Source: Neophaeotheca triangularis
Taxonomy: Eukaryota
NCBI GenBank assembly: GCA_054600435.1
Contig: BAAIJX010000020.1
Coordinates: 248,001-312,000, forward strand
DNA length: 64,000 nucleotides
Direction: 5' to 3'
How positions within the stretch are numbered: the stretch's first letter is position 1; every line of letters starts with the position of its first letter. The notes beneath the pieces were generated by a model. That model worked only from the letters and a program-made list of their open reading frames with translations, did not search any database and had not been told where the DNA came from. This document shows, one piece after another, positions 1 to 64,000 of this stretch. The translations under genes were made by a program, and so were the position numbers.

Positions 1-1078
1 GCGGGATTCCCACAACGAGACGTCGTCCCATTGGTCGCCCATGTAGAGGTAGGTGGTCGATTTGGTACCTTCGAAGCGCATGGCCATGCCGGATTGGGAG
101 TTGAAGGTGCGCGTGTTGAGAGGGGCGACGATGAAGGGTTGGGACCAGGGGCCTTCGAGGTTGTCGGCTCGGAAGGCGACAACGTCTGTGGAGGTTGTTG
201 TTAGGAGGGGAGCGTTGGGTGGTCGGTCGGTTGGCTGTGGAGGGTACTTACTGTTGGGCCTGTAGCCGGTCTTGTGGCTCATCATGATGTAGTAGCTCTC
301 CTCAGTCTGAATGATGGCCGGAGCTTCCAAGTCGAACTTGTGGAAGCGGTGGACCAACTCTTCGGCTTCAGTGATGGCATCATTGTACCTGGTGATGTAG
401 TTGTCACGGCCCCAGACAGCATCGCCGTTGCTGAAGAGGTTGTACACCTCGCCGGTCTTGTAGTCGGTGAACATGCCAAAGTCCTGCGAGTAGTTGCCGA
501 GAGGCTGAGTAGCGTTTACGAATTCGTACGGGCCAGTGATGTCGTCCGATACGGCGAGACCTTGAAGTAACAATCCATAGGTCGAGTTGTCCGCGTGCCA
601 CCACATGTGGTATTGGCCGGTGACCTCGCTGTATGCGACTTTGGGGCGCTGGATGATATCGTCGGACGACATGATCCAGTTGTCTTCATCGGGCTCTATA
701 GATTACAGTAAGCTTCACATTCTCTTCTATCCATGTACTGTTATGGACCAACGTACCTAGGGCCAAATCCTCCCATGTCCAGTTCACCATGTCTTCCGAG
801 CTGTAGCATGAGACACCGGCGCCCTCTTCCTGCCCGGGAATCTTGTACTCGCCGAACCAGTAGAACCTTCCATCTTCATGTCTCGTGATGCCTCCAGCGT
901 GTCTGAGATTGAGATTAGTCTTACAAAATCCAAGTCCAACACATCCATGCAAAGCTGCTTACGCATTGACGAGCTCTCCACGGTTATCCCTCCATCGACC
1001 ACCGGGAACAATCCAAGCAGCATTGGCGACACTGCTAGCGGACAGCGCCGCGAGGGCATAAGAAGCGAGCCCTAACAT
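1..1078 (-). CDS. Secreted glycoside hydrolase family 43 (galactan 1,3-beta-galactosidase-like, GH43_24); multi-exon, 3' end outside the window
   Basis: Spliced translation MLGLASYALAALSASSVANAAWIVPGGRWRDNRGELVNA|HAGGITRHEDGRFYWFGEYK...IIQRPKVAY...QDFGMFTD...DLEAPAII...NSQS...YMGDQW. Signal peptide plus GH43_24-type motifs; three GT-AG introns. Confidence 0.85.
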
Positions 1079-1639
1079 TTTCAGACTCGAGAAGAAAAAC
1101 TTGGGAGCAAACAGCCAGAAAAGAGTTTCGAATCTGAGATGATCGACAGGAAAAATCCCACGGCTCTCTCCTTACCTATTGTTATATACCCATTGACGTC
1201 GCACAGCCAAGGCTCGAACCAAGCAGGTCCCGGTTCATTTTTCCACCGAGCAACAAGAGGAGACGACGTCGGTCAGGTTGTCGTTTGCATGAAAAGCTCT
1301 TGGAAGTTGGACATTCGACGTGAGTGTTGTGATGCTGCCAAGTACATCCCCGCATCCCTCAGGTCGGCTCCACTGAGGAGAGAATGCGGGCAGTAAAAGA
1401 GGTGGCGGGTCAAGGGGGCTACTCACCCGAATACGCGATCGCTAAGGGAACATGGGGAAACGGAAGGGATGTGTAGCTGGGGCAAGGTGGAGGTGATGAG
1501 AAGCGTTGCGCAGTAGCTTCTCGGCCATGTCAACTTTTCTTGAAGCGAGCTTCCCAAACAACGTTGATCAATTCGCGAATCAGAGGTATCGAACGCCGTT
1601 CCTGAAAATCGTACCGAAAATAGCTAGTAGAAGCTCCCA

Positions 1640-2953
1640 TCACTTCCGTCTGCCAGCGCGCGGCTTGGGGAAATCCAGAGGCAGCTTCAGCTTTGCTATC
1701 CTCGTTGCATTCGCAGCGGATTTGCTCAACTTCAACTTTTCCCGCTCGCTCTCCGTAGGCGCCGAAACCTTACATCCCAACTCATTAAAATACTGAGCTA
1801 TTTGTCTGTTCTCAAAGCGTAGATCCTCCTTCAAGTTCGTCGTGTTTGTAGTCCAGCCGTCGATGAACAAACTAAGAGCGCAGATATGAGTGTACAGGTT
1901 GTCCATGTGCCATTTGCTCAGCTCGTTGTTTTCGTTGCTGAAACGTTTGCGTACCGAGTCGACAACCTCTGGAGGGAATTGGTCCGCGGGTAGCTTTTCA
2001 GCGAGCACGTCCTTCTTCGGCACCTTGTGACCCGCGCGGCCGGCTTTGGCGAGGGCACCGTGGAAATGGAGCAGCAGATCGAGATAACGTAGCGCTTTGA
2101 GGCGGGATATGTCTTCAGACTGGGTTACTGGAGTAAGGTGGGATGCAGGGTAGCGGTAAGCCAATATGACCTCAGTTCCTGACGCGACCGCATCTTGCCA
2201 ATCCTTGACCGGTATCTGTCGCAGATCATGCGGCGGTATAAGAGTACGTAGAGAGTACACTTCCTCCACGGTCTCGGCTTCGAGATTGGGCTTGGGAATG
2301 GGTTTGCTAGCCAGAAGGGATGCATCCACGGCCTCTTTGCTCGGGGCGGCAGCTGCAGCGTTGCCAACAGTGTCGAGAATGGCCGATTGCACCGCATCCT
2401 TCTTCCCTTTGCCTTTGGTGTCTCGAGATATGGCGTTTTCCGTCTTGCTAGCTATCGCCTTCTTCGCCTTCTTCGTACCAAACTCCATACCAAGCTGCTC
2501 GCGCTGTTGGGCATAGCTGCGGTTCTGCTTGGCCGCTTCCACTTCCTGCGCTTCCGATCGCAGGGTACTCCTCAGACTGAGATGATGTGCTGGCACTACT
2601 TGCAGTGTGTTGTTGGCCGGATCGAAAACTGCCGTGTAGTGTGAGAGATGTTCGTCTAATGCGGGCGGCTTCGCGGCGTAGTCCAGTCGAGGATGTTTTG
2701 CTGAATGGAGGATGACATGGTGTGTCGCAGGTCGAGGGTCCTTCTTGGAGTCGATCTCGCCAGTGCGTGATTTGGCGTATGCCTTGAAAGGTACCGAGGG
2801 AGTAGTGAGGCCTGGTGTGCTAACCAGCACTGGATGCAAGCCTTTGCTTTCGCCCTGGATCACCTGAATAGAACCATCGCTGGCAGACTTTTTGTTGGGT
2901 GGCTCGACGCCATTGGACTGTCTCTTGCGCTTTTTGTGTTCCTTCTCTGCCAT
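1640..2953 (-). CDS. RPA49: RNA polymerase I subunit A49-like (RPA49/PAF53)
   Basis: 437-aa ORF with LGMEFGTKKAKKAI, KPIPKPNLEAETVEEVY and C-terminal YFNELGCKV...AKLKLPLDFP, typical of A49. Confidence 0.9.
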   Translation of the reverse strand: MAEKEHKKRKRQSNGVEPPNKKSASDGSIQVIQGESKGLHPVLVSTPGLTTPSVPFKAYAKSRTGEIDSKKDPRPATHHVILHSAKHPRLDYAAKPPALDEHLSHYTAVFDPANNTLQVVPAHHLSLRSTLRSEAQEVEAAKQNRSYAQQREQLGMEFGTKKAKKAIASKTENAISRDTKGKGKKDAVQSAILDTVGNAAAAAPSKEAVDASLLASKPIPKPNLEAETVEEVYSLRTLIPPHDLRQIPVKDWQDAVASGTEVILAYRYPASHLTPVTQSEDISRLKALRYLDLLLHFHGALAKAGRAGHKVPKKDVLAEKLPADQFPPEVVDSVRKRFSNENNELSKWHMDNLYTHICALSLFIDGWTTNTTNLKEDLRFENRQIAQYFNELGCKVSAPTESEREKLKLSKSAANATRIAKLKLPLDFPKPRAGRRK

Positions 2954-3776
2954 ATTGGTGATGTACGATTACCCGTTCGACTCCCGTCTGCCTCGAACTT
3001 TTTCGAGCAGCAACGGAAGAAGCATGTGAGAAAGGTGCTTCGCTTGACCTTCCGAATTTAGCGGACAAGACCCGAAACCGAGACCGGCGCTAGGGGTGGG
3101 GCATTATCACTGCGAGAGTGGCTCCTTTTCTCCCAAGTACCTGGGTAGTCTTTCCAGCCTTTTCTGCATAACGTTACCTAGTGATGTAGAATCTCCCGAT
3201 TCTCACCCTGGTAGCTCTGAAGCAGCGGCAATGGAAGTCACCCACCCAAGGTTGTATTTCAGTCCCTCCCGATCGTTACTGAGGTCCAATGTGGCTGTGC
3301 TGACGTGGCTTCTGAAGCTGCACCGCCAATGCGCGTCCTCCCAGACGCGTTGCCGTGCCGTGTGTGTGAAGTCAAACACTCGCCTCGCCGTCAGTAGTGG
3401 AGCCATCCAACGTCCAGCACGTCCAGAGCAAGTGGGGGGAAGCTCTCCAGCTAGAAGGAAACATGAAAACAAGGAATCGCAGCGAGTACCTTAGTGTTGC
3501 CTAGTTAGCTACACTTCTACGGACTTTCCACAACTACCTGCCTTCTCACCTCTAGAGACATTTCCTTGACCCTTTTCCCAACCTACCAGAGACCAGACCA
3601 AACACCAGTGCGTTAGAGATTAAATATCCAAACCCACCCCGCCTTCGAGGCTTCCGACCACGTCTCCCCCGACCTCACGCAGCCCGGGTCCTCGCAAACT
3701 AGAGATCCGACCCCAAAGCCACCCGAACCGCAACGACGCCCTGCGAGAAGCCTCACGCTCACGCTCGCCCGCAAAC

Positions 3777-4590
3777 ATGGCCCAATCAGGCCAACATCAA
3801 CAACAACAATCCAACAGCCAGGGAGACAAGCAGAACAAAGGCCCCCAAGCCAATGTCACACAAGCTCAAGATGCCTCACAAGACGTCGCCAAGGGCGCTC
3901 AGGATAAAGCTCAGAATGTGACGAGCGGAGTTCTAGGCTGGGTGCAGGAGAAAGCGGGCAGTGTGACGGCATGGGGCAAGGGGTTGCTGGACCGCTTCAT
4001 TCCACCGGAGCGGAGGGCGGAGCTCCTGGCCAAGCTCCAGAACTTCATGCTCGCGAATCCCAAACTTTCGGTAGGTTTCTAATTTATCTCGTGGTGGCTG
4101 CTTGGGGTTGTACTGACTTTGGGTGCAGTCTTTCCTCGGCATGAATATTGCCCTCACCGGTGTTCCGCTCGGGCTGTTCTTCCTCTTCTCCCTCACGGTG
4201 CTTATCTTTTCGCTCGTCGTTGGGCTGTTGCTCGGGCTGCTGTTTGCAGTGGCTTTCACGCTGTTCTGCGTCGGCGTGGCGCTTACGATTGTCCTGCCGA
4301 CTATCTTCTTTACCACGGCTGCTGCGACGTTTCTTTTCCTCTGGGGGCTGGGTGGCTATTACTTGCTGCAGTGGCTGAACAGCGCTAGTGATGAGGGCGA
4401 AGGCGAGAAGGGTGGCCAGGGAGGTGGGAAGACTGTGGGCGACTATTTGAACTCGTTCACTGGCGGCAGGCTCACGGGCTTCATGGATAGCGCTAAAGCT
4501 GATCAGGCCAAGGGCAGCATCGAAGGGTCCGGCGGTCAGCACGCCAAGCCTGGAGCTGATGGCAAAGGGGCTAATGGGCAGGGCCAGTAG
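3777..4590 (+). CDS. Promethin/LDAF1-like lipid-droplet membrane protein (2 exons: 3777-4070, 4129-4590)
   Basis: Intron 4071-4128 (gtaggt...actgac...cag) joins ...ANPKLS to SFLGMNIALTGVPLGLFFLF..., a long hydrophobic hairpin ending FLWGLGGY. Confidence 0.75.
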
Positions 4591-4866
4591 TGTCTTTTGG
4601 TCTTCCGGGGCGTGTTGATACTAGGCTGCCAACGTCGCGCCTGCACCGAAACGTGGATATGGTTTTTTGTAGCACACGAAATGAACGCGATCCGCAAGTC
4701 AATCTCAGCTGAACCCCGGACGCATCCGTTAGGCTGTGTCTGCATGCGTTGCGCACCGATGTGCGGCTCAGAAAACGCAAGGCAGTCGTCCCTTCGCCGG
4801 CTCTCTTTCGCGTGACTACTATGCACTCCATGCGTAAGATGAAATAATATGGCACGCATCCGCGTG

Positions 4867-6069
4867 TCAGTCGAACCATTGGACACTTCCCGGGCACTGC
4901 GGAGCATCAATAAAAAAATCGCCGAATGATGCCCTAGTGTCTAGGTCTGAAAGCTCAAAGTTTAGGTGCCCTGGCCCCAGTCCTTTGATGGATTCCGATG
5001 CTTCGTGAATGGGGTAAATCGCCGTGTGTACGTCGAGGCCACTGGGAAGACGTAAGGCGATGGCTTTTGAAACTCGCTGTCCGGCGTCTCTTTCCATGCC
5101 TATCTGGCTCATGCTGCGTTTGCGAATAATATTGTTGCAATGAATCTTCACGTGGCGTACCTCCTCCGAGGCATCGTACGTCGCCAGCCACTGTCTCAGG
5201 AATGGCTGTGGACCTATGTGCATGACGTACCAGAACAACCACGAGCGTCCTTTGGTAAGGTGCCTCGATTCGTCGCAAAAGCCACCGTCTACAGCATCTG
5301 CCCAATATCTAATGCCCCAAGTCTCCGGTGTCACCCAGCCACCCGTTGAAGCTAGGAGAGTAATCAACATGTTGAAACCTTCCAGAGCTTCGATGGATAG
5401 CTGGTTGATTAGCTGCAGTCGGTAATGCACAATTTTTCCTTCGCGTTTCTCTATGCTTCTAGGGACGGCGACTCGCGCCAATCTATGGTTGTCGCCGGCC
5501 AGTGTTGCCGTAGCCAGACTGAGCTTGCGAGAAAGACCGGATACTACGCTAAGAATTGCAGGGTCGTTGCTCGGGAGGTCATCGTAACGATCAATATTTC
5601 GGTCAATCAGGTGGAGCTGAAGAAGAGTCCTCAAGCCCAGAGTCACACTTTCCCGGACGTGATCGCCGGCTGGATGGTCGGAGGGTATCTTCCAAAGCCA
5701 TTCGTTAATGTTATGACCCGGAAATTTGAATCTTTGATAACGCCTGTTCGGATGCTCAATGAGCGCTGCTGCCATCCATCTGAATCGAAGCTCGTCCAGC
5801 CAGTGAAAATCGTGAGCCGCACCCGAGAGTTCAAGTACTCGACGAGGGATCACGGGAAATGTAGCTCTCGCCACTCCAGGGGCGATTGTCCCAATGTTGA
5901 CTGCGATAATGTCGTAGAGCCCATGACAGGTTTGGCGCATAGCATGCAAGGACGAAATGTTGCATTGTTGCAAAAGCAAGAGTACAACATCAGTCGGGAG
6001 ATCTGATAGCGACATTTTGGAACGAGTGCGAGTCACCGAGCTACGCCTATGTCTCTTGAAGGTTGGCAT
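4867..6069 (-). CDS. Hypothetical protein with N-terminal F-box-like motif
   Basis: 400-aa ORF; LSDLPTDVVLLLLQQCNISSLHAMRQTCHGLYDII resembles an F-box. Confidence 0.6.
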   Translation of the reverse strand: MPTFKRHRRSSVTRTRSKMSLSDLPTDVVLLLLQQCNISSLHAMRQTCHGLYDIIAVNIGTIAPGVARATFPVIPRRVLELSGAAHDFHWLDELRFRWMAAALIEHPNRRYQRFKFPGHNINEWLWKIPSDHPAGDHVRESVTLGLRTLLQLHLIDRNIDRYDDLPSNDPAILSVVSGLSRKLSLATATLAGDNHRLARVAVPRSIEKREGKIVHYRLQLINQLSIEALEGFNMLITLLASTGGWVTPETWGIRYWADAVDGGFCDESRHLTKGRSWLFWYVMHIGPQPFLRQWLATYDASEEVRHVKIHCNNIIRKRSMSQIGMERDAGQRVSKAIALRLPSGLDVHTAIYPIHEASESIKGLGPGHLNFELSDLDTRASFGDFFIDAPQCPGSVQWFD

Positions 6070-6597
6070 TCTCTTTGGTCGGGATTGCTGGCAATGGTTA
6101 ATGGGTTAAAAGGCTGCATTGGCTGATGCGTCTGCTGGAGAGGTTTGCGAAGTCTTCGACAGATAAGATGCTACAAGGAGTAGGCATAGATGGGGCCAAA
6201 AGTGTGGTTTTGAGAAGAGGTTGCTGCCTGAGTGGTAATGTAGCTACAACTGGGAAGAGCTTGGGGGGACAGCTTGAAGATCGTGCGAGTATTGGTACCT
6301 ACATTGAGTCAACAAGTTATTTTCAATGAAACAAGGCATTGATGGTATTCTCCTGCCAACACATTGGTAACGAGGGCGCACCTGGCAGAGATAACCGAAG
6401 GGAGGACGAACGCGAGGTCTCATTTCATCTCGGTGTTGACAAGCTAGCACGTGACTGCGAGTCTTGGTGAAGTCTTGGCAACGCAATCGCGGAAGCAGCC
6501 GTTCGAAATTCGCCCACCAACTTCGCACCTCCGAACGTCACGGCCAGCGACAGCGACAACAACCTCCCAGGACCAACCGAAGACATCCACCGACAAG

Positions 6598-6876
6598 ATG
6601 CCTGTACGTACCGAAACTAGGCAAGAGCCTCAAAGCGAGACGGTATACTAATATCCACGTCCCCAGTCCCACAAGTCGTTCCGCACCAAGCAGAAGCTGG
6701 CAAAGGCCCAGAAGCAGAACAAGCCCATCCCCCAGTGGATTCGTTTGAGGACCGGCAACACCATCAGGTACGATGAGTCGAAATGGCAGGTGTAGAGGAG
6801 CATAGTGTCTGACAGACATGCCCACAGGTACAACGCGAAGAGGAGACACTGGCGCAAGACCAGAATCGGCATCTAG
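6598..6876 (+). CDS. RPL39: 60S ribosomal protein L39 (eL39), 3 exons: 6598-6603, 6667-6767, 6828-6876
   Basis: Spliced product [51 protein letters not shown]; canonical introns. Not in the ORF track. Confidence 0.97.
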
Positions 6877-7287
6877 ATTACTCGCCTCGACTACATCCTT
6901 CACACCAGCCTTGCCCGAGCCCACCAATACTATTACACGATACCTCTACGACTTCCGGCATGCGACTACTTATGGACTTTCGATGGGGAAGAACAGTGGG
7001 TTAGAGAGGGTGATGAGCTGGAGTTGGGGGTGTGCGGCTAGCGAGCGGGTTTTGTCGCGCGTGGAAGAAATGGTGCGCCTTGATCGGTGCTGCTTCTGTG
7101 TCTAGCTAAGAATCCGCCGCGAGGTCAAAAATATGAGCCTGTGATACCACCTTATCCGTTCCGTCCAGTCGCGGCATGCGTACATTTGCCGGCGATAGGA
7201 CTTCCCACGGAATGCCACAACGCCTTGCTATCATTAATTTTTCACGAGAGGGAAGAACTCGCGCCGCCTATCCAGTCGACTGCAAAT

Positions 7288-8264
7288 CTAGTTCGCTCTT
7301 TGCTGGAGGGCATATTTGGGAGGCTACCTCTGTTAGCGAATTCTTTGACACTGCACCAAGGATATGTACGACCACTCACCTGCAAAGTATCAACTACCAG
7401 CAGCCTCTCCTCGCCCTTCCCCAACATATCAAAGATATGTACTTGCCCGTGCCGAATCTGCATAACACAGCTACTCCCAGCATAGCACACCTGGTTACCC
7501 TCCAGCATGAGAGAAGCCGAACCCGTCTCAGAAACATAGCCCGGCTCACCCTCAATCCCAGTCCGATTCGCAAAAACAATCGTAACATCCCCTTCAGGCT
7601 CCACAGTGAAAGGGTAAAACCGCTCTAGCCAATACGCCACAGTCGTCATGTCAGGCTGCCGGGGCTCCTTCATCAATTCCTCGGGCAAAAGCCTTGTCAA
7701 CCACGCCATCGACAAGACGACCAAGTTCGTCTGCTTCTTTACACAGTGCGTCGCGAACTCGTACGCCGTCCACGGCGCCGTGAATCGGTAGGGGTTAATG
7801 TCCATGCAGATTCCCATGCTGACGTTACCGAGGCTGTTGAGCGTGCCGTTGTAGAAGCTGCTGTCGCCTTCTGCTGCCCATGTTTCGTCCGTGTAGTAGA
7901 GAAAGGATTTGCGGTAGTGGGCTGTGATTTCTCCCGCTGGGGAGACTGTGACAAGGGCGTTGTAGTTTTTGCTAGTGCCGGTTTCGTCGGGGGTGGTTTT
8001 TTCCGGGTAGCCTACTGTTACGTAGCATTTGTAGCGCTGGGCTGTGCTTGTTGCCCATTCTGTTGTTGGGCCCGAGGAGGTGGGCTCGAGATGGGGCTCA
8101 ATGTGTTCCAGGCTGGAGAAGTTGTAGCCGGTGAAGGCTAGTTCGGGAAGGACAATCAAGTCGAGTTTGCTAGGCTTGCTGGCTTCTAAGATGGCGTTGG
8201 CGCGGGCGATGTTTGCTTTGAAGTCACCCAAGACGGGGCTGAACTGGAGGGTTGCGACTTTCAT
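7288..8264 (-). CDS. NTA1: Protein N-terminal Asn/Gln amidase (carbon-nitrogen hydrolase); intron 7324-7379
   Basis: VLPELAFTGYNF, HYRKSFLYYTDETWA, GICMDINPYRF and FANRTG are nitrilase-family/Nta1 motifs; terminal exon PPKYALQQRAN* follows a gtgagt...ctaac...ag intron. Confidence 0.88.
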
Positions 8265-8865
8265 GGCCTGGAGAAACAGTGCGGTGCTAGTTTAGGCAGC
8301 GCTATAACTGGTTTGAATCAAGTATGCTCCGGTTGGATGAGATATATGTGGCGTGTCGTCCTGTGACGAGAATCAATTTCGATTCTAAGGGGCAGCGATT
8401 TCGTGTCGCTTGTTTGTCCCACAGTAAGGATTCGACTTACCTTTCCTTCTAACGGAAAGGCGCTGAAGCGATAGCTCCGTTAGGATCGTTCACAGTCTTG
8501 TACACTGTGAGAAACCTGGGCAATGGTTTCGATTTTCCGAATATTCCGGGACAGAGAGCATAGAAATGTCAACTTTGAAAAGAGCAAATAGTACTTGCCT
8601 TCTTTGGATCACACCGTAATGATACGTGGCACGATCTGTTTATGTGTAATGCTCTTTCACGCACAGGATGTCAAGACTGCAGGTGCTGCTTCGTGGACAA
8701 ACCCAATGATGTTGATCGCGGCTTGCCTTCCCCATTCGGAGGCTTGACTTTAGATGTCTATGACGGGCTAGATTTCAATACCGATCACATTCACAGTACT
8801 GTAAGAAGTAATGCAATGACGCCTGGCATATCAAATAGCCACCCGAGGCGAACAGAACAATCTAT

Positions 8866-11148
8866 ATGGCCGGCAAAAGGCTGCTGGACGCAGCGAGGCT
8901 CTTCAATGTTGGAAGGTCGGTAGCGAGCCAGCATTTTGCTATTAGAAAGAAGCAATGGGATACGTACACCCAAACCTCGAGTCTGGCAAAGGCGGTCAAG
9001 AGCCAGACGGATAGAGTCACTGTTACGGCTGGCGCAGCGTACGAGTTGGCGAAAACGGTCAGCGAGACGGGACCACGATATGGACAGGCCTCGAGCCAGC
9101 CTCGACAACACGATGAACCTTCATCAACGCAAGAGAATGCCAGGGCGACGACAGGAGATGAGATACAGGCAGCATCGACAGCTTCAGAAGAGTATTGGCT
9201 ATCCTCGAAGCAAAAGCGCGAGCTTCAACGGGAATCAGAGTCGCAAATACCATCCTCGGCCGCGGGAGGCCAACCGTCAAGCCAGGCCCAGGGCGGACAA
9301 GATACATTCAACGAAAGGCCGGAAGTGATTACGCCGGAGCCTTCGTCTTTGCCTCGCACAAAGCTTCCCAAACACCCTGATGATGTTCAAGGGAGTGATG
9401 AACACGTTCCGCATGGAGAGTTGAATCAAGATGTCTACTACGGGACTGCAAAACGAGATGCCGCCGAAGAACTGCAAGACAGGACTGAAGGCGTTGAACT
9501 CGATGGAGCTTTTTCCAGCCCTCGAGTCTCGCAAATGCTGTACAAGGGAGGCGCGAAAACGGGCAGCCCTTACGCTAACAGGCAGAAGATGGCCCCGCAG
9601 CCTCTCCCTGAAATGGTAAAAGCGGCGGAGCAGCGCAAGACTGTCAGCGCTACAGCGCATAAGCCTAGTCAGGCCGTCAAAGCCACAAATGCTGCGTCCC
9701 CTGGAGACGCAGAAACAGCTGACCTTGCAGCATCCATTGCGCAAGAAGCCGAAGCGCAGCCATCCGAGCAAGAGGCCGCCGCTCAGCCAGCTGCTAAACC
9801 ATATGAGATGCGCGAATCGCGAGTACCTTCTTCACGATTTGGTCGGATCTGGCAATACAGCGGCCTCGCGACAAGTATGGCTTTCGGCGCAGTAGGAGAA
9901 GGATTTCGACGGGTTACTGGTGGCACTTCCACTGGTAGTGTCATGCTCAGCGAAGCGAACATGGAGCGCCTAGTAGCAAAGCTCAGCCGCATGAGGGGCG
10001 CTGCTTTGAAGCTGGGCCAGATGGTCAGCTTTCAAGACTCAAAGATGCTTCCCCCAGCTATCAACCAAGTCCTGCAGCGTGTTCAGGACAGCGCTGATTA
10101 CATGCCTGCTTCCCAGCGGGATAAGGTCCTAGTTGAGAACCTTGGACCCGACTGGCGGAGTCTCTTCTCGAACTTCGAAGAGAAGCCGTTTGCGGCTGCT
10201 TCGATCGGCCAAGTGCACAAGGCTACTCTAGCTTCGAATGGAAAAGATGTGGCTGTCAAGGTGCAGTACCCTGGTGTCAGAGATAGCATCGACTCAGATC
10301 TCAACAACATCTCGCTGCTGCTTACTGCGAGTCGCATCCTTCCCAAAGGCCTCTTCCTTGACAAGACTATTGCCAACGCTCGCGTCGAGCTAGGCTGGGA
10401 GTGCGATTACATCCGTGAGGCCGAAGCCTGCGGGCGCTTCCAAGAGCTTGTCGGTGATGAGACAAACATGTTTACCGTGCCCCACGTTTATGCCGAAGCT
10501 TCCGGCCCAGGTGTCCTAACAGCAGACTTCATGAAAGGCAGTGGCGTCACCAAAATCAAAGACCTAACAGAATCCGAGCGCGACTGGCTAGGCACTCAGG
10601 TCCTACGCCTCTGCCTCCGCGAACTAATGGAATGGCGCTTCATGCAAACCGACCCCAACTGGACAAACTTCCTCTACAACCGCGACTCCAAGAAGCTCGA
10701 ACTCCTCGACTTCGGCGCCAGCCGCGATTTCCCAGATGAATTCGTCGTGCCATACGTCAACCTCCTCATCGCCGCCTCCAAAGGCGACAGAGCCTCTTGC
10801 CAAGATCTGAGCATCGAGCTCGGCTATCTCACGGGCAAAGAAAGCGACGCCATGCTCAAAGCGCACGTCGACAGCATTCTCACTCTCGCGGAACCTTTCC
10901 TCGACTCCGCGCCGGAGGTCTATGATTTCCAGGGGCAGACCATCACCGATCGCGTGAGGGCGAATATTGGGCTGATGGTTCGGGAGAGGTTGGCGCCGCC
11001 GCCCGAGGAGACTTATAGTTTGCATCGCAAGTTGAGCGGGGCTTTCTTGCTTTGTGCGAGGTTGGGAAGTCGGGTCAAGGCTAGGGAGATGTTTGCGAAT
11101 GCTGTGAAGGTTTGGCACGGGAAAAGGGGGAAGGTCGAAGATGTGTAG
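8866..11148 (+). CDS. COQ8: Mitochondrial ABC1/UbiB-family atypical kinase (ubiquinone biosynthesis)
   Basis: MRGAALKLGQM, PFAAASIGQVH, VAVKVQYPGV, MQTDPNWTNFLY, LLDFGASR, PPPEETYSLHRKLSG. Confidence 0.95.
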   Translation: MAGKRLLDAARLFNVGRSVASQHFAIRKKQWDTYTQTSSLAKAVKSQTDRVTVTAGAAYELAKTVSETGPRYGQASSQPRQHDEPSSTQENARATTGDEIQAASTASEEYWLSSKQKRELQRESESQIPSSAAGGQPSSQAQGGQDTFNERPEVITPEPSSLPRTKLPKHPDDVQGSDEHVPHGELNQDVYYGTAKRDAAEELQDRTEGVELDGAFSSPRVSQMLYKGGAKTGSPYANRQKMAPQPLPEMVKAAEQRKTVSATAHKPSQAVKATNAASPGDAETADLAASIAQEAEAQPSEQEAAAQPAAKPYEMRESRVPSSRFGRIWQYSGLATSMAFGAVGEGFRRVTGGTSTGSVMLSEANMERLVAKLSRMRGAALKLGQMVSFQDSKMLPPAINQVLQRVQDSADYMPASQRDKVLVENLGPDWRSLFSNFEEKPFAAASIGQVHKATLASNGKDVAVKVQYPGVRDSIDSDLNNISLLLTASRILPKGLFLDKTIANARVELGWECDYIREAEACGRFQELVGDETNMFTVPHVYAEASGPGVLTADFMKGSGVTKIKDLTESERDWLGTQVLRLCLRELMEWRFMQTDPNWTNFLYNRDSKKLELLDFGASRDFPDEFVVPYVNLLIAASKGDRASCQDLSIELGYLTGKESDAMLKAHVDSILTLAEPFLDSAPEVYDFQGQTITDRVRANIGLMVRERLAPPPEETYSLHRKLSGAFLLCARLGSRVKAREMFANAVKVWHGKRGKVEDV

Positions 11149-11822
11149 GCCTATATTTCACGTTCCTGTACCATATTCGATCTGCCTTCGCGAGAGGTCA
11201 GCTGAGATAGTTGGCTTAACTTTCGGATTGACTGATTAATCATGTGCAAAGGTGTTGCTGGCTCTGCCTCCATTGAGCTACGTTCAGGCTTGTTTCCTGG
11301 GCGATAATATGCCCGGCCTTAGTGTTTGCAGCTGCTTACCGTGACACGAGAAGACTTGTGGATGACAACGCAAAAAGAATTGTGTCAATGGCTTCGATAT
11401 TCGTGAAGATATCGTGTTCTGTGTATACCACCCGAAGTAATATGTCGGCGTTAGCGCGTCCCCAAACTAGCTCTGATCCGAAATAGCCAATGAGAAAGCG
11501 TAATAACTCAAAGTGAATAAAGATAGGTACCTTACTTAGGTACGCCGCTCGGCATCCGGAAGTTGGGCTTCGAGGCACGGACGCAGCGGCCAGTAACCAG
11601 GGTCCAGCTTCGAGTCGCTGTTGATTGTTTAGCACGTTGAAGTCTATCTATCTTCTACGTACCACCACATCCCTATCCTGCCCCCTTTTCTGAGACATTG
11701 CTTACCGCTGGGCCAGTCCGACCAGCATCCATTTGGAAGAATCGATCTCACATACTCGCGGAACAGGGTGGACATTGAGCCAAGAACAGCATTGAGCTCG
11801 CCCGCCCACAGGCGGCGCAACC

Positions 11823-13804
11823 ATGCCTCTGCTTGAGGATACCTGGGTGAAAGTACAGGGTGCGGTCAAAACGCGGTCACCACTACTAGAGCAAGAAGGT
11901 ACTGATTTCTCATTACAGAGAAAACATTCGGCAAATGGCTCAATAGCAAGCTCGGCGCTCGTGACATTCAGATCAACGACCTCGTCGCCGACCTCTCTGA
12001 CGGCACCGTTCTGATCCACCTTCTCGAGATTCTCTCCAACGAATCGCTCGGCCGATATGCTTCACGCCCCAAGCTCAGAGTCCAACGTTTCGAAAATGTC
12101 AACATAGCCTTGGACTTCATCAAGAGCCGGCGCATACAATTGACCAACATTGGCGCCGAAGACGTGGTAGATGGCAACAGGAAGATTGTGCTGGGCTTGA
12201 TATGGATGCTCATTCTACGCTTTACGATCAGCGACATCAATGCCGAAGGCTTGAGCGCAAAGGAGGGGCTGCTGTTGTGGTGTCAGAGGAAGACGGCATG
12301 CTACGAGGAAGTGCACGTTGCGGACTTCTCGGGGAGCTGGAACGATGGTCTGGCTTTCTGTGCGCTTTTGGATATCCACCGGCCTGATCTGATTGACTAC
12401 GATACTCTGGACAAGAGCGACCATCGCGGAAACATGCAGCTTGCGTTTGACATTGCTTCCAAGGAAATTGGCATTCCTGATCTGTTGGATGTGGAGGACG
12501 TGTGCGATGTTGCAAAGCCGGATGAGAGGTCTTTGATGACTTATATTGCATACTGGTTCCATGCGTTCTCTCAAATGGAGAGGGTGGAGAATGCTGGTCG
12601 CCGTGTTGAGAAGTTCGTGACCAATATGCAAGGGACGTGGGAAATGCAGAACAATTTTGAGCGGAGGATGCGTGCATTGCTGGACCAACTTGCTGAGCAG
12701 CGTGAACTGTGGGAAAAAGCCAAGTTTGATGGATCGTACGCGGATGCCAAAGAGCAGAGTCAAGAGTTTGTGAAGTACAAACAGAAGGAGAAGCGTGCGT
12801 GGGTTGGGGAGAAGAGTGATTTGGCGAGCCTTTTGGGCAACATCAAGACCAAACTCAACACCTACCAACTACGACCGTATCAACCACCAGCGGAGCTAAC
12901 GCTTGATTCGTTGGAGACGTCGTGGCAGAAACTTATGCAGGCAGAGCGACAAAGAAGTCAGATCATCAACAACACCATTCGAGACATCAAGAATAATCTC
13001 CGACGCAGCTTCGCCGACAAAGCTAACGACTTTGCGCTTGCACTCAACACCATGGGCACAAGCCTGTCTGGACTTGAAGGCGACGTCGAAGACCAACTAT
13101 CCCACACTTCGCAAATAGCAGCAAATCTGCCGCCCCTCGATGAATTCCTCGACATCATCGCAGATCTCGACCGAGCATGCCAAGAAGCGAATATCGAGGA
13201 AAATGACTACACTACCTACTCTTACGACGAACTCGCCTACGAAATGGGCCTGGTCAAAAGCAGCGTGCAGAAGAAGTTGGCTTTCCTCGAGAACCAGATG
13301 GTGGCGCGCAACATGACGAACCTCACGCCTATCCAGCTTGAGGAATTCGAGTCAGTTTTCCGCCACTTCGACCGTGATCTCTCGAATAGCCTGCAGGAAA
13401 TCGAGTTTTCTGCCGCTCTCGCCTCGCTCGGTCTCGTCTACGATCAGCAAGAAATGCACGAGCGCTTCCTCGAAGTCTCCGGCGGTAGAGCGGGCGGTGG
13501 CACCGTCAGTTTCGAACAGTTCATCAGGTTCATGGTGGACGTGACTGAGGACCAAAACACTGCCGATCAAGTCTTTGAGAGTTTCAGGGAGGTTGCAGAT
13601 GGGAAGCCGTACGTTACGGAAATGGACCTGACGCACAGTCTGATCGCCGATGATGTTGCGCAGCAATTGATGGAGACCATGCCACAGCATCGGGGTCCAG
13701 ACATGCAGGAGGACCGGGAAGTACCAAAATGGGATTATGTCGAGTTCATGAGCCGGTTCATGGGAAAGGAGCAGAAGAAGGCGGTTAATGGGGATCACCG
13801 TTGA
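11823..13804 (+). CDS. ain1: Alpha-actinin (two CH domains, spectrin-like rod, EF-hands); exon 1 11823-11859, exon 2 11919-13804
   Basis: Spliced N-terminus WVKVQEKTFGKWLNSKL...DLSDGTVLIHLLEIL; IGAEDVVDGNRKIVLGLIW; EGLLLWCQRKT; C-terminal EF-hands. Confidence 0.93.
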
Positions 13805-14207
13805 AGTTGGAAACGGGTTCGTGGGTACGGGGTTGGATCGGTAGTCATGCATGCTTTTTGATACCAATGGAGCCTTGCATGCGTTTTGGCTAATCTTGCA
13901 CGGTTTGGAAAAGGCCGACAAGGATTATCATGACTATTGTACAGACTGAGAGGCTTTTAGTGCTGGTTTTAGATAGAAGCCTGAGGCCACGACAAGTGAA
14001 ATGCCAAGGAAGCTCTACTCGGACTTGCGCTCCAATCATGTCTTGACTTCAACTTCACCTCAACTCAACGGCAACAGCACCACAACCGTAGTAGAGGCAA
14101 GGTCAAGCAGTAGTACTGTCCGCTTCATCTCACACAGGCACGTAAGTGGCATCACTCTCTTGACCCTCTGCTCTACATCTCTTCTCCGACATACCCAGCT
14201 TCGCATC

Positions 14208-15983
14208 ATGTCAGACAATGAAGAACCGATTGTCGAGGAGGACCAGGCCCTTCAACAGTACCTGGGAACCACTTCCTTCGGCAAGCAATCCAAAGAAGCA
14301 GCCATAGACCAGCAGATCGAGCGTAGTAGACGTGAGGCTTCGCGCAAACAGCTGCAAGAGAAGGCGAATCAGAGCAAATCGGACAAGGACAGCGACGACG
14401 ACGACAGCGACGAAGACGATGAAGACGATGAAGAATTCCCCGTATCTCACGAAATGGTCCTCAAGACGCACGATCGTGCTGTCACGGCCGCTACCATTGA
14501 TCCCTCCGGCGCACGTTTAATCACAGGATCCATGGACTGCACGCTTAAACTCCACGATTTCGCTTCCATGACACCGACGACCATCCGCGCTTTCAAGTCT
14601 GTAGATCCTACTGCAGCTAAAGGTGGTTCTTCCAATGTCGAAGGGCATCCGGTACATCAGGTTGCTTTCAACCCAATCTACGCGAGCCACATGCTCGTTT
14701 GCACTGCGCTGCCGCAGGCAAAGGTTATGACGAGGGATGGAGAGTCGGTTGCGGAGACGGCAAAGGGTGACATGTACTTGAGGGATATGCATAATACGAA
14801 GGGACATATTAGTGAGATTACGACAGGGGTTTGGCATCCGACGCGAAAGGAGCTGTTTGTGACGGCAGGGACGGACAGTACGTTGAGGATTTGGGATGTG
14901 AATAATACGAGGTCGCAAAAGGATGTCATTGTGCACAAGTCGAGGGCTGCGGGCTCGGCTGGGAGAACGAGGATGACGGCCGTGGCTTGGGGATCGCAGG
15001 CGCAGGGAGGGCAGAATGTATTGGTTTCGGCGGCTCTGGATGGTAGTTTGGTCATGTGGCAGGGCGAGGGACCTTACAGTAGGCCGGCGGGAGAGATCAG
15101 AGACGCCCACGAGCCCAACACTTGGACCAGCGGTGTGGACATTAGCGCAGACGGACGACTGGTCGCGACGCGAGGGGGCGACGACACGATCAAGCTCTGG
15201 GACACGCGCAAATTCAAATCCCCGATAACCACAACCTCTCACCCATCAACAAGCTCCCAATACCCAACCTCCAGCATCCGCTTCTCCCCAAATTCTTCCC
15301 AACTCCTCACAGGTTCCCCCACCGGCGACCTCCACATCCTCAATCCCGCCACCCTCCGCCCCGAGCTCATCACCCCAATAACACCCGGCCACACTCTAAT
15401 AACAGCCCAATGGCACCCCAAACTAAACCAAATCCTCACCACCTCCTCCAACGGCGCCACCCACCTTCTCTACTCCCCAACCCACTCCACCACCTCCGGC
15501 GCCAAAGCAGTCTTCCAACGCGCACCAAAACAACGCCACATCGACGACGACGCAACCCTGACCTCGGACATTGCAGCCAACGGCCTCAGCTCCGCCGCCA
15601 TCATCGTGCCGGGAGCAAACGGCGGCCAGCAAAACCCCTCCTCCTACAGCTCCCGCCACCCAGAAGTAGGTCTCACGGCTTCCGGCCGCAGCCGCGACCC
15701 CCGTCGCCCACACAAACCCGCCGTCACGCCTTTCGCCAAAGGCCAGCCGGATGAAAAGTACGTCAAAGAGCAGATTCCGCTCAGTTCGCTGCGGGATGAG
15801 GATCCGCGTGAGGCGCTGCTGAGGTATGCGGAGAAGGGGCGGCAGGAGGGCAAGGAGGATGTCTTCACCGCCGCGTGGAGCCAGACGCAGCCGAAGGGGG
15901 TTTATGCCGAGTTGAGCGATGATGAGGAGGGGGAGGGGGAGCGGGAGGAGGGAAGGCCGGCGAAGAAGGCCAGGTCGGGCTGA
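14208..15983 (+). CDS. WD40-repeat protein, WDR70/Gad1-like; probable start MSDNEE, preceded by a 5'-UTR intron 14142-14198
   Basis: KGDMYLRDMHNTKGHISEIT, TRGGDDTIKLWDTRKFK and DEDPREALLRYA are characteristic of WDR70 homologues; gtaagt...cag upstream of the ATG. Confidence 0.85.
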   Translation: MSDNEEPIVEEDQALQQYLGTTSFGKQSKEAAIDQQIERSRREASRKQLQEKANQSKSDKDSDDDDSDEDDEDDEEFPVSHEMVLKTHDRAVTAATIDPSGARLITGSMDCTLKLHDFASMTPTTIRAFKSVDPTAAKGGSSNVEGHPVHQVAFNPIYASHMLVCTALPQAKVMTRDGESVAETAKGDMYLRDMHNTKGHISEITTGVWHPTRKELFVTAGTDSTLRIWDVNNTRSQKDVIVHKSRAAGSAGRTRMTAVAWGSQAQGGQNVLVSAALDGSLVMWQGEGPYSRPAGEIRDAHEPNTWTSGVDISADGRLVATRGGDDTIKLWDTRKFKSPITTTSHPSTSSQYPTSSIRFSPNSSQLLTGSPTGDLHILNPATLRPELITPITPGHTLITAQWHPKLNQILTTSSNGATHLLYSPTHSTTSGAKAVFQRAPKQRHIDDDATLTSDIAANGLSSAAIIVPGANGGQQNPSSYSSRHPEVGLTASGRSRDPRRPHKPAVTPFAKGQPDEKYVKEQIPLSSLRDEDPREALLRYAEKGRQEGKEDVFTAAWSQTQPKGVYAELSDDEEGEGEREEGRPAKKARSG

Positions 15984-16448
15984 GGCTGGGGGGGTTACGC
16001 ATGCATGTGGAGAGTTTGAGAGTTGCCGGGGACTTGCACAGAAGCCATTTACGCTCGAGCCGGGCGCAGAGAGAAAGTCGAAACCTCAGAGTTAACCAGT
16101 CGTTGATACGTGGCTTTGGAGATCCTGCAACAGCACCTCTTGTATCAAGCAATTTCACTCCCACATCTCACGACCTAGGCGACCGCGACCCCACACCCCA
16201 CCGGCCGTAGAAACGGGTTTACCCTCCATCATATCATCGGCAGAGCTGGACACCTTCCACCAGACAGACAGACAGACCTCCAATTCGCCGAAAGTCTCTC
16301 CTTTCATCCAGTCTAGCCTAACGCTAGCTACCTACCTACCTAATAAGAGCGAGTCCAGAAACCTAATCTCCAGCCTCTCCTAGTATATCCGCTATATATT
16401 CATTCATACCTTTGCGATACGTGTGTATATGCCAGCTAACTAGCTAGC

Positions 16449-16527
16449 TATGTATATATATATACATACGTACATACATACATACATCTACATATACATA
16501 CATACATATACATATACATATATGTAT
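16449..16527. repeat. Compound (TA)n/(TACA)n microsatellite
   Basis: Directly visible tandem repeats. Confidence 0.9.
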
Positions 16528-16694
16528 TAGAGCGCGCGCGCGCGGAAGCTAGGGCAGAGCAAACCTTCGGTACTCTATATACTATCCATTAAATGCTGTG
16601 TTGCCTGGGGTTTACTTTGCGAGCTTACCTACCAAGGCATGAGAGATACGTCGGATACACTGCGTGTTTTGGGGGCTGTGGTCTTTGTTAGAGT

Positions 16695-16695
<1 letters not shown>

Positions 16696-16793
<98 letters not shown>
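16696..16793. repeat. (CT)n microsatellite, about 98 bp
   Basis: Directly visible. Confidence 0.97.
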
Positions 16794-16996
16794 ATAGTGA
16801 CTTGCTAAAAAGAAGGAGTTTGCCCCCTCCCAACGTGAACAGTGCACGCTGCATTAATCCAGTCGGACTTGTGTTATTGCGGACCGTCTCGAGGCTACAG
16901 CCAAATAAGCCTTGATGTTGAAAAAAAAAACAAAACAAAACGTAGGGGTATCTCTTCGAATAATAATGACTGCAACCAAACTCGAAAAATCCCCCC

Positions 16997-18376
16997 TCAC
17001 TCCACGGCGCTGGCGCTGTCCGTGACTCCAGAACGCCCGAGGCCGATGCCCAAACCGTGCACGTCGGCCCGCTCGTTGCGACGGTCGTCGTCGTCGTCGT
17101 TGTCGTCGTTGTCGTCGTCGTCGTCCTCATCATCATCATCATACGTGCCGTACAAAATCTCACAAACCCCACCGACCGGAATATCCATAACGGCATCGGT
17201 GCCCTCATTCCACAACTCCCTCCAATCCACGCCGGCAACGGGGCCACTCTCGACGGCCCTCTCGTCCAAACTCGCCCTCCGACTCCTCCTCCCCACGCCC
17301 CCATTCTTGCCCCTCCCACTGCCCCTCCCCTTCCCCCCATCCCTCCTCCTCACCAACCCCCCCCTCCCGTCCACAACCCCCACGACCCCGGCCTCATCCA
17401 CCAAAACCCCCACCTCCCCCAACCCCAGCGTCAAAAGCCCGGAATTGTAACTCCCCAGCGCCACGTAAATCCACACGACACCCATGACGGCCCACGCCGG
17501 TATCGCCAGCGCCCACCAGCGGTTCGGGTAGTAGTGGATGCCCAGTTGGTGGAGGAAGGGCGACGGCAGGAAGGCCCACAGGTTGTAGATGGTATAGAGC
17601 ACCGAGCTGAGCAGGTAGAGCGCGAAGCCGTAGTATTCGTAGGTTGGCACCCGCGGCGAGGCCCGCGGTACTGGGTGTGGGTGCGAGGTGTAGGTTGTTG
17701 TTAGGGTTTTGAAGGCGGCGGTCGTGGAGGAGGTCGGGGTTTGGGCGCCTGGGGTGGGGGTCGGGGTGGTTGTGGTTGTGTTTGTTGCGGCGGGAGTGGG
17801 TTTGGGGGGTTTGGGGTGTCGGTGGGTTGTGGTGTTGGTGCCTTCGTCTGAGGAGGGGTCTGGGGTTGTGGGTCGCGAGAGGTTTTGGGAGGAGCTGAAG
17901 GTCGGGCGGAGGAGGGAGGTTAGGGAGGGTGAGGGCGGGAGAGGGGTGGGTGGGCGGTTGTAGAAGGGCGGGGCGAAGGCGGAGGGTGCGAGGTAGGTGT
18001 GGGAGCGCGAGTGTTGGTGGTGGTAGATGGGGCGTTTGGATGGGAGGGAGGAGACTTGGCCGGTGCGCTTTTCGCTTTCTTCTTCTTCCGACGCGTACGA
18101 CGAGGATGCCGAGTCTTCGGAATCGTCTTGTTGGGTGGAGGCGTCGAGTTTGAAGCCGTCTAGTGAGGCTGTTTCGGAGGGAGATGTGATGATGTCTGGA
18201 GAGCCTGGTGCGCCTGTGTGGATGGTCGCGGGGCTTTCGGGGCCATTGCTCGCTTCTCGAAGTTCTCGCAGTGAGCGGAGGGTGGGTAAGTTGGGTGTTG
18301 ATTTGGACTGTAGACCGTATGGTTTAGGCGGCCCTCTGCTTTGGGGAGGCATTGCTGGGGAGGTGGACGATGTCAC
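16997..18376 (-). CDS. GPI19: PIG-P domain protein (GPI-GlcNAc transferase subunit) with long low-complexity N-terminus
   Basis: RVPTYEYYGFALY...WAFLPSPFLHQLGIHYYPNRWWALAIP...TDAVMDIPVGGVCEILY matches the PIG-P signature. Confidence 0.88.
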   Translation of the reverse strand: MTSSTSPAMPPQSRGPPKPYGLQSKSTPNLPTLRSLRELREASNGPESPATIHTGAPGSPDIITSPSETASLDGFKLDASTQQDDSEDSASSSYASEEEESEKRTGQVSSLPSKRPIYHHQHSRSHTYLAPSAFAPPFYNRPPTPLPPSPSLTSLLRPTFSSSQNLSRPTTPDPSSDEGTNTTTHRHPKPPKPTPAATNTTTTTPTPTPGAQTPTSSTTAAFKTLTTTYTSHPHPVPRASPRVPTYEYYGFALYLLSSVLYTIYNLWAFLPSPFLHQLGIHYYPNRWWALAIPAWAVMGVVWIYVALGSYNSGLLTLGLGEVGVLVDEAGVVGVVDGRGGLVRRRDGGKGRGSGRGKNGGVGRRSRRASLDERAVESGPVAGVDWRELWNEGTDAVMDIPVGGVCEILYGTYDDDDEDDDDDNDDNDDDDDRRNERADVHGLGIGLGRSGVTDSASAVE

Positions 18377-18671
18377 GGTGAGTTATTAGCTACAGGTAGG
18401 TAAAGAGACGTTGGTCGTCAAATCACATGTCGCTCAAAGCGAAGCAAGCTGCCAAGCAATTAATGTGCTCGCGGTACAGCATCCAGCCCCCAAGAATTGA
18501 ATCGCCGAACTTACCAGCTCCTGCTCCTAGAAGCAGCCAGTCCAAAGCAACGAAAACCATAACGAACAAGTATGAAAATGAAGAGGTGTTATCAAACGGT
18601 CCACAATGTTATTACATAATTGTCTAATTTCCGCACGCTATGCATTCTGAATTGAAAGAATAAAAATAAAA

Positions 18672-19778
18672 TCATAGATGCCAGAAGCCAACCGCCAGCG
18701 CCGCAACCAAGCCAAGCACATTCAGAGCTCCAACGGCAGTGGCAGCGGACTCGCTGGACTCGGCATCTGACGAGGAAGAAGCGGTAGCAGCCGAAGTGGA
18801 GCCCGAAGGCGAAGGCGAAGAGCTGCTCGAAGACGAAGATGCATCGTCTGCCGAAGCGCGCTCGCCGCCCTCCTCCGTCTCCGTAGCGTTGTTGTCCACG
18901 ACCTGTCTCTGCGTGCCGCACAGCTCCTGAGTCGCGTTGTTGATGCCGTCGTACCACGCCTCGGCCATGAGCGAGTAGCCCCTGTCGGTCGGGTGCGTTC
19001 CGTCCTCGTGCATTTCGTCCTCGGGGACGACCGAGTACATGTCGAGGATGCGGACGTTTTGGCCACCGTCGGCGGCCTCTTTGACGATTTCCGGCAAGCG
19101 CTCGTTGAAGCCGACGACGCAGCGGTTGGCCCAGTCGTCGGAGTTGCGGACGAGTTGCGCGGCGAGGATCAGGGCATCGGGGGCGTTTTCCTTCATGGTC
19201 GGAAGCAGGATGCTGCCGAAACGGTCGGCGGCCTCGATGCCGGCTTGTTCGCGCTCGTCCGGGTTGCTGTCGTCTTGGGCGTCGCGAAACCAGCAGTCGT
19301 TTGTGCCGACGAGGACGATCATGACGTGCGGGTCGAGGTCGTAGGCGCCCGAGTTTGAGGATTCGTTGTTGAAATCTTCGACCGTGACGCCCGGGTAGGC
19401 TTCTTCGTCATTGTCCGTCATGTTGCCTACTTGCTGCGAGCCGACCATGTCTGTGCGCCAGCCGTTCTCGTCGAAGAGCCTCTTGAGATCGCGGCGGAAA
19501 CCGTTGCCGTCGTAGGAGGTGAGGCCCTCGGCGAGCGAGGCGCCCATTGTCATGACTCGGAGTGGGTCGTTGTCGTCGCCATCTTGGGTGGCGGCTGTGC
19601 ACCAGGGGGAATCGGAGTTTTGAGCGCTGGCGGGGAAAACTGGGGGTGATTGAGGAGGTTAGTATGAGGTTCACTTTGTGATGATACAGTTGGAGGTTGG
19701 GCGATATGTACCGTTGGAAAGGGTTACAGAGCTCAGTAGCGCCAGCCACTGGCAAACGTTCAAGCTACGGGAAAACAT
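18672..19778 (-). CDS. Secreted, probably GPI-anchored SGNH/GDSL esterase (CE3-like); intron 19640-19711
   Basis: Signal peptide MFSRSLNVCQWLALLSSVTLSN; LRVMTMGASLAEG (block I), VLVGTND (block III), DGTHP (block V); Ser-rich linker and hydrophobic C-terminus. Confidence 0.85.
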
Positions 19779-20607
19779 GGTCGTAGTCGTAGTCGTAGTC
19801 GCTAATGCAAAGTTTGACAAGTAAAGAAGCGAGAGTGGTAAGGGTGTAAAGAAGGGGGAGAATGAGAAAGGCGAGAAAGGGCGGAAAAGACAGTAGTGAG
19901 AGTGAGATTGAAAGTGATGAAAGTAGTTTGGTGTTTGCAAAAAGACGAGAGCGAAGGTGTTTTTGAAGAAAGGGAGAGGAGACCCCGTGGAGACTCGCCC
20001 TACAGGGAGGGAGGGTCGTCAATAATACTAATAATGTTAATATTAGCCAAGTAGATGGCGACTAATCAACTTCCTAGGGGTGAAGGTATGGCTTAGCCTG
20101 GCCCCATTATTATTCAATATTCTTGCATAGTAACGAACGGGGCTGGGCTGAAAGAACCTGCGACAAGCGACAAGCCGGATGCGACGGTCATTTGAGACTG
20201 CCCTAAAATGCTTGAATGCTTACATACCTCACACACGGTACACCTCACACACCTCACATACCTCACCAAACTGAATCATGCAAACCATGTAACTAACCAA
20301 CACCCCAAGAGAACTAGACTCCATCGTCCAAGCAGTAGTGGCAGGCAACGCGTCAATAGACTCGGCCAATAATAATCAAACATGCCCAGGTGGGTAGATG
20401 GATGGATGGCGCCCACCTTCACTTTCTCCTTTCTTCTTCTTCTTCTTCTTCTTCTTCTCCTTCTTCACTACTACATACCTAGCTACCTTATACTAATGCC
20501 GCAGAAAGGGCAGAAGCGCAAGCCAAGCCAAGCGCGAGCCAAGCCAAACCAATCCCGGCACCGGCTTCGCGGCAGCGGACTCGGAAGTCGCAAGAATAAC
20601 TAAGCCA

Positions 20608-20664
20608 AGGTAGGTAAGTAGGTAGGTAAGTAGGTAAGTAGGTAGGTAGGTAGGTAGGTAGGTA
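20608..20664. repeat. (AGGT/AAGT)n microsatellite; a (TTC)n tract also lies at about 20431-20467
   Basis: Directly visible. Confidence 0.9.
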
Positions 20665-20913
20665 TAAGTAGTGTAGCTAACGTTATTCACGACGATACAT
20701 AAAACCGTGCCAAACCCAATCTGAACAACAACTACCACTAGGTACCTTTATCAACAAACGCCACCAACACCAACGCTTCGCTTCTAGCTACATTGGAACC
20801 AAAAAAAAAAAAAAACCGTGTGAAAAAGCCCAAAAACCCCACCAGTCTCCCCAGCCAGCGTGCGCGAGAGGAAGAGAGAAAAGGAAAGGGGGAATTAAAA
20901 AAAAAACCCCCGC

Positions 20914-23900
20914 CTACTGCGTCTTCCCCAAACTCTGCAAATTGACCAATTCAAAATACCTCCCCCCTTTCCCAATCAACTCGCCATGCGTCCCCTGCTC
21001 GACGATCCTACCCTGATCAAAAACATAAATCACATCGGCCTTTTGAATCGTACTCAGCCGGTGCGCGACGGCGACGGTGGTGCGGCCCTTGGCGGCCGAG
21101 TCCAGCGCCGCTTGCACAATCTTCTCCGACTCGCTGTCGAGAGCCGACGTGGCCTCGTCCAGGAGCAGGATTTTCGGGTTCCGGATCAGCGCTCGCGCGA
21201 TGGCGATGCGTTGTTTTTGCCCCCCGCTGAGCATGCTGCCCTTGCTGCCCACCAGCGTGTCGAAGGCTTCCGGCAGCGAGAGGATGAAGGTGTAGATGTT
21301 GGCGTCCTTGCAGGCTTGCACCAGGCGCGCCTCCAGCTCCGGGTTTTGCCCCACCTCGCTCTCTTCCACGTCGCCGCCGAGCCCGAGCAGGATGTTTTCC
21401 CGTATCGTGCCTTGGTAGAGGGTGGGTTCTTGCGAGACGAGCGCTAGGTGCGAGCGGTACGCGGCGATGTTGAGTTGGCTGATTTCTTTGCCGTCCACGT
21501 AGATGCCGCCTACCAGGGGGTCGTAGAAGCGTTCGAGTAGGGAGATGGTGGTGGATTTGCCGCAGCCGGAGCTGCCGACTAGGGCGATGTATTGGCCGGG
21601 TTGGACGCTGAGGTTGAGACCGCGAAGGACGGGTTGCTCGGGCCGGGTCGGGTAGCGGAAGTGCACGTCGCGGAATTCGACGGCGCCTTCGATTTGCGCG
21701 GGGATTTCTCCCTCGGGGCTCCAGCTGTCGATGCTGGGTTCGCGGTCGAAGAGCAGTTTGAGCTCTGCGGCGGCGTGTTTGGCTTTGCCCATGTCGGGGG
21801 CGAAGGAAAAGATTGTGCCGGCCGATTGTGCGCCGAAGATGATGGCGCTGAAGCAGAGGAAGAACTGGAACATGTTGTATTCGCCGTTGCCGATCAGAGT
21901 GCCGCCGTACCAGAAGCCGAGGGCGAGGCAGAGGAACATGAGGGACTGGGAGGCGGCGTAGAGGAGGCTGGATTTCAGGACCGAGTTGAGAGAGCGCTTG
22001 CCTTGGTCCACGAGTTGGTTGTGGTAGTGGACCCAGACGTCGTCTTCACGGGTTAGGGAAGCGACTGTGCGGATTGCACTGGTGGCTTCGCATGCGTAGG
22101 AGGCGGATTTCTCGTAGGCAACCTTGGCACGAGTCTGGAAGCGTGCGAGGATCCAGAAGCGGAAGAAACCGCAGCCGAGCACGATAGGAACGACCGACAC
22201 ACAGACCAGAGCCAGTTTCCAGCCAATGGCGAGGGAGACAGCAATGGCGGCGATGAGAGTGGTGAGAACCAGCAAGATCGTGCCGAGTGTGACGCCACTC
22301 ATACCTGCCAGGTGCGTTGTTTCCGTTGACAGGAAGCTAGTGAGTGCTCCAGCACTGTTGGTGTCGATGTCGAAGAAGGCAATGTCCTGGCGGAGCATTG
22401 CGCGGAAAGCCCGGTCTCTGGCGCGATGGACAAGACGCTCACTGCAGTATGCAAAAGCAGTACCCTGCGCCAAGAACGAGATGAGCTGCACCAACGCGAG
22501 CATAAAGTACATCCAGCTCCAGAAGTTGGCCTCGGAGCGGAGTCTGTCGTAGAAAGGTGGCGGGAGAGAAAGGGCGACAATACTCTTTGCGAAGAAAACG
22601 GCCTGTGTTGGGTTGCCTCCTCCGCATATGATGGCCCAGAAAAGGCCAAAGAGCATGATATGCCATTCCTTCCGGTTGAAAGATCCCACAAGCTTGATCA
22701 ACGTCCACAGTCCATATTTGGCGCTTCCCATCAACGCCGGCCGATCCTTCAGCGCAGCGCTAGAAGCTGACTGTCCAGTCTTGGTACGACCGAGCTCGAG
22801 ATCATTGGGATCAGTGTCAAAGGCATCGCCCTTCTCCGTCATGGGTGTTCCCACCACCTGACCATCTTTCTCGTAAAGCACAGGAATCTCATCTTCCTCC
22901 TCTTGCTCCTTCTGCGCGGCAATCTTCTGCGCCTCAACAAGGTTGTAGTACGCCTCGCCTCTCTCGAACAAAGCGTCATGAGTCCCTTGCTCCACGATGC
23001 GCCCCTGCTGCATGACGACAATATTGTCCGCAGTCTTGATCGTGCTGAGTCTATGAGCAATAACAATAGTCGTGCGCCCCTCGGCGGCCTTGTCGAGAGC
23101 AGCTTGCACGACGCCTTCACTCTTGGTGTCTAGAGCACTCGTCGCCTCGTCCAGTAGAAGAATCTTGGGATCGCTGACGATAGCCCTAGCAATCGCGATT
23201 CGCTGCTTCTGGCCACCGGAGAGCAGAAAGCCGCGCTCGCCGACGTTGGTCTCGTAGCCCTCGGGCAGAGAAGTGATGAAGTCGTGCGCGTTTGACATTT
23301 TCGCCGCATTCTCCACGAGCGACTGCGTTTCCTCTTCCGACATGGTTTCGTAGTGGGTGCCGATTAAACCGTGACGGATGTTGCCAGCAATGGAAGTAGC
23401 AAAAAGGGTAGGTTCTTGAGAGACGAGGGAAATTTGCTGGCGCAACCATTGCAAGTTCAAGTCTTGCACGTTGACGCCGTCGAGCAGCACCACACCGCCG
23501 ACTGGGTCATAGAACCGCTCAACGAGACCAACGATAGTACTCTTTCCGGAGCCAGAAGCGCCTACCAGCGCGGTCGACTTTCCAGCTGGAATCTTCAGAC
23601 TCACGTCCTCCATCACAACGACCTCGGGCCGTGAAGGATAGATGTGCTTGACGTTGACCAGCTCGAGCGTGCCCTCACAATGCTTCGGAACCTGTCCCTC
23701 CTTGGATCGTGGGTCCAATGGCGAGACACGATCGATGGTAGCGTAAATCTTGGACGCCGCAGCAACGGCAGTCGTAAAAGCCTGAATATTCGGCGCCACG
23801 TTGCCCAAAGCGAAAGCACCAATCATAATCGATAGCAGAATCGTGAGGACTTGCGAGAGGTTCATCTCACCGCCCACGAGGAATCGACTGCCCATCCAGA

Positions 23901-24984
23901 AAGATAGGGAGTAGTTGAGGTAGACGTAGCACATTAGGAATCCAATCATCGATCCCGTGATGGCTTTCATCTTGAACCCGCTCTTTTCGGCTTCGACCAA
24001 GTGCTTGTCGTACATGCGCGCCAACTTCTCCTGGGTGCCAAAGGCCGTCGCGTTGCGAATACTCGAAAGGGTTTCCTCGGCTACCGTACCCCCTTCGGCA
24101 TAAGACGCCAGAGACTGCTTGTTCCACTTGACAATGACGCGGCCGAGACCGCCCATGGTAACGAAGATGGCGACGATTGTGGATGTCAAAATGAGCGTCA
24201 ACTTCCAGAATTTGATGTAGCCGATGATGTAGGCAGTGATGAACGTCGCAAGAGCAGTTAGAGTCAGGCCAATCTTCTCGGAAATGCCATCCTGGACCAA
24301 ATTGGTGTCGGCGGTGATTCTGGTAGTGATTTCTCCTGCGCCGAGTTTGTCAAAGTAGGCGATGTTTTGCCGCAAAATGGCGGCTAGGTACTGCTCCCTG
24401 ATCTTTCCTGCAATGTGCTCGCCCGAATATATAAATCCAACGGTTGCAACGTAAATGGTGACGTACTCTCCGATAGCAAGGTAGACAAAGTACAGCGTCA
24501 GGCTGCTGATCTCGCTTGAAAGCTCGCTCCCATCTATGTTACCGTTGGTGAAACCTTGAAATGTACCAGCCAGCTCGCCGAAGATGATTGTCATGAGCGG
24601 CAAAACTGCGCCGCCTATGATTGCGCAAATGGAGGAAACCAGAATGATCCAAATGTCGTTCCACGTTGCATATCGAAAGAGCCCTTTGAACGTAACCTCG
24701 ACCGGGGGAATGTCCAGCTGCCTTCGTAATACGTGTGCCTCGTGTTCGGGCAGATGGGCAAACGCATCGTCTTCTAGCTCTTGAGTTTCCTTCTCCCCTC
24801 CATTCTGTGACCCCTTCTCTTTGGCGTCAATGACAGGCGCCGGAACCTCGCCTGTCTGGTTCGGAAAAGGCGCCTGTCCTAGATGAGCCTTTTGCGTATC
24901 GGCCGTGACAGTATCGCGCTCGGTAGGAGTGTCATTGCTCGAGCTGTTCGAGGCTCGCTTCTCGTTGTCTGCACCGATGATCAT
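20914..24984 (-). CDS. MDR1: Full-size ABCB/P-glycoprotein multidrug transporter (MDR1/AtrD-like), intronless
   Basis: 1356 aa, TMD-NBD-TMD-NBD; Walker A GASGSGKS and GSSGCGKS, LSGGQKQRIAIARA and ILLLDEATSALD twice each. Confidence 0.95.
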   Translation of the reverse strand: MIIGADNEKRASNSSSNDTPTERDTVTADTQKAHLGQAPFPNQTGEVPAPVIDAKEKGSQNGGEKETQELEDDAFAHLPEHEAHVLRRQLDIPPVEVTFKGLFRYATWNDIWIILVSSICAIIGGAVLPLMTIIFGELAGTFQGFTNGNIDGSELSSEISSLTLYFVYLAIGEYVTIYVATVGFIYSGEHIAGKIREQYLAAILRQNIAYFDKLGAGEITTRITADTNLVQDGISEKIGLTLTALATFITAYIIGYIKFWKLTLILTSTIVAIFVTMGGLGRVIVKWNKQSLASYAEGGTVAEETLSSIRNATAFGTQEKLARMYDKHLVEAEKSGFKMKAITGSMIGFLMCYVYLNYSLSFWMGSRFLVGGEMNLSQVLTILLSIMIGAFALGNVAPNIQAFTTAVAAASKIYATIDRVSPLDPRSKEGQVPKHCEGTLELVNVKHIYPSRPEVVVMEDVSLKIPAGKSTALVGASGSGKSTIVGLVERFYDPVGGVVLLDGVNVQDLNLQWLRQQISLVSQEPTLFATSIAGNIRHGLIGTHYETMSEEETQSLVENAAKMSNAHDFITSLPEGYETNVGERGFLLSGGQKQRIAIARAIVSDPKILLLDEATSALDTKSEGVVQAALDKAAEGRTTIVIAHRLSTIKTADNIVVMQQGRIVEQGTHDALFERGEAYYNLVEAQKIAAQKEQEEEDEIPVLYEKDGQVVGTPMTEKGDAFDTDPNDLELGRTKTGQSASSAALKDRPALMGSAKYGLWTLIKLVGSFNRKEWHIMLFGLFWAIICGGGNPTQAVFFAKSIVALSLPPPFYDRLRSEANFWSWMYFMLALVQLISFLAQGTAFAYCSERLVHRARDRAFRAMLRQDIAFFDIDTNSAGALTSFLSTETTHLAGMSGVTLGTILLVLTTLIAAIAVSLAIGWKLALVCVSVVPIVLGCGFFRFWILARFQTRAKVAYEKSASYACEATSAIRTVASLTREDDVWVHYHNQLVDQGKRSLNSVLKSSLLYAASQSLMFLCLALGFWYGGTLIGNGEYNMFQFFLCFSAIIFGAQSAGTIFSFAPDMGKAKHAAAELKLLFDREPSIDSWSPEGEIPAQIEGAVEFRDVHFRYPTRPEQPVLRGLNLSVQPGQYIALVGSSGCGKSTTISLLERFYDPLVGGIYVDGKEISQLNIAAYRSHLALVSQEPTLYQGTIRENILLGLGGDVEESEVGQNPELEARLVQACKDANIYTFILSLPEAFDTLVGSKGSMLSGGQKQRIAIARALIRNPKILLLDEATSALDSESEKIVQAALDSAAKGRTTVAVAHRLSTIQKADVIYVFDQGRIVEQGTHGELIGKGGRYFELVNLQSLGKTQ

Positions 24985-25848
24985 GTTGGGCGGGACGAAG
25001 CTTTCGTCGAGCGAAAGAGATAAGGATGGCCCAGGGCCTGAGGCTTTGTGGTCGTGACCACTCCAGTCTCCTGGGTGACGCCGGACTGAGCGAGGTGATG
25101 TTCGTGGTTGTGGTAGTAAAGACTGTTGCCAAGGCTAACGGTCAATCAATGAATGAATGTATGTATGGATGCCTTCGTCACGGTGCGGAACGTGGGTTGT
25201 GCCTTTCGCGATGTTGCCCTTACGGAGGTGGTAGAGCGGTTAAATTACGAAGTGAAGGAGGAGGAAAGAAGGTGAAGAATGAAAGAGGCGAGGGCATATA
25301 TGGAATGGGAAATGGTACATAAGTTAGTAGTTACTCATAGGGTGCCTTTTGTTGATGGCGACGGTAGCGTTTGCGAACGGATGCCGTACTTCCGTGCAAT
25401 GCACCAAGGGCGGGCGCTACCTCCTACCATGTCGGTAGAGATATTATTGTTCTTATTATGCAGTATCGTTATTCGTTACCTACCAAATCTGCTTTTGCTG
25501 TCGTCTTACCGACGCAAGATAAGTCAGCTCGAGCTGATGACGGCGGGGTTGACCGAGGAAGAAATGATGATAATAATTAACGTAGGAGAAGGGACGATCC
25601 AATGTGCGGATACCTAGAAGAGACAGGAGTTACAGAGTTTGTGAGTTATCGCAAGCTTTCCCACGTTTTGTCAGATGACAGGGAGGCTAACTTACCCACA
25701 TTAGACCACGCTAGACTCATTCTTGCCTCGGGTTCAATCTGACCGAACGCGAGGGGTAGCACACTAGCCAGATAAGGTAAGACTTTTCAGACTAGTAGGA
25801 GCGGCACCTGCGGAGTAGGGATGTTGATTTCGATGACCTTTCGATTTT

Positions 25849-25910
25849 ATGGTTAGACCATTAACCATTGACTATTAACTATTAACCTTTAACCATTAAG
25901 CTTTAACTAT
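25849..25910 (+). repeat. Left subterminal array of RIP-degenerate GACCATT heptamers
   Basis: atggtta-gaccatt-aaccatt-gactatt-aactatt-aaccttt-aaccatt. Confidence 0.85.
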
Positions 25911-25995
25911 AGAATAATGTCACTTAAATACTTTAGTAGCTACTAAAGTTGTTAAAGAGCTAAATAACTACTCCTTAAACTCCCCCTTAGGTATC

Positions 25996-26988
25996 TTATA
26001 AGCTCTTAAAGTAACGAGTGTGCCTTCCTTACTCCTCTAACTAATTGTTATCCTTATCCTCCTTAAGCTACTACTTATCCTTATTCTTAGACTCCTTAAT
26101 GTTAATCCTATAATGCTTAGAGTTGTCTATAATATATATAAGGTCCTTTTAGTTAGTGTTTATAATAAGCTAAGAAAGCTCATTACTATAGTTATTAATA
26201 GCTTAAAGGATTTAGAGAGCTCCTTTAGAAGTTTTAAAGGTAGCTTTAGCTAGAATAGGGACCTTTAAATAGGTATTAGACTTAGTAACTTTATAGAGGT
26301 TATTATCCTCCTTCTTACCCTTATGCTTAGACTATTACCTAAACTCTAAATATATGTTAGTTTTAAAGGTCTTAAAGCTTATCTTAAAGTTCTTAAACTT
26401 ACTAGTAGACTTAGAATACTTTACCTTAGAGCTCCTATAGATATAGTTTATATAGGATTCACTAAAGATATACTCCCTATTCTTATCTTTAGCTTTAATA
26501 TAGCTCCTAAACTTCCTATTACCCTTCTTATATAGGTTATAGGTATTATCTCTAGTAAGTACTTCCTTACTCTAGCTAATTTAGCTAAGTAAAGTAGGTA
26601 GGTAGTTAGTGAATATCGTAATATTAGTAGAATCTATACTACTATAGTTTAGCTCTATAATAGGGTCTAGTAAGGAATCTCTAAGGAAGACTTTAGTGAG
26701 AATGCGAGGGTAGTTACTAATATAGCTAGTATCTAGAGTAGCTTTAAAGATAGTCAATTTCTCTAAAGTCTAGATAGTAGCGACATTACCTATTACTTTA
26801 TTAGCTACTAAAGCTTCTAAACAATTATAAAAACTTTACTTTACTTATAGGTAGCCTTAAAAGAGAAGTTCTCCCCACCTTAGATAGTCTCTATCATTAT
26901 AGAACTACTTTAGGTGCTTTAAGATACTATACTAAAACTTTAATAGTAGGGGTAGTAATAGTAGTAGTAGTAGTAGTAGTGTAGATAT
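25996..26988 (-). pseudogene. RIP-inactivated second gene inside the hAT element, with a DUF3716-like Cys-rich motif and intron relics
   Basis: Reading TAT as TGT at 26413-26541 gives C-NP-C-KKGNGKF-xS-C-...-IFGxS-C-xN-C-IY-...-CS. Pro-rich N-terminus (ATA-TCT-ACA-(CTA)n). Relic splice signals ataagt/gtaagt and ctaac/ctaat...ag. Boundaries approximate. Confidence 0.6.
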
Positions 26989-27229
26989 TTTAGAAGAGAG
27001 GAAGTAGAAGAGAAGAAAAATCTAAGATATATTAATAACAACACTTACACTCATACTAGCCTAATCTAGTAGCCTATTATAAGGGATAACATAATAGGAA
27101 GTAGCCTAGGCTTCTATACTTTACTTATAGTCTAAGTTCACTTCTATATTAAAAGATATAGCTAATATAATACCTCTTAAAGCTTCTAGATAAGAATACA
27201 AACTCTAACCCTAACAGCTAAAGCTAAAC

Positions 27230-29268
27230 TAAATAGCTACTTTACTATTCCTAAAGCTTCTAAATCCTAAAATTCTAGCTCTTTAACCCTCTAAAGCTAG
27301 ATCTATAACTCTACTAAAGTCCTTAGAGTTATTTCCCTCTTACTTATCCTCCTTTATAAGAAACTATAGCCTATATTCACTATCTAAAGATACTACCCTA
27401 TCTCTAAAGTAGCTCTTATTATCTAGATCCCCCTCCTCCTATAGAAGCTTTAATAGCCCTAAACTCTTTAAATACTAGAATTTGAGGTTATAGTAGAGGT
27501 ATACTAGCTTATTAGCCTAGTTAAGAGTAAGTCTATTCCTAAGAAGGGAATAGATAGTACTATACTTAGACTAATTCCTCTCTACCTCCCTTAAAGAAGC
27601 TATAACTACTAAAGAAATCATAGCTATCTCTACTAGTTTAGAGGCTTTAGATTACTAAAGCTTCTACTAGCTATCTAATCCTATATATTTATAGGTAGAC
27701 TAGCTAAGTATATCACTAAAGATACCCTCTCTCTCTCTTAAAGACAGTAATTATCTAAAAAGCTTTCCTACTACTAAATTACCCTTAATAAAGCTATACT
27801 CTTTTACCTATTCTATTGTTTATCTAAGCTAACTATCTATAACCCTTAGTATAATCTTGTCCTCTTTAATTAGCTGAGTCTAGATCCTTAGGTCTATAAG
27901 GTAGGTAATACTCATTAGTAGATAGTATATTTACTATATTCTCTTCCTAAAAATATAAGAAAGAGCTTAAGAAGTATCCTAGCTAAATAGTATCTTTATA
28001 GCTTTTATTAGCTAGTAGAGATATCTATATACTTTGCTAAAGGAGGGAGACTCTATCTCTATTACTATAGTAATCTAGAGGATCGGTTGTAGTACTCTAG
28101 CTAGCTTATGTAGATTCTAGAAGTTGTTACTCTATAGTATCTAGTCTTTAATTATATCAAGATTCTATGTATCTATCCTTAATGGCCTTAGAGGTAATAG
28201 AGACTTATTAAGTAGAGTATACTAGATCCCCTTCTAGTTGTTAAGGACTAATTTAATATAGTATAGTTTGCCCTACTATCTTATCTTATTTAGTAGTTAA
28301 AAGGCTTTAAAGGTCTAGTCTTCTAGTATATTTTCTTTAACCTTTATAATAGCTATTAGATGTCTTTTAAACTATTTAGTAATATTGAGATAGCTCTTAA
28401 AGATAGGTTTTAGCTTAGGTATTTTAATCACATTATTACTAAGGAGGTTCAGAATATGAGAGTAGTAACTAATAGTAATTATCTTTAGAAACCTTTCCTT
28501 AACTAACCCCTAGCTACTTTTCATGTTAGATGTATTATCTATTATGATAGAGATAACCTTATTACCCTTAAGCTCTTTAATTACCTTATAAAGCCTATTA
28601 CTAATGTATTGCCTAGTATGCCTATCTATTACTATGTATTGTCCCTTTAGAAAGTATGTAGAGTCTTTAGTAATAGTAATATAGTTAATGATTACCTCTC
28701 CTCTAATATTTGTCTACTTATTAGACATAAGACTGATTCTCTTTACCTCTACTAAAGCTAGCGATACTTCTATTACTTTCTAGATATACATCCTATCTAG
28801 GATTAGGGTAGAGAGTACCTATCTTATTAGTAGTTTAAAGGCTAGTCTAAGGGCTTTAAAGAGCTTAAGAAGGCTAGGGTTTAATATTATCGAGAGTAAG
28901 AGGCTAAAAGAATAGATCCATTTAGTATAAAGGTTTTCGAGGTTTTACTAGTTTAATATAGATAGTCTATCTATAATAGGGCCTATATATTAAGAGCGCT
29001 TCCTCTTTACTTCTTAAGAGCTTTACTAGCTACTTTAGCTAAAGGATGTACTCTTAAAAAGGTTTAGCTAGGGAGTCTCTAGCTGCTATTATATAGCTAG
29101 TATCTCTAGAAGACTCTAACACTTTTTAAGATGTACTTTAAGCCTCTTAAGTCCTTTATTAGCCTAGGCCTCGAGGTAATATTTGTATATAACTTATAGG
29201 TGTTAAGATGCTAGGGTTAGAAAGACTCTAGTAAAGTGCTCCTATAAAGGGTCTCGCTATTTACCTAT
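27230..29268 (-). pseudogene. RIP-inactivated hAT transposase (BED finger, DUF659-type DDE core, C-terminal dimerisation domain)
   Basis: De-RIPed motifs: RDPLWEHF...CKYC...RLKxHLKKC (BED, about 29120-29260); SLMSDxWTNIRGE (about 28700-28740); ITDNASNMKSSW (about 28510-28545); GCCSHILNLL (about 28441-28470); TRW (about 28275-28285); SWW...ASSxEVERNWSKHxTIHSLLRNRL...KLVYLYYNL (27480-27672). 3' end approximate. Confidence 0.9.
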
Positions 29269-29416
29269 ATCTAATAACTTTAGTACTTCTTAAAGGCTGC
29301 TTTATAGACTATAGACAACTTTAATAACTTTAGAAGCTATCTTAGGGCTCTTAGTACCCTAAATAAGGATCACGTGAAATGGTCTAAGCTTGAATAGTTA
29401 ATAGCTAAATCGCTCA

Positions 29417-29472
29417 ATGGTTAGACTATTGACCATTGACCATTGACCATTAACTATTGACTATTGACCATT
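29417..29472 (+). repeat. Right subterminal array of GACCATT heptamers
   Basis: atggtta-gactatt-gaccatt-gaccatt-gaccatt-aactatt-gactatt-gaccatt. Confidence 0.9.
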
Positions 29473-29899
29473 CCAACATCCCTACTGCGGAGTCATGGGT
29501 GAGTCGGTGAGTCGGACCCGGGGATACCGATCAAGCCGACAATGGCCGGCCCGGCGATACCAGGAACCAAATCTCCGACCTCCTCTCCACTTCAATCCAT
29601 CCATGGAAATGAACAGCTCCCTGGGCTGTGACAGTCAATGGTGAACCCCCAATCTTCAGCTTGCATCGCCGCTCGTAACTCTGCCAGAAGCTCGACATTA
29701 TGACACAGTTGACTTGCTGAGGCTACATACAGCAAGTTGCCGGGAAAGAAGTGAATGCAGTACTGGACAAACCTCATCCTCCCATCCTGCATCTTCTCCC
29801 CATCCTTTCACTTTTGAACTTGTCTCAGAACTTCTCTCTCTCTCTCTCTCCATCCGCTGAGTCTTCGAACATATGATCCAGTACGCCCTGGCAATAGGT

Positions 29900-30358
29900 G
29901 CACATTGCTCGAACTGCCTTGCTGTCATGTTCTGTCTATCCATGCGCCTAATAGTTACGCAGAGCCATCTATCACGAAGGCGTCACGATGCTTGACCTGA
30001 AGCTCGTATCCCAGATCGACACCGCGCCGCTTATTACAGCCGATGATACAGGATCCGATCATGTCATCACCAACAAGAACTTCCAGATGAATGTTTCCCC
30101 AGGGACTCTCATAGAGCTCAGCCGCCTTTGATTCACACCGGACCCATACCAGCTCGGGCTTCTTACTTTTCTTGGGAAGAAAATGGCCAACTTGTGACAC
30201 TTGGATGGCCTATGTAGCGTCAGGAAGTCCTCGCATAGGACATCGTGCGGTGGTCGATCTTTCCGCTGGCACTTTCTACTGCAGTACGCTGCGGATCCGC
30301 AGCTGACGCACAATTGAGCCTCACGTTTTCCACACATGACACAAACTTCCTCAAACAT
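29900..30358 (-). pseudogene. MYND zinc-finger protein pseudogene (frameshift near 30175, early stop at 29955)
   Basis: CVMCGK...CVSCGSAAYCSRKCQRKDRPPHDVLC (MYND) then RPSKCHKLAIFFP; the expected continuation KKPELVWVRC...HRDAFVIDGS is in another frame. Confidence 0.75.
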
Positions 30359-30474
30359 CGCTTCTCGTGGTGGAAGCAATTCTTTGGGCCGCAAGCTTTC
30401 GTTCTCGCGTATCAGATTTCTGCCTTGAAGTTCAGTTCACAATCCTTTCGGCCACGTTGAGGTAGATTCCACAC

Positions 30475-31300
30475 TTACCCGTAAAGCATGTCAAGGCTCC
30501 TTTCTAGTGTCTTCGAATTGAAGAGTCGTACTCTTTCTTCCCCGTAGGCTCTCCGCATACTCGAAGAACCATCGGGTGATCTTTCCACGGCGGTAGATAG
30601 ACCAACAATCCCTGCTAAGACTCTGCCAGCTGCTCTACACTCCCCCGAACACCACTCTTGATGCTGCAACGCAGGTCGTTCTACCTGCACCCTATCACGA
30701 GCAGCCGCAAGCAGTCTCCTATCACGAAGCTCTACGCCTTCAAGACACGGCAGCATCCACTGATAGTATAACTTGCAATAGGTACCTCGAGTTTCGAACG
30801 TCCCAATCGCCTTGAGCGTCTCTTCGCACAAGTGGCAGCAGCATCTACTTATCTCTAAAAGAAAGGGTACGCATCGTCGAAAACACTGTTCTCCGACAGG
30901 AAAAATATCATCTGCATCTCGGCATGTACGTTGCGCGAGCTTTGCTCTCAGCACATAGAAACGGTTCTTCGCCTCAGATATGCTTGTAACTTAAGCCGCC
31001 TGGGTCCCTAGCCTTTGGCCCTTCTCGCGTCGCTCCAGGTTTCTCATGCCAGCCAGCCAGCCCGTCCGTCAGCGCCAAGGAATCCCATCGTCTGGTCAAA
31101 ATCGAGGATTGGACGAGATTGCCGACCATCAGGTTCTATGGAGGGCACAAAACGTCAACCTGACGTTCCCGAATTCCGAGTGGACGCTACAAATTTCCAC
31201 CAAGCGTTCATGAGCCGCTGCAAGTCCCGCTGAGAAGCAAAGGCTTTGCTGGAGTGGTGCTACGCCTTCGTTGGGGGACCTTGTGCAACTGCGTAAAGCC
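30475..31300 (-). pseudogene. Decayed OTT_1508-like (HAE...CxxC) deaminase pseudogene
   Basis: VHAEMQMIFFL (HAE at 30918-30926) and, after a frameshift, EISRCCCHLC...FETRGTYCKLYYQWMLP (about 30750-30856). Upstream extent uncertain. Confidence 0.7.
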
Positions 31301-32049
31301 GGCGATGGACAGGGCTGGAAATGCTACCGTCAAGCACTTGTCGTGGAGTTTTTACGAGACCAACGAACACACGGTGGTTTGTAATGATTGCAACCCCGTG
31401 TGAGACTCTAGTAACAATCGGCGGTCACCTCCGACCATCCCGCCTTTTGGAAGAACCCAGGGTTTGATCAGAGCTACTTCCCACCGCCAAGCCCATTGTG
31501 AGACGAGCGAAATTCACAATAGCATCGAACTCGCGAGCCCGCGTGATTTTGTCTTTTGCAGGAGACGTGGCCAACAAGATAGAAGACCAGGCTTATCGTT
31601 GATCAATGGTCTTTTGACTCTTGAGAAGTTCGCCGCGACAACAACGGTCTACAATGTTGCGAAGGAATGATGCTAAGTTGGAGATTGTTTGAACGCTTGC
31701 TAACAGTGATTGTCTTCCAGTGTATCAATCAACTCCTACACCTATGCGTTGGCCTCGACTAGCCTCGACTGACCTGGAAAGCTGCAGCTGCCTTGTATCT
31801 CTGTACCTTTCAGCTGTGTCAATCGAAGTGTTACTTCTTTTTCCCTACTTCTATTCACATACATAATACTTAAAACTCACGATGTTTTAACGTCAATCTA
31901 TGGGCTCGAGTGGAAGACGTTACCGTAACCTCCAGCAGCATCCAAAACATCCTATCTCTTAGTGAAGATTAAAAAAGCAAGGAGCGATGAACACCCGAGA
32001 TAGGAGTAATAATTGCCTCTATCGTCTTTACTGCATACCACAAAAGTAC

Positions 32050-32054
32050 AAAAA
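32050..32054 (-). terminator. Pol III terminator (T5) downstream of tRNA-Ala
   Basis: Minus strand reads ...TCGTCCA-CACATC-TTTTT-GTAC-TTTT. Confidence 0.7.
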
Positions 32055-32060
32055 GATGTG

Positions 32061-32161
32061 TGGACGATCCCGGAATCGAACCGGGGACCTTCTCCAATTA
32101 ACACAGTCTCATTACTGAGGCATGATGCTAAGAAGATGTTATACCATTAAACCAAACGCCC
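32061..32161 (-). tRNA. tRNA-Ala(AGC) with a 29-nt intron
   Basis: GGGCGTT acceptor stem with G3:U70; anticodon arm TCTTC-TTAGCA[intron]T-GGAGA; T-arm CCCGG-TTCGATT-CCGGG; followed by TTTTT. Confidence 0.93.
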
Positions 32162-32194
32162 AAGGATAATACTCCAATCGCCCAAGGATTGGAA

Positions 32195-32265
32195 TGCATC
32201 GGCCGGGAATCGAACCCGGGGCTAGCCGATGGCAACGGCTAATTTTACCACTAAACCACCAATGC
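32195..32265 (-). tRNA. tRNA-Gly(GCC)
   Basis: GCATTGGTGGTTTAGTGGTAAAATTAGCCGTTGCCATCGGCTAGCCCCGGGTTCGATTCCCGGCCGATGCA folds as a 71-nt cloverleaf. Confidence 0.96.
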
Positions 32266-33808
32266 GAGATTGTGGGCAAGCAAGAACGCTTACTAATCAT
32301 GTAAGGAATACCTCTTCAATTAAATATATAGACCAAACTAAAGAGGAATGCACGACGAACCAGCTCTTGACTACGAAGGAAAGACTTCCGTGGACTTATT
32401 ACTAGAAGTTGCGACCTACAAACCCTCTCGAAGAAGACACAACCGACGCCTGCTTTGCTTATTTGTAGCGACATCTAGCTTACGACCAGCTTTTATAGGT
32501 TCACGTTCAACAATATACACGCCGTAAAATCGTCAGAGAAGCAGCCAATATGTTGCGGTGAAACACAACAGAGCAGGGTCAGTCCTTACAAGCACGGAAT
32601 TACGATATGTATATCATTCACCTGGCGACCTGCTCTGGTCCTCGAAATGGTAAGGGGGGTTAGGAGTTGCATGCAGTAATTTGTCGCCTGCTAACTACAT
32701 TCATAGCCTTGCAGACCCTACAGACTTTGCTATAGGCTGTATGGAGGTTGCTGAATGTAATGGATTGGGGGCTATAGTGTATTGTAGGTATTGCTACCCG
32801 AACTTACCTATACATGGCGAAGCTATCAATGCCATACTCATGCTCATCCTAAAGGCTATAGTATACATCTTGAGGAGACTTTGCTCGCGGATAAGTATCT
32901 CAAACAATACACTGTACACTCGCCGCCTTGGCTGGCTACTGTGGGATATAGAAGCCAGCGTGCTTAGCCTTGCTCGCGCTACCTAGGTTGGTGTTTCGCA
33001 AGCTGACTTGGGGAAGGGGGGGTTGGGGGACTCAGCCTCGTTTCGGTGCCTGAACCATCCCGTGCTTATTCCACAGCCCTTCGAAGCAGAGGTAGGTCTT
33101 CTGTCCTCCCTTCTTCCCCCTCAACATTCGACAATTAGCGTCGTGGTTGTATTCGGGTTTCTCATCAAGCCTGCCTCGCTCCCTCGGCAACTGTACGCTT
33201 CTTCTCACAGCGACTATACTGTCATAATCATCCTCCAGCCAGGCATCAGGCACAGGGACACGCGTTTGAGGATCGACTACCTGCTTGAGGACTTCAAAAC
33301 TACGGCCAATGTCGCCTTGCGAATGTATCTACAGGAAATGCGTTCTGGTTTCTGGTGGGTGATCGAAGTGACAAATTTGCCTTCTATCACCTGAGGCGAG
33401 TCTCCGAGGAAAAGAAACTCAAGGGCTCTTTTCTCGGTCCCTCCCTACATCTGGCATTACCCAGACACTACAGAAGACCTCCAGATTCCGATCTCAGACC
33501 CCTGTTTATTGCTTGACACCACGACACGATAAAACACCGCAACAGACATTCCTCTTCACGCGGTTTCCGCCTGTCCAACATCCTAGCACCAGCTGCTCCC
33601 CAACCAGCACCACCACCATCATAAGGCTCCATGGCCCATCTCAGTCGAGGTATCAAGCTGCCAGCAAGTTTCCAAACACCACTCATATCGACCAATACAG
33701 AAGAGATTTCTCAAGAAGGCCGGAGAGCAAGTACAAAGTGAGCTTCAGTAGTAAGTATAGTTGAATCTTCTAATTCGGCGCTAGTGGATGGCTGTTTCGT
33801 CACGGCTC

Positions 33809-33949
33809 AGAAACGGCCGAGAAACGATCGAGAAAGCTCAGAAACGGTCCAGAAAGGGCATGGAAATGGTTCAGAAACACTCAAGAAATGGTTCAGAAAC
33901 GGTAGAGAAACGACTAAGAAACGACTGAGAAATGGCTCAGGGATGGCTC
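33809..33949 (+). repeat. Degenerate 11-bp minisatellite, about 13 units, consensus near AGAAACGGTTC
   Basis: agaaacggccg agaaacgatcg agaaagctc agaaacggtcc agaaagggcat ggaaatggttc agaaacactca agaaatggttc agaaacggtag agaaacgacta agaaacgactg agaaatggctc agggatggctc. Confidence 0.85.
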
Positions 33950-34028
33950 ATTAAAACCGCAAGCTCCTCCATCACATGATGCAGCCATACAACCCTCCGC
34001 TACCCTGAGCCCACCTAATCCCCTTACA

Positions 34029-35009
34029 TCACATGACCCAGCAACCCACCCTCTTCTTCCCCTTCCCCTCCTCCTCTTTCTTCCCCATCTCCCCTTCCTC
34101 CCCCTCCTTCCCTCCCCCTCCTCCACCACCCCTATGCGGCCTAGCCCACCCCCCAACCCTCCTACCATTCTGATACCGAAACAACCCCTGATACGTCTGA
34201 TCGCGATAAACCCCACTCCCCGCTAACCCCGCGCCTACAACTGGATTCCCCGCTCCCGCCATGGGGCCCGGCCCGGCACTGCCCAGTGGCCCTCCGCCGC
34301 GTAGTGCCGAGAACGGGTATCCTTGCCTCATTGCTGAGGGGTCGAATGGGCCGGGTGGGAAAGGGGCGGGGCCGAGGGGGAAAGACGCAGGTAGGCCGGG
34401 GCTAGGTTGCGGTATGAGGCTTTGGCCGAAGGGGGTAGAGGGGTTAGGGGGCTGGTATGGGTCGAGTGGGTATTGTTGCTGGGGTTGTTGGAAGGGTGCG
34501 GAGGGCTGTTGGTAGGGTGGCGGCTGCGGGTTCTGCAGCGGGTAAGGGGTCGCGGGGTTGGGATTCGCAGGAGGTGTTTGAGCGGGTTGCCGTTGATACG
34601 GCTGTGGGGCCGGTTGCTGTGGCTGCTGGTAAGGCTGTGAGGGTGCTTGCCGTTGTTGCGGCGGTTCTTGCTGCTGGAAAGCTGGTCGAGGCGGATTCTG
34701 CGTCGACGCAACTGGCGCCTGTTGATATGGTTGCCCGGAGCCAGCCGGAAAACCGGCGCTCGGTGTCCAACTCGAAGGATAACTGGAAGAAGAGCTTTGC
34801 GGAAGCTGGCCCGGACGACTGGGTGCTTTTGAAGGCAGTCCCTGTCGAGCTTCGGGTGGTAGCTGGGCGCGTATTTGGTTTTGCAGGTCAGGGGGTAAGT
34901 CTTTGAGGTCTTTTGGTGGAGCTGGGCCTTGGCTGGGTGCACGACTGGGGGCTGGAGTGTCGTCCGGGAGGTTGAGGAGTTCGTCCAGGAGGGTGTCTTT
35001 GGTTGACAT
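34029..35009 (-). CDS. Pro/Gln-rich hypothetical protein (probable start MSTKDTLLDELL)
   Basis: Long open frame of low-complexity P/Q sequence ending in CWVM (CaaX-like); no family recognised. Confidence 0.55.
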   Translation of the reverse strand: MSTKDTLLDELLNLPDDTPAPSRAPSQGPAPPKDLKDLPPDLQNQIRAQLPPEARQGLPSKAPSRPGQLPQSSSSSYPSSWTPSAGFPAGSGQPYQQAPVASTQNPPRPAFQQQEPPQQRQAPSQPYQQPQQPAPQPYQRQPAQTPPANPNPATPYPLQNPQPPPYQQPSAPFQQPQQQYPLDPYQPPNPSTPFGQSLIPQPSPGLPASFPLGPAPFPPGPFDPSAMRQGYPFSALRGGGPLGSAGPGPMAGAGNPVVGAGLAGSGVYRDQTYQGLFRYQNGRRVGGWARPHRGGGGGGGKEGEEGEMGKKEEEGKGKKRVGCWVM

Positions 35010-35594
35010 GGTGCGGTGGAAGGGGGTTGAGGTTGGTGGAGGTTTGATTGAGACTTTTCTTCGATGGTGTGGAGAAGTAGGGATGATGAGGGCAGGTAGA
35101 AGATTGGTGATGCAGAGGGTTGTCGAATAGTCGGGAGAATGCGAAAGGGGCTGAGGTGGGTGGAAGTAATGGTCCACGACGCTCACCTCCTGTCAATGAT
35201 CTTGTTGCCAACTGTTTGACGTGTTCGGTATACTGAATGCTAGAGTGACGGAAATTCAGAACCTTGATGATACTACTTTGTGTTTGCCTAGAGCAATGCG
35301 CTATCGTCGGGGTGTTAGCGTTGTATACCATAGTGCGCTATGTGCGTCGTTGATTCGTAGCAGGATGATGATTTGACTTTGTCCGTCACCCTTCTTTCGG
35401 CCGTCGTCATACCTGCCGTTAGTCTGCCCGGTGAATTGCTATCGGGTCTGCGTTTTCCAGGTCGATCATCGTCAATCGATCGTGGCAGCAGCATACCAAA
35501 TCCCCCCAACACCATACATCCGTCACCAGAGCTTGGTGTCCATTCTCCTTTCTCGTAAAGGCTCCGGTGGCTGGCGATAGGAATGGCTCGACCC

Positions 35595-37463
35595 CTACAA
35601 CTTGGCCTTCAGCCCTTCCGCCTCATCCCGAACAACCACCCCCCTCACTCTAGCCACCTCCCTCTCTCTCCCTTTCAAAACCCTCCTCAGCAACTTCCCT
35701 GTCGCACTTTTTGGCACAGCCTCCACAAACTCCACCTCCTTCAACCACTTATAACGAATCTTCCTCTCGCGGCAGAAAGCCAACAACCCCCTCCCAACCC
35801 GCTCACTCGGCGCAATCCCCTTCTTCAAGACAACAAAAGCCTTCGGACGCTCTCCCGCGTAGTCGTCAGGAATCCCCAACACAGCGGCGTCTTCCACGTC
35901 CTCATGGCCGAGGAGCAGATCTTCCAGTTCAGCGGGCGCGACTTGTTGGCCTTTGATCTTGAGCATTTCCTTGATCCTATCGGAAATGTGCAGCAAGCCT
36001 TCGTCGTCAATGTGTCCGACATCGCCGGTGTGGAGGTAGCCTTCCGCATCGAAAGTCTCCGCCGTCGCGCTCGGGTTGTTCAAGTAGCCCATGGCGATTT
36101 GCGGGCCTTTGGCCAGGATTTCACCTGTTTCGTTGGGGCCGAGGAGTTTGCTTGGATCGGTCAGGGATATGACTTTAGCTGTCGTGTTGGCGACGAGTTT
36201 GCCCGCCGTGGCGGCGTATTTATAGTCGAAATGGGTGGGCGGGTGGGCGGAGATGCAAGCTGTGGACTCTGTGGCGCCGTAGCCTTGGCGGAAGCCCGAA
36301 GAGGGGAACTTTTGTTGCAGTTGCAGTGTTACTTCAGGGGCTATTGGGGCGGAGCCTGAGGACCAGCGTTTTACTATCTCGCGAAGTTCGGGGAGGTAGG
36401 GTTCGACGACTGCGTCTTTGGCCATGCGGATTAGTATTGGGGGGACGAGGATCAGCTCTTCGATGCGGTGGTGGATAATAGCTTTGAGCATGGCGTGCAT
36501 TTCGAAGGCTTTGAGCATAACGCAGTCGCCGTTCATTAGCAGGGGGTAGGTGCAGAAGCGGACTAGACCTGTTATGTGGAAGAGAGGCATCACGGCGAGG
36601 ATGCGATATCGCTGGCCGGGGGATACAACTTGTAATTGCCGGAGCTGGTGGCACTGTGCTATCACGTTGTGATGGGATATCTGCGGGTTCTTCTCAGTGT
36701 CTGCTAGGAAGCGACGGGACGTACTGACTAACCTGTACAGCTTTGGGGAGCCCCGTAGTACCGCTCGAAAAATTAAGGTAGCCGCAGACTTCGCGATTAC
36801 TCTTTCCCGGCGGTAGAGACCAGACCGGGGTGGCTGGTGTTTGGTCGTACTCTTCGATCAATTGCCGGATGCTAGTGAAACCATCACGCTCGCCTTCTAG
36901 CAGTAATACATGCGATCGAGCTATTCCAACCTTGTCCGCAGCATCGACAGCAACGTCAAGAGAAGAAGGAAGTGTAAGTAAGACCTTTGATTGCGCGGTC
37001 TTGAGAGCGTATGCCATTTCTTCGGCGTTGTAAGCTGGTGAGGCTCCATTGACACAACCACCTACCCTCAGTGCCGCCCACATTGCAACTCTAAAAGAGA
37101 CGATCAGAACGGAGGCTCGAGGTAGCAGTAGTGATGCCTCGACTCACGGGTACCATATCGTATTCGTACTGAACAACGATACCGTCTCCCCGGGCTGAAG
37201 ACCATATCGCTGCACGAAAGCCGTACTGAGTTTCGTGGCCTTGTCTTTGACATGGACGAATCCAATGCGTTCTTCGGTCACAGCATCGACATAGCTGCCT
37301 ACCTCGCCATTGCCGGCGTAGAGTGGTGAGTGGCCTTTGTTTTCGAAAGCCCATTGCCAGGTCGTGACGTCGGCGGGTACTTTTTGATAAGTTAGCTGAG
37401 TTTCCCTTTTGAGTACTGGGAGAATTTACTGTCGAGATCTGGATGAGATGATTTCCACAACAT
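35595..37463 (-). CDS. Peroxisomal AMP-binding acyl-CoA ligase (4-coumarate/phenylacetate-CoA ligase-like); exons 37430-37463, 37148-37379, 36733-37090, 35595-36680
   Basis: FSSGTTGLPKAV, QGYGATE, YLHTGDVG, DRIKEMLKIKG, PKSATGKLLRR; C-terminal PTS1 AKL. Confidence 0.92.
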
Positions 37464-38104
37464 ATTGTTAATCATCTACAGAGTCGTTCAAAGTGACGGT
37501 ATTCTTTCATTGATCAGCTTTCAGCATGGTGAAATGGTACTGTAGCTCGTGTAGCTTGCTTCCATTTGACGTGAGGAGCTGGATTTGTGACCTCGGCATG
37601 AGCTGCGATATCGGGCGAGCAGCACCCGAGCTGGAGGAGGTAAGTTAGGTACTGTACTTAGGTAGGCATTATGTATTCCTGCAAATCACCACTTTGTTCC
37701 CCCAGGGCTGAGAACAAGAGGAAGAAAGAAAGAAAAAAGGGGAAATTGATTCAGGTCAATCGCGTTCTAGTAGCCCCTGTAGTTGATTCTTGGTTTTCGA
37801 AACGTAAGGACGCAAACCTGCTGCTTGCGACTGCACGGCTCGGACTCCTCTCCGACTAGTAGAGCCAGATCATATCAAACGCTGCTACTAGAAACGTCGT
37901 CGCATCGCTCCAATCGTCTTCCATTTGTTTGCTGGAAGGAGGGTTCATAAATACAGGCTGATAAGATCATCGCCTCGCTAATTAGCATAACCAATTCATC
38001 TCGTTTCGTTACGGTCGTGAGCTCCAGGGGCCTCTGTCTCGATTTGTCCGTAGCTGGCACCGAACTGGACGAAATGGCGCCATGTCTTTAGAGCAGAAGG
38101 ACCC

Positions 38105-39187
38105 CTATACTCGCGGCGGTTCATCGTTCAACGGCTTGGGCTTCAGCAACAGCATGCTGTCCACCGTGCCGGGCGGCTCATCACTCTGCATTCGTGATGC
38201 AAGCTGCTCCGCAAACAGACCAGTGACAGATCCATTGACAGAAGCCTCTCGTACACCTCTCAGTTGGTCAAATGGCTCGAGCATCTCTTCCAAGTCTTCG
38301 GCAACCTTGGCAACGCTGCCCTTTTGCCATGAAGCCTCGCGCTTGATATCGTCCAAAATCGCATTCCCATTGCTAACGCGGATAGCTACTCTTGATAAAA
38401 TACGTGTCTCGGTATCAAAACCATCATTCTTCCCGCCCGTATCATCATCCCTCGCCCCGCCATCCCCAGGCTTAAGCACATTCACCAATCTCTGCACCTG
38501 CTGTTTCAACCCCTGCGTCAATCCCCTCCCACTAACATTAAACTTAATCATCCCCGTGTACGAATCCACATGATCAACATGCACAACCACCTTCTTAATC
38601 AACCGCATATACCTCTCAGGCAACAACTCCAGAAAGTCATAACTCCGACTCGGCGCCAGCCCACTCGGCAACAGCCAGCGGAATCGGAAGGTAATAGCCG
38701 CATACGTGACGAACAGCAGGAAAGTATTACTCCCGTAGACCAGCTCCGCGCACTCATCGTGCAATTGTTGACATACGCCGAAGACGCTGACGTTTCCCCG
38801 CTGCCAGACGATATTGTTGGGTTTCCTTGAATTAGAATTGGGAGCGGTAGCGTTGTCATCCGCTTTCGGCACCATCATGCCCTTTTCCCCTCTCTTTTGC
38901 ACGGCGCTGAAGTTGCGGGCATGGCTCGCTAGGGGGTTGGTGTCGTTGAGTTCGCGGGTCCGGGGGAGTAGATAGCTGAGAATTTCTTGTCGGAGCTCGA
39001 GGGGCAGTTTGAAGAGAGGAAAACGTGGTTTGAAGCTTGCTGGGGAGCGGGAGCGTTGTTCTAGTTCGTCCCAGCTTTCGTGACGGTGGTTGAGCGGTGG
39101 GCGGAAACGGGCGGAGTTTGTGATGGTTGTGGGCGAGAAGTGGGGGGATATGTCGTAGTCGCGGCAATTGTAGTGACCGGTGTCCAT
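38105..39187 (-). CDS. Fungal hypothetical protein with an F-box-like (FPLFKLPLELRQEI) motif
   Basis: 360-aa ORF with coding-like composition and VCQQLHDECAELVYGSNTF motif. Confidence 0.7.
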   Translation of the reverse strand: MDTGHYNCRDYDISPHFSPTTITNSARFRPPLNHRHESWDELEQRSRSPASFKPRFPLFKLPLELRQEILSYLLPRTRELNDTNPLASHARNFSAVQKRGEKGMMVPKADDNATAPNSNSRKPNNIVWQRGNVSVFGVCQQLHDECAELVYGSNTFLLFVTYAAITFRFRWLLPSGLAPSRSYDFLELLPERYMRLIKKVVVHVDHVDSYTGMIKFNVSGRGLTQGLKQQVQRLVNVLKPGDGGARDDDTGGKNDGFDTETRILSRVAIRVSNGNAILDDIKREASWQKGSVAKVAEDLEEMLEPFDQLRGVREASVNGSVTGLFAEQLASRMQSDEPPGTVDSMLLLKPKPLNDEPPRV

Positions 39188-39681
39188 GATACAGTCAGAA
39201 CTAGTAGGTATTGGCAGGACAGGTAGCAGTAGTAGTTTACGTCTAGAGTGACAAGGTACCTTAGATCTCTGGGTTGTTTCGAGGATGATGTCGCTTTATT
39301 AGTGGCCCAAGCTTCTACCTGATTGAGACATCGACATTGCTTCCCCTTTCGACTTGATATCTCTCCTTCTTTCTATCAAACTCCACCAAACATGCTCGAA
39401 TCCGCAAGAATCGCCCTTCGAGGGCAGGCAAATGCCGAAAAGCTTGATGCGAGGCGTGATGGACGGTGCCTTCCCACTTATAGCCCCAACGGAGGGGTTG
39501 ATGCTATTTGAGCCTTTCAATCACCCCTGAACAGCCTCAATAAGCAGTTCAGCGCCAGTAAACTATCGAAAGGGGAAGACGTAGAGGGGAGCCTATAAAG
39601 ACTTTTGAAAGAGAACGAATCGATCAGACGGCCTACACCATCACCCAGAAAGTGCCGATTCCAATCAGAAACGACGGTCCA

Positions 39682-40734
39682 ATGCCCACCATGTACTTCG
39701 ACTTCCTACCCAACGAAATCCTGACCCAGATCTTCCTCCACCTCCCCACCGTCTACTCAGCCCTCGCTCTCTCCTCAACAAGCCAGACTTTCCGCTCCGT
39801 CTACAACTCCTCCAAGCGGCTCGAAATCCTCAGCCAAGCAATCGAGCGCGAATACGGCCCCAGCGACGACATGATCCAACTCCTCACCCACAACACCTCC
39901 CAACCCGCCCACCTCCACCGCAACGCACCCCTATCCGATGCCCTGCTCAAGCAGATGGTCTCAATCGGCCACACGGCCTCCAAATACACCGAGCTCTACC
40001 CCTCCAAGAAATGGGCCTACCCCAATCACGCCGACCGCCGCCTGCTGACACCACCCGAGTCCCGCCGGCTGCGACAAGCTCTCTACCGCCTCTGGCTCTA
40101 CACGGCAGCTTTCCACACCCCCTCTCACGTTCGCACCGCCCGCAACCTCCCCCAAACCCTACAAACCCGCGCCGCGCTACTACACAACTACACCACAGCC
40201 TCTCTAGCCAGCATGCTGGACCTGCACCTCCTCCTCCGCGAACTAATCGCCCACGAAATCTGCCCAAGCAACGGCTCCGTGCGTCGTGAATTCCGTTCCC
40301 GCCACCCAGACTCTTCCCACCAACTACTCTTCAACCCTTCCAACCCCTCACAACACCAACACCACCATCAACACCCCTTCCTCCCCTCCCCCTCCACATC
40401 CACAAAACCCACCTCCCTCGACACCAAATACCACGCCACCCCCCACCACGAACCCGGCTTCGAAGGCTGGGGCGACGAAATCCAACACTACTACATTGTG
40501 GAAGACGTGCTGAAACTCGACCCGGCGCAATTGCTCTTCTTGCGGGACAAATGTCCACTGAAATGGCAAGTCGAGAGTTTTGTCATGGGATTGGGCGAGT
40601 GGTTTGAGCAGAATGGTGAGACTTTTTCCGAAACGCTTGGGTTTGTGCTTGCGCAGAGGGGGGTTGAGTTGGGCGAGGTGAGGGAGGCGGTTGAAGAAGG
40701 CGGATTGGGGGTTGTTTGTGGTGGAGAGGTTTGA
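39682..40734 (+). CDS. F-box domain protein
   Basis: MYFDFLPNEILTQIFLHLPTVYSALALSSTSQTF F-box; GWGDEIQHYYIVEDVLKLDP C-terminal motif. Start codon uncertain (39682 or 39691). Confidence 0.75.
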   Translation: MPTMYFDFLPNEILTQIFLHLPTVYSALALSSTSQTFRSVYNSSKRLEILSQAIEREYGPSDDMIQLLTHNTSQPAHLHRNAPLSDALLKQMVSIGHTASKYTELYPSKKWAYPNHADRRLLTPPESRRLRQALYRLWLYTAAFHTPSHVRTARNLPQTLQTRAALLHNYTTASLASMLDLHLLLRELIAHEICPSNGSVRREFRSRHPDSSHQLLFNPSNPSQHQHHHQHPFLPSPSTSTKPTSLDTKYHATPHHEPGFEGWGDEIQHYYIVEDVLKLDPAQLLFLRDKCPLKWQVESFVMGLGEWFEQNGETFSETLGFVLAQRGVELGEVREAVEEGGLGVVCGGEV

Positions 40735-41006
40735 GGGAGCAGGATTAATGGAGGATGCTCGTGAAGGTAGAGGTCTAGGGGATCAGGTTTAGGGTTGTTG
40801 GTGAGGATGTTCGGACTCGGTAGTGGCGTGGGAGGCGAGGAAGGCATAGGTTACTACAAAACGGCCGTGAGGGTGTAAGATCAAGGCATGGCGTCGAGGC
40901 TACCTAAGGTAACCTGTTATACTAATTTCGCTTTCTCGACGCACTATTCGTCCCTCCCACTATCTTGTAACATCTGCTCCCGCTCGAACACAACCAGTGT
41001 CTTGTC

Positions 41007-41094
41007 GACCATGTCGCGACCGTTTCTCAACCGTGTTCTGAACCTGTTCCGAGCGTATTTCGAGCGTTCTTCCAAGCGTGTCCGGAACGTGTTA
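41007..41094 (-). repeat. Second degenerate 11-bp minisatellite, 8 units, related to the 33.8-kb array
   Basis: Plus-strand units gaccatgtcgc gaccgtttctc aaccgtgttct gaacctgttcc gagcgtatttc gagcgttcttc caagcgtgtcc ggaacgtgtta; reverse complement is near GAGAAACGGTC. Confidence 0.6.
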
Positions 41095-41706
41095 CACACT
41101 CGCAAATCCAGCCCTCGACTAGCGCCTCCCTCTCCTGCTTCGTCTTGCGCGCAACCGCAAAGCAAGATCTCGAGAGCCTGTCGGGCTATCACGTGTCCTG
41201 TCGATTGTCGTTACACTAAACCAAGGTACCCCCAAGGGAGATACTCGCTCAACTCGCTTTCCCTGAGCGGAAGGGGTGTATACTGTACACTAAAACTGGC
41301 GGGCGAAAAGGTACTGTAAATAGCCCGAGGGCACGAGAAGCGCAAAGATTCCACCTTTCAAATCAGGTGTACACTACAGCTTTCGCTCGGTGGAAGTGCC
41401 TGAGGTAGGATATACAAGGAAGGTGGCCTACGTGCTCCTCACATCGCCGCTGATTTTATGGGAGAAAAGCCGTACGTGCAAGTAAAGCGCCTCTTCTCTT
41501 CTTCTTCATCTTCTTCTTGAAAACCGCGAAACGACGCTATGCCTCGCCACTCACCGCACCGAATGCATGCATGCATGCAATGCCCACCGGGCTATCTATA
41601 TACAAGTACACTTCCCATCACGCACTTCCGCATCCATTCCCACTCTGTCAACCCCCTGCACTCTCCACTCACCACCTCACCGCATTTCCCGGGTAAGAAA
41701 ACAACC

Positions 41707-44431
41707 CTACCGACCAAAAACCTTCACACACCCATCCCCACCCGCGGAAACTACCAACCTCCCATCCCCACTCCACGCGACATCGCAGACACCCTCACCC
41801 CTGAGTACACGGTGGGAAATAATCTCCTGCGTACAAATCCGCTTCTCCAGCGACCAAAATCGAATGCTCGCGTCGTGGCCCGCGGAGACTGCTTCGCGGC
41901 CGTCTTTACTCAGCCCGAGAGCGGAGATGGCTGAGGGGTGTGCTAGCATCGTGTAAGTGCATTGGCCTGCAGTATTCCAGTGTTAGTCCGTGTCGGACAT
42001 GGAGAGGGGGATGCAAGTATTACTCACCGCTATTCGCGTCATAGAACCTAACAAAACGATCTTCGTGTCCACTGATGACGACGCCCTCGACGCCCTCTTT
42101 GCTGCCCGTGGCGCCGGCGGCGACTTCTTCCGCTTCCAAACCCCTCGCGGCGTCGATGCTGGGACCCGTGCCTTCCAGACCCAGCGAAGTGGCTACGACC
42201 GTGTTGATGCTTGTCTCCAGCGTGCCGTCGTAAGTCTCATTGCTCGCCATGCCGATGACTTCCTCGCCCGTGCGCGTGTCGAAGACGAGGATTGAGGAGT
42301 CGGTATAGCTGACGACGAAAGTCTCGCCCGAGGGGGATAAGGGGGAGATGCAGGTCGGGCTGGCTTTCGGGGTGTCTGGTGTGTCGGGGCGTTCGATTGA
42401 GTGGACGAGTGTGTGGCTGAAAGGGTGGGCGCTGGCGACGCTGGGTTGGGGGGATGAGGGGAAGTTGCTGCCGCTCGTGACGCTGTGGCGGCGGGAACCC
42501 CCTACGCCGCGTCGGCTGCCGGTCGAAGGGGATTGGGATTGGGGCGGTGCGCTGATAGCCCAGACTTTGACCGTGCCGTCTGCAGAGCCCGAGACTAAGA
42601 GCAATTTGTCCGGACCGCCAAAGTTGCTGCTCTGTTGGCCAAAGACGGCGCCCAAGGTGGCTGGGAGGACGCAAACGGACCAGACGGCATCAGTGTGACC
42701 TTCAAGGGTGGCCTTTGGGTCGACACGGCCTCGCTCCCACACTCGCACCGTGGCATCTTGTCCGCCCGAGAAGATCCATCCATCACCGCTTGCTCTGCCT
42801 CCGGTGCTGAAACCGGTGCTTGGAGGACAGCAAGCCAATGCCGTGACTACACCGTCATGACCACGATGAGTGAAGTAGCTCTGAATGTCGAGATCGTTGT
42901 TTTGGTTGGCAGAACCGAAATTCTGGTAGCTCGCAGGGATGATCCAACGCTTGATAGTACCATCGTCACCGGCAGTGCAGACTTCGGGCTCGCTCGGACT
43001 GCCTCCACCGCTAAAGATGACGCTCCTAACTACGTCGAGGTGGCCTCGCAACGCGAACTTGACTTTGAACTGCGACGGGTCACTAGCGGCTGCTTCTGCT
43101 TTGTCTTGAGCGTCAGTCTTGCCTTGCGAGCTTCGCCGTCTGGATATCTGCTGAGACCCTGAGCTCTTTCTGCGATGCGATCCTGGTCCGCCACGCGGGG
43201 GAGACTTGGCTGAGAGATGGGCGTTGCTCGATGCGCTTGGGAAGAGATCTGTATCCGGTCTCCGCGGGGGAAGAATGTCTGGCGGTGCATTCTCTGGTGG
43301 AGGTCCGGGCTCCTCATCAAAGTTCCAGCCATCTCCGTCGGGGGTTTGCTTCGGCTGACCCAAGCCTTGCTGCTCTTGTTGTTCTGAGGGTATAGCACGG
43401 CCGTGACTGTCATAGACATGGGTGATGTTCTCGGCTGGCTCGTCGAAAGGTGCTGGAACATTTTGCTCTTGTTGCTGCACTTCCATACCCTGCGGACTCT
43501 GGTTGTGAACGGAGTATCGCCCTCCTCTCGCCCCTGGCATTTGCTCTTGCGGTGTGTCGTGCGGAGACATGTTGTCGGGTACAGGAGGTGGCTGGTGGTT
43601 GGGCATTGCTGCCGGCTCTGGAAGTTGCTGGCCTTGTTGCAACCCATTCCTCTGCTGGTGTCGGGCGTAAATGTCTTCGATAGAGAGGGGTGGGTCAGGC
43701 AGACCAGTGTAATTACCATTAGGAAGCATTTGGGGTGGTGGTGGGTGTTGCGGGGGTGTAAGCAGATACTGAATCTCCTTCATGCAGTTTTTGAGGTATT
43801 TGGTCGTATTGTCGAGGTACTGATCGCGTTCTGCCTCACTCGCACCTAGTGGCTCATCGGTTTCGAGGAACGAATTATGCGGTTGGGAGAAGGCTGGCAG
43901 GTAAAGTTAGCAATTGTAAGAATATCAGGGGAGCACGCCTGGAAATACGCACGTCGCTGTTCCCTCTTAGCCCCGTCTGACCCCGACCTCCCCTTCTTAC
44001 TCTTCAGCTCGTTCTGCATCTCCGCCTCTGTAGGTTTAACATCCTGCGCCGCAGCCTGCCCATCACCGCTCTTCTTCGCCCGCTCGCTCCTCAAAGCCGC
44101 CTCAAGCATAGCAATCTGCCGGTGCAGCTGATCGTTGGTCCGCTTCGACAACCGCACCTCGCCCTCCTGCTTAGCAATCTTGGCCTTCATTTCTGCGCGC
44201 TCAATGTCCCAGGCGTTCCGCGCTCGCTCGTGGTTGTGCCATTCGATTTGAAGGAAGCGCATGACACCTGTAATAAACAATCAGCATTCTCTCCCCTCCT
44301 TTTCCAGTTGCACCTCTCGTCCATGGATATGCCTGACCTTGAAGCGTGTATTCCGTCGCTTGCGGACCGTGGTGATCCCCTGACCCTCCCTGCATGCCAT
44401 TGCCCACGCCTCCCTGCTGCTGGTACGCCAT
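41707..44431 (-). CDS. pro11: Striatin (STRIPAK scaffold; PRO11/HAM-3/FSR1/StrA orthologue), 4 exons
   Basis: [42 protein letters not shown] striatin N-terminal domain; C-terminal WD40 repeats ([12 protein letters not shown]...[11 protein letters not shown]). Confidence 0.93.
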
Positions 44432-45274
44432 GATCTGCCAGACAGCACTCGGTAACCTTGTCTCCTTCTAGAATCTTGGAATCATCGAGCGTGCGCGTTG
44501 CAGCAGTCGGTAGTGGGGCGAGTACTGCGCGGGTAAGGGGAGCAGGTGGTCGTGCTGGCGGTGACCTAAGGGGGAGCTCCGGAAACGGCACGAGAGTGGA
44601 AAGGAGAGTATTAGGTTGTGCAAGGACGAAGCTTGCCAGGACGGACGACGAGCGGAAGTGAAGACAAGCTGAGGTTGCCGGCGTGTCGGGTGTTTCTCTT
44701 GCGGCCGCTGGGAGGTGTCCAGGTATGTTTCGTGAAGGCCGACGGCAAGCTTCCATTCCACTCACGGAAGCGCTAACGTCTGGTTCACTGGGTTGCCGAG
44801 CACGTGCACAAAGTTTCCTACCACCTCCGGGCTGCAGCTACAGGAATCGCGACATGTGAGCAGGGTAAGGGTTTGGTTTGGTTTATGGTAACCGACTAAC
44901 CTCACCTTGAGCATTGCTATGTCCTTTTACCCGAACATGAATACAAAATATCTCCAAGACCTGACGTCGAGGTAACATCGGTGATGACCTCGGGAATGCT
45001 TGAATGTCAATGCAAGTTTGATAATGGTCTCCAGGCCTTTGCTAGACCAGTATAAGTACAACGCGTCCATCCCGCAAAAACTGACCGAAGTATGTATCGA
45101 TCGTGAAGAAGCCTTGTGGCCATCACGGCCAGTACAAGACACCTTAATGTCAAGCCGAGCACACCAGCGCTGCATCGCCCTCATTCCCGGAAACTCATGA
45201 CCATAACCCTCAAAACCTCTCAGGTCAACCATCTCCGCCATCAACCCGCGTCGACGAAGCCCTCATATTCACCC

Positions 45275-46132
45275 TCAGAAACCCAACGCGCCAGATAACT
45301 CGCCGTACTCCTCCTCAAACTCCGGCGCCTCTTCCCTCACCTCCAAATTCTCAGCCTTAATCCTCTTCCCCCCCACTCCATCAGCACCATCCACCCCTCC
45401 ATTCTCAACCCCATCACCTGCCTCCTCATCCCCACTGTCCACCTCAGCATGACTCCTCTTACCCCCCTTGATCTCCCTAGCAGGCGTCTTCTTCACGCCA
45501 GCAAGCGGCGAGTCCAAACCCCCGGCCTCCTCATCATCGCCCTCGTCGTCATCAGAAACATCGTCGGAAGCCTTGTTCTTGCCGGTCTTCTTGGCTGGAG
45601 TGATATTCTTCTTCCCCGCGGAGGGCCTGGAAGCTGAAGCAGTCGCGGTGTTTTTGACAGGAGTGCCGCCGTTGCCGCGGATTTTCGCTAGGCGGTGGGT
45701 GATGGCTTTCGGGGTACAGTCTGCATGTGTCATTTAGTAAGTATGACAGTTCTGTCGGGTTACTTTTGGGGTTTCGGGGAATTGTGACAATAGCCTCGTG
45801 GCGCTTGAGTTCCAAGGGCGCCGCAGCGGGTACTGGAAGGTAGACGTAGGGATGAACAAGAAAGACTTACCGGGTCCAATTACCGTGGCAAGTTCCTGGA
45901 GTTGCGCGCCCGTAGGCTTGACGTTGCAGATTCTGAAGATGGCCGCGAAGAGCTAGGATTGGTGATATTAGCTTTGGCTTTGATTCTGGTTGACATCCTT
46001 CATTCATGAAAGATAAGGCAAGGTAGGGTTGACGGCAAAGGAGGGGATCGTGAGTGTAAACGAGGGGGGGTGAAGAGTCAAACGTACCTTGGCCTCGGTG
46101 GGGGCGTCCCAGGTAATACCCTTCTTAGGCAT
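45275..46132 (-). CDS. Small fungal hypothetical protein with a Myb/SANT-like N-terminus and K/D/E-rich tail; exons 46088-46132, about 45871-45952, 45275-45720
   Basis: Spliced MPKKGITWDAPTEAK|LFAAIFRICNVKPTGAQLQELATVIGP|DCTPKAITHRLAKIRG; canonical introns. Confidence 0.7.
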
Positions 46133-46659
46133 GGTGAATAGATGGAGGGATGGATGTGTGTGCTGGATGCTGGTAATGGTCGATATTGAATGAATGGTTG
46201 AGGTTGGATGCTGGATACTGAATAGCTCAAGGTAGAGAATTGGTATTACTAAGGGAAGATTGGTAGAAGTTGGGTAGATCTTGGTTTTGGAAGGGAAGAT
46301 CTTGCTACAAGGAGAGGGAGAGAAAGTCTAACTCGAGGGGAGAGCGGGAGTTTTGTGGGCAGCGGGAGGACAGTCGAGGGAGGGAAGGCGTGGCGTAGGG
46401 GCGCGTTATGGGCCTGGGCCTTTGCTGGTGCAAAATGAGAAGTGAGTAGGGTTTGGCGTAGCACTACTAACAAACCGAGTTCACTTCGAAAGTACACCCA
46501 GGAAGCAACTTCTGCCTGAGGCCAAGAACCACACAGGACCGCAGAGTGGCCACATCAACACTGTTTGCTCGGGCGAAAAGAATGGTTCTCAATAATCATT
46601 ATACGTAGTCATATACCCCTACCACAACAGGCAAGCTCCCACTACCAAAACGAGCGTTC

Positions 46660-48699
46660 TCACGAGACATATCTATTCCCCTTCGCCTGCAACCTCGCCC
46701 TAGCAGCCTCCAAGCGATCATTACTGACCTGCCTCCCATCTCTGGCCGTAGCGCTTGCAATCTTGAGACCAGTCGCCGGCCGCAACTGAGCCCCGTCACC
46801 GTGCAAAGTCTTATGCTGACCGTCCGCTTGCTCCATCGTAGCAGTGGCAACGGCAGCGGCACGGGTAGGCGAGACGTTCTCTTTAGCGGCTGATGTTGGG
46901 ACGCTCTGGTGGACCGGAGGTCTCGGCGGCGTTTTCTCGTCCGTTTTGCGCAAAGATCGGAACCTTTCTGAGAGAGGCTTGGATTCGACATGAGGTTCAA
47001 AGGGGCTGGAAGGCAGCATTTGTCCGCCGGACTGGTGCGAGTCTTGATCCGGTTTTCGCTTTCCAGCAGCCGGTGCGGGGCTGAAAGGCGGTTCTGGAGA
47101 AGGCAAAGGCAGATCGAGCGACACGTCGAAAGAGTCTTTGCGTTTGTCTTGGACTGTTGGACGGGTTTCCGTGGGAGATAGTAATAAAGCTGCTTGGCCT
47201 TCGCGCTCTGGTCGCCGTGGTCGCTGAGCCTCTTCTGCTTTCTTATCTGCTGAGAGGCTGTTGATGCTCAGATTCTTGAGGGGTGTAGCGCCGGTGCCAC
47301 ACGTTACTGAACGTGGAAATCTTGGCCGCTCTGGAGAAGATTCGGTTGCTTTCACTGCAGCTGGACTAGAGGAAGCGAATGATTGCGCCCAGATATCGAC
47401 CTCAGCTTTCAGAGCTTGATCTACAGTCTTTTCTGGCCTCGTTCTTGATCGCCCGTACTGGCGGGTGCTATCAGCCCCAGATTGAGCTCCCTCTTCTTCT
47501 TTGGGCTTGGCAGCATGATCGTGACTTTTTGCTCGTTCGTGGCGCGAGATGTGAGGCCGCTGTGAAAGTCTTAACGGGGACTCGCTCTTCTTGGTTGGGC
47601 TGTTCGATCGGTCTTCCCATACTGGAGCGCGGACGGGCGGCTCGGCAGACTTGTCCCTACCATTGCCCTTGCTCAGTGGTCGGTCTTGTCGTTGAGCGCT
47701 GTCTGGTCGCTGAGCAGTCTTTGCAGCGCGTTCATTTGCCTCGTTTCGTTCGGTCTCAGCGATCCGCAGCTTCTCCTTGAACTCCTTCAGCTGACCCTCA
47801 AGCTCCTGCGACCTCTTCTCGAGCCGGTCTGCTCGTCGCCTCTCTTGCCGCAGCTGATCCATGAGATCCGTGCATTGCGCGTCTTTCTCCTTTGCAAATC
47901 CTTTGGCAGCCTTTTGTTTTGCAACGAGCTTCTTCACCTCACGCTGTGTATTCTCCCTGTAGAGGTCGTATTCCTTCTTCCAGTATTTACCAGCTTGCGA
48001 ATGTGGCTCGGTCAAGTCTGTCGTCAGGTCGTTGGCTTCCTCTGCCTCAGAGGATGGTTTCTCAAATTTTCCTCTTCGCTTCGTAGACTCGTCGCGCGCC
48101 TGCTCCAGTGCTTCCGTGAGCTTGCTCCTCCCCCTGCTGGCGCTGGCACCTCCTGTGGAGTCCAATGAGAGCTCTGTCGGTTGCACCCACGGACTCGGAA
48201 ATTTGCCGGGGTAATCATCGGGCAGTCCACTCTTGCTGTCCTTTTTCTGCTCGTTGTCCTTGACCTGCTCGCCGAACGACACCGTCTTCCTCCGAGCAGC
48301 CGCCGTCCCGGGCGTCATCAGAATGCCTTTGGTAGGCGACGGCATGGGCTCTCGTTCGACGGGTACCGAATCATGCTTGCCTTGGTCCCCGGAGCTTCTG
48401 GGTCGATCATTCATCGTTCGTCCCATCCGTTCGTCGGCAATCTTAGGTCGTTCTTTCTCGGTGTTGGAACGCGCTCGAGGTTTCGGTCTCGCGGTCTGCG
48501 GTGTGCCAAAGATTGCGTGTTTGAATGCGCGTACAGCGAATGTTGGTGCAGGGGTCTCTGGGGCATCCAGGTCCATTGGCGCGGTCGAATCGACATCTAC
48601 ACAGAATTAGTAGTTGGCCTATCAACAAAGCCCCGTGAGCTGTTATGCACTACCAGATATGGCTTCATTTGGCCGCGAGCCGGCAATCCAATTGAGCAT
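46660..48699 (-). CDS. cut12: Spindle pole body-associated protein, Cut12 domain; short first exon MLNWIAGSRPNEAIS
   Basis: PETPAPTFAVRAFKHAIFGTP, SPTKGILMTPGT..RRKTVSF, LPDDYPGKFPSPW, DLTEPHSQAGKYWKKEY followed by coiled coil. Confidence 0.85.
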
Positions 48700-49158
48700 C
48701 TTTGCGGTCGCCTTGTTGATGAGATAGCTTATGAAGCCTCTACAACTTATGCGCTGGCGCTAGGTATGCTTTGCGCCCAAAGAAGAAGGCATGTTGACGT
48801 GTTGTTCAGTGTTTGGCTGCATGTTTACTCTCGTCGATCGGGTTGCAATCGGCTCAAGATAAGATCCGCGCGCTAGTGTACTTTGAGCAAAGCGCGATTG
48901 ACGCGGTCCACCCTTGACACGTGACAGCCTGTCAGTCAAGTCACCGCCATCCCTCGAGTCTGCCTCACTTTAACTCTCTTCTTTTCCTTCCAACTTCACT
49001 TCACTTCAATCCTCACTTCGCTTCACTTCACAACCCCCTCATCTATCTAGGCAGCGCTTATAATGACATCACACGCGTAATGGGCTGCAGCTTCGGCTGT
49101 AAGTCCATTAAGTCGTCCACACACGACGGCCTTGAGCCTTTAATCGCCAACATACACA

Positions 49159-52100
49159 ATGGCTCCGAAATCGCCGTGGAACAAGAAAGGAAATGCGAAG
49201 CCCAATGATCCGCAGAGCCCTGGTGCCGAGCCAGTGCTACCCCCAATCAATTATGCCGAAGTTCAAAGCGAGGAGGCCGAGGTCCTCAAGGCCATTTATA
49301 TGGAGGACTATCAAGAAGTAGAAGTAAAGGGCGCCTGGAGCAAGACGACTGATCGAAGCTTCAAACTAACACTCCGATCGATCTCTGATCCAGACAACCA
49401 TGTGTTGCTCTCTGTCAGATTGACGGCTACTTATCCAAAGTCGCCACCTTTGCTGGAGGTATCAGGCCTCGAAGGCTACCATGAGCGGACGCAGAAAAGG
49501 ATTCGTAATATCATAAAGAGTCGACCGACGCAGATGCTCAAGCACAACGACGTGATGATCCATGACATTGCCACTGAGATCCAGGATGCTCTGGAGGACG
49601 CCGTCCAAGCTCGTCAGATGGGAACGTTGCCAAGTCTCGAAGACGAACGTGCCAACGCTGAAGAAGCAGCGATCAGCCTAGCCAAAGAAGCAGAGGAAGC
49701 AGAGCTTCGTCGTCAACGTGAAGTACAGGACGAAGAGGCACGCGTGCTCCAAGAAATGGTTCATCAAGAGGTCACCAGACGAGATAAGCGTAAATCGACC
49801 CGTACCGAGAGCGAGGCCGGTCCGCCCACAGCGGTCACGAACGATGAAGATGTAACCTTTGACCAAACCTGTACGCTCCAAACCGATACGGATATTTTGC
49901 ATTTCACTACTGTTTCCATCGTTGGACAAGAAGGCAAGGCCCTACTTGGGAAACCAAAGTCCACTCAGTCAGCCAGAGCTCCATTAGTAGCTCTCAAGAA
50001 AGTGGTGTTGCGCGACGACAAGGCCGCGATGTTGGAGCTCGAAACCATGCTTGAAAGAGTCAGGGCTATCCGCCACCCAAACGTTCTCTCTTTGCAGGCG
50101 TATCGTATTGATAGGCCCGGCGGTGCCCCTCGCCTCACGGTATGTACAGAGCATGCCAATCGTGGCTCTTTGGCCGATCTTTTTGAACTTGGGCCTCTCC
50201 ATCTGTCAAAAGGGCGGCAATTTGTCATTGGACTTCTCGAGGGACTGGACTTCTGTCACCGCAACGGTATCCCCTGTGGAGTGCTTGATGCGGAACACGT
50301 AATGATCTCAGGTTCTCCTGCCTTGGTGCCCAAGCTTGCTTCTGTCGGATACGACCATCTACTGCACGTCCAAGTTCAGACACCAGACGGCTGGCTTGCT
50401 CCAGAAGAAGCCACCTGCTCTATCGCTGCGTTGAAGAAAGTAGATGTTTGGCAGCTGGGTACCGTAGCCTCGCAGATACTTCTTGACCCCTCCATTTTGC
50501 ATAAGTATACCTCACCTCTGGCAATGCTGGATCGTCTCGAACTTTCGGATTCCTGCAACGATCTCTTACAGAAGATGTTTACCAAGGATACCCGACGAAG
50601 GCCTTCACCTTTCGACTTGTTGCCGTCGCAGTTCCTCAGGACAGACGGGCCTGTCTACCAAGAGACATTGCACGCCCCGAGCGAAGATCGCGTGGCTTCT
50701 GGTTCTGGGTTTGGAAGCCCACTGAAACGTCGATCTCGCCACAATTCTTCCATCGCCATGGAGCCCCTGTCAAGGTATGCTCAAGATTTCACAGAGATCA
50801 ATCGTCTTGGCAAAGGTGGGTTTGGTGAGGTCGTAAAGGTTAGAAACAAGCTCGATGGCGGCGTTTACGCGGTGAAAAAAGTCAAGCAACTCGACGCGCA
50901 ACTGGATCAAGTTTTGTCGGAAGTCATGCTTCTCAACAGGTTAAACCATCCCTACGTGGTGAGATACTTTTCGACATGGGTTGAGCAGGAAACCTCTGGC
51001 CCAGTTTTTGAGGATGGCAGCTCGGTCACAGAGACGACCGAGCCCACAGCGTCGGAAGACCCTGGGATTGAGTTCGAATCCGAAAGTGGTGGAGCTTTGG
51101 ACTTTGTAAGCTCTAACGGATACCCCAAGATTGGATTGGACGGCGAAAGTGAGGACGAAGTGGTAGATGAGGATGATCTGTTCGACCGGGACGAGGAGAA
51201 TTTAGACGAGGAAAGCGAAGCCGCAGTCGAATCCGCAGACACCTCGCAAGCTGCTGGAGTGGCTCGCACAAGACGACAACGCTCCGATTCAAAGAAGATG
51301 CGCTCCACCTTGTACATTCAAATGGAGTTCTGCGAAAGGCGTACCCTCCGCGATCTTGTCCGAAAAGGGCTCGGCGAAGACGATGCCTGGCGTTTTGCGC
51401 GACAGATCACCGAAGGCTTGGCACATGTTCACAGCCACGGCATCATTCATCGCGACCTCAAACCAGACAACATATTCATTGATGTTGCTGGCAACCCGAA
51501 GATTGGTGACTTTGGTCTCGCGACTACCAGCCAGTACCACCCCGTCGACAGGGTCACTCCGAGTGGTAACACCAACGGAGACATGACCCGCAGCGTGGGG
51601 ACGACTCTCTACGTAGCGCCGGAATTGCGCTCCGACTCAGGATCTTCGTACAACGACAAAGTCGACATGTACTCGTTGGGAATCATGTTCTACGAAATGT
51701 GCGAACCCTTCGGCACGGCTATGGAACGCATCAGATCTCTCCAAGCCGTCCGGGAGAGGAAACATGAACTTCCTGAGCCTTACCGACCAGGCGGTGACAA
51801 GGCCGCGCAGGGTGTTCTGGTCGAATGTCTGGTCTCACACAAGTCTAGCGAAAGGCCGAGCAGCCACGAACTGCTCAGAAGCGACAAGCTTCCCGTGAAG
51901 ATCGAAGACGAAACCATTCGACAAGCTCTTAGTGGCTTGGCCGACAGCCGGTCTCCTTACCACCAGAAGATGATGTCGGCACTCTTTTCCTCGGAAACGA
52001 ATCGCGTCAAGGCGTATGCTTGGGATGCCAAAGGTACTGCTTCAGGAGACACAGCTGCCCGATCACGTCTGAGATCCACGCTCCGAACGAACTTGGAGAC

Positions 52101-53940
52101 AGTCTTTCGGAGGCACGGCGCTGAGGAAGGGCAAAGGCTAGGTCTGTTTCCTAAGTCAGAGTACTATGACAAACAGAATGTCGTCCAGTTGCTTGATGCG
52201 TCTGGTAACGTACTGCAACTACCATACGACCTCACCCTTCCGCACGCAAGGCAGCTCTCCCGACAACCACTCACGGTCCGTCGTTCCTATGCCTTTGGCA
52301 GCGTCTATCGTGACCCCGCCACAGGCGGCCCACCACGCGTCAACGAAGAAGCAGACTTTGACATTGCCTCAAACACCGGCCAAGATCTAGCATTAGATGA
52401 TGCTGAAGCCTTGAAGGTCATGGACGAAATTTCCGAGGAAGTTCCTGCGCTCCAGCAGCGGCCGTTTTGCTTTCATCTCAACCATTCGCTCCTTCTGGAC
52501 GCTGTGCTCGAGTATTGCAGAGTACCACAATCGCAGTTCACAGTTGTCAAGGAAGTACTTGGTCGGATTGGGATCGGACAGTGGACGTGGACAAAGGTAC
52601 GAGCTGAGCTTCGCTCGTCGACTATCGCGCTTCCAGCCACCACACTGGACGACCTCGCGGCTTTTGAGTTCCGCGAAATCCCGAAGAAAGCATTCTCACG
52701 CGTCAAGACGCTGCTCGAGAGTGCCAATCCCCGTGTAGCTGCAAAAGCGGAAGCCGGCATCCTTCATCTTAACAGGGTCCTGGAGCACGCTTCGCAGCTG
52801 TCAGTATACCGATCAACGTACGTGATGCCGCTTTGCAGCTTCAATGGTCACTTCTACAAAGGCGGCATCCTCTTCCAGTGCCTCCACGAAAAGAAAGCAA
52901 GCCGCGACATCTTCGCGGCTGGAGGTCGCTACGATAGCTTGATCGAGTCGCAACAACCCATGGGCACCACTGCTACAGTACCAAAAGCCGTCGGCATCTC
53001 AATCGCCCTCGATCGCCTCGTTCTATTTGCATCCAAAGAAAGCAAGCCCAGCTCTAAATCCCGCTTTCTCAAAGATGCCAACCACCAAGAGACCCCACAA
53101 CCCAAACGCAGCGACGTCCTCATAGTCGCCTCCGGCAGCCCGGCCCTCCAAGCCACAGGAACCAAACTCCTCGCCGCCCTTTGGGCTTCCAACATCAGCG
53201 CCGAACTCACCACTCAACCCCCGGACCCCTCCACAAGCGCCGAACACTCCTTCCTCGCAACCCTCAAACACGAAGCGAGCCAAACCCTGCGCTTCACCAA
53301 AACAACCCCGGACACCCCGGGCCCCTCCTCCTCAGACGTAACCCCGACCCTCTCCAACCCCACCGCAACCCAAACCGACCGAGACATCCCCCTCACCTCC
53401 CTAATCCCACACATCCAAACCGAGCTCCGCGAAAACTCGGGCGGAAAACCGCGCCACAACCCACCCCTCCCAGCCTCCCTGCTCCGCCAGTCCTCGCACC
53501 ACAACAACGCCAACAACGCCAACCCCAACTCCCCCAACCCCTCGGACCCGGCGTCCTCCAACCCAGCGGCCTCAGCTTCCCGCATCCAAGTCCTCCTCTC
53601 CCACCACCGCAGCAAGAAAAGCAACAAGTACGCCATCGTGGACAGCGCCTCGCACTCTTGGAATGCCAAACTCGAGGCCTGGAAGACCGAAGCGCCGATT
53701 TTGGCGGTCGAGACGCGCGACGATGTTCTTGAGTTTGTCAGGGCTGCGAGGCTTAGTGAGGCGGAGAGTTGGCGGAAAGCGGTGCAAGGGGTGCAGTTGA
53801 GTGAGCGCCAGTATGTGCAGCAGGTGCAGGGGGTTTTGGCTGAGTGGAGGAAGCGTTGGTCGGATGGGGAGGGGGGGAGGGTGGCTTGTGTTTTCAATTT
53901 TAGGACTGGGGGGTGTGTTTATTATGATTTGGGTTTGTGA
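49159..53940 (+). CDS. GCN2: eIF2-alpha kinase GCN2 (RWD, pseudokinase, kinase, HisRS-like, C-terminal domains), intronless
   Basis: RWD (YPKSPP); LGKGGFGEVVKVRNKLDG; LYIQMEFCE; HRDLKPDNIF; KIGDFGLAT; LQLPYDLTLP; AAGGRYDSLI. Confidence 0.97.
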   Translation: MAPKSPWNKKGNAKPNDPQSPGAEPVLPPINYAEVQSEEAEVLKAIYMEDYQEVEVKGAWSKTTDRSFKLTLRSISDPDNHVLLSVRLTATYPKSPPLLEVSGLEGYHERTQKRIRNIIKSRPTQMLKHNDVMIHDIATEIQDALEDAVQARQMGTLPSLEDERANAEEAAISLAKEAEEAELRRQREVQDEEARVLQEMVHQEVTRRDKRKSTRTESEAGPPTAVTNDEDVTFDQTCTLQTDTDILHFTTVSIVGQEGKALLGKPKSTQSARAPLVALKKVVLRDDKAAMLELETMLERVRAIRHPNVLSLQAYRIDRPGGAPRLTVCTEHANRGSLADLFELGPLHLSKGRQFVIGLLEGLDFCHRNGIPCGVLDAEHVMISGSPALVPKLASVGYDHLLHVQVQTPDGWLAPEEATCSIAALKKVDVWQLGTVASQILLDPSILHKYTSPLAMLDRLELSDSCNDLLQKMFTKDTRRRPSPFDLLPSQFLRTDGPVYQETLHAPSEDRVASGSGFGSPLKRRSRHNSSIAMEPLSRYAQDFTEINRLGKGGFGEVVKVRNKLDGGVYAVKKVKQLDAQLDQVLSEVMLLNRLNHPYVVRYFSTWVEQETSGPVFEDGSSVTETTEPTASEDPGIEFESESGGALDFVSSNGYPKIGLDGESEDEVVDEDDLFDRDEENLDEESEAAVESADTSQAAGVARTRRQRSDSKKMRSTLYIQMEFCERRTLRDLVRKGLGEDDAWRFARQITEGLAHVHSHGIIHRDLKPDNIFIDVAGNPKIGDFGLATTSQYHPVDRVTPSGNTNGDMTRSVGTTLYVAPELRSDSGSSYNDKVDMYSLGIMFYEMCEPFGTAMERIRSLQAVRERKHELPEPYRPGGDKAAQGVLVECLVSHKSSERPSSHELLRSDKLPVKIEDETIRQALSGLADSRSPYHQKMMSALFSSETNRVKAYAWDAKGTASGDTAARSRLRSTLRTNLETVFRRHGAEEGQRLGLFPKSEYYDKQNVVQLLDASGNVLQLPYDLTLPHARQLSRQPLTVRRSYAFGSVYRDPATGGPPRVNEEADFDIASNTGQDLALDDAEALKVMDEISEEVPALQQRPFCFHLNHSLLLDAVLEYCRVPQSQFTVVKEVLGRIGIGQWTWTKVRAELRSSTIALPATTLDDLAAFEFREIPKKAFSRVKTLLESANPRVAAKAEAGILHLNRVLEHASQLSVYRSTYVMPLCSFNGHFYKGGILFQCLHEKKASRDIFAAGGRYDSLIESQQPMGTTATVPKAVGISIALDRLVLFASKESKPSSKSRFLKDANHQETPQPKRSDVLIVASGSPALQATGTKLLAALWASNISAELTTQPPDPSTSAEHSFLATLKHEASQTLRFTKTTPDTPGPSSSDVTPTLSNPTATQTDRDIPLTSLIPHIQTELRENSGGKPRHNPPLPASLLRQSSHHNNANNANPNSPNPSDPASSNPAASASRIQVLLSHHRSKKSNKYAIVDSASHSWNAKLEAWKTEAPILAVETRDDVLEFVRAARLSEAESWRKAVQGVQLSERQYVQQVQGVLAEWRKRWSDGEGGRVACVFNFRTGGCVYYDLGL

Positions 53941-54626
53941 GGAGGGAAGCATTTCGTGCGTTGAGAGGATTGGAGAGGGGAATGTGGTGCGAGACTAGGC
54001 CGGTTCTATGAGGAGGCTGTTTCTGGGAGTCTGGAAGATAACGAATGGCGAATGGGAGCTTCGCGGAGGTTTATGGGTAGGGACATCTTCCGTTTTGAGT
54101 GACCTTCGGGGTGATGGCAAGATAGGAAATGTTCAATGACCATGAAACGATACCAAAGACATTACAAAAGACATCACTATGCGAAAGTGAAATGAAAGAT
54201 GTTCAGCAGCAGATGGTTGTCTTGAATACAGGATACTACTGATGAAGAAAAAGTTTTTGCCCAGTCCACACGGTACATCAAAGACACACACTTCCAGCGG
54301 TAGAAAATGCAGTCGGTGTTAGATCGCCATCGGACTGCCGTAGCAAACAAGATTTCCTCGTTCCGTCGATCTGAAATGCGAAACGCCCTCCCACTCGTGA
54401 TTGCCAGACCAGGCCTCGTGTTTCGATTTTGTCGCACCGAGGGTCAGAAACTTCCGGAAAGAAGCTCCGCGCTGTCGGGTTTCGTGCCATCCTTCAGCGT
54501 TCGGTGGTTCGGTGGTCGCGTGACAATTTTTGCTCGTGTAGTTTACTTGGTAGCGACGCTCATGGTTGTAGCGCGCTAGTTGGTTGAAAGCGGGTGGTCG
54601 TTGCGATCGAGGTTGGGGCGAGTCGC

Positions 54627-54760
54627 TTATTTGCTGCGGCGGGTGTTAGTACTTGCGATGCGGATGTAGTTAATGTTGATGCTGCTTACCTTCTCGCTCT
54701 CGTCTTTCTTCTCTTACGCTTTAGTCTGCGGACCCTCTTCTTTCTCCATTTCGCTCTCAT
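54627..54760 (-). CDS. RPL41: 60S ribosomal protein L41 (eL41), exons 54690-54760 and 54627-54633; 5'-UTR intron 54775-54852
   Basis: Spliced product MRAKWRKKRVRRLKRKRRKTRARSK* (25 aa); gtaagc...ctaac...cag intron. Not in the ORF track. Confidence 0.97.
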
Positions 54761-55163
54761 CTTGGGCTAGATGTCTGCGGCAGAAGAGTCAGTAATACGT
54801 TCGCTGGTTGCTGTTATGACGGTAGTGTTGCCATTGGGAAGCAGTTACATACCTGGTGCGCCGAAAGATGAGGTTGCTGGTGTAGAAGAGAGGGGAAGTT
54901 CGCAAAGCTGAAGTTGGAACATTTAGGTCACTGTGGGAAGCTGGTGCGTGCGGGCACAGCTTAGCGGCTTGGCGGTAAAAAAGAGCGTCATGTCATGTGA
55001 TGCAGACCTTAGGTAAGCCGGAGTTGCTGCCTGCCATTGGGGTGGATGCCTGGATGCCTTAGGTTTTCAAACTATTTGACTTGGACGACATCAACGCCCC
55101 TTGTCTCCTCTGCCAACAACTCTACTGACCTACGTGTGATTATGTGAGAAGGAAGCCAGCATC

Positions 55164-57304
55164 ATGGACACTGGATTCACCCAGACAGATAATCATGAGA
55201 ATACATCCATCGCCTTCCTCCGCATACGAGACGACCATCGCCCGACGGAATACGGTCAGTCAGCAGAAACACGTATCAAACGTGGCAACACCCCGTTAAC
55301 CTTTCAACAGGAGACGTGTGCATCTATCCAGCGGCCACCTTTGACATAGGCAGAGAGTTCGTGTATCAAGTCATTGGCACGCATGACATGACCATATCTC
55401 TCCACCATCTCAGATTCCGCTGTGTCCACTACGAGAATGAGTTCGAGGAGCCAAACGAAGACTCCATACCCTCCTTGATCTACGTTCGGGTGCTGTCATC
55501 CAACAATGTGGCACTCGTACCCGCTGGCACTTCCAAATCAGATCGAATGGCGCTCGGCAGAGACGGCGGCGACACCTTGCTCAACCACGGTGACCGCTTG
55601 CAACTCACGCCTCAAGTTACCATCGAGTTTTTCTTTGAACATGAATGGGTGCCATCACTTGTCGAGTTCAACCCCATCATCTTGGCCGAGAGTAGGTTGT
55701 TCTCGAAACGCTTCCAACTCACCACGAGAAAGCTAGGCAGAGGAGGCATGGCCACAGTTTACCTAGGCTTGAAGCTTCCGAGCCGCCGGCAATTAGCTTG
55801 TAAGATTATACGTCGGCCGCTTCCACCGGACGATCGGAATCAGAAGCAGGATGGGTCTGACCTTCGGGAGCGCCATGTGGCGGCCATGGATCGGCTGGCG
55901 CGAGAGTACGAGCTGCTAAAGGACATTACTCACGTATGAATCAAGCATGACAAACCTGGGCTATCCAAGTCCGACACTGATTGCATTCCAGCCCAACATC
56001 ATCAAGCTCGAGAAAGTTTTCTGTACCAGCTATCATGTGTAAGTGAGCGGTTGGCAAAACCTACACGCCGCGGCTAATCCCTTTAGATATATCTTCCAAG
56101 AACTCAGCACAGGTGGCGATCTCATGTCTTACGCGTGCGAGAAGCAGAGCTTGGAAGAAGGGCATGCGGCGCTCATTACACGTCAACTACTCGAAGCTGT
56201 GAAATACCTGCACGAGAATCACATCGCCCACCGTGACATCAAACCGGAGAACATCTTGGTGACCTCTTGGAATGATGGATGTAGAGTAGTACTCACAGAC
56301 TTTGGTCAAGCCGGGAGCACGCGAGCAACACTGAGCAAGTCAAAGGTCCCGTCCACGAGAATGCATTCATATGCGGGTACACCGGGATACATGGCGCCGT
56401 GAGTTTGGAGTTTTGAATAACATCTCAGTCTACACTATACAACTAACGTCCCTTCAGCGAACTGATGCCCACAATCGGAAGCGCTCATAACGAAGAAGGC
56501 TACAGCAGCTCCGTCGATATCTACTCTATTGGCAGCGTCACAGCAATGCTATTGACGGGAAAGCTTCTCTTTCCCGACCAAAACTTCGCAGAACCCGACA
56601 AAGACCGCTTCCAAGACCTTGACTTCATCGACTACGAAGAAACATGGCAAGGTATCAGTCGCAAAGCCAAGTCTTTCATCAAAGCTTGTGTAGCCGAGGC
56701 CGGCGTACGTTTGACGGCGGTGAAAGCTTTACAACATGTCTGGCTTACAAACAAGCACTACGTCAAAGACCTCGAAGCTGCATACCAACACGCCATCGAA
56801 GACTGGAATGCACGGAGGAAGAGCGACAGGCTTGTCGAATTCCTCGACACCACATCTGTAGTACCTCGAAACGTCAAAACCACCTCTAAGAACCGTCAAG
56901 GCAACCATGTCCGCTCAGAGTACTTCGCAGACAATGCCTCTCCGCCTGCTCCCTTCGACCCCGTCCCCCTCCATGGCGCCGCACAAGCCCCACCTTTAGC
57001 GACCATAGGCGAGACGACCGAGCCCTCTTCCGACGTACCCGGCGACAACTCCTTCGATCCTGACGCAACGCAATCGCAACAGCATTCCACCATCCGCGAT
57101 TCTTGGCCCCTGAAGAAAGTTTCCAACCATAGAGGCGCTCAACCAGCTCGCGGTACGAAACGAAGCTTGCCAACAACAGAGCTCGATACTTACAGCGATG
57201 GCGTTCCGGGTTTCAGGCCTCTTGGTAACTATGGTCAAGGTGGCCTCGCGCGTGGAGCTGGTCAGGCCCGCTCGCTCCTCTCGGTCGGACAGTCGATTAG
57301 ATGA
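55164..57304 (+). CDS. mek1: FHA-domain Ser/Thr kinase (CAMK/Rad53 group), probably meiosis-specific Mek1-like; multi-exon
   Basis: FHA-like IGRE...ISLHHLRF...LSSNNV...LLNHGDRL; kinase [54 protein letters not shown]. Orthology is inferred. Confidence 0.7.
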
Positions 57305-58072
57305 TGTTGCTTTTAGTCGGCGAACTTGAATGATTGCTTAGGTAGGTTTGCGGGTGGCTTGATTGTTCTAGTCTGCTTGAGGCATGTGCGAGTCGCTATG
57401 AAACGTTTTACGGTTTTCTCTCGGAGATCTTTGCAAGTTATGCGCAGGCTCTAGTGGTAGGCCGTTACTCTGTATCGCTGTTAAAAGGTTTCCCACTCCT
57501 ACATATCTTCTGCCACCTCCTTCTTCCAACCGACTTCTAGTGGGAAGCCTTGCCAGTCACCTACGCAACTTGAACCGCTTGCAAACGGAGTCAAAGAATT
57601 CTGCAAGAACTTGATAATAGCATTTCTACTCCCTGAATCAACCGAGAAAGACTGATCCATCCCTAAATACCCATGAGCGAATAAACCGACACCCCAAGCG
57701 ACCGCCCAACCGCACCTGCCCTACTGACCCCACCTCCCTGCCCACTCCAATCGAGGCCCCGCTCCGCCCATACAAGGAATACAAAAGAATAAGAAAAGAA
57801 CAATCACATCGTTGTCCACCTCTCCCTAACCTCCGCCCAACTCCGCTTCCTAGCCTCCACTTCCAACTTCTCTCGGACTTCCCTCTCCCTAACGGCCGCG
57901 AGTTTGTCCAAAATCCCCTGTTCAGGAGACTGCGGAACAGGAAGAATAGCGTCGGCATCTTCCACATCGCCTCTCGGCGATCTGCGGGGAGGAACAGGCG
58001 TTTTCGACACGGTCGAAGCGATCCCGGTGGAATCTACTCTCAACCCAGGGTTGGGGGCGGCGTTCTCGCTAT

Positions 58073-61000
58073 TCAGCATCGCAGCAGCGACCGGCGGCCA
58101 CCCGCTACCAACTCTCCAGCCGCTGCTCTCGCCTCCCATGGGTTTTCAGCCGTCGGATTATGACCTCTACTTTTGCTCCTTCGCCTGCGCACCGACTTCA
58201 GCACCACTGGACTAAGCAACTCGGCGTCCAAATCCCCGGCCCTGTTTGATCTTGATCGTGGTCTTTCCGCAGCAGCGGTGACAACGACGCCCGGCGAGTT
58301 CTCCGTCGCCGCAACCAGCGCGCCCGACATGGCGAAGCCGCTTTCTCCGCCGGATGACGCTCCGTGTCGGGGGCGGCGTGGTTTCTGGCCCGGCTTGAGT
58401 TTCCGCCCAAAAGTGCCATACCTTCTGCGCGGAGGCAGGGGCACGACCGTGTCGGCGGGGCTGAGGTGATCCCAGATGGGATGTGGGGTAGTTTCTGGCT
58501 GTTCGGCTTCTTGCCTGTCGTCAGAGTGTTGCGGGAGGTTTTGGCTGGCAGAGGGTGAGGACGTAGGGGAATGTCTCCTCACGGAGAGTCTTTCCTGCAC
58601 CCACACTCTGCCCCTGCTTCTGCTCTGATCGCCAGGCCCGATGGGTCTCAGACAAGGGCGTGGGTTGGCTTCAACTCCGTCGCCCCAGACGCAAGATCTC
58701 GCGTTACGAATCCAATTCCCCCCAGCCCTCTCCCTCCCTCCGTCCACGTCGTCCGCGTCATCCTCCCCCTCATCACCACAAGCCCTCCACCTCCCTCGCC
58801 TCAACCCCAACCCGAAAGGAAACTCAGGCAAAGCAAAACACGCCCTCGCCTGAGAATGATACCCACCCCGCCAGTTCCCCCTCGCCTTCAAGGAACCTCC
58901 ACGAGCAATCTGACCTTGACCGGTCTGTGGAGGCCGCCACGGACGTCCCACCCATTGAAAGTTCTGAAACCCAGCCTGCTCCGACGGTGGCTGTTCAGGC
59001 TGTCGCTCGGGGAAGATCCGGTCCGTGGCCGTGTTGGCGTTGGCGTAGTCGGGGCGCTGAGCGGAGCTTTGACTGCGAGGGTTTTTGGCGGCTCTCCGAG
59101 CCCCTGAGGTCCTGGAAGGCGTTAATGTTCGCGCTCGCCAGCCCCTTGCTGCGGAAGTGGGAGGATAGTTTTCCCCTTGGGGCTGCCCTGTCACAGTACT
59201 GTCGGCTTGGAGCCGTTGTAGGGCTTCTATTCGTGATTCCGCTGGTCGAAGAGCTGGTCGCCAGGGGATTGAGGACGCTGGTGGAGTGAGAACTGGTTGC
59301 AAAGGAGTCGAGGACGCTGTCAAAGTTGCAGTTCCCTGTGAGGGAGTCTCGGACGCTGTTGGTGTCGAGATTGGCTGCAAAGGAGCCGAGGACCCTGCCA
59401 GCTTTGAATCATTCTGCAAGAGCGTCTCGGAAGATGTCAAAAATGAAGTTGGCAGCAACGGAGTCGAAGGCCCTACCACAGTTGTAATCGAATCACGCCG
59501 AATCGGGCACTTGTGCTCCGGGCTCGAGCAAGCAGCGCCCGCAAGATCGATGTCCAAGTGGCTCAAGACGCATCTCACGGCGCTTGGGGCTTCTGTCTCC
59601 AGCGTGTCGTCTACGGGAAAATTGTTGGCTGCCAGTTCTTCTTTCTTGAGCCGGTCGGGCAGAGAGTGTGGGGTATGGATGACTTGGTAGCGGTAGCCAC
59701 GGAGCAGCGGAGGACGTCTCAAGCGGAATTTTTGAGCCAACGCAAGTAGTGCTCTCGGGTTCCTTGTTGGCGTTTGGCAGCTTGAAGGTATCTTCGCTGG
59801 TGAGCTTTGTAGCGTGGAGGTGGCGTCGTTGGTAGCATTTTCGCCGTCGGGGCCGCCTTGAGTGTGGCCTAGGACTGGTTCGGGGTAGTGACCACTACGC
59901 TCCTTCTGGACGTGAAAGGCGGAGTTCTTGTCATCACTCTTTCCGGGAGACCTGCCAGACAGCGAAAATTGGCTCCTTGGAGGTAAACCAAAATCTTGCC
60001 TGGCCTGCCTCTCACGGACCTCACCTTCCAGCCTCCCCCCTTCAAAGATTTCCCCTCCCCCTTGCCTCATCTCCGCCACGCACCGCTCATCAACCCAGAC
60101 AGTCCCTCTATCCCAATGCCCATACTCACGTCTCTCGCGTCCAGCCCCAGTAGTCCCGCCAATCCCAGACCCCAATCCCGATCCCCGAACCTCCACAAAG
60201 CCAAACAGAGACAAAGCAAGCGCCTCCTCCACCCCAACACTACCCGATCCCCGGACAACGTCCACGCGAGAATCTTCGTCTACTTCGGCATCAGAGTCAT
60301 CACTGAACACTTCAACAATCCGGCCACTGTCTCCGTTACCACCACGGACTTCACCTTCATAACCCCTACCACCCTCGAGTCGAAAACTCGCAGCTTCGGC
60401 ATTCAAGCTCACCGACCTTCCACCAACTGCGGCTTGCCCAGGGTGTGAGAACGACGACTCACCGCGCCAAGCAGGCTGCACGGTTCCCGACCCAGCAAGT
60501 CGACCGGACTCGGATTGCCAGTCAACTTCCCCATAGCTCATAGCCCCAGCCCCGTCTCTAAGCCCACTCACTGCAGCCACCGGTGCTCGAGACGAAATCG
60601 CGGCCATGGCTAGAGTAGGGCGAGAAGCCAAATGCACAAAAGCGGTAGTAGAGGTGAGAGCAGCAGCGCGGTGGGCGCCGGGACAAGTGCATTTGTTCGC
60701 TGCATCGAGACCAGTGTACTGGAACCATCGCTGTGCTGAACTCGGATTGCTGGACGAAGCGCCGGCGGTTGCGAAGACCCGGTCGTCCGCTGTCCGCGTT
60801 CCGACCGTGCTTAGATCTGGGTAGCTGTTCATCGGGAAGGGGTTGGAGACAAAGCGGCGGCTGGGTTGGGGGATCTGTGGAGGCATTGGGAGCTGTTGGT
60901 TGGGTGGGAAGTAGCTGTTGGCCGCATAGCTCGCTGCTGACATGCCCCCCAAGTCCCCGTAGCTGCGTCCCGTCAAGCTCACGGCTGGGTTCGAGTGTTG

Positions 61001-61951
61001 TCGGGTCATGAGGACTCGACCGTCTATCGCGGTGCGGTATACCGGGGGCGGTGGCGGTGGTGGCAGTGCTGGGTACTACCCTCCCGCTGTTGGATTGGCC
61101 ATGGGTACGCGGCCGGGATCGTAGTTGTGATGGTTTACAGGGCCGGAAAGTTGGCCCTGACCGTGACCGTAGACTTGATCCTGACGGAAACTCTGACCGT
61201 AGCCCTGCCCCAAGGTGTATCGACTTGGACCGCAATCCTGACCTTGAGCCAGAACATAACCTTGATCGTTCCTCCTCACATTCCCGCTCACGTGCCCCTG
61301 ACCACCATCCTGAACGGATCCAGAACCATTCCCCCTCTGATCCCTCCTCCCATCAGCAATCCTCCGACCGAAATCGGGCACAGGACCAGTCCCATACCCC
61401 GGCGCGAAAACCTCACGGCCACTGAAACAAGCCACGACTCCAGCAAGCTCGGCACCGGGCGCCCATGTCTGCCCGACAGTCCTGTCCAACCAATCGTCGA
61501 TCCCACCGTAACAAGCAGGGCTACAGTGGTCAGCGTCCTCTTCCTCGCGAAGTAAGATTTTCCTCGCCGGTATGAACGTGCTGTGAGCCGTCGCGTCAGC
61601 GAACCCAGCCGTCTTGAGCCCGGCAGCAGAACCAGCGCCAGCAATCGCATCAATACCATCACCGGAACCAAGCGCGAACTTCAGCTTCAGATCAACGGGA
61701 CTGCCAATTGGACTGTCGACCGGACTTCCAATCGCACTGTGTATCACACAGTCCTTTATACCACCCGTACCACCATCAATCATACCCTCGTTCGCGCCAC
61801 ATTTCGCACTATCCTTCGCAGTGCAGTCAATCCAACCGTGACAACCAGGGCCGCAGCGGTGACCCGCCTCACATAGAAAACTTCTACAACTTCCACAATT
61901 GCTGCGACTGCTACAGCTGACACTGCCGCTACTCGTCGGATATGGTGGCAT
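58073..61951 (-). CDS. Long low-complexity hypothetical reading frame interrupted by one in-frame TAG at 61076-61078 (possible pseudogene)
   Basis: ORFs 61076-61951 and 58073-61009 share a frame and the 66 nt between them are open (YPALPPPPPPPVYRTAIDGRVL); an acceptor ctaac...cag lies just upstream of ATG 61951. No family recognised. Confidence 0.5.
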
Positions 61952-63041
61952 GCTGTAAGAGGGGTTGCGTTAGCTCGGTCTGGTCTGCCATTCTCCCTTC
62001 ACGGTAAAAAGCGAGGGGTAGTTCGATGGGGAGTTGTGCTCATTCGTTTTCTTGAAGCGGAGGGGGTTTGCGAGGGATTCGAGCCAGGAGCCGCTGGGAG
62101 ATGGGATAGAGGGAGAGGAAAGGGAAATAGTGGAGGAAGAGGGGAAACAATAGCGGGAGTAAAGGGGGAGGGACGGGGAAAGGTTGGCAGTTGGAGGCTA
62201 GTGGTTGAGGGGTGGAGTGAGAGGGAAACAACGATGGGATAGTAGGCGGATATTCCAAGAGACGAGGAGGGAATAGCGGGAAGGCAGGGAGGGGAAAAGG
62301 GTGAAGAAAGATGTCTGGAGATGAGACCGTGGAGATGATGGAGTAGAGAAGGTTCAGGGCCAGAGGTGGATCAAAAGAATCCACAGCCGGGTGTACGGGA
62401 AACTCGAGTCAACGGTTATAGAAACCCCGAATAGAAAACGAGAGAATCGAGAAGAGAAAAGGGGCATCGTCTTGTGAAGTGAAAAGAAAGCGATGATGGA
62501 AGGAAGCCCGGTCGGTTCGCGTGAAGGTTATTATGATATGATGATATACATGCAGCACTACTTGTTCGTAGCGCTCGGTGCTTGGTGGTGCTAGTAGTGC
62601 TAGTAGTGCAAATTGCAGGTGCCAGTGTCGGTGCCAATGCCAGTGCGAAAGCGCAGACAAATTGTATCGACGCATGAGCGCCCTCCTGGCTCGCGCGATT
62701 GGACATCCATGTGTGCAGTGTGCAGGGCAGTGCGTAGTGTGCAAAGTGCAGAATGCAGCGGATGGGGTGGTGCGGTGTGCTATGATATGCGGAGTGCAAC
62801 ATAGGACAGCGCAGTGCTATCCCCCAACCCGGCGCATCCAGCTCTTTCACTTTCCCCATGTTTGAACGCCAAACGCCCCTATTAATGCTTCCGAAGCCCC
62901 TCTTAATCCATTCGCATTTCATGAATATCGTGAACATTGTCCACCAAACCATATTCACACCGATTACAACCATGAACAAGCCATTGTAGTGCAATGAGAA
63001 AGGCAGGCAGCCGCAAGGCAGTGCAGTGACAGGAGGAAAAC

Positions 63042-64000
63042 TCACTTCCCGTACCTGAACTCGCCAAAACCGCCTCCAGCACCAGCACCAGGTCCGAAAT
63101 GCACGCCTCCCGGTCCAGGAGTCGTGTTGTTGAGGCCGGCGTGAGTGTTGGTGGGAGTGCTAGGGTTGTTGTGAGGAGTGTAAGCTGCGCTCCCGCCCTG
63201 CAAACCACTGGAGGCAGCAGTAACGCCATTGGGGAGAGGTGTGCCTTGAGCGGCGAAGAACTCGTCGCGGTATTGCTGGGAAGCGGGCGCGGGGACTCCG
63301 TGGAGACCATAGATCTGGTCGGCGAGCTCGAGAGGGAGGTTGTTCTTGAACATCTTCGCGCGCATGGCCCAGAATACGGAGCCCGTGAGCCAAGCGTCGG
63401 AGCCACCAGTGTGGGCGGGCCCGACGCGCTGGCAACCAAGCTCGTCGGCTAAGTCTTGCAGGCCGGACTTTTGTCCTAGAGTTTCGAGGACGCGGACGCC
63501 GTCGGGGGAGAGTTGATTTTGTGCGCGGAGACGTTGTGCGTGGCGGAGGAGGAACTTGATGTCCCAGAGTTTGGGGAAGAAGGTGCGAACTTTGTCGAAG
63601 AAGTCGTCCTGATGAGCGGGCAGGGCGTCGGCGGAGAGGAGTTTGATGAGGTAGCCAAAGTCGTAACCGGAGTGGAAGCTCAGCCAGTTGACGTCGTCCA
63701 TGAAAACTAAACCGGAGTCCATGAGGGTAGCACCGAACGCATTCAGATCGATGCCTTGCTCTGTGTGTTTTTGAAAGTTGACACCGGACTTGGTGAGGAG
63801 ATCGATGGAAGGACCAGAGTACATGTCGTTTTCGAGATCGAACTCAAAGTTGAAGACCCAGGTGCAAGGGATGTACATGAGGTTGTTCTGGTAGTGGGTG
63901 GATTTGGCGTAGCTGCGTGGGAGGATGGATGGGTCGGCTTGATGTGGCGGGAGGTCGCCTTCCGTGGACCAAAGGGTGATGCCAAGTTGGATAGGTTTGA
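63042..64000 (-). CDS. CAF1: CCR4-NOT deadenylase subunit CAF1/POP2 (CNOT7); 5' end outside the window
   Basis: KPIQLGITL...CTWVFNFEF...WLSFHSGYDFGYLIK...GLQDLADEL...AHTGGSDAWLT, a DEDD CAF1 family signature. Confidence 0.93.
   Translation of the reverse strand, partial: KPIQLGITLWSTEGDLPPHQADPSILPRSYAKSTHYQNNLMYIPCTWVFNFEFDLENDMYSGPSIDLLTKSGVNFQKHTEQGIDLNAFGATLMDSGLVFMDDVNWLSFHSGYDFGYLIKLLSADALPAHQDDFFDKVRTFFPKLWDIKFLLRHAQRLRAQNQLSPDGVRVLETLGQKSGLQDLADELGCQRVGPAHTGGSDAWLTGSVFWAMRAKMFKNNLPLELADQIYGLHGVPAPASQQYRDEFFAAQGTPLPNGVTAASSGLQGGSAAYTPHNNPSTPTNTHAGLNNTTPGPGGVHFGPGAGAGGGFGEFRYGK

Follow-up and report, generated by a model that had tools for sequence, protein, structure and literature searches.

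A DUF3716-family gene relic inside a RIP-inactivated hAT transposon of Neophaeotheca triangularis

Results

A hAT element with perfect ends and a transposase relic

The window analyzed here is the whole stretch of 64,000 nucleotides from Neophaeotheca triangularis contig BAAIJX010000020.1 (248,001 to 312,000), and all positions are counted from its first letter. An AT-rich island, with a GC content of 0.30 in 26001–29000 as against about 0.54 around it, marks a hAT element of about 3.7 kb at 25816–29484. Three features that characterize hAT transposons were found together at this place. An 8-bp target-site duplication, CTGCGGAG, flanks both ends of the element and can be read directly at 25808–25815 and at 29485–29492. 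The terminal inverted repeats (TIRs) are short, being 11 bp in length and perfect, with TAGGGATGTTG at 25816–25826 on the plus strand and its complement at 29474–29484 on the minus strand, and an exact search of the 64-kb window returned these two matches only. Finally, the catalytic region of a transposase is represented by the domain DUF659 (PF04937), which scores above its cut-off and is among the Pfam markers that define fungal hATs (PMC5751038). That the insertion was a real transposition event follows from a clean empty site in the public sequencing data X2, whose flanks resemble the window at about 97%: in one contig, 25808 is connected to 29486 and 3677 bases are skipped, which correspond to the element plus one copy of the duplication, with 8 letters in common at the joint. 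The evidence from public runs, here and below, consists of contigs only, at 80% likeness.

RIP acts on repeated DNA, and its signature is confined to the element: the TA/AT index is 1.95 and the (CA+TG)/(AC+GT) index 0.31 inside, as against 0.72 and about 1.17–1.18 in the flanks, and the signal changes abruptly at the TIRs. Tandem Repeats Finder identified a heptamer array just inside each TIR, ACCATTA in 7.3 copies at 25857–25907 on the left and GACCATT in 7 copies at 29424–29472 on the right, both reported on the plus strand. The two arrays thus have the same orientation and are not inverted, and we regard them as candidate subterminal binding sites.

The transposase is preserved as a relic on the minus strand, and its core part spans 27478–29007, with the true start further upstream. 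With stops read as X, DUF659 is found at 28785–28396 (E 2.2e-15, 57.1 bits, cut-off 34.7). A weak match to the profile Dimer_Tnp_hAT (PF05699) at 27651–27484, which stays below the cut-off of 21.4 (13.8 bits, E 0.051), is collinear with DUF659, lies in the expected place, and runs to the end of the profile (27484). These matches are in the minus-strand frame that begins at 29484 (frame 0), which has the fewest stops of all six frames, namely 95 in 1223 codons as compared with 108–201 in the other five, and all of these stops are TAA or TAG. In the transposase core, the stop density of this frame is 0.071 (comparison value 0.147). Cys is found at 4 of its 1223 codons and Tyr at 71. hAT transposases usually carry a BED-type zinc finger in their N-terminal part; a Tyr-x2-Tyr pair, followed by His and Cys, can be seen by eye in this frame at 29100–29230 (minus strand), and the N-terminal transposase frame with this pair gave no Pfam match. 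Searches with the RIPed transposase relic returned no match in the PDB by sequence, and no relative among the 7999 candidates scored in a word-indexed protein search.

Elsewhere, the window contains housekeeping genes of the usual fungal kind, namely those for a Gcn2-like kinase, an alpha-actinin-like protein, RNA polymerase I A49, PIG-P, an ABC1 kinase, and Cut12, and long open reading frames at 58073–61075, 4867–6105, 34029–35192, and 38105–39295 (all minus strand) and at 39562–40734 (plus strand) had no Pfam family at E <= 1e-5. A full-size ABC transporter with two ABC_membrane and two ABC_tran domains is encoded at 20914–25134 on the minus strand. The element begins, at 25816, about 680 bp upstream of the 5' end of this gene (about 25134), and it is likely that the insertion, which is absent in X2, lies in the promoter region of the transporter.

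A second coding relic with homology to a DUF3716 protein

Downstream of the transposase, between its 3' end and the left TIR, lies a further coding relic that is co-oriented with the transposase and in its frame. Such a gene relic inside a hAT had been proposed in a first-pass annotation made from the sequence alone, and TIRs, target-site duplication, DUF659, and reading frame all agree with it. From the frame-0 read-through and the codon list, the relic probably extends over 26335–26988 (minus strand, about 217 codons). Between 26769 and 26215, frame 0 contains three stop-poor stretches of 62, 78, and 39 codons, and the stop density of this frame in 26772–26392 is 0.024, as against 0.07–0.25 in the other frames. 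The 78-codon stretch, which is free of stops (26571–26338, minus strand), contains nine TAT codons. Six of them, within 26416–26541 and starting at 26541, 26532, 26502, 26454, 26445, and 26418, are spaced x2, x9, x15, x2, and x8. The six-codon pattern that had been described before is therefore real, whereas two of its details needed correction: the long gap is x15 and not x14, and the motif between the second and third TAT codons is today KKGNRKF and not KKGNGKF.

To identify the relic, the 494-residue read-through of 27477–25996 was used as phmmer query (HMMER) against a library of 1,835,955,588 representatives with a threshold of E <= 0.001. Exactly one match was obtained, termed P0003 (E 1.7e-6), in which residues 236–358 of the query align without gaps over 123 residues to residues 29–151 of P0003. 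This homology core, which includes the DUF3716 domain, corresponds to 26404–26772 on the minus strand and was also supported by BLASTP (31 of 86 residues identical, no gaps, E 1e-16) and by codon comparison. P0003 is a 155-residue open reading frame with a Met start, a singleton cluster and an orphan on a contig of 1083 bp, and it is a clear DUF3716 protein (PF12511 at residues 103–149, E 3.7e-14, 52.8 bits, cut-off 22). Its domain cysteines C106, C109, C119, C135, C138, and C147 have a spacing identical to that of the six TAT codons and stand opposite them in the codon alignment; at the positions of the pattern C-x2-C-x9-C-x15-C-x2-C-x8-C, Cys is absent today, and all six codons are TAT, each compatible with an earlier Cys under RIP. 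The 78-codon stretch has three other TAT codons, two of which are aligned with Trp and Asp, respectively, and the third of which falls outside the alignment. The three in-frame stops of the aligned stretch face Trp, Gln, and Arg, all of which can be converted to stops by RIP. Altogether, 36 of the 123 codon positions are identical, and the number rises to 61 when positions compatible with RIP transitions are added. In 10,000 shuffles, the corresponding mean was 19.7 (sd 3.9) and the maximum 36. The sequence GNGKF is that of P0003, and the Arg of GNRKF in the relic faces the Gly of this motif.

The raw RIPed peptide did not match PF12511 when compared with Pfam at E <= 10, and thus does not qualify as a family member by the profile, which is expected, as all domain cysteines are gone; across the domain, the assignment comes from homology to P0003 as a confirmed member. 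An absent DUF3716 match had been named beforehand as an observation against this identity. Such absence is what the raw peptide shows, but the relative P0003 is clearly DUF3716, and the suggested DUF3716-like identity stood up to the E-value, the six cysteines opposite TAT, and the RIP-compatible positions alike. Descent of the segment from a DUF3716-family gene is thereby as well established as sequence data permit, and what survives is a relic and not a functional member of the family. With 95 stops in the common frame and all six domain cysteines read as Tyr, transposase and DUF3716 gene are both dead, and this copy of the element has no function as a gene.

Further relatives were searched for with the relic and with P0003. 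The RIPed peptide of the second gene had no relative among 275 candidates in a word-indexed protein search, and its 78-residue part gave a best score of 0.89 and no family in the ESM Atlas. P0003 itself matched DUF3716 clusters of the Atlas in 19 of 30 cases, and the three nearest, which we take as a lead only, are 154–208 residues long and from Ascomycota. Pattern searches of metagenome contigs with P0003 or its alignment resulted in 46 pattern matches in one search and 594 in another, none of which was confirmed; the same was true for 120 prokaryote and 214 viral contig matches, where fungal DNA is not expected. A PDB sequence search with P0003 returned chance-level rows only (E 0.28 or more), and an AlphaFold2 model of P0003 calculated without alignment was unusable (mean pLDDT 37.4).

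Gene structure and relation to the transposase frame

The relic stays in the one frame from 26988 to a double stop, TAA/TAG, at 26337–26332. Candidates for its start are an ATA at 26988 and an intact ATG at 27054. Just after the ATA, seen on the minus strand, lies a (TAG)14 microsatellite (26944–26984, repeat given for the plus strand, tandem repeat search), which translates today as poly-Leu; the Pro-rich start that had been assigned to the gene is this repeat, and Pro is one possible earlier reading. The read-contig placement flagged 26944–26988 as a skipped repeat, and contigs break there. At 27054–27040 (minus strand), the intact in-frame ATG is directly followed by the donor-like hexamer GTAAGT; the site lies just outside the block that is missing in X2 (see below), and it may possibly be the true start with a first intron, or the arrangement may be due to chance. 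The earlier description of the gene as intron-containing was not borne out: no intron is needed, as 123 codons align collinearly with P0003 in a single frame and with no gap, and the GTAAGT behind the ATG at 27054, the only canonical donor-like sequence seen, is upstream of the interval for which introns had been suggested.

A spacer at 26999–27477 separates the hAT C-terminal domain from the 961-bp block described below. It has no Pfam match, and its frame 0 contains 12 stops in 163 codons (0.074), as compared with 22 and 26 in the other minus-strand frames (0.135 and 0.16). As the frame is common to both relics and the stop density of the spacer is like that of coding sequence, a fusion with the transposase has to be considered. 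With about 200 codons, the relic is of similar size to the 193-residue protein REP9-1 of Zymoseptoria tritici (PMC8232023), to P0003 with its 155 residues, and to the nearest Atlas DUF3716 clusters (154–208 residues).

Copies of the element and of the DUF3716 block in public sequencing runs

In the sequencing data X1, 61 contigs could be placed, of which 28 have a likeness of at least 99%, 17 of 95–99%, 14 of 90–95%, and 2 of less than 90%. Their differences from the window are A>G in 48 cases, T>C in 38, C>T in 41, and G>A in 44, with 7 others. Foreign flanks were found at loose ends of X1 contigs, two different ones at 25812/25816 and one behind 29484, and further contigs of X1 and X2 have loose ends that begin exactly at 25816. 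Because the X1 contigs differ almost solely by transitions and have other flanks, the element family is multi-copy and its copies were RIPed independently; 25816–29484 of the window is one RIP-inactivated copy of this multi-copy hAT transposon. One X1 contig joins 25951 to 29115 and skips 3163 bases, and so represents a non-autonomous member of the family with an internal deletion. No contig of a third run, X3, could be placed, which is no evidence of absence. In X2, one contig contains the element end 25816–25884 at another site, and its loose end behind 25884 is far more G+C-rich than the window there. X2 may therefore contain a relative that was RIPed to a lesser degree, which would be the most suitable source of the ancestral sequence.

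A related copy in X2 differs from the window in precisely the region of interest. In a 266-bp contig that is homologous on both sides, 26037 and 26999 are separated by 17 unrelated letters, so that a block of 961 bp (26038–26998) with the DUF3716 relic is omitted. This form is either a deletion derivative with filler or the ancestral state. The block is RIPed like the transposase, as the density of CpA plus TpG is 19.8 per kb in the block and 25.5 per kb in the transposase, as against 110–154 per kb in the flanks, and the summed contig depth in X1 is 253–607 for the block versus 131 for the flanks, a depth that is derived from contigs and is not a copy number. The DUF3716 gene thus belonged to the mobile, repeated unit, of which several diverged copies exist in X1. 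Absence from other copies had been named in advance as speaking against a gene of the element, and here the outcome is divided: the second open reading frame lies inside the TIRs in the window, and depth and RIP level place it there in several copies of X1 as well, but it is absent in the one related X2 copy.

Discussion

A gene of the DUF3716 family was part of a mobile hAT unit, and its role there can be read in several ways. The reading that we tentatively prefer, at somewhat less than even confidence, is that it was a second gene carried by the element, expressed separately from the transposase, whose product may have been a small and probably zinc-binding DNA-binding protein serving the element. 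Rich in Cys, this product would either regulate the transcription of the element or act as a helper that binds element DNA, in analogy to the DUF3716 proteins of REP9 and to the second, DNA-binding protein of PIF/Harbinger. A separate gene is indicated by P0003 as a free open reading frame of 155 residues, by the gene size of the block that is missing in X2, and by the 154–208 residues of the Atlas neighbors. Points against the proposal are the X2 copy without the block, the fact that P0003 is a single orphan relative, and the frame that the relic has in common with the transposase. As to the function of the family, the three remaining REP9 genes of Z. tritici were induced when REP9-1 was overexpressed (PMC8232023). 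PSC58 of Fusarium graminearum has a DUF3716 domain and has been called the orthologue of NCU05718 of Neurospora crassa (PMC10776026), a protein that directly binds double-stranded TTAGGG repeats, with no annotated DNA-binding domain and with the binding part unmapped (PMC4650311). In Colletotrichum sublineola, a strain-specific orphan gene encodes PF12511 (PMC5225507).

The binding of NCU05718 and the TAGGG start of the TIR suggested that a DUF3716 protein might recognize TAGGG or TTAGGG in the element, and this idea was not supported, as neither motif is enriched relative to dinucleotide shuffles: TTAGGG occurs 5 times versus 4.3 expected, a number reached in 438 of 1000 shuffles, and TAGGG 18 times versus 15.4 expected, reached in 254 of 1000.

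Could the similarity to DUF3716 be an accident of composition, in that Tyr codons of AT-rich, RIPed DNA happen to be spaced like the Cys of a motif, with no DUF3716 ancestry? Tyr is indeed common in the frame (71 of 1223 codons), a Pfam search with the raw peptide at E <= 10 did not yield DUF3716, and 263 of 20,000 residue shuffles produced a loose version of the Tyr-spacing pattern, so that the pattern taken by itself is only suggestive. However, the match to P0003 was obtained at a library-wide E of 1.7e-6, P0003 is itself a clear member of the family, the alignment is gap-free over 123 codons with each of the six Cys opposite TAT, and no shuffle came near the 61 RIP-compatible positions. 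As far as sequence statistics go, the chance reading is refuted, and we consider it extremely improbable. Another explanation starts from a single gene, in which the DUF3716 part would be a DNA-binding domain fused to the C-terminus of the transposase. The common frame of the DUF659 match, the hAT C-terminal match, and the DUF3716 part would fit such a fusion, as would the stop density of the spacer (0.074), which is about that of the transposase core and lower than in the other minus-strand frames, and the fact that the frame has no stops other than TAA and TAG, which are the ones produced by RIP. On the other hand, frame agreement by chance is expected in one of three cases, the weak Dimer_Tnp_hAT match reaches the end of a profile that is normally C-terminal in hAT transposases (PMC3441728), and P0003 is free-standing; among 168 candidates of a word-indexed search, no P0003-related protein of 273–2000 residues was found, which is weak evidence in the same direction. 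We regard a fusion as quite unlikely.

A more serious competitor of the two-gene reading is that one hAT lineage took up a host DUF3716 gene, or a copy of it, and amplified it as a passenger with no role in transposition. Units bounded by hAT ends that contain foreign genes are in print, an example being ToxhAT (PMC12506042), stand-alone DUF3716 genes are widespread in Ascomycota according to the Atlas matches and to PMC8232023, and the X2 copy that lacks exactly 26038–26998 and has 17 unrelated letters instead could be taken for an element before such an uptake. This X2 form can equally be a deletion derivative with filler, though, and X1 also has an internally deleted copy. Moreover, the block is a whole, co-oriented unit of gene size and no fragment, and an unrelated class II element also carries DUF3716 genes, one of which induces the genes of that element (PMC8232023). 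A passenger gene is a real possibility, if in our judgment still a doubtful one, and we continue to lean, with the reserve stated above, toward a second gene that served the element.

Two-gene organization is well known from other cut-and-paste transposons, namely PIF/Harbinger, with a Myb-like protein and a transposase, MuDR, and En/Spm. As in the hAT element described here, a second element-encoded protein stands beside the transposase, which in PIF/Harbinger binds DNA. In contrast, the superfamilies and the folds of the second proteins are unrelated, and the need for the second protein was proven experimentally in these systems, while the relic of the window is known from sequence alone. 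Closer in gene content is REP9 of Z. tritici, an IS3EU-like class II transposon that exists in multiple copies, on which RIP has acted in sister species, and that likewise is a DNA transposon bounded by TIRs and target-site duplications with small DUF3716 genes beside the transposase (PMC8232023). The 193 residues of REP9-1 are near the approximately 200 codons of our relic. REP9 differs in having an rve/IS3EU transposase, a 6-bp target-site duplication, 43-bp TIRs, a length of 7.9 kb, and four genes, two of them DUF3716 (PMC8232023), whereas the element of the window has a hAT transposase, an 8-bp duplication, 11-bp TIRs, a length of 3.7 kb, and one DUF3716 gene; this comparison is one of descriptions and not of protein sequences. 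PSC58 and NCU05718 are related to the relic through the family, which is stated for PSC58, and the DNA binding of NCU05718 is the only functional lead; both are host genes, and the accessible text of the respective papers does not report them in transposons (PMC10776026; PMC4650311).

The fungal hATs Restless, Tfo1, Crypt1, Drifter, and VdHAT1/3 resemble the element in their 8-bp target-site duplications, their short TIRs, their size of about 3 kb, and a transposase with a C-terminal hAT dimerization region, and differ in that a single open reading frame is described for them in the available part of the source (PMC3441728). Relative to these classical fungal hATs, the element of the window contains about 1 kb of additional sequence between transposase and TIR, with the DUF3716 relic in it, and its TIR starts with TAGGG as compared with CAGNG (PMC3441728). 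Among the matches listed in the literature on second open reading frames of hATs, there was no hAT with a DUF3716 or other accessory gene, and the same applies to the accessible text of PMC3441728, PMC5872316, PMC5751038, and bioRxiv 10.1101/2025.11.13.688278. The first-pass annotation had presented the arrangement as a candidate for an undescribed system, which is too strong, as DUF3716 genes in a class II transposon have already been published with REP9 (PMC8232023); for the hAT case, we found no earlier report in the sources covered, as far as their text was accessible.

The hAT transposons have been treated as single-gene elements, and no function has been assigned to the large fungal family DUF3716. 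The evidence for their combination comprises one dead copy and one orphan relative, and the hypothesis we offer is that of a small Cys-rich DNA-binding regulator of the element. Similar relics are probably under-annotated, because RIP turns Cys codons into Tyr codons and thereby hides Cys-rich domains from profile searches. It is conceivable, although we consider it unlikely at present, that DUF3716 is a transposon-borne DNA-binding and regulatory module that was repeatedly recruited by unrelated fungal class II transposons, and that many of the scattered, strain-specific DUF3716 genes of Ascomycota are derived from elements or domesticated, possibly including NCU05718. If this were true, REP9 and the hAT family of the window would be two cases of such recruitment, and with the latter, a two-gene hAT with a second protein acting on its own element would be known for the first time. 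As a second independent DUF3716 gene inside a class II transposon, after REP9, the relic suggests that this domain and mobile DNA are connected.
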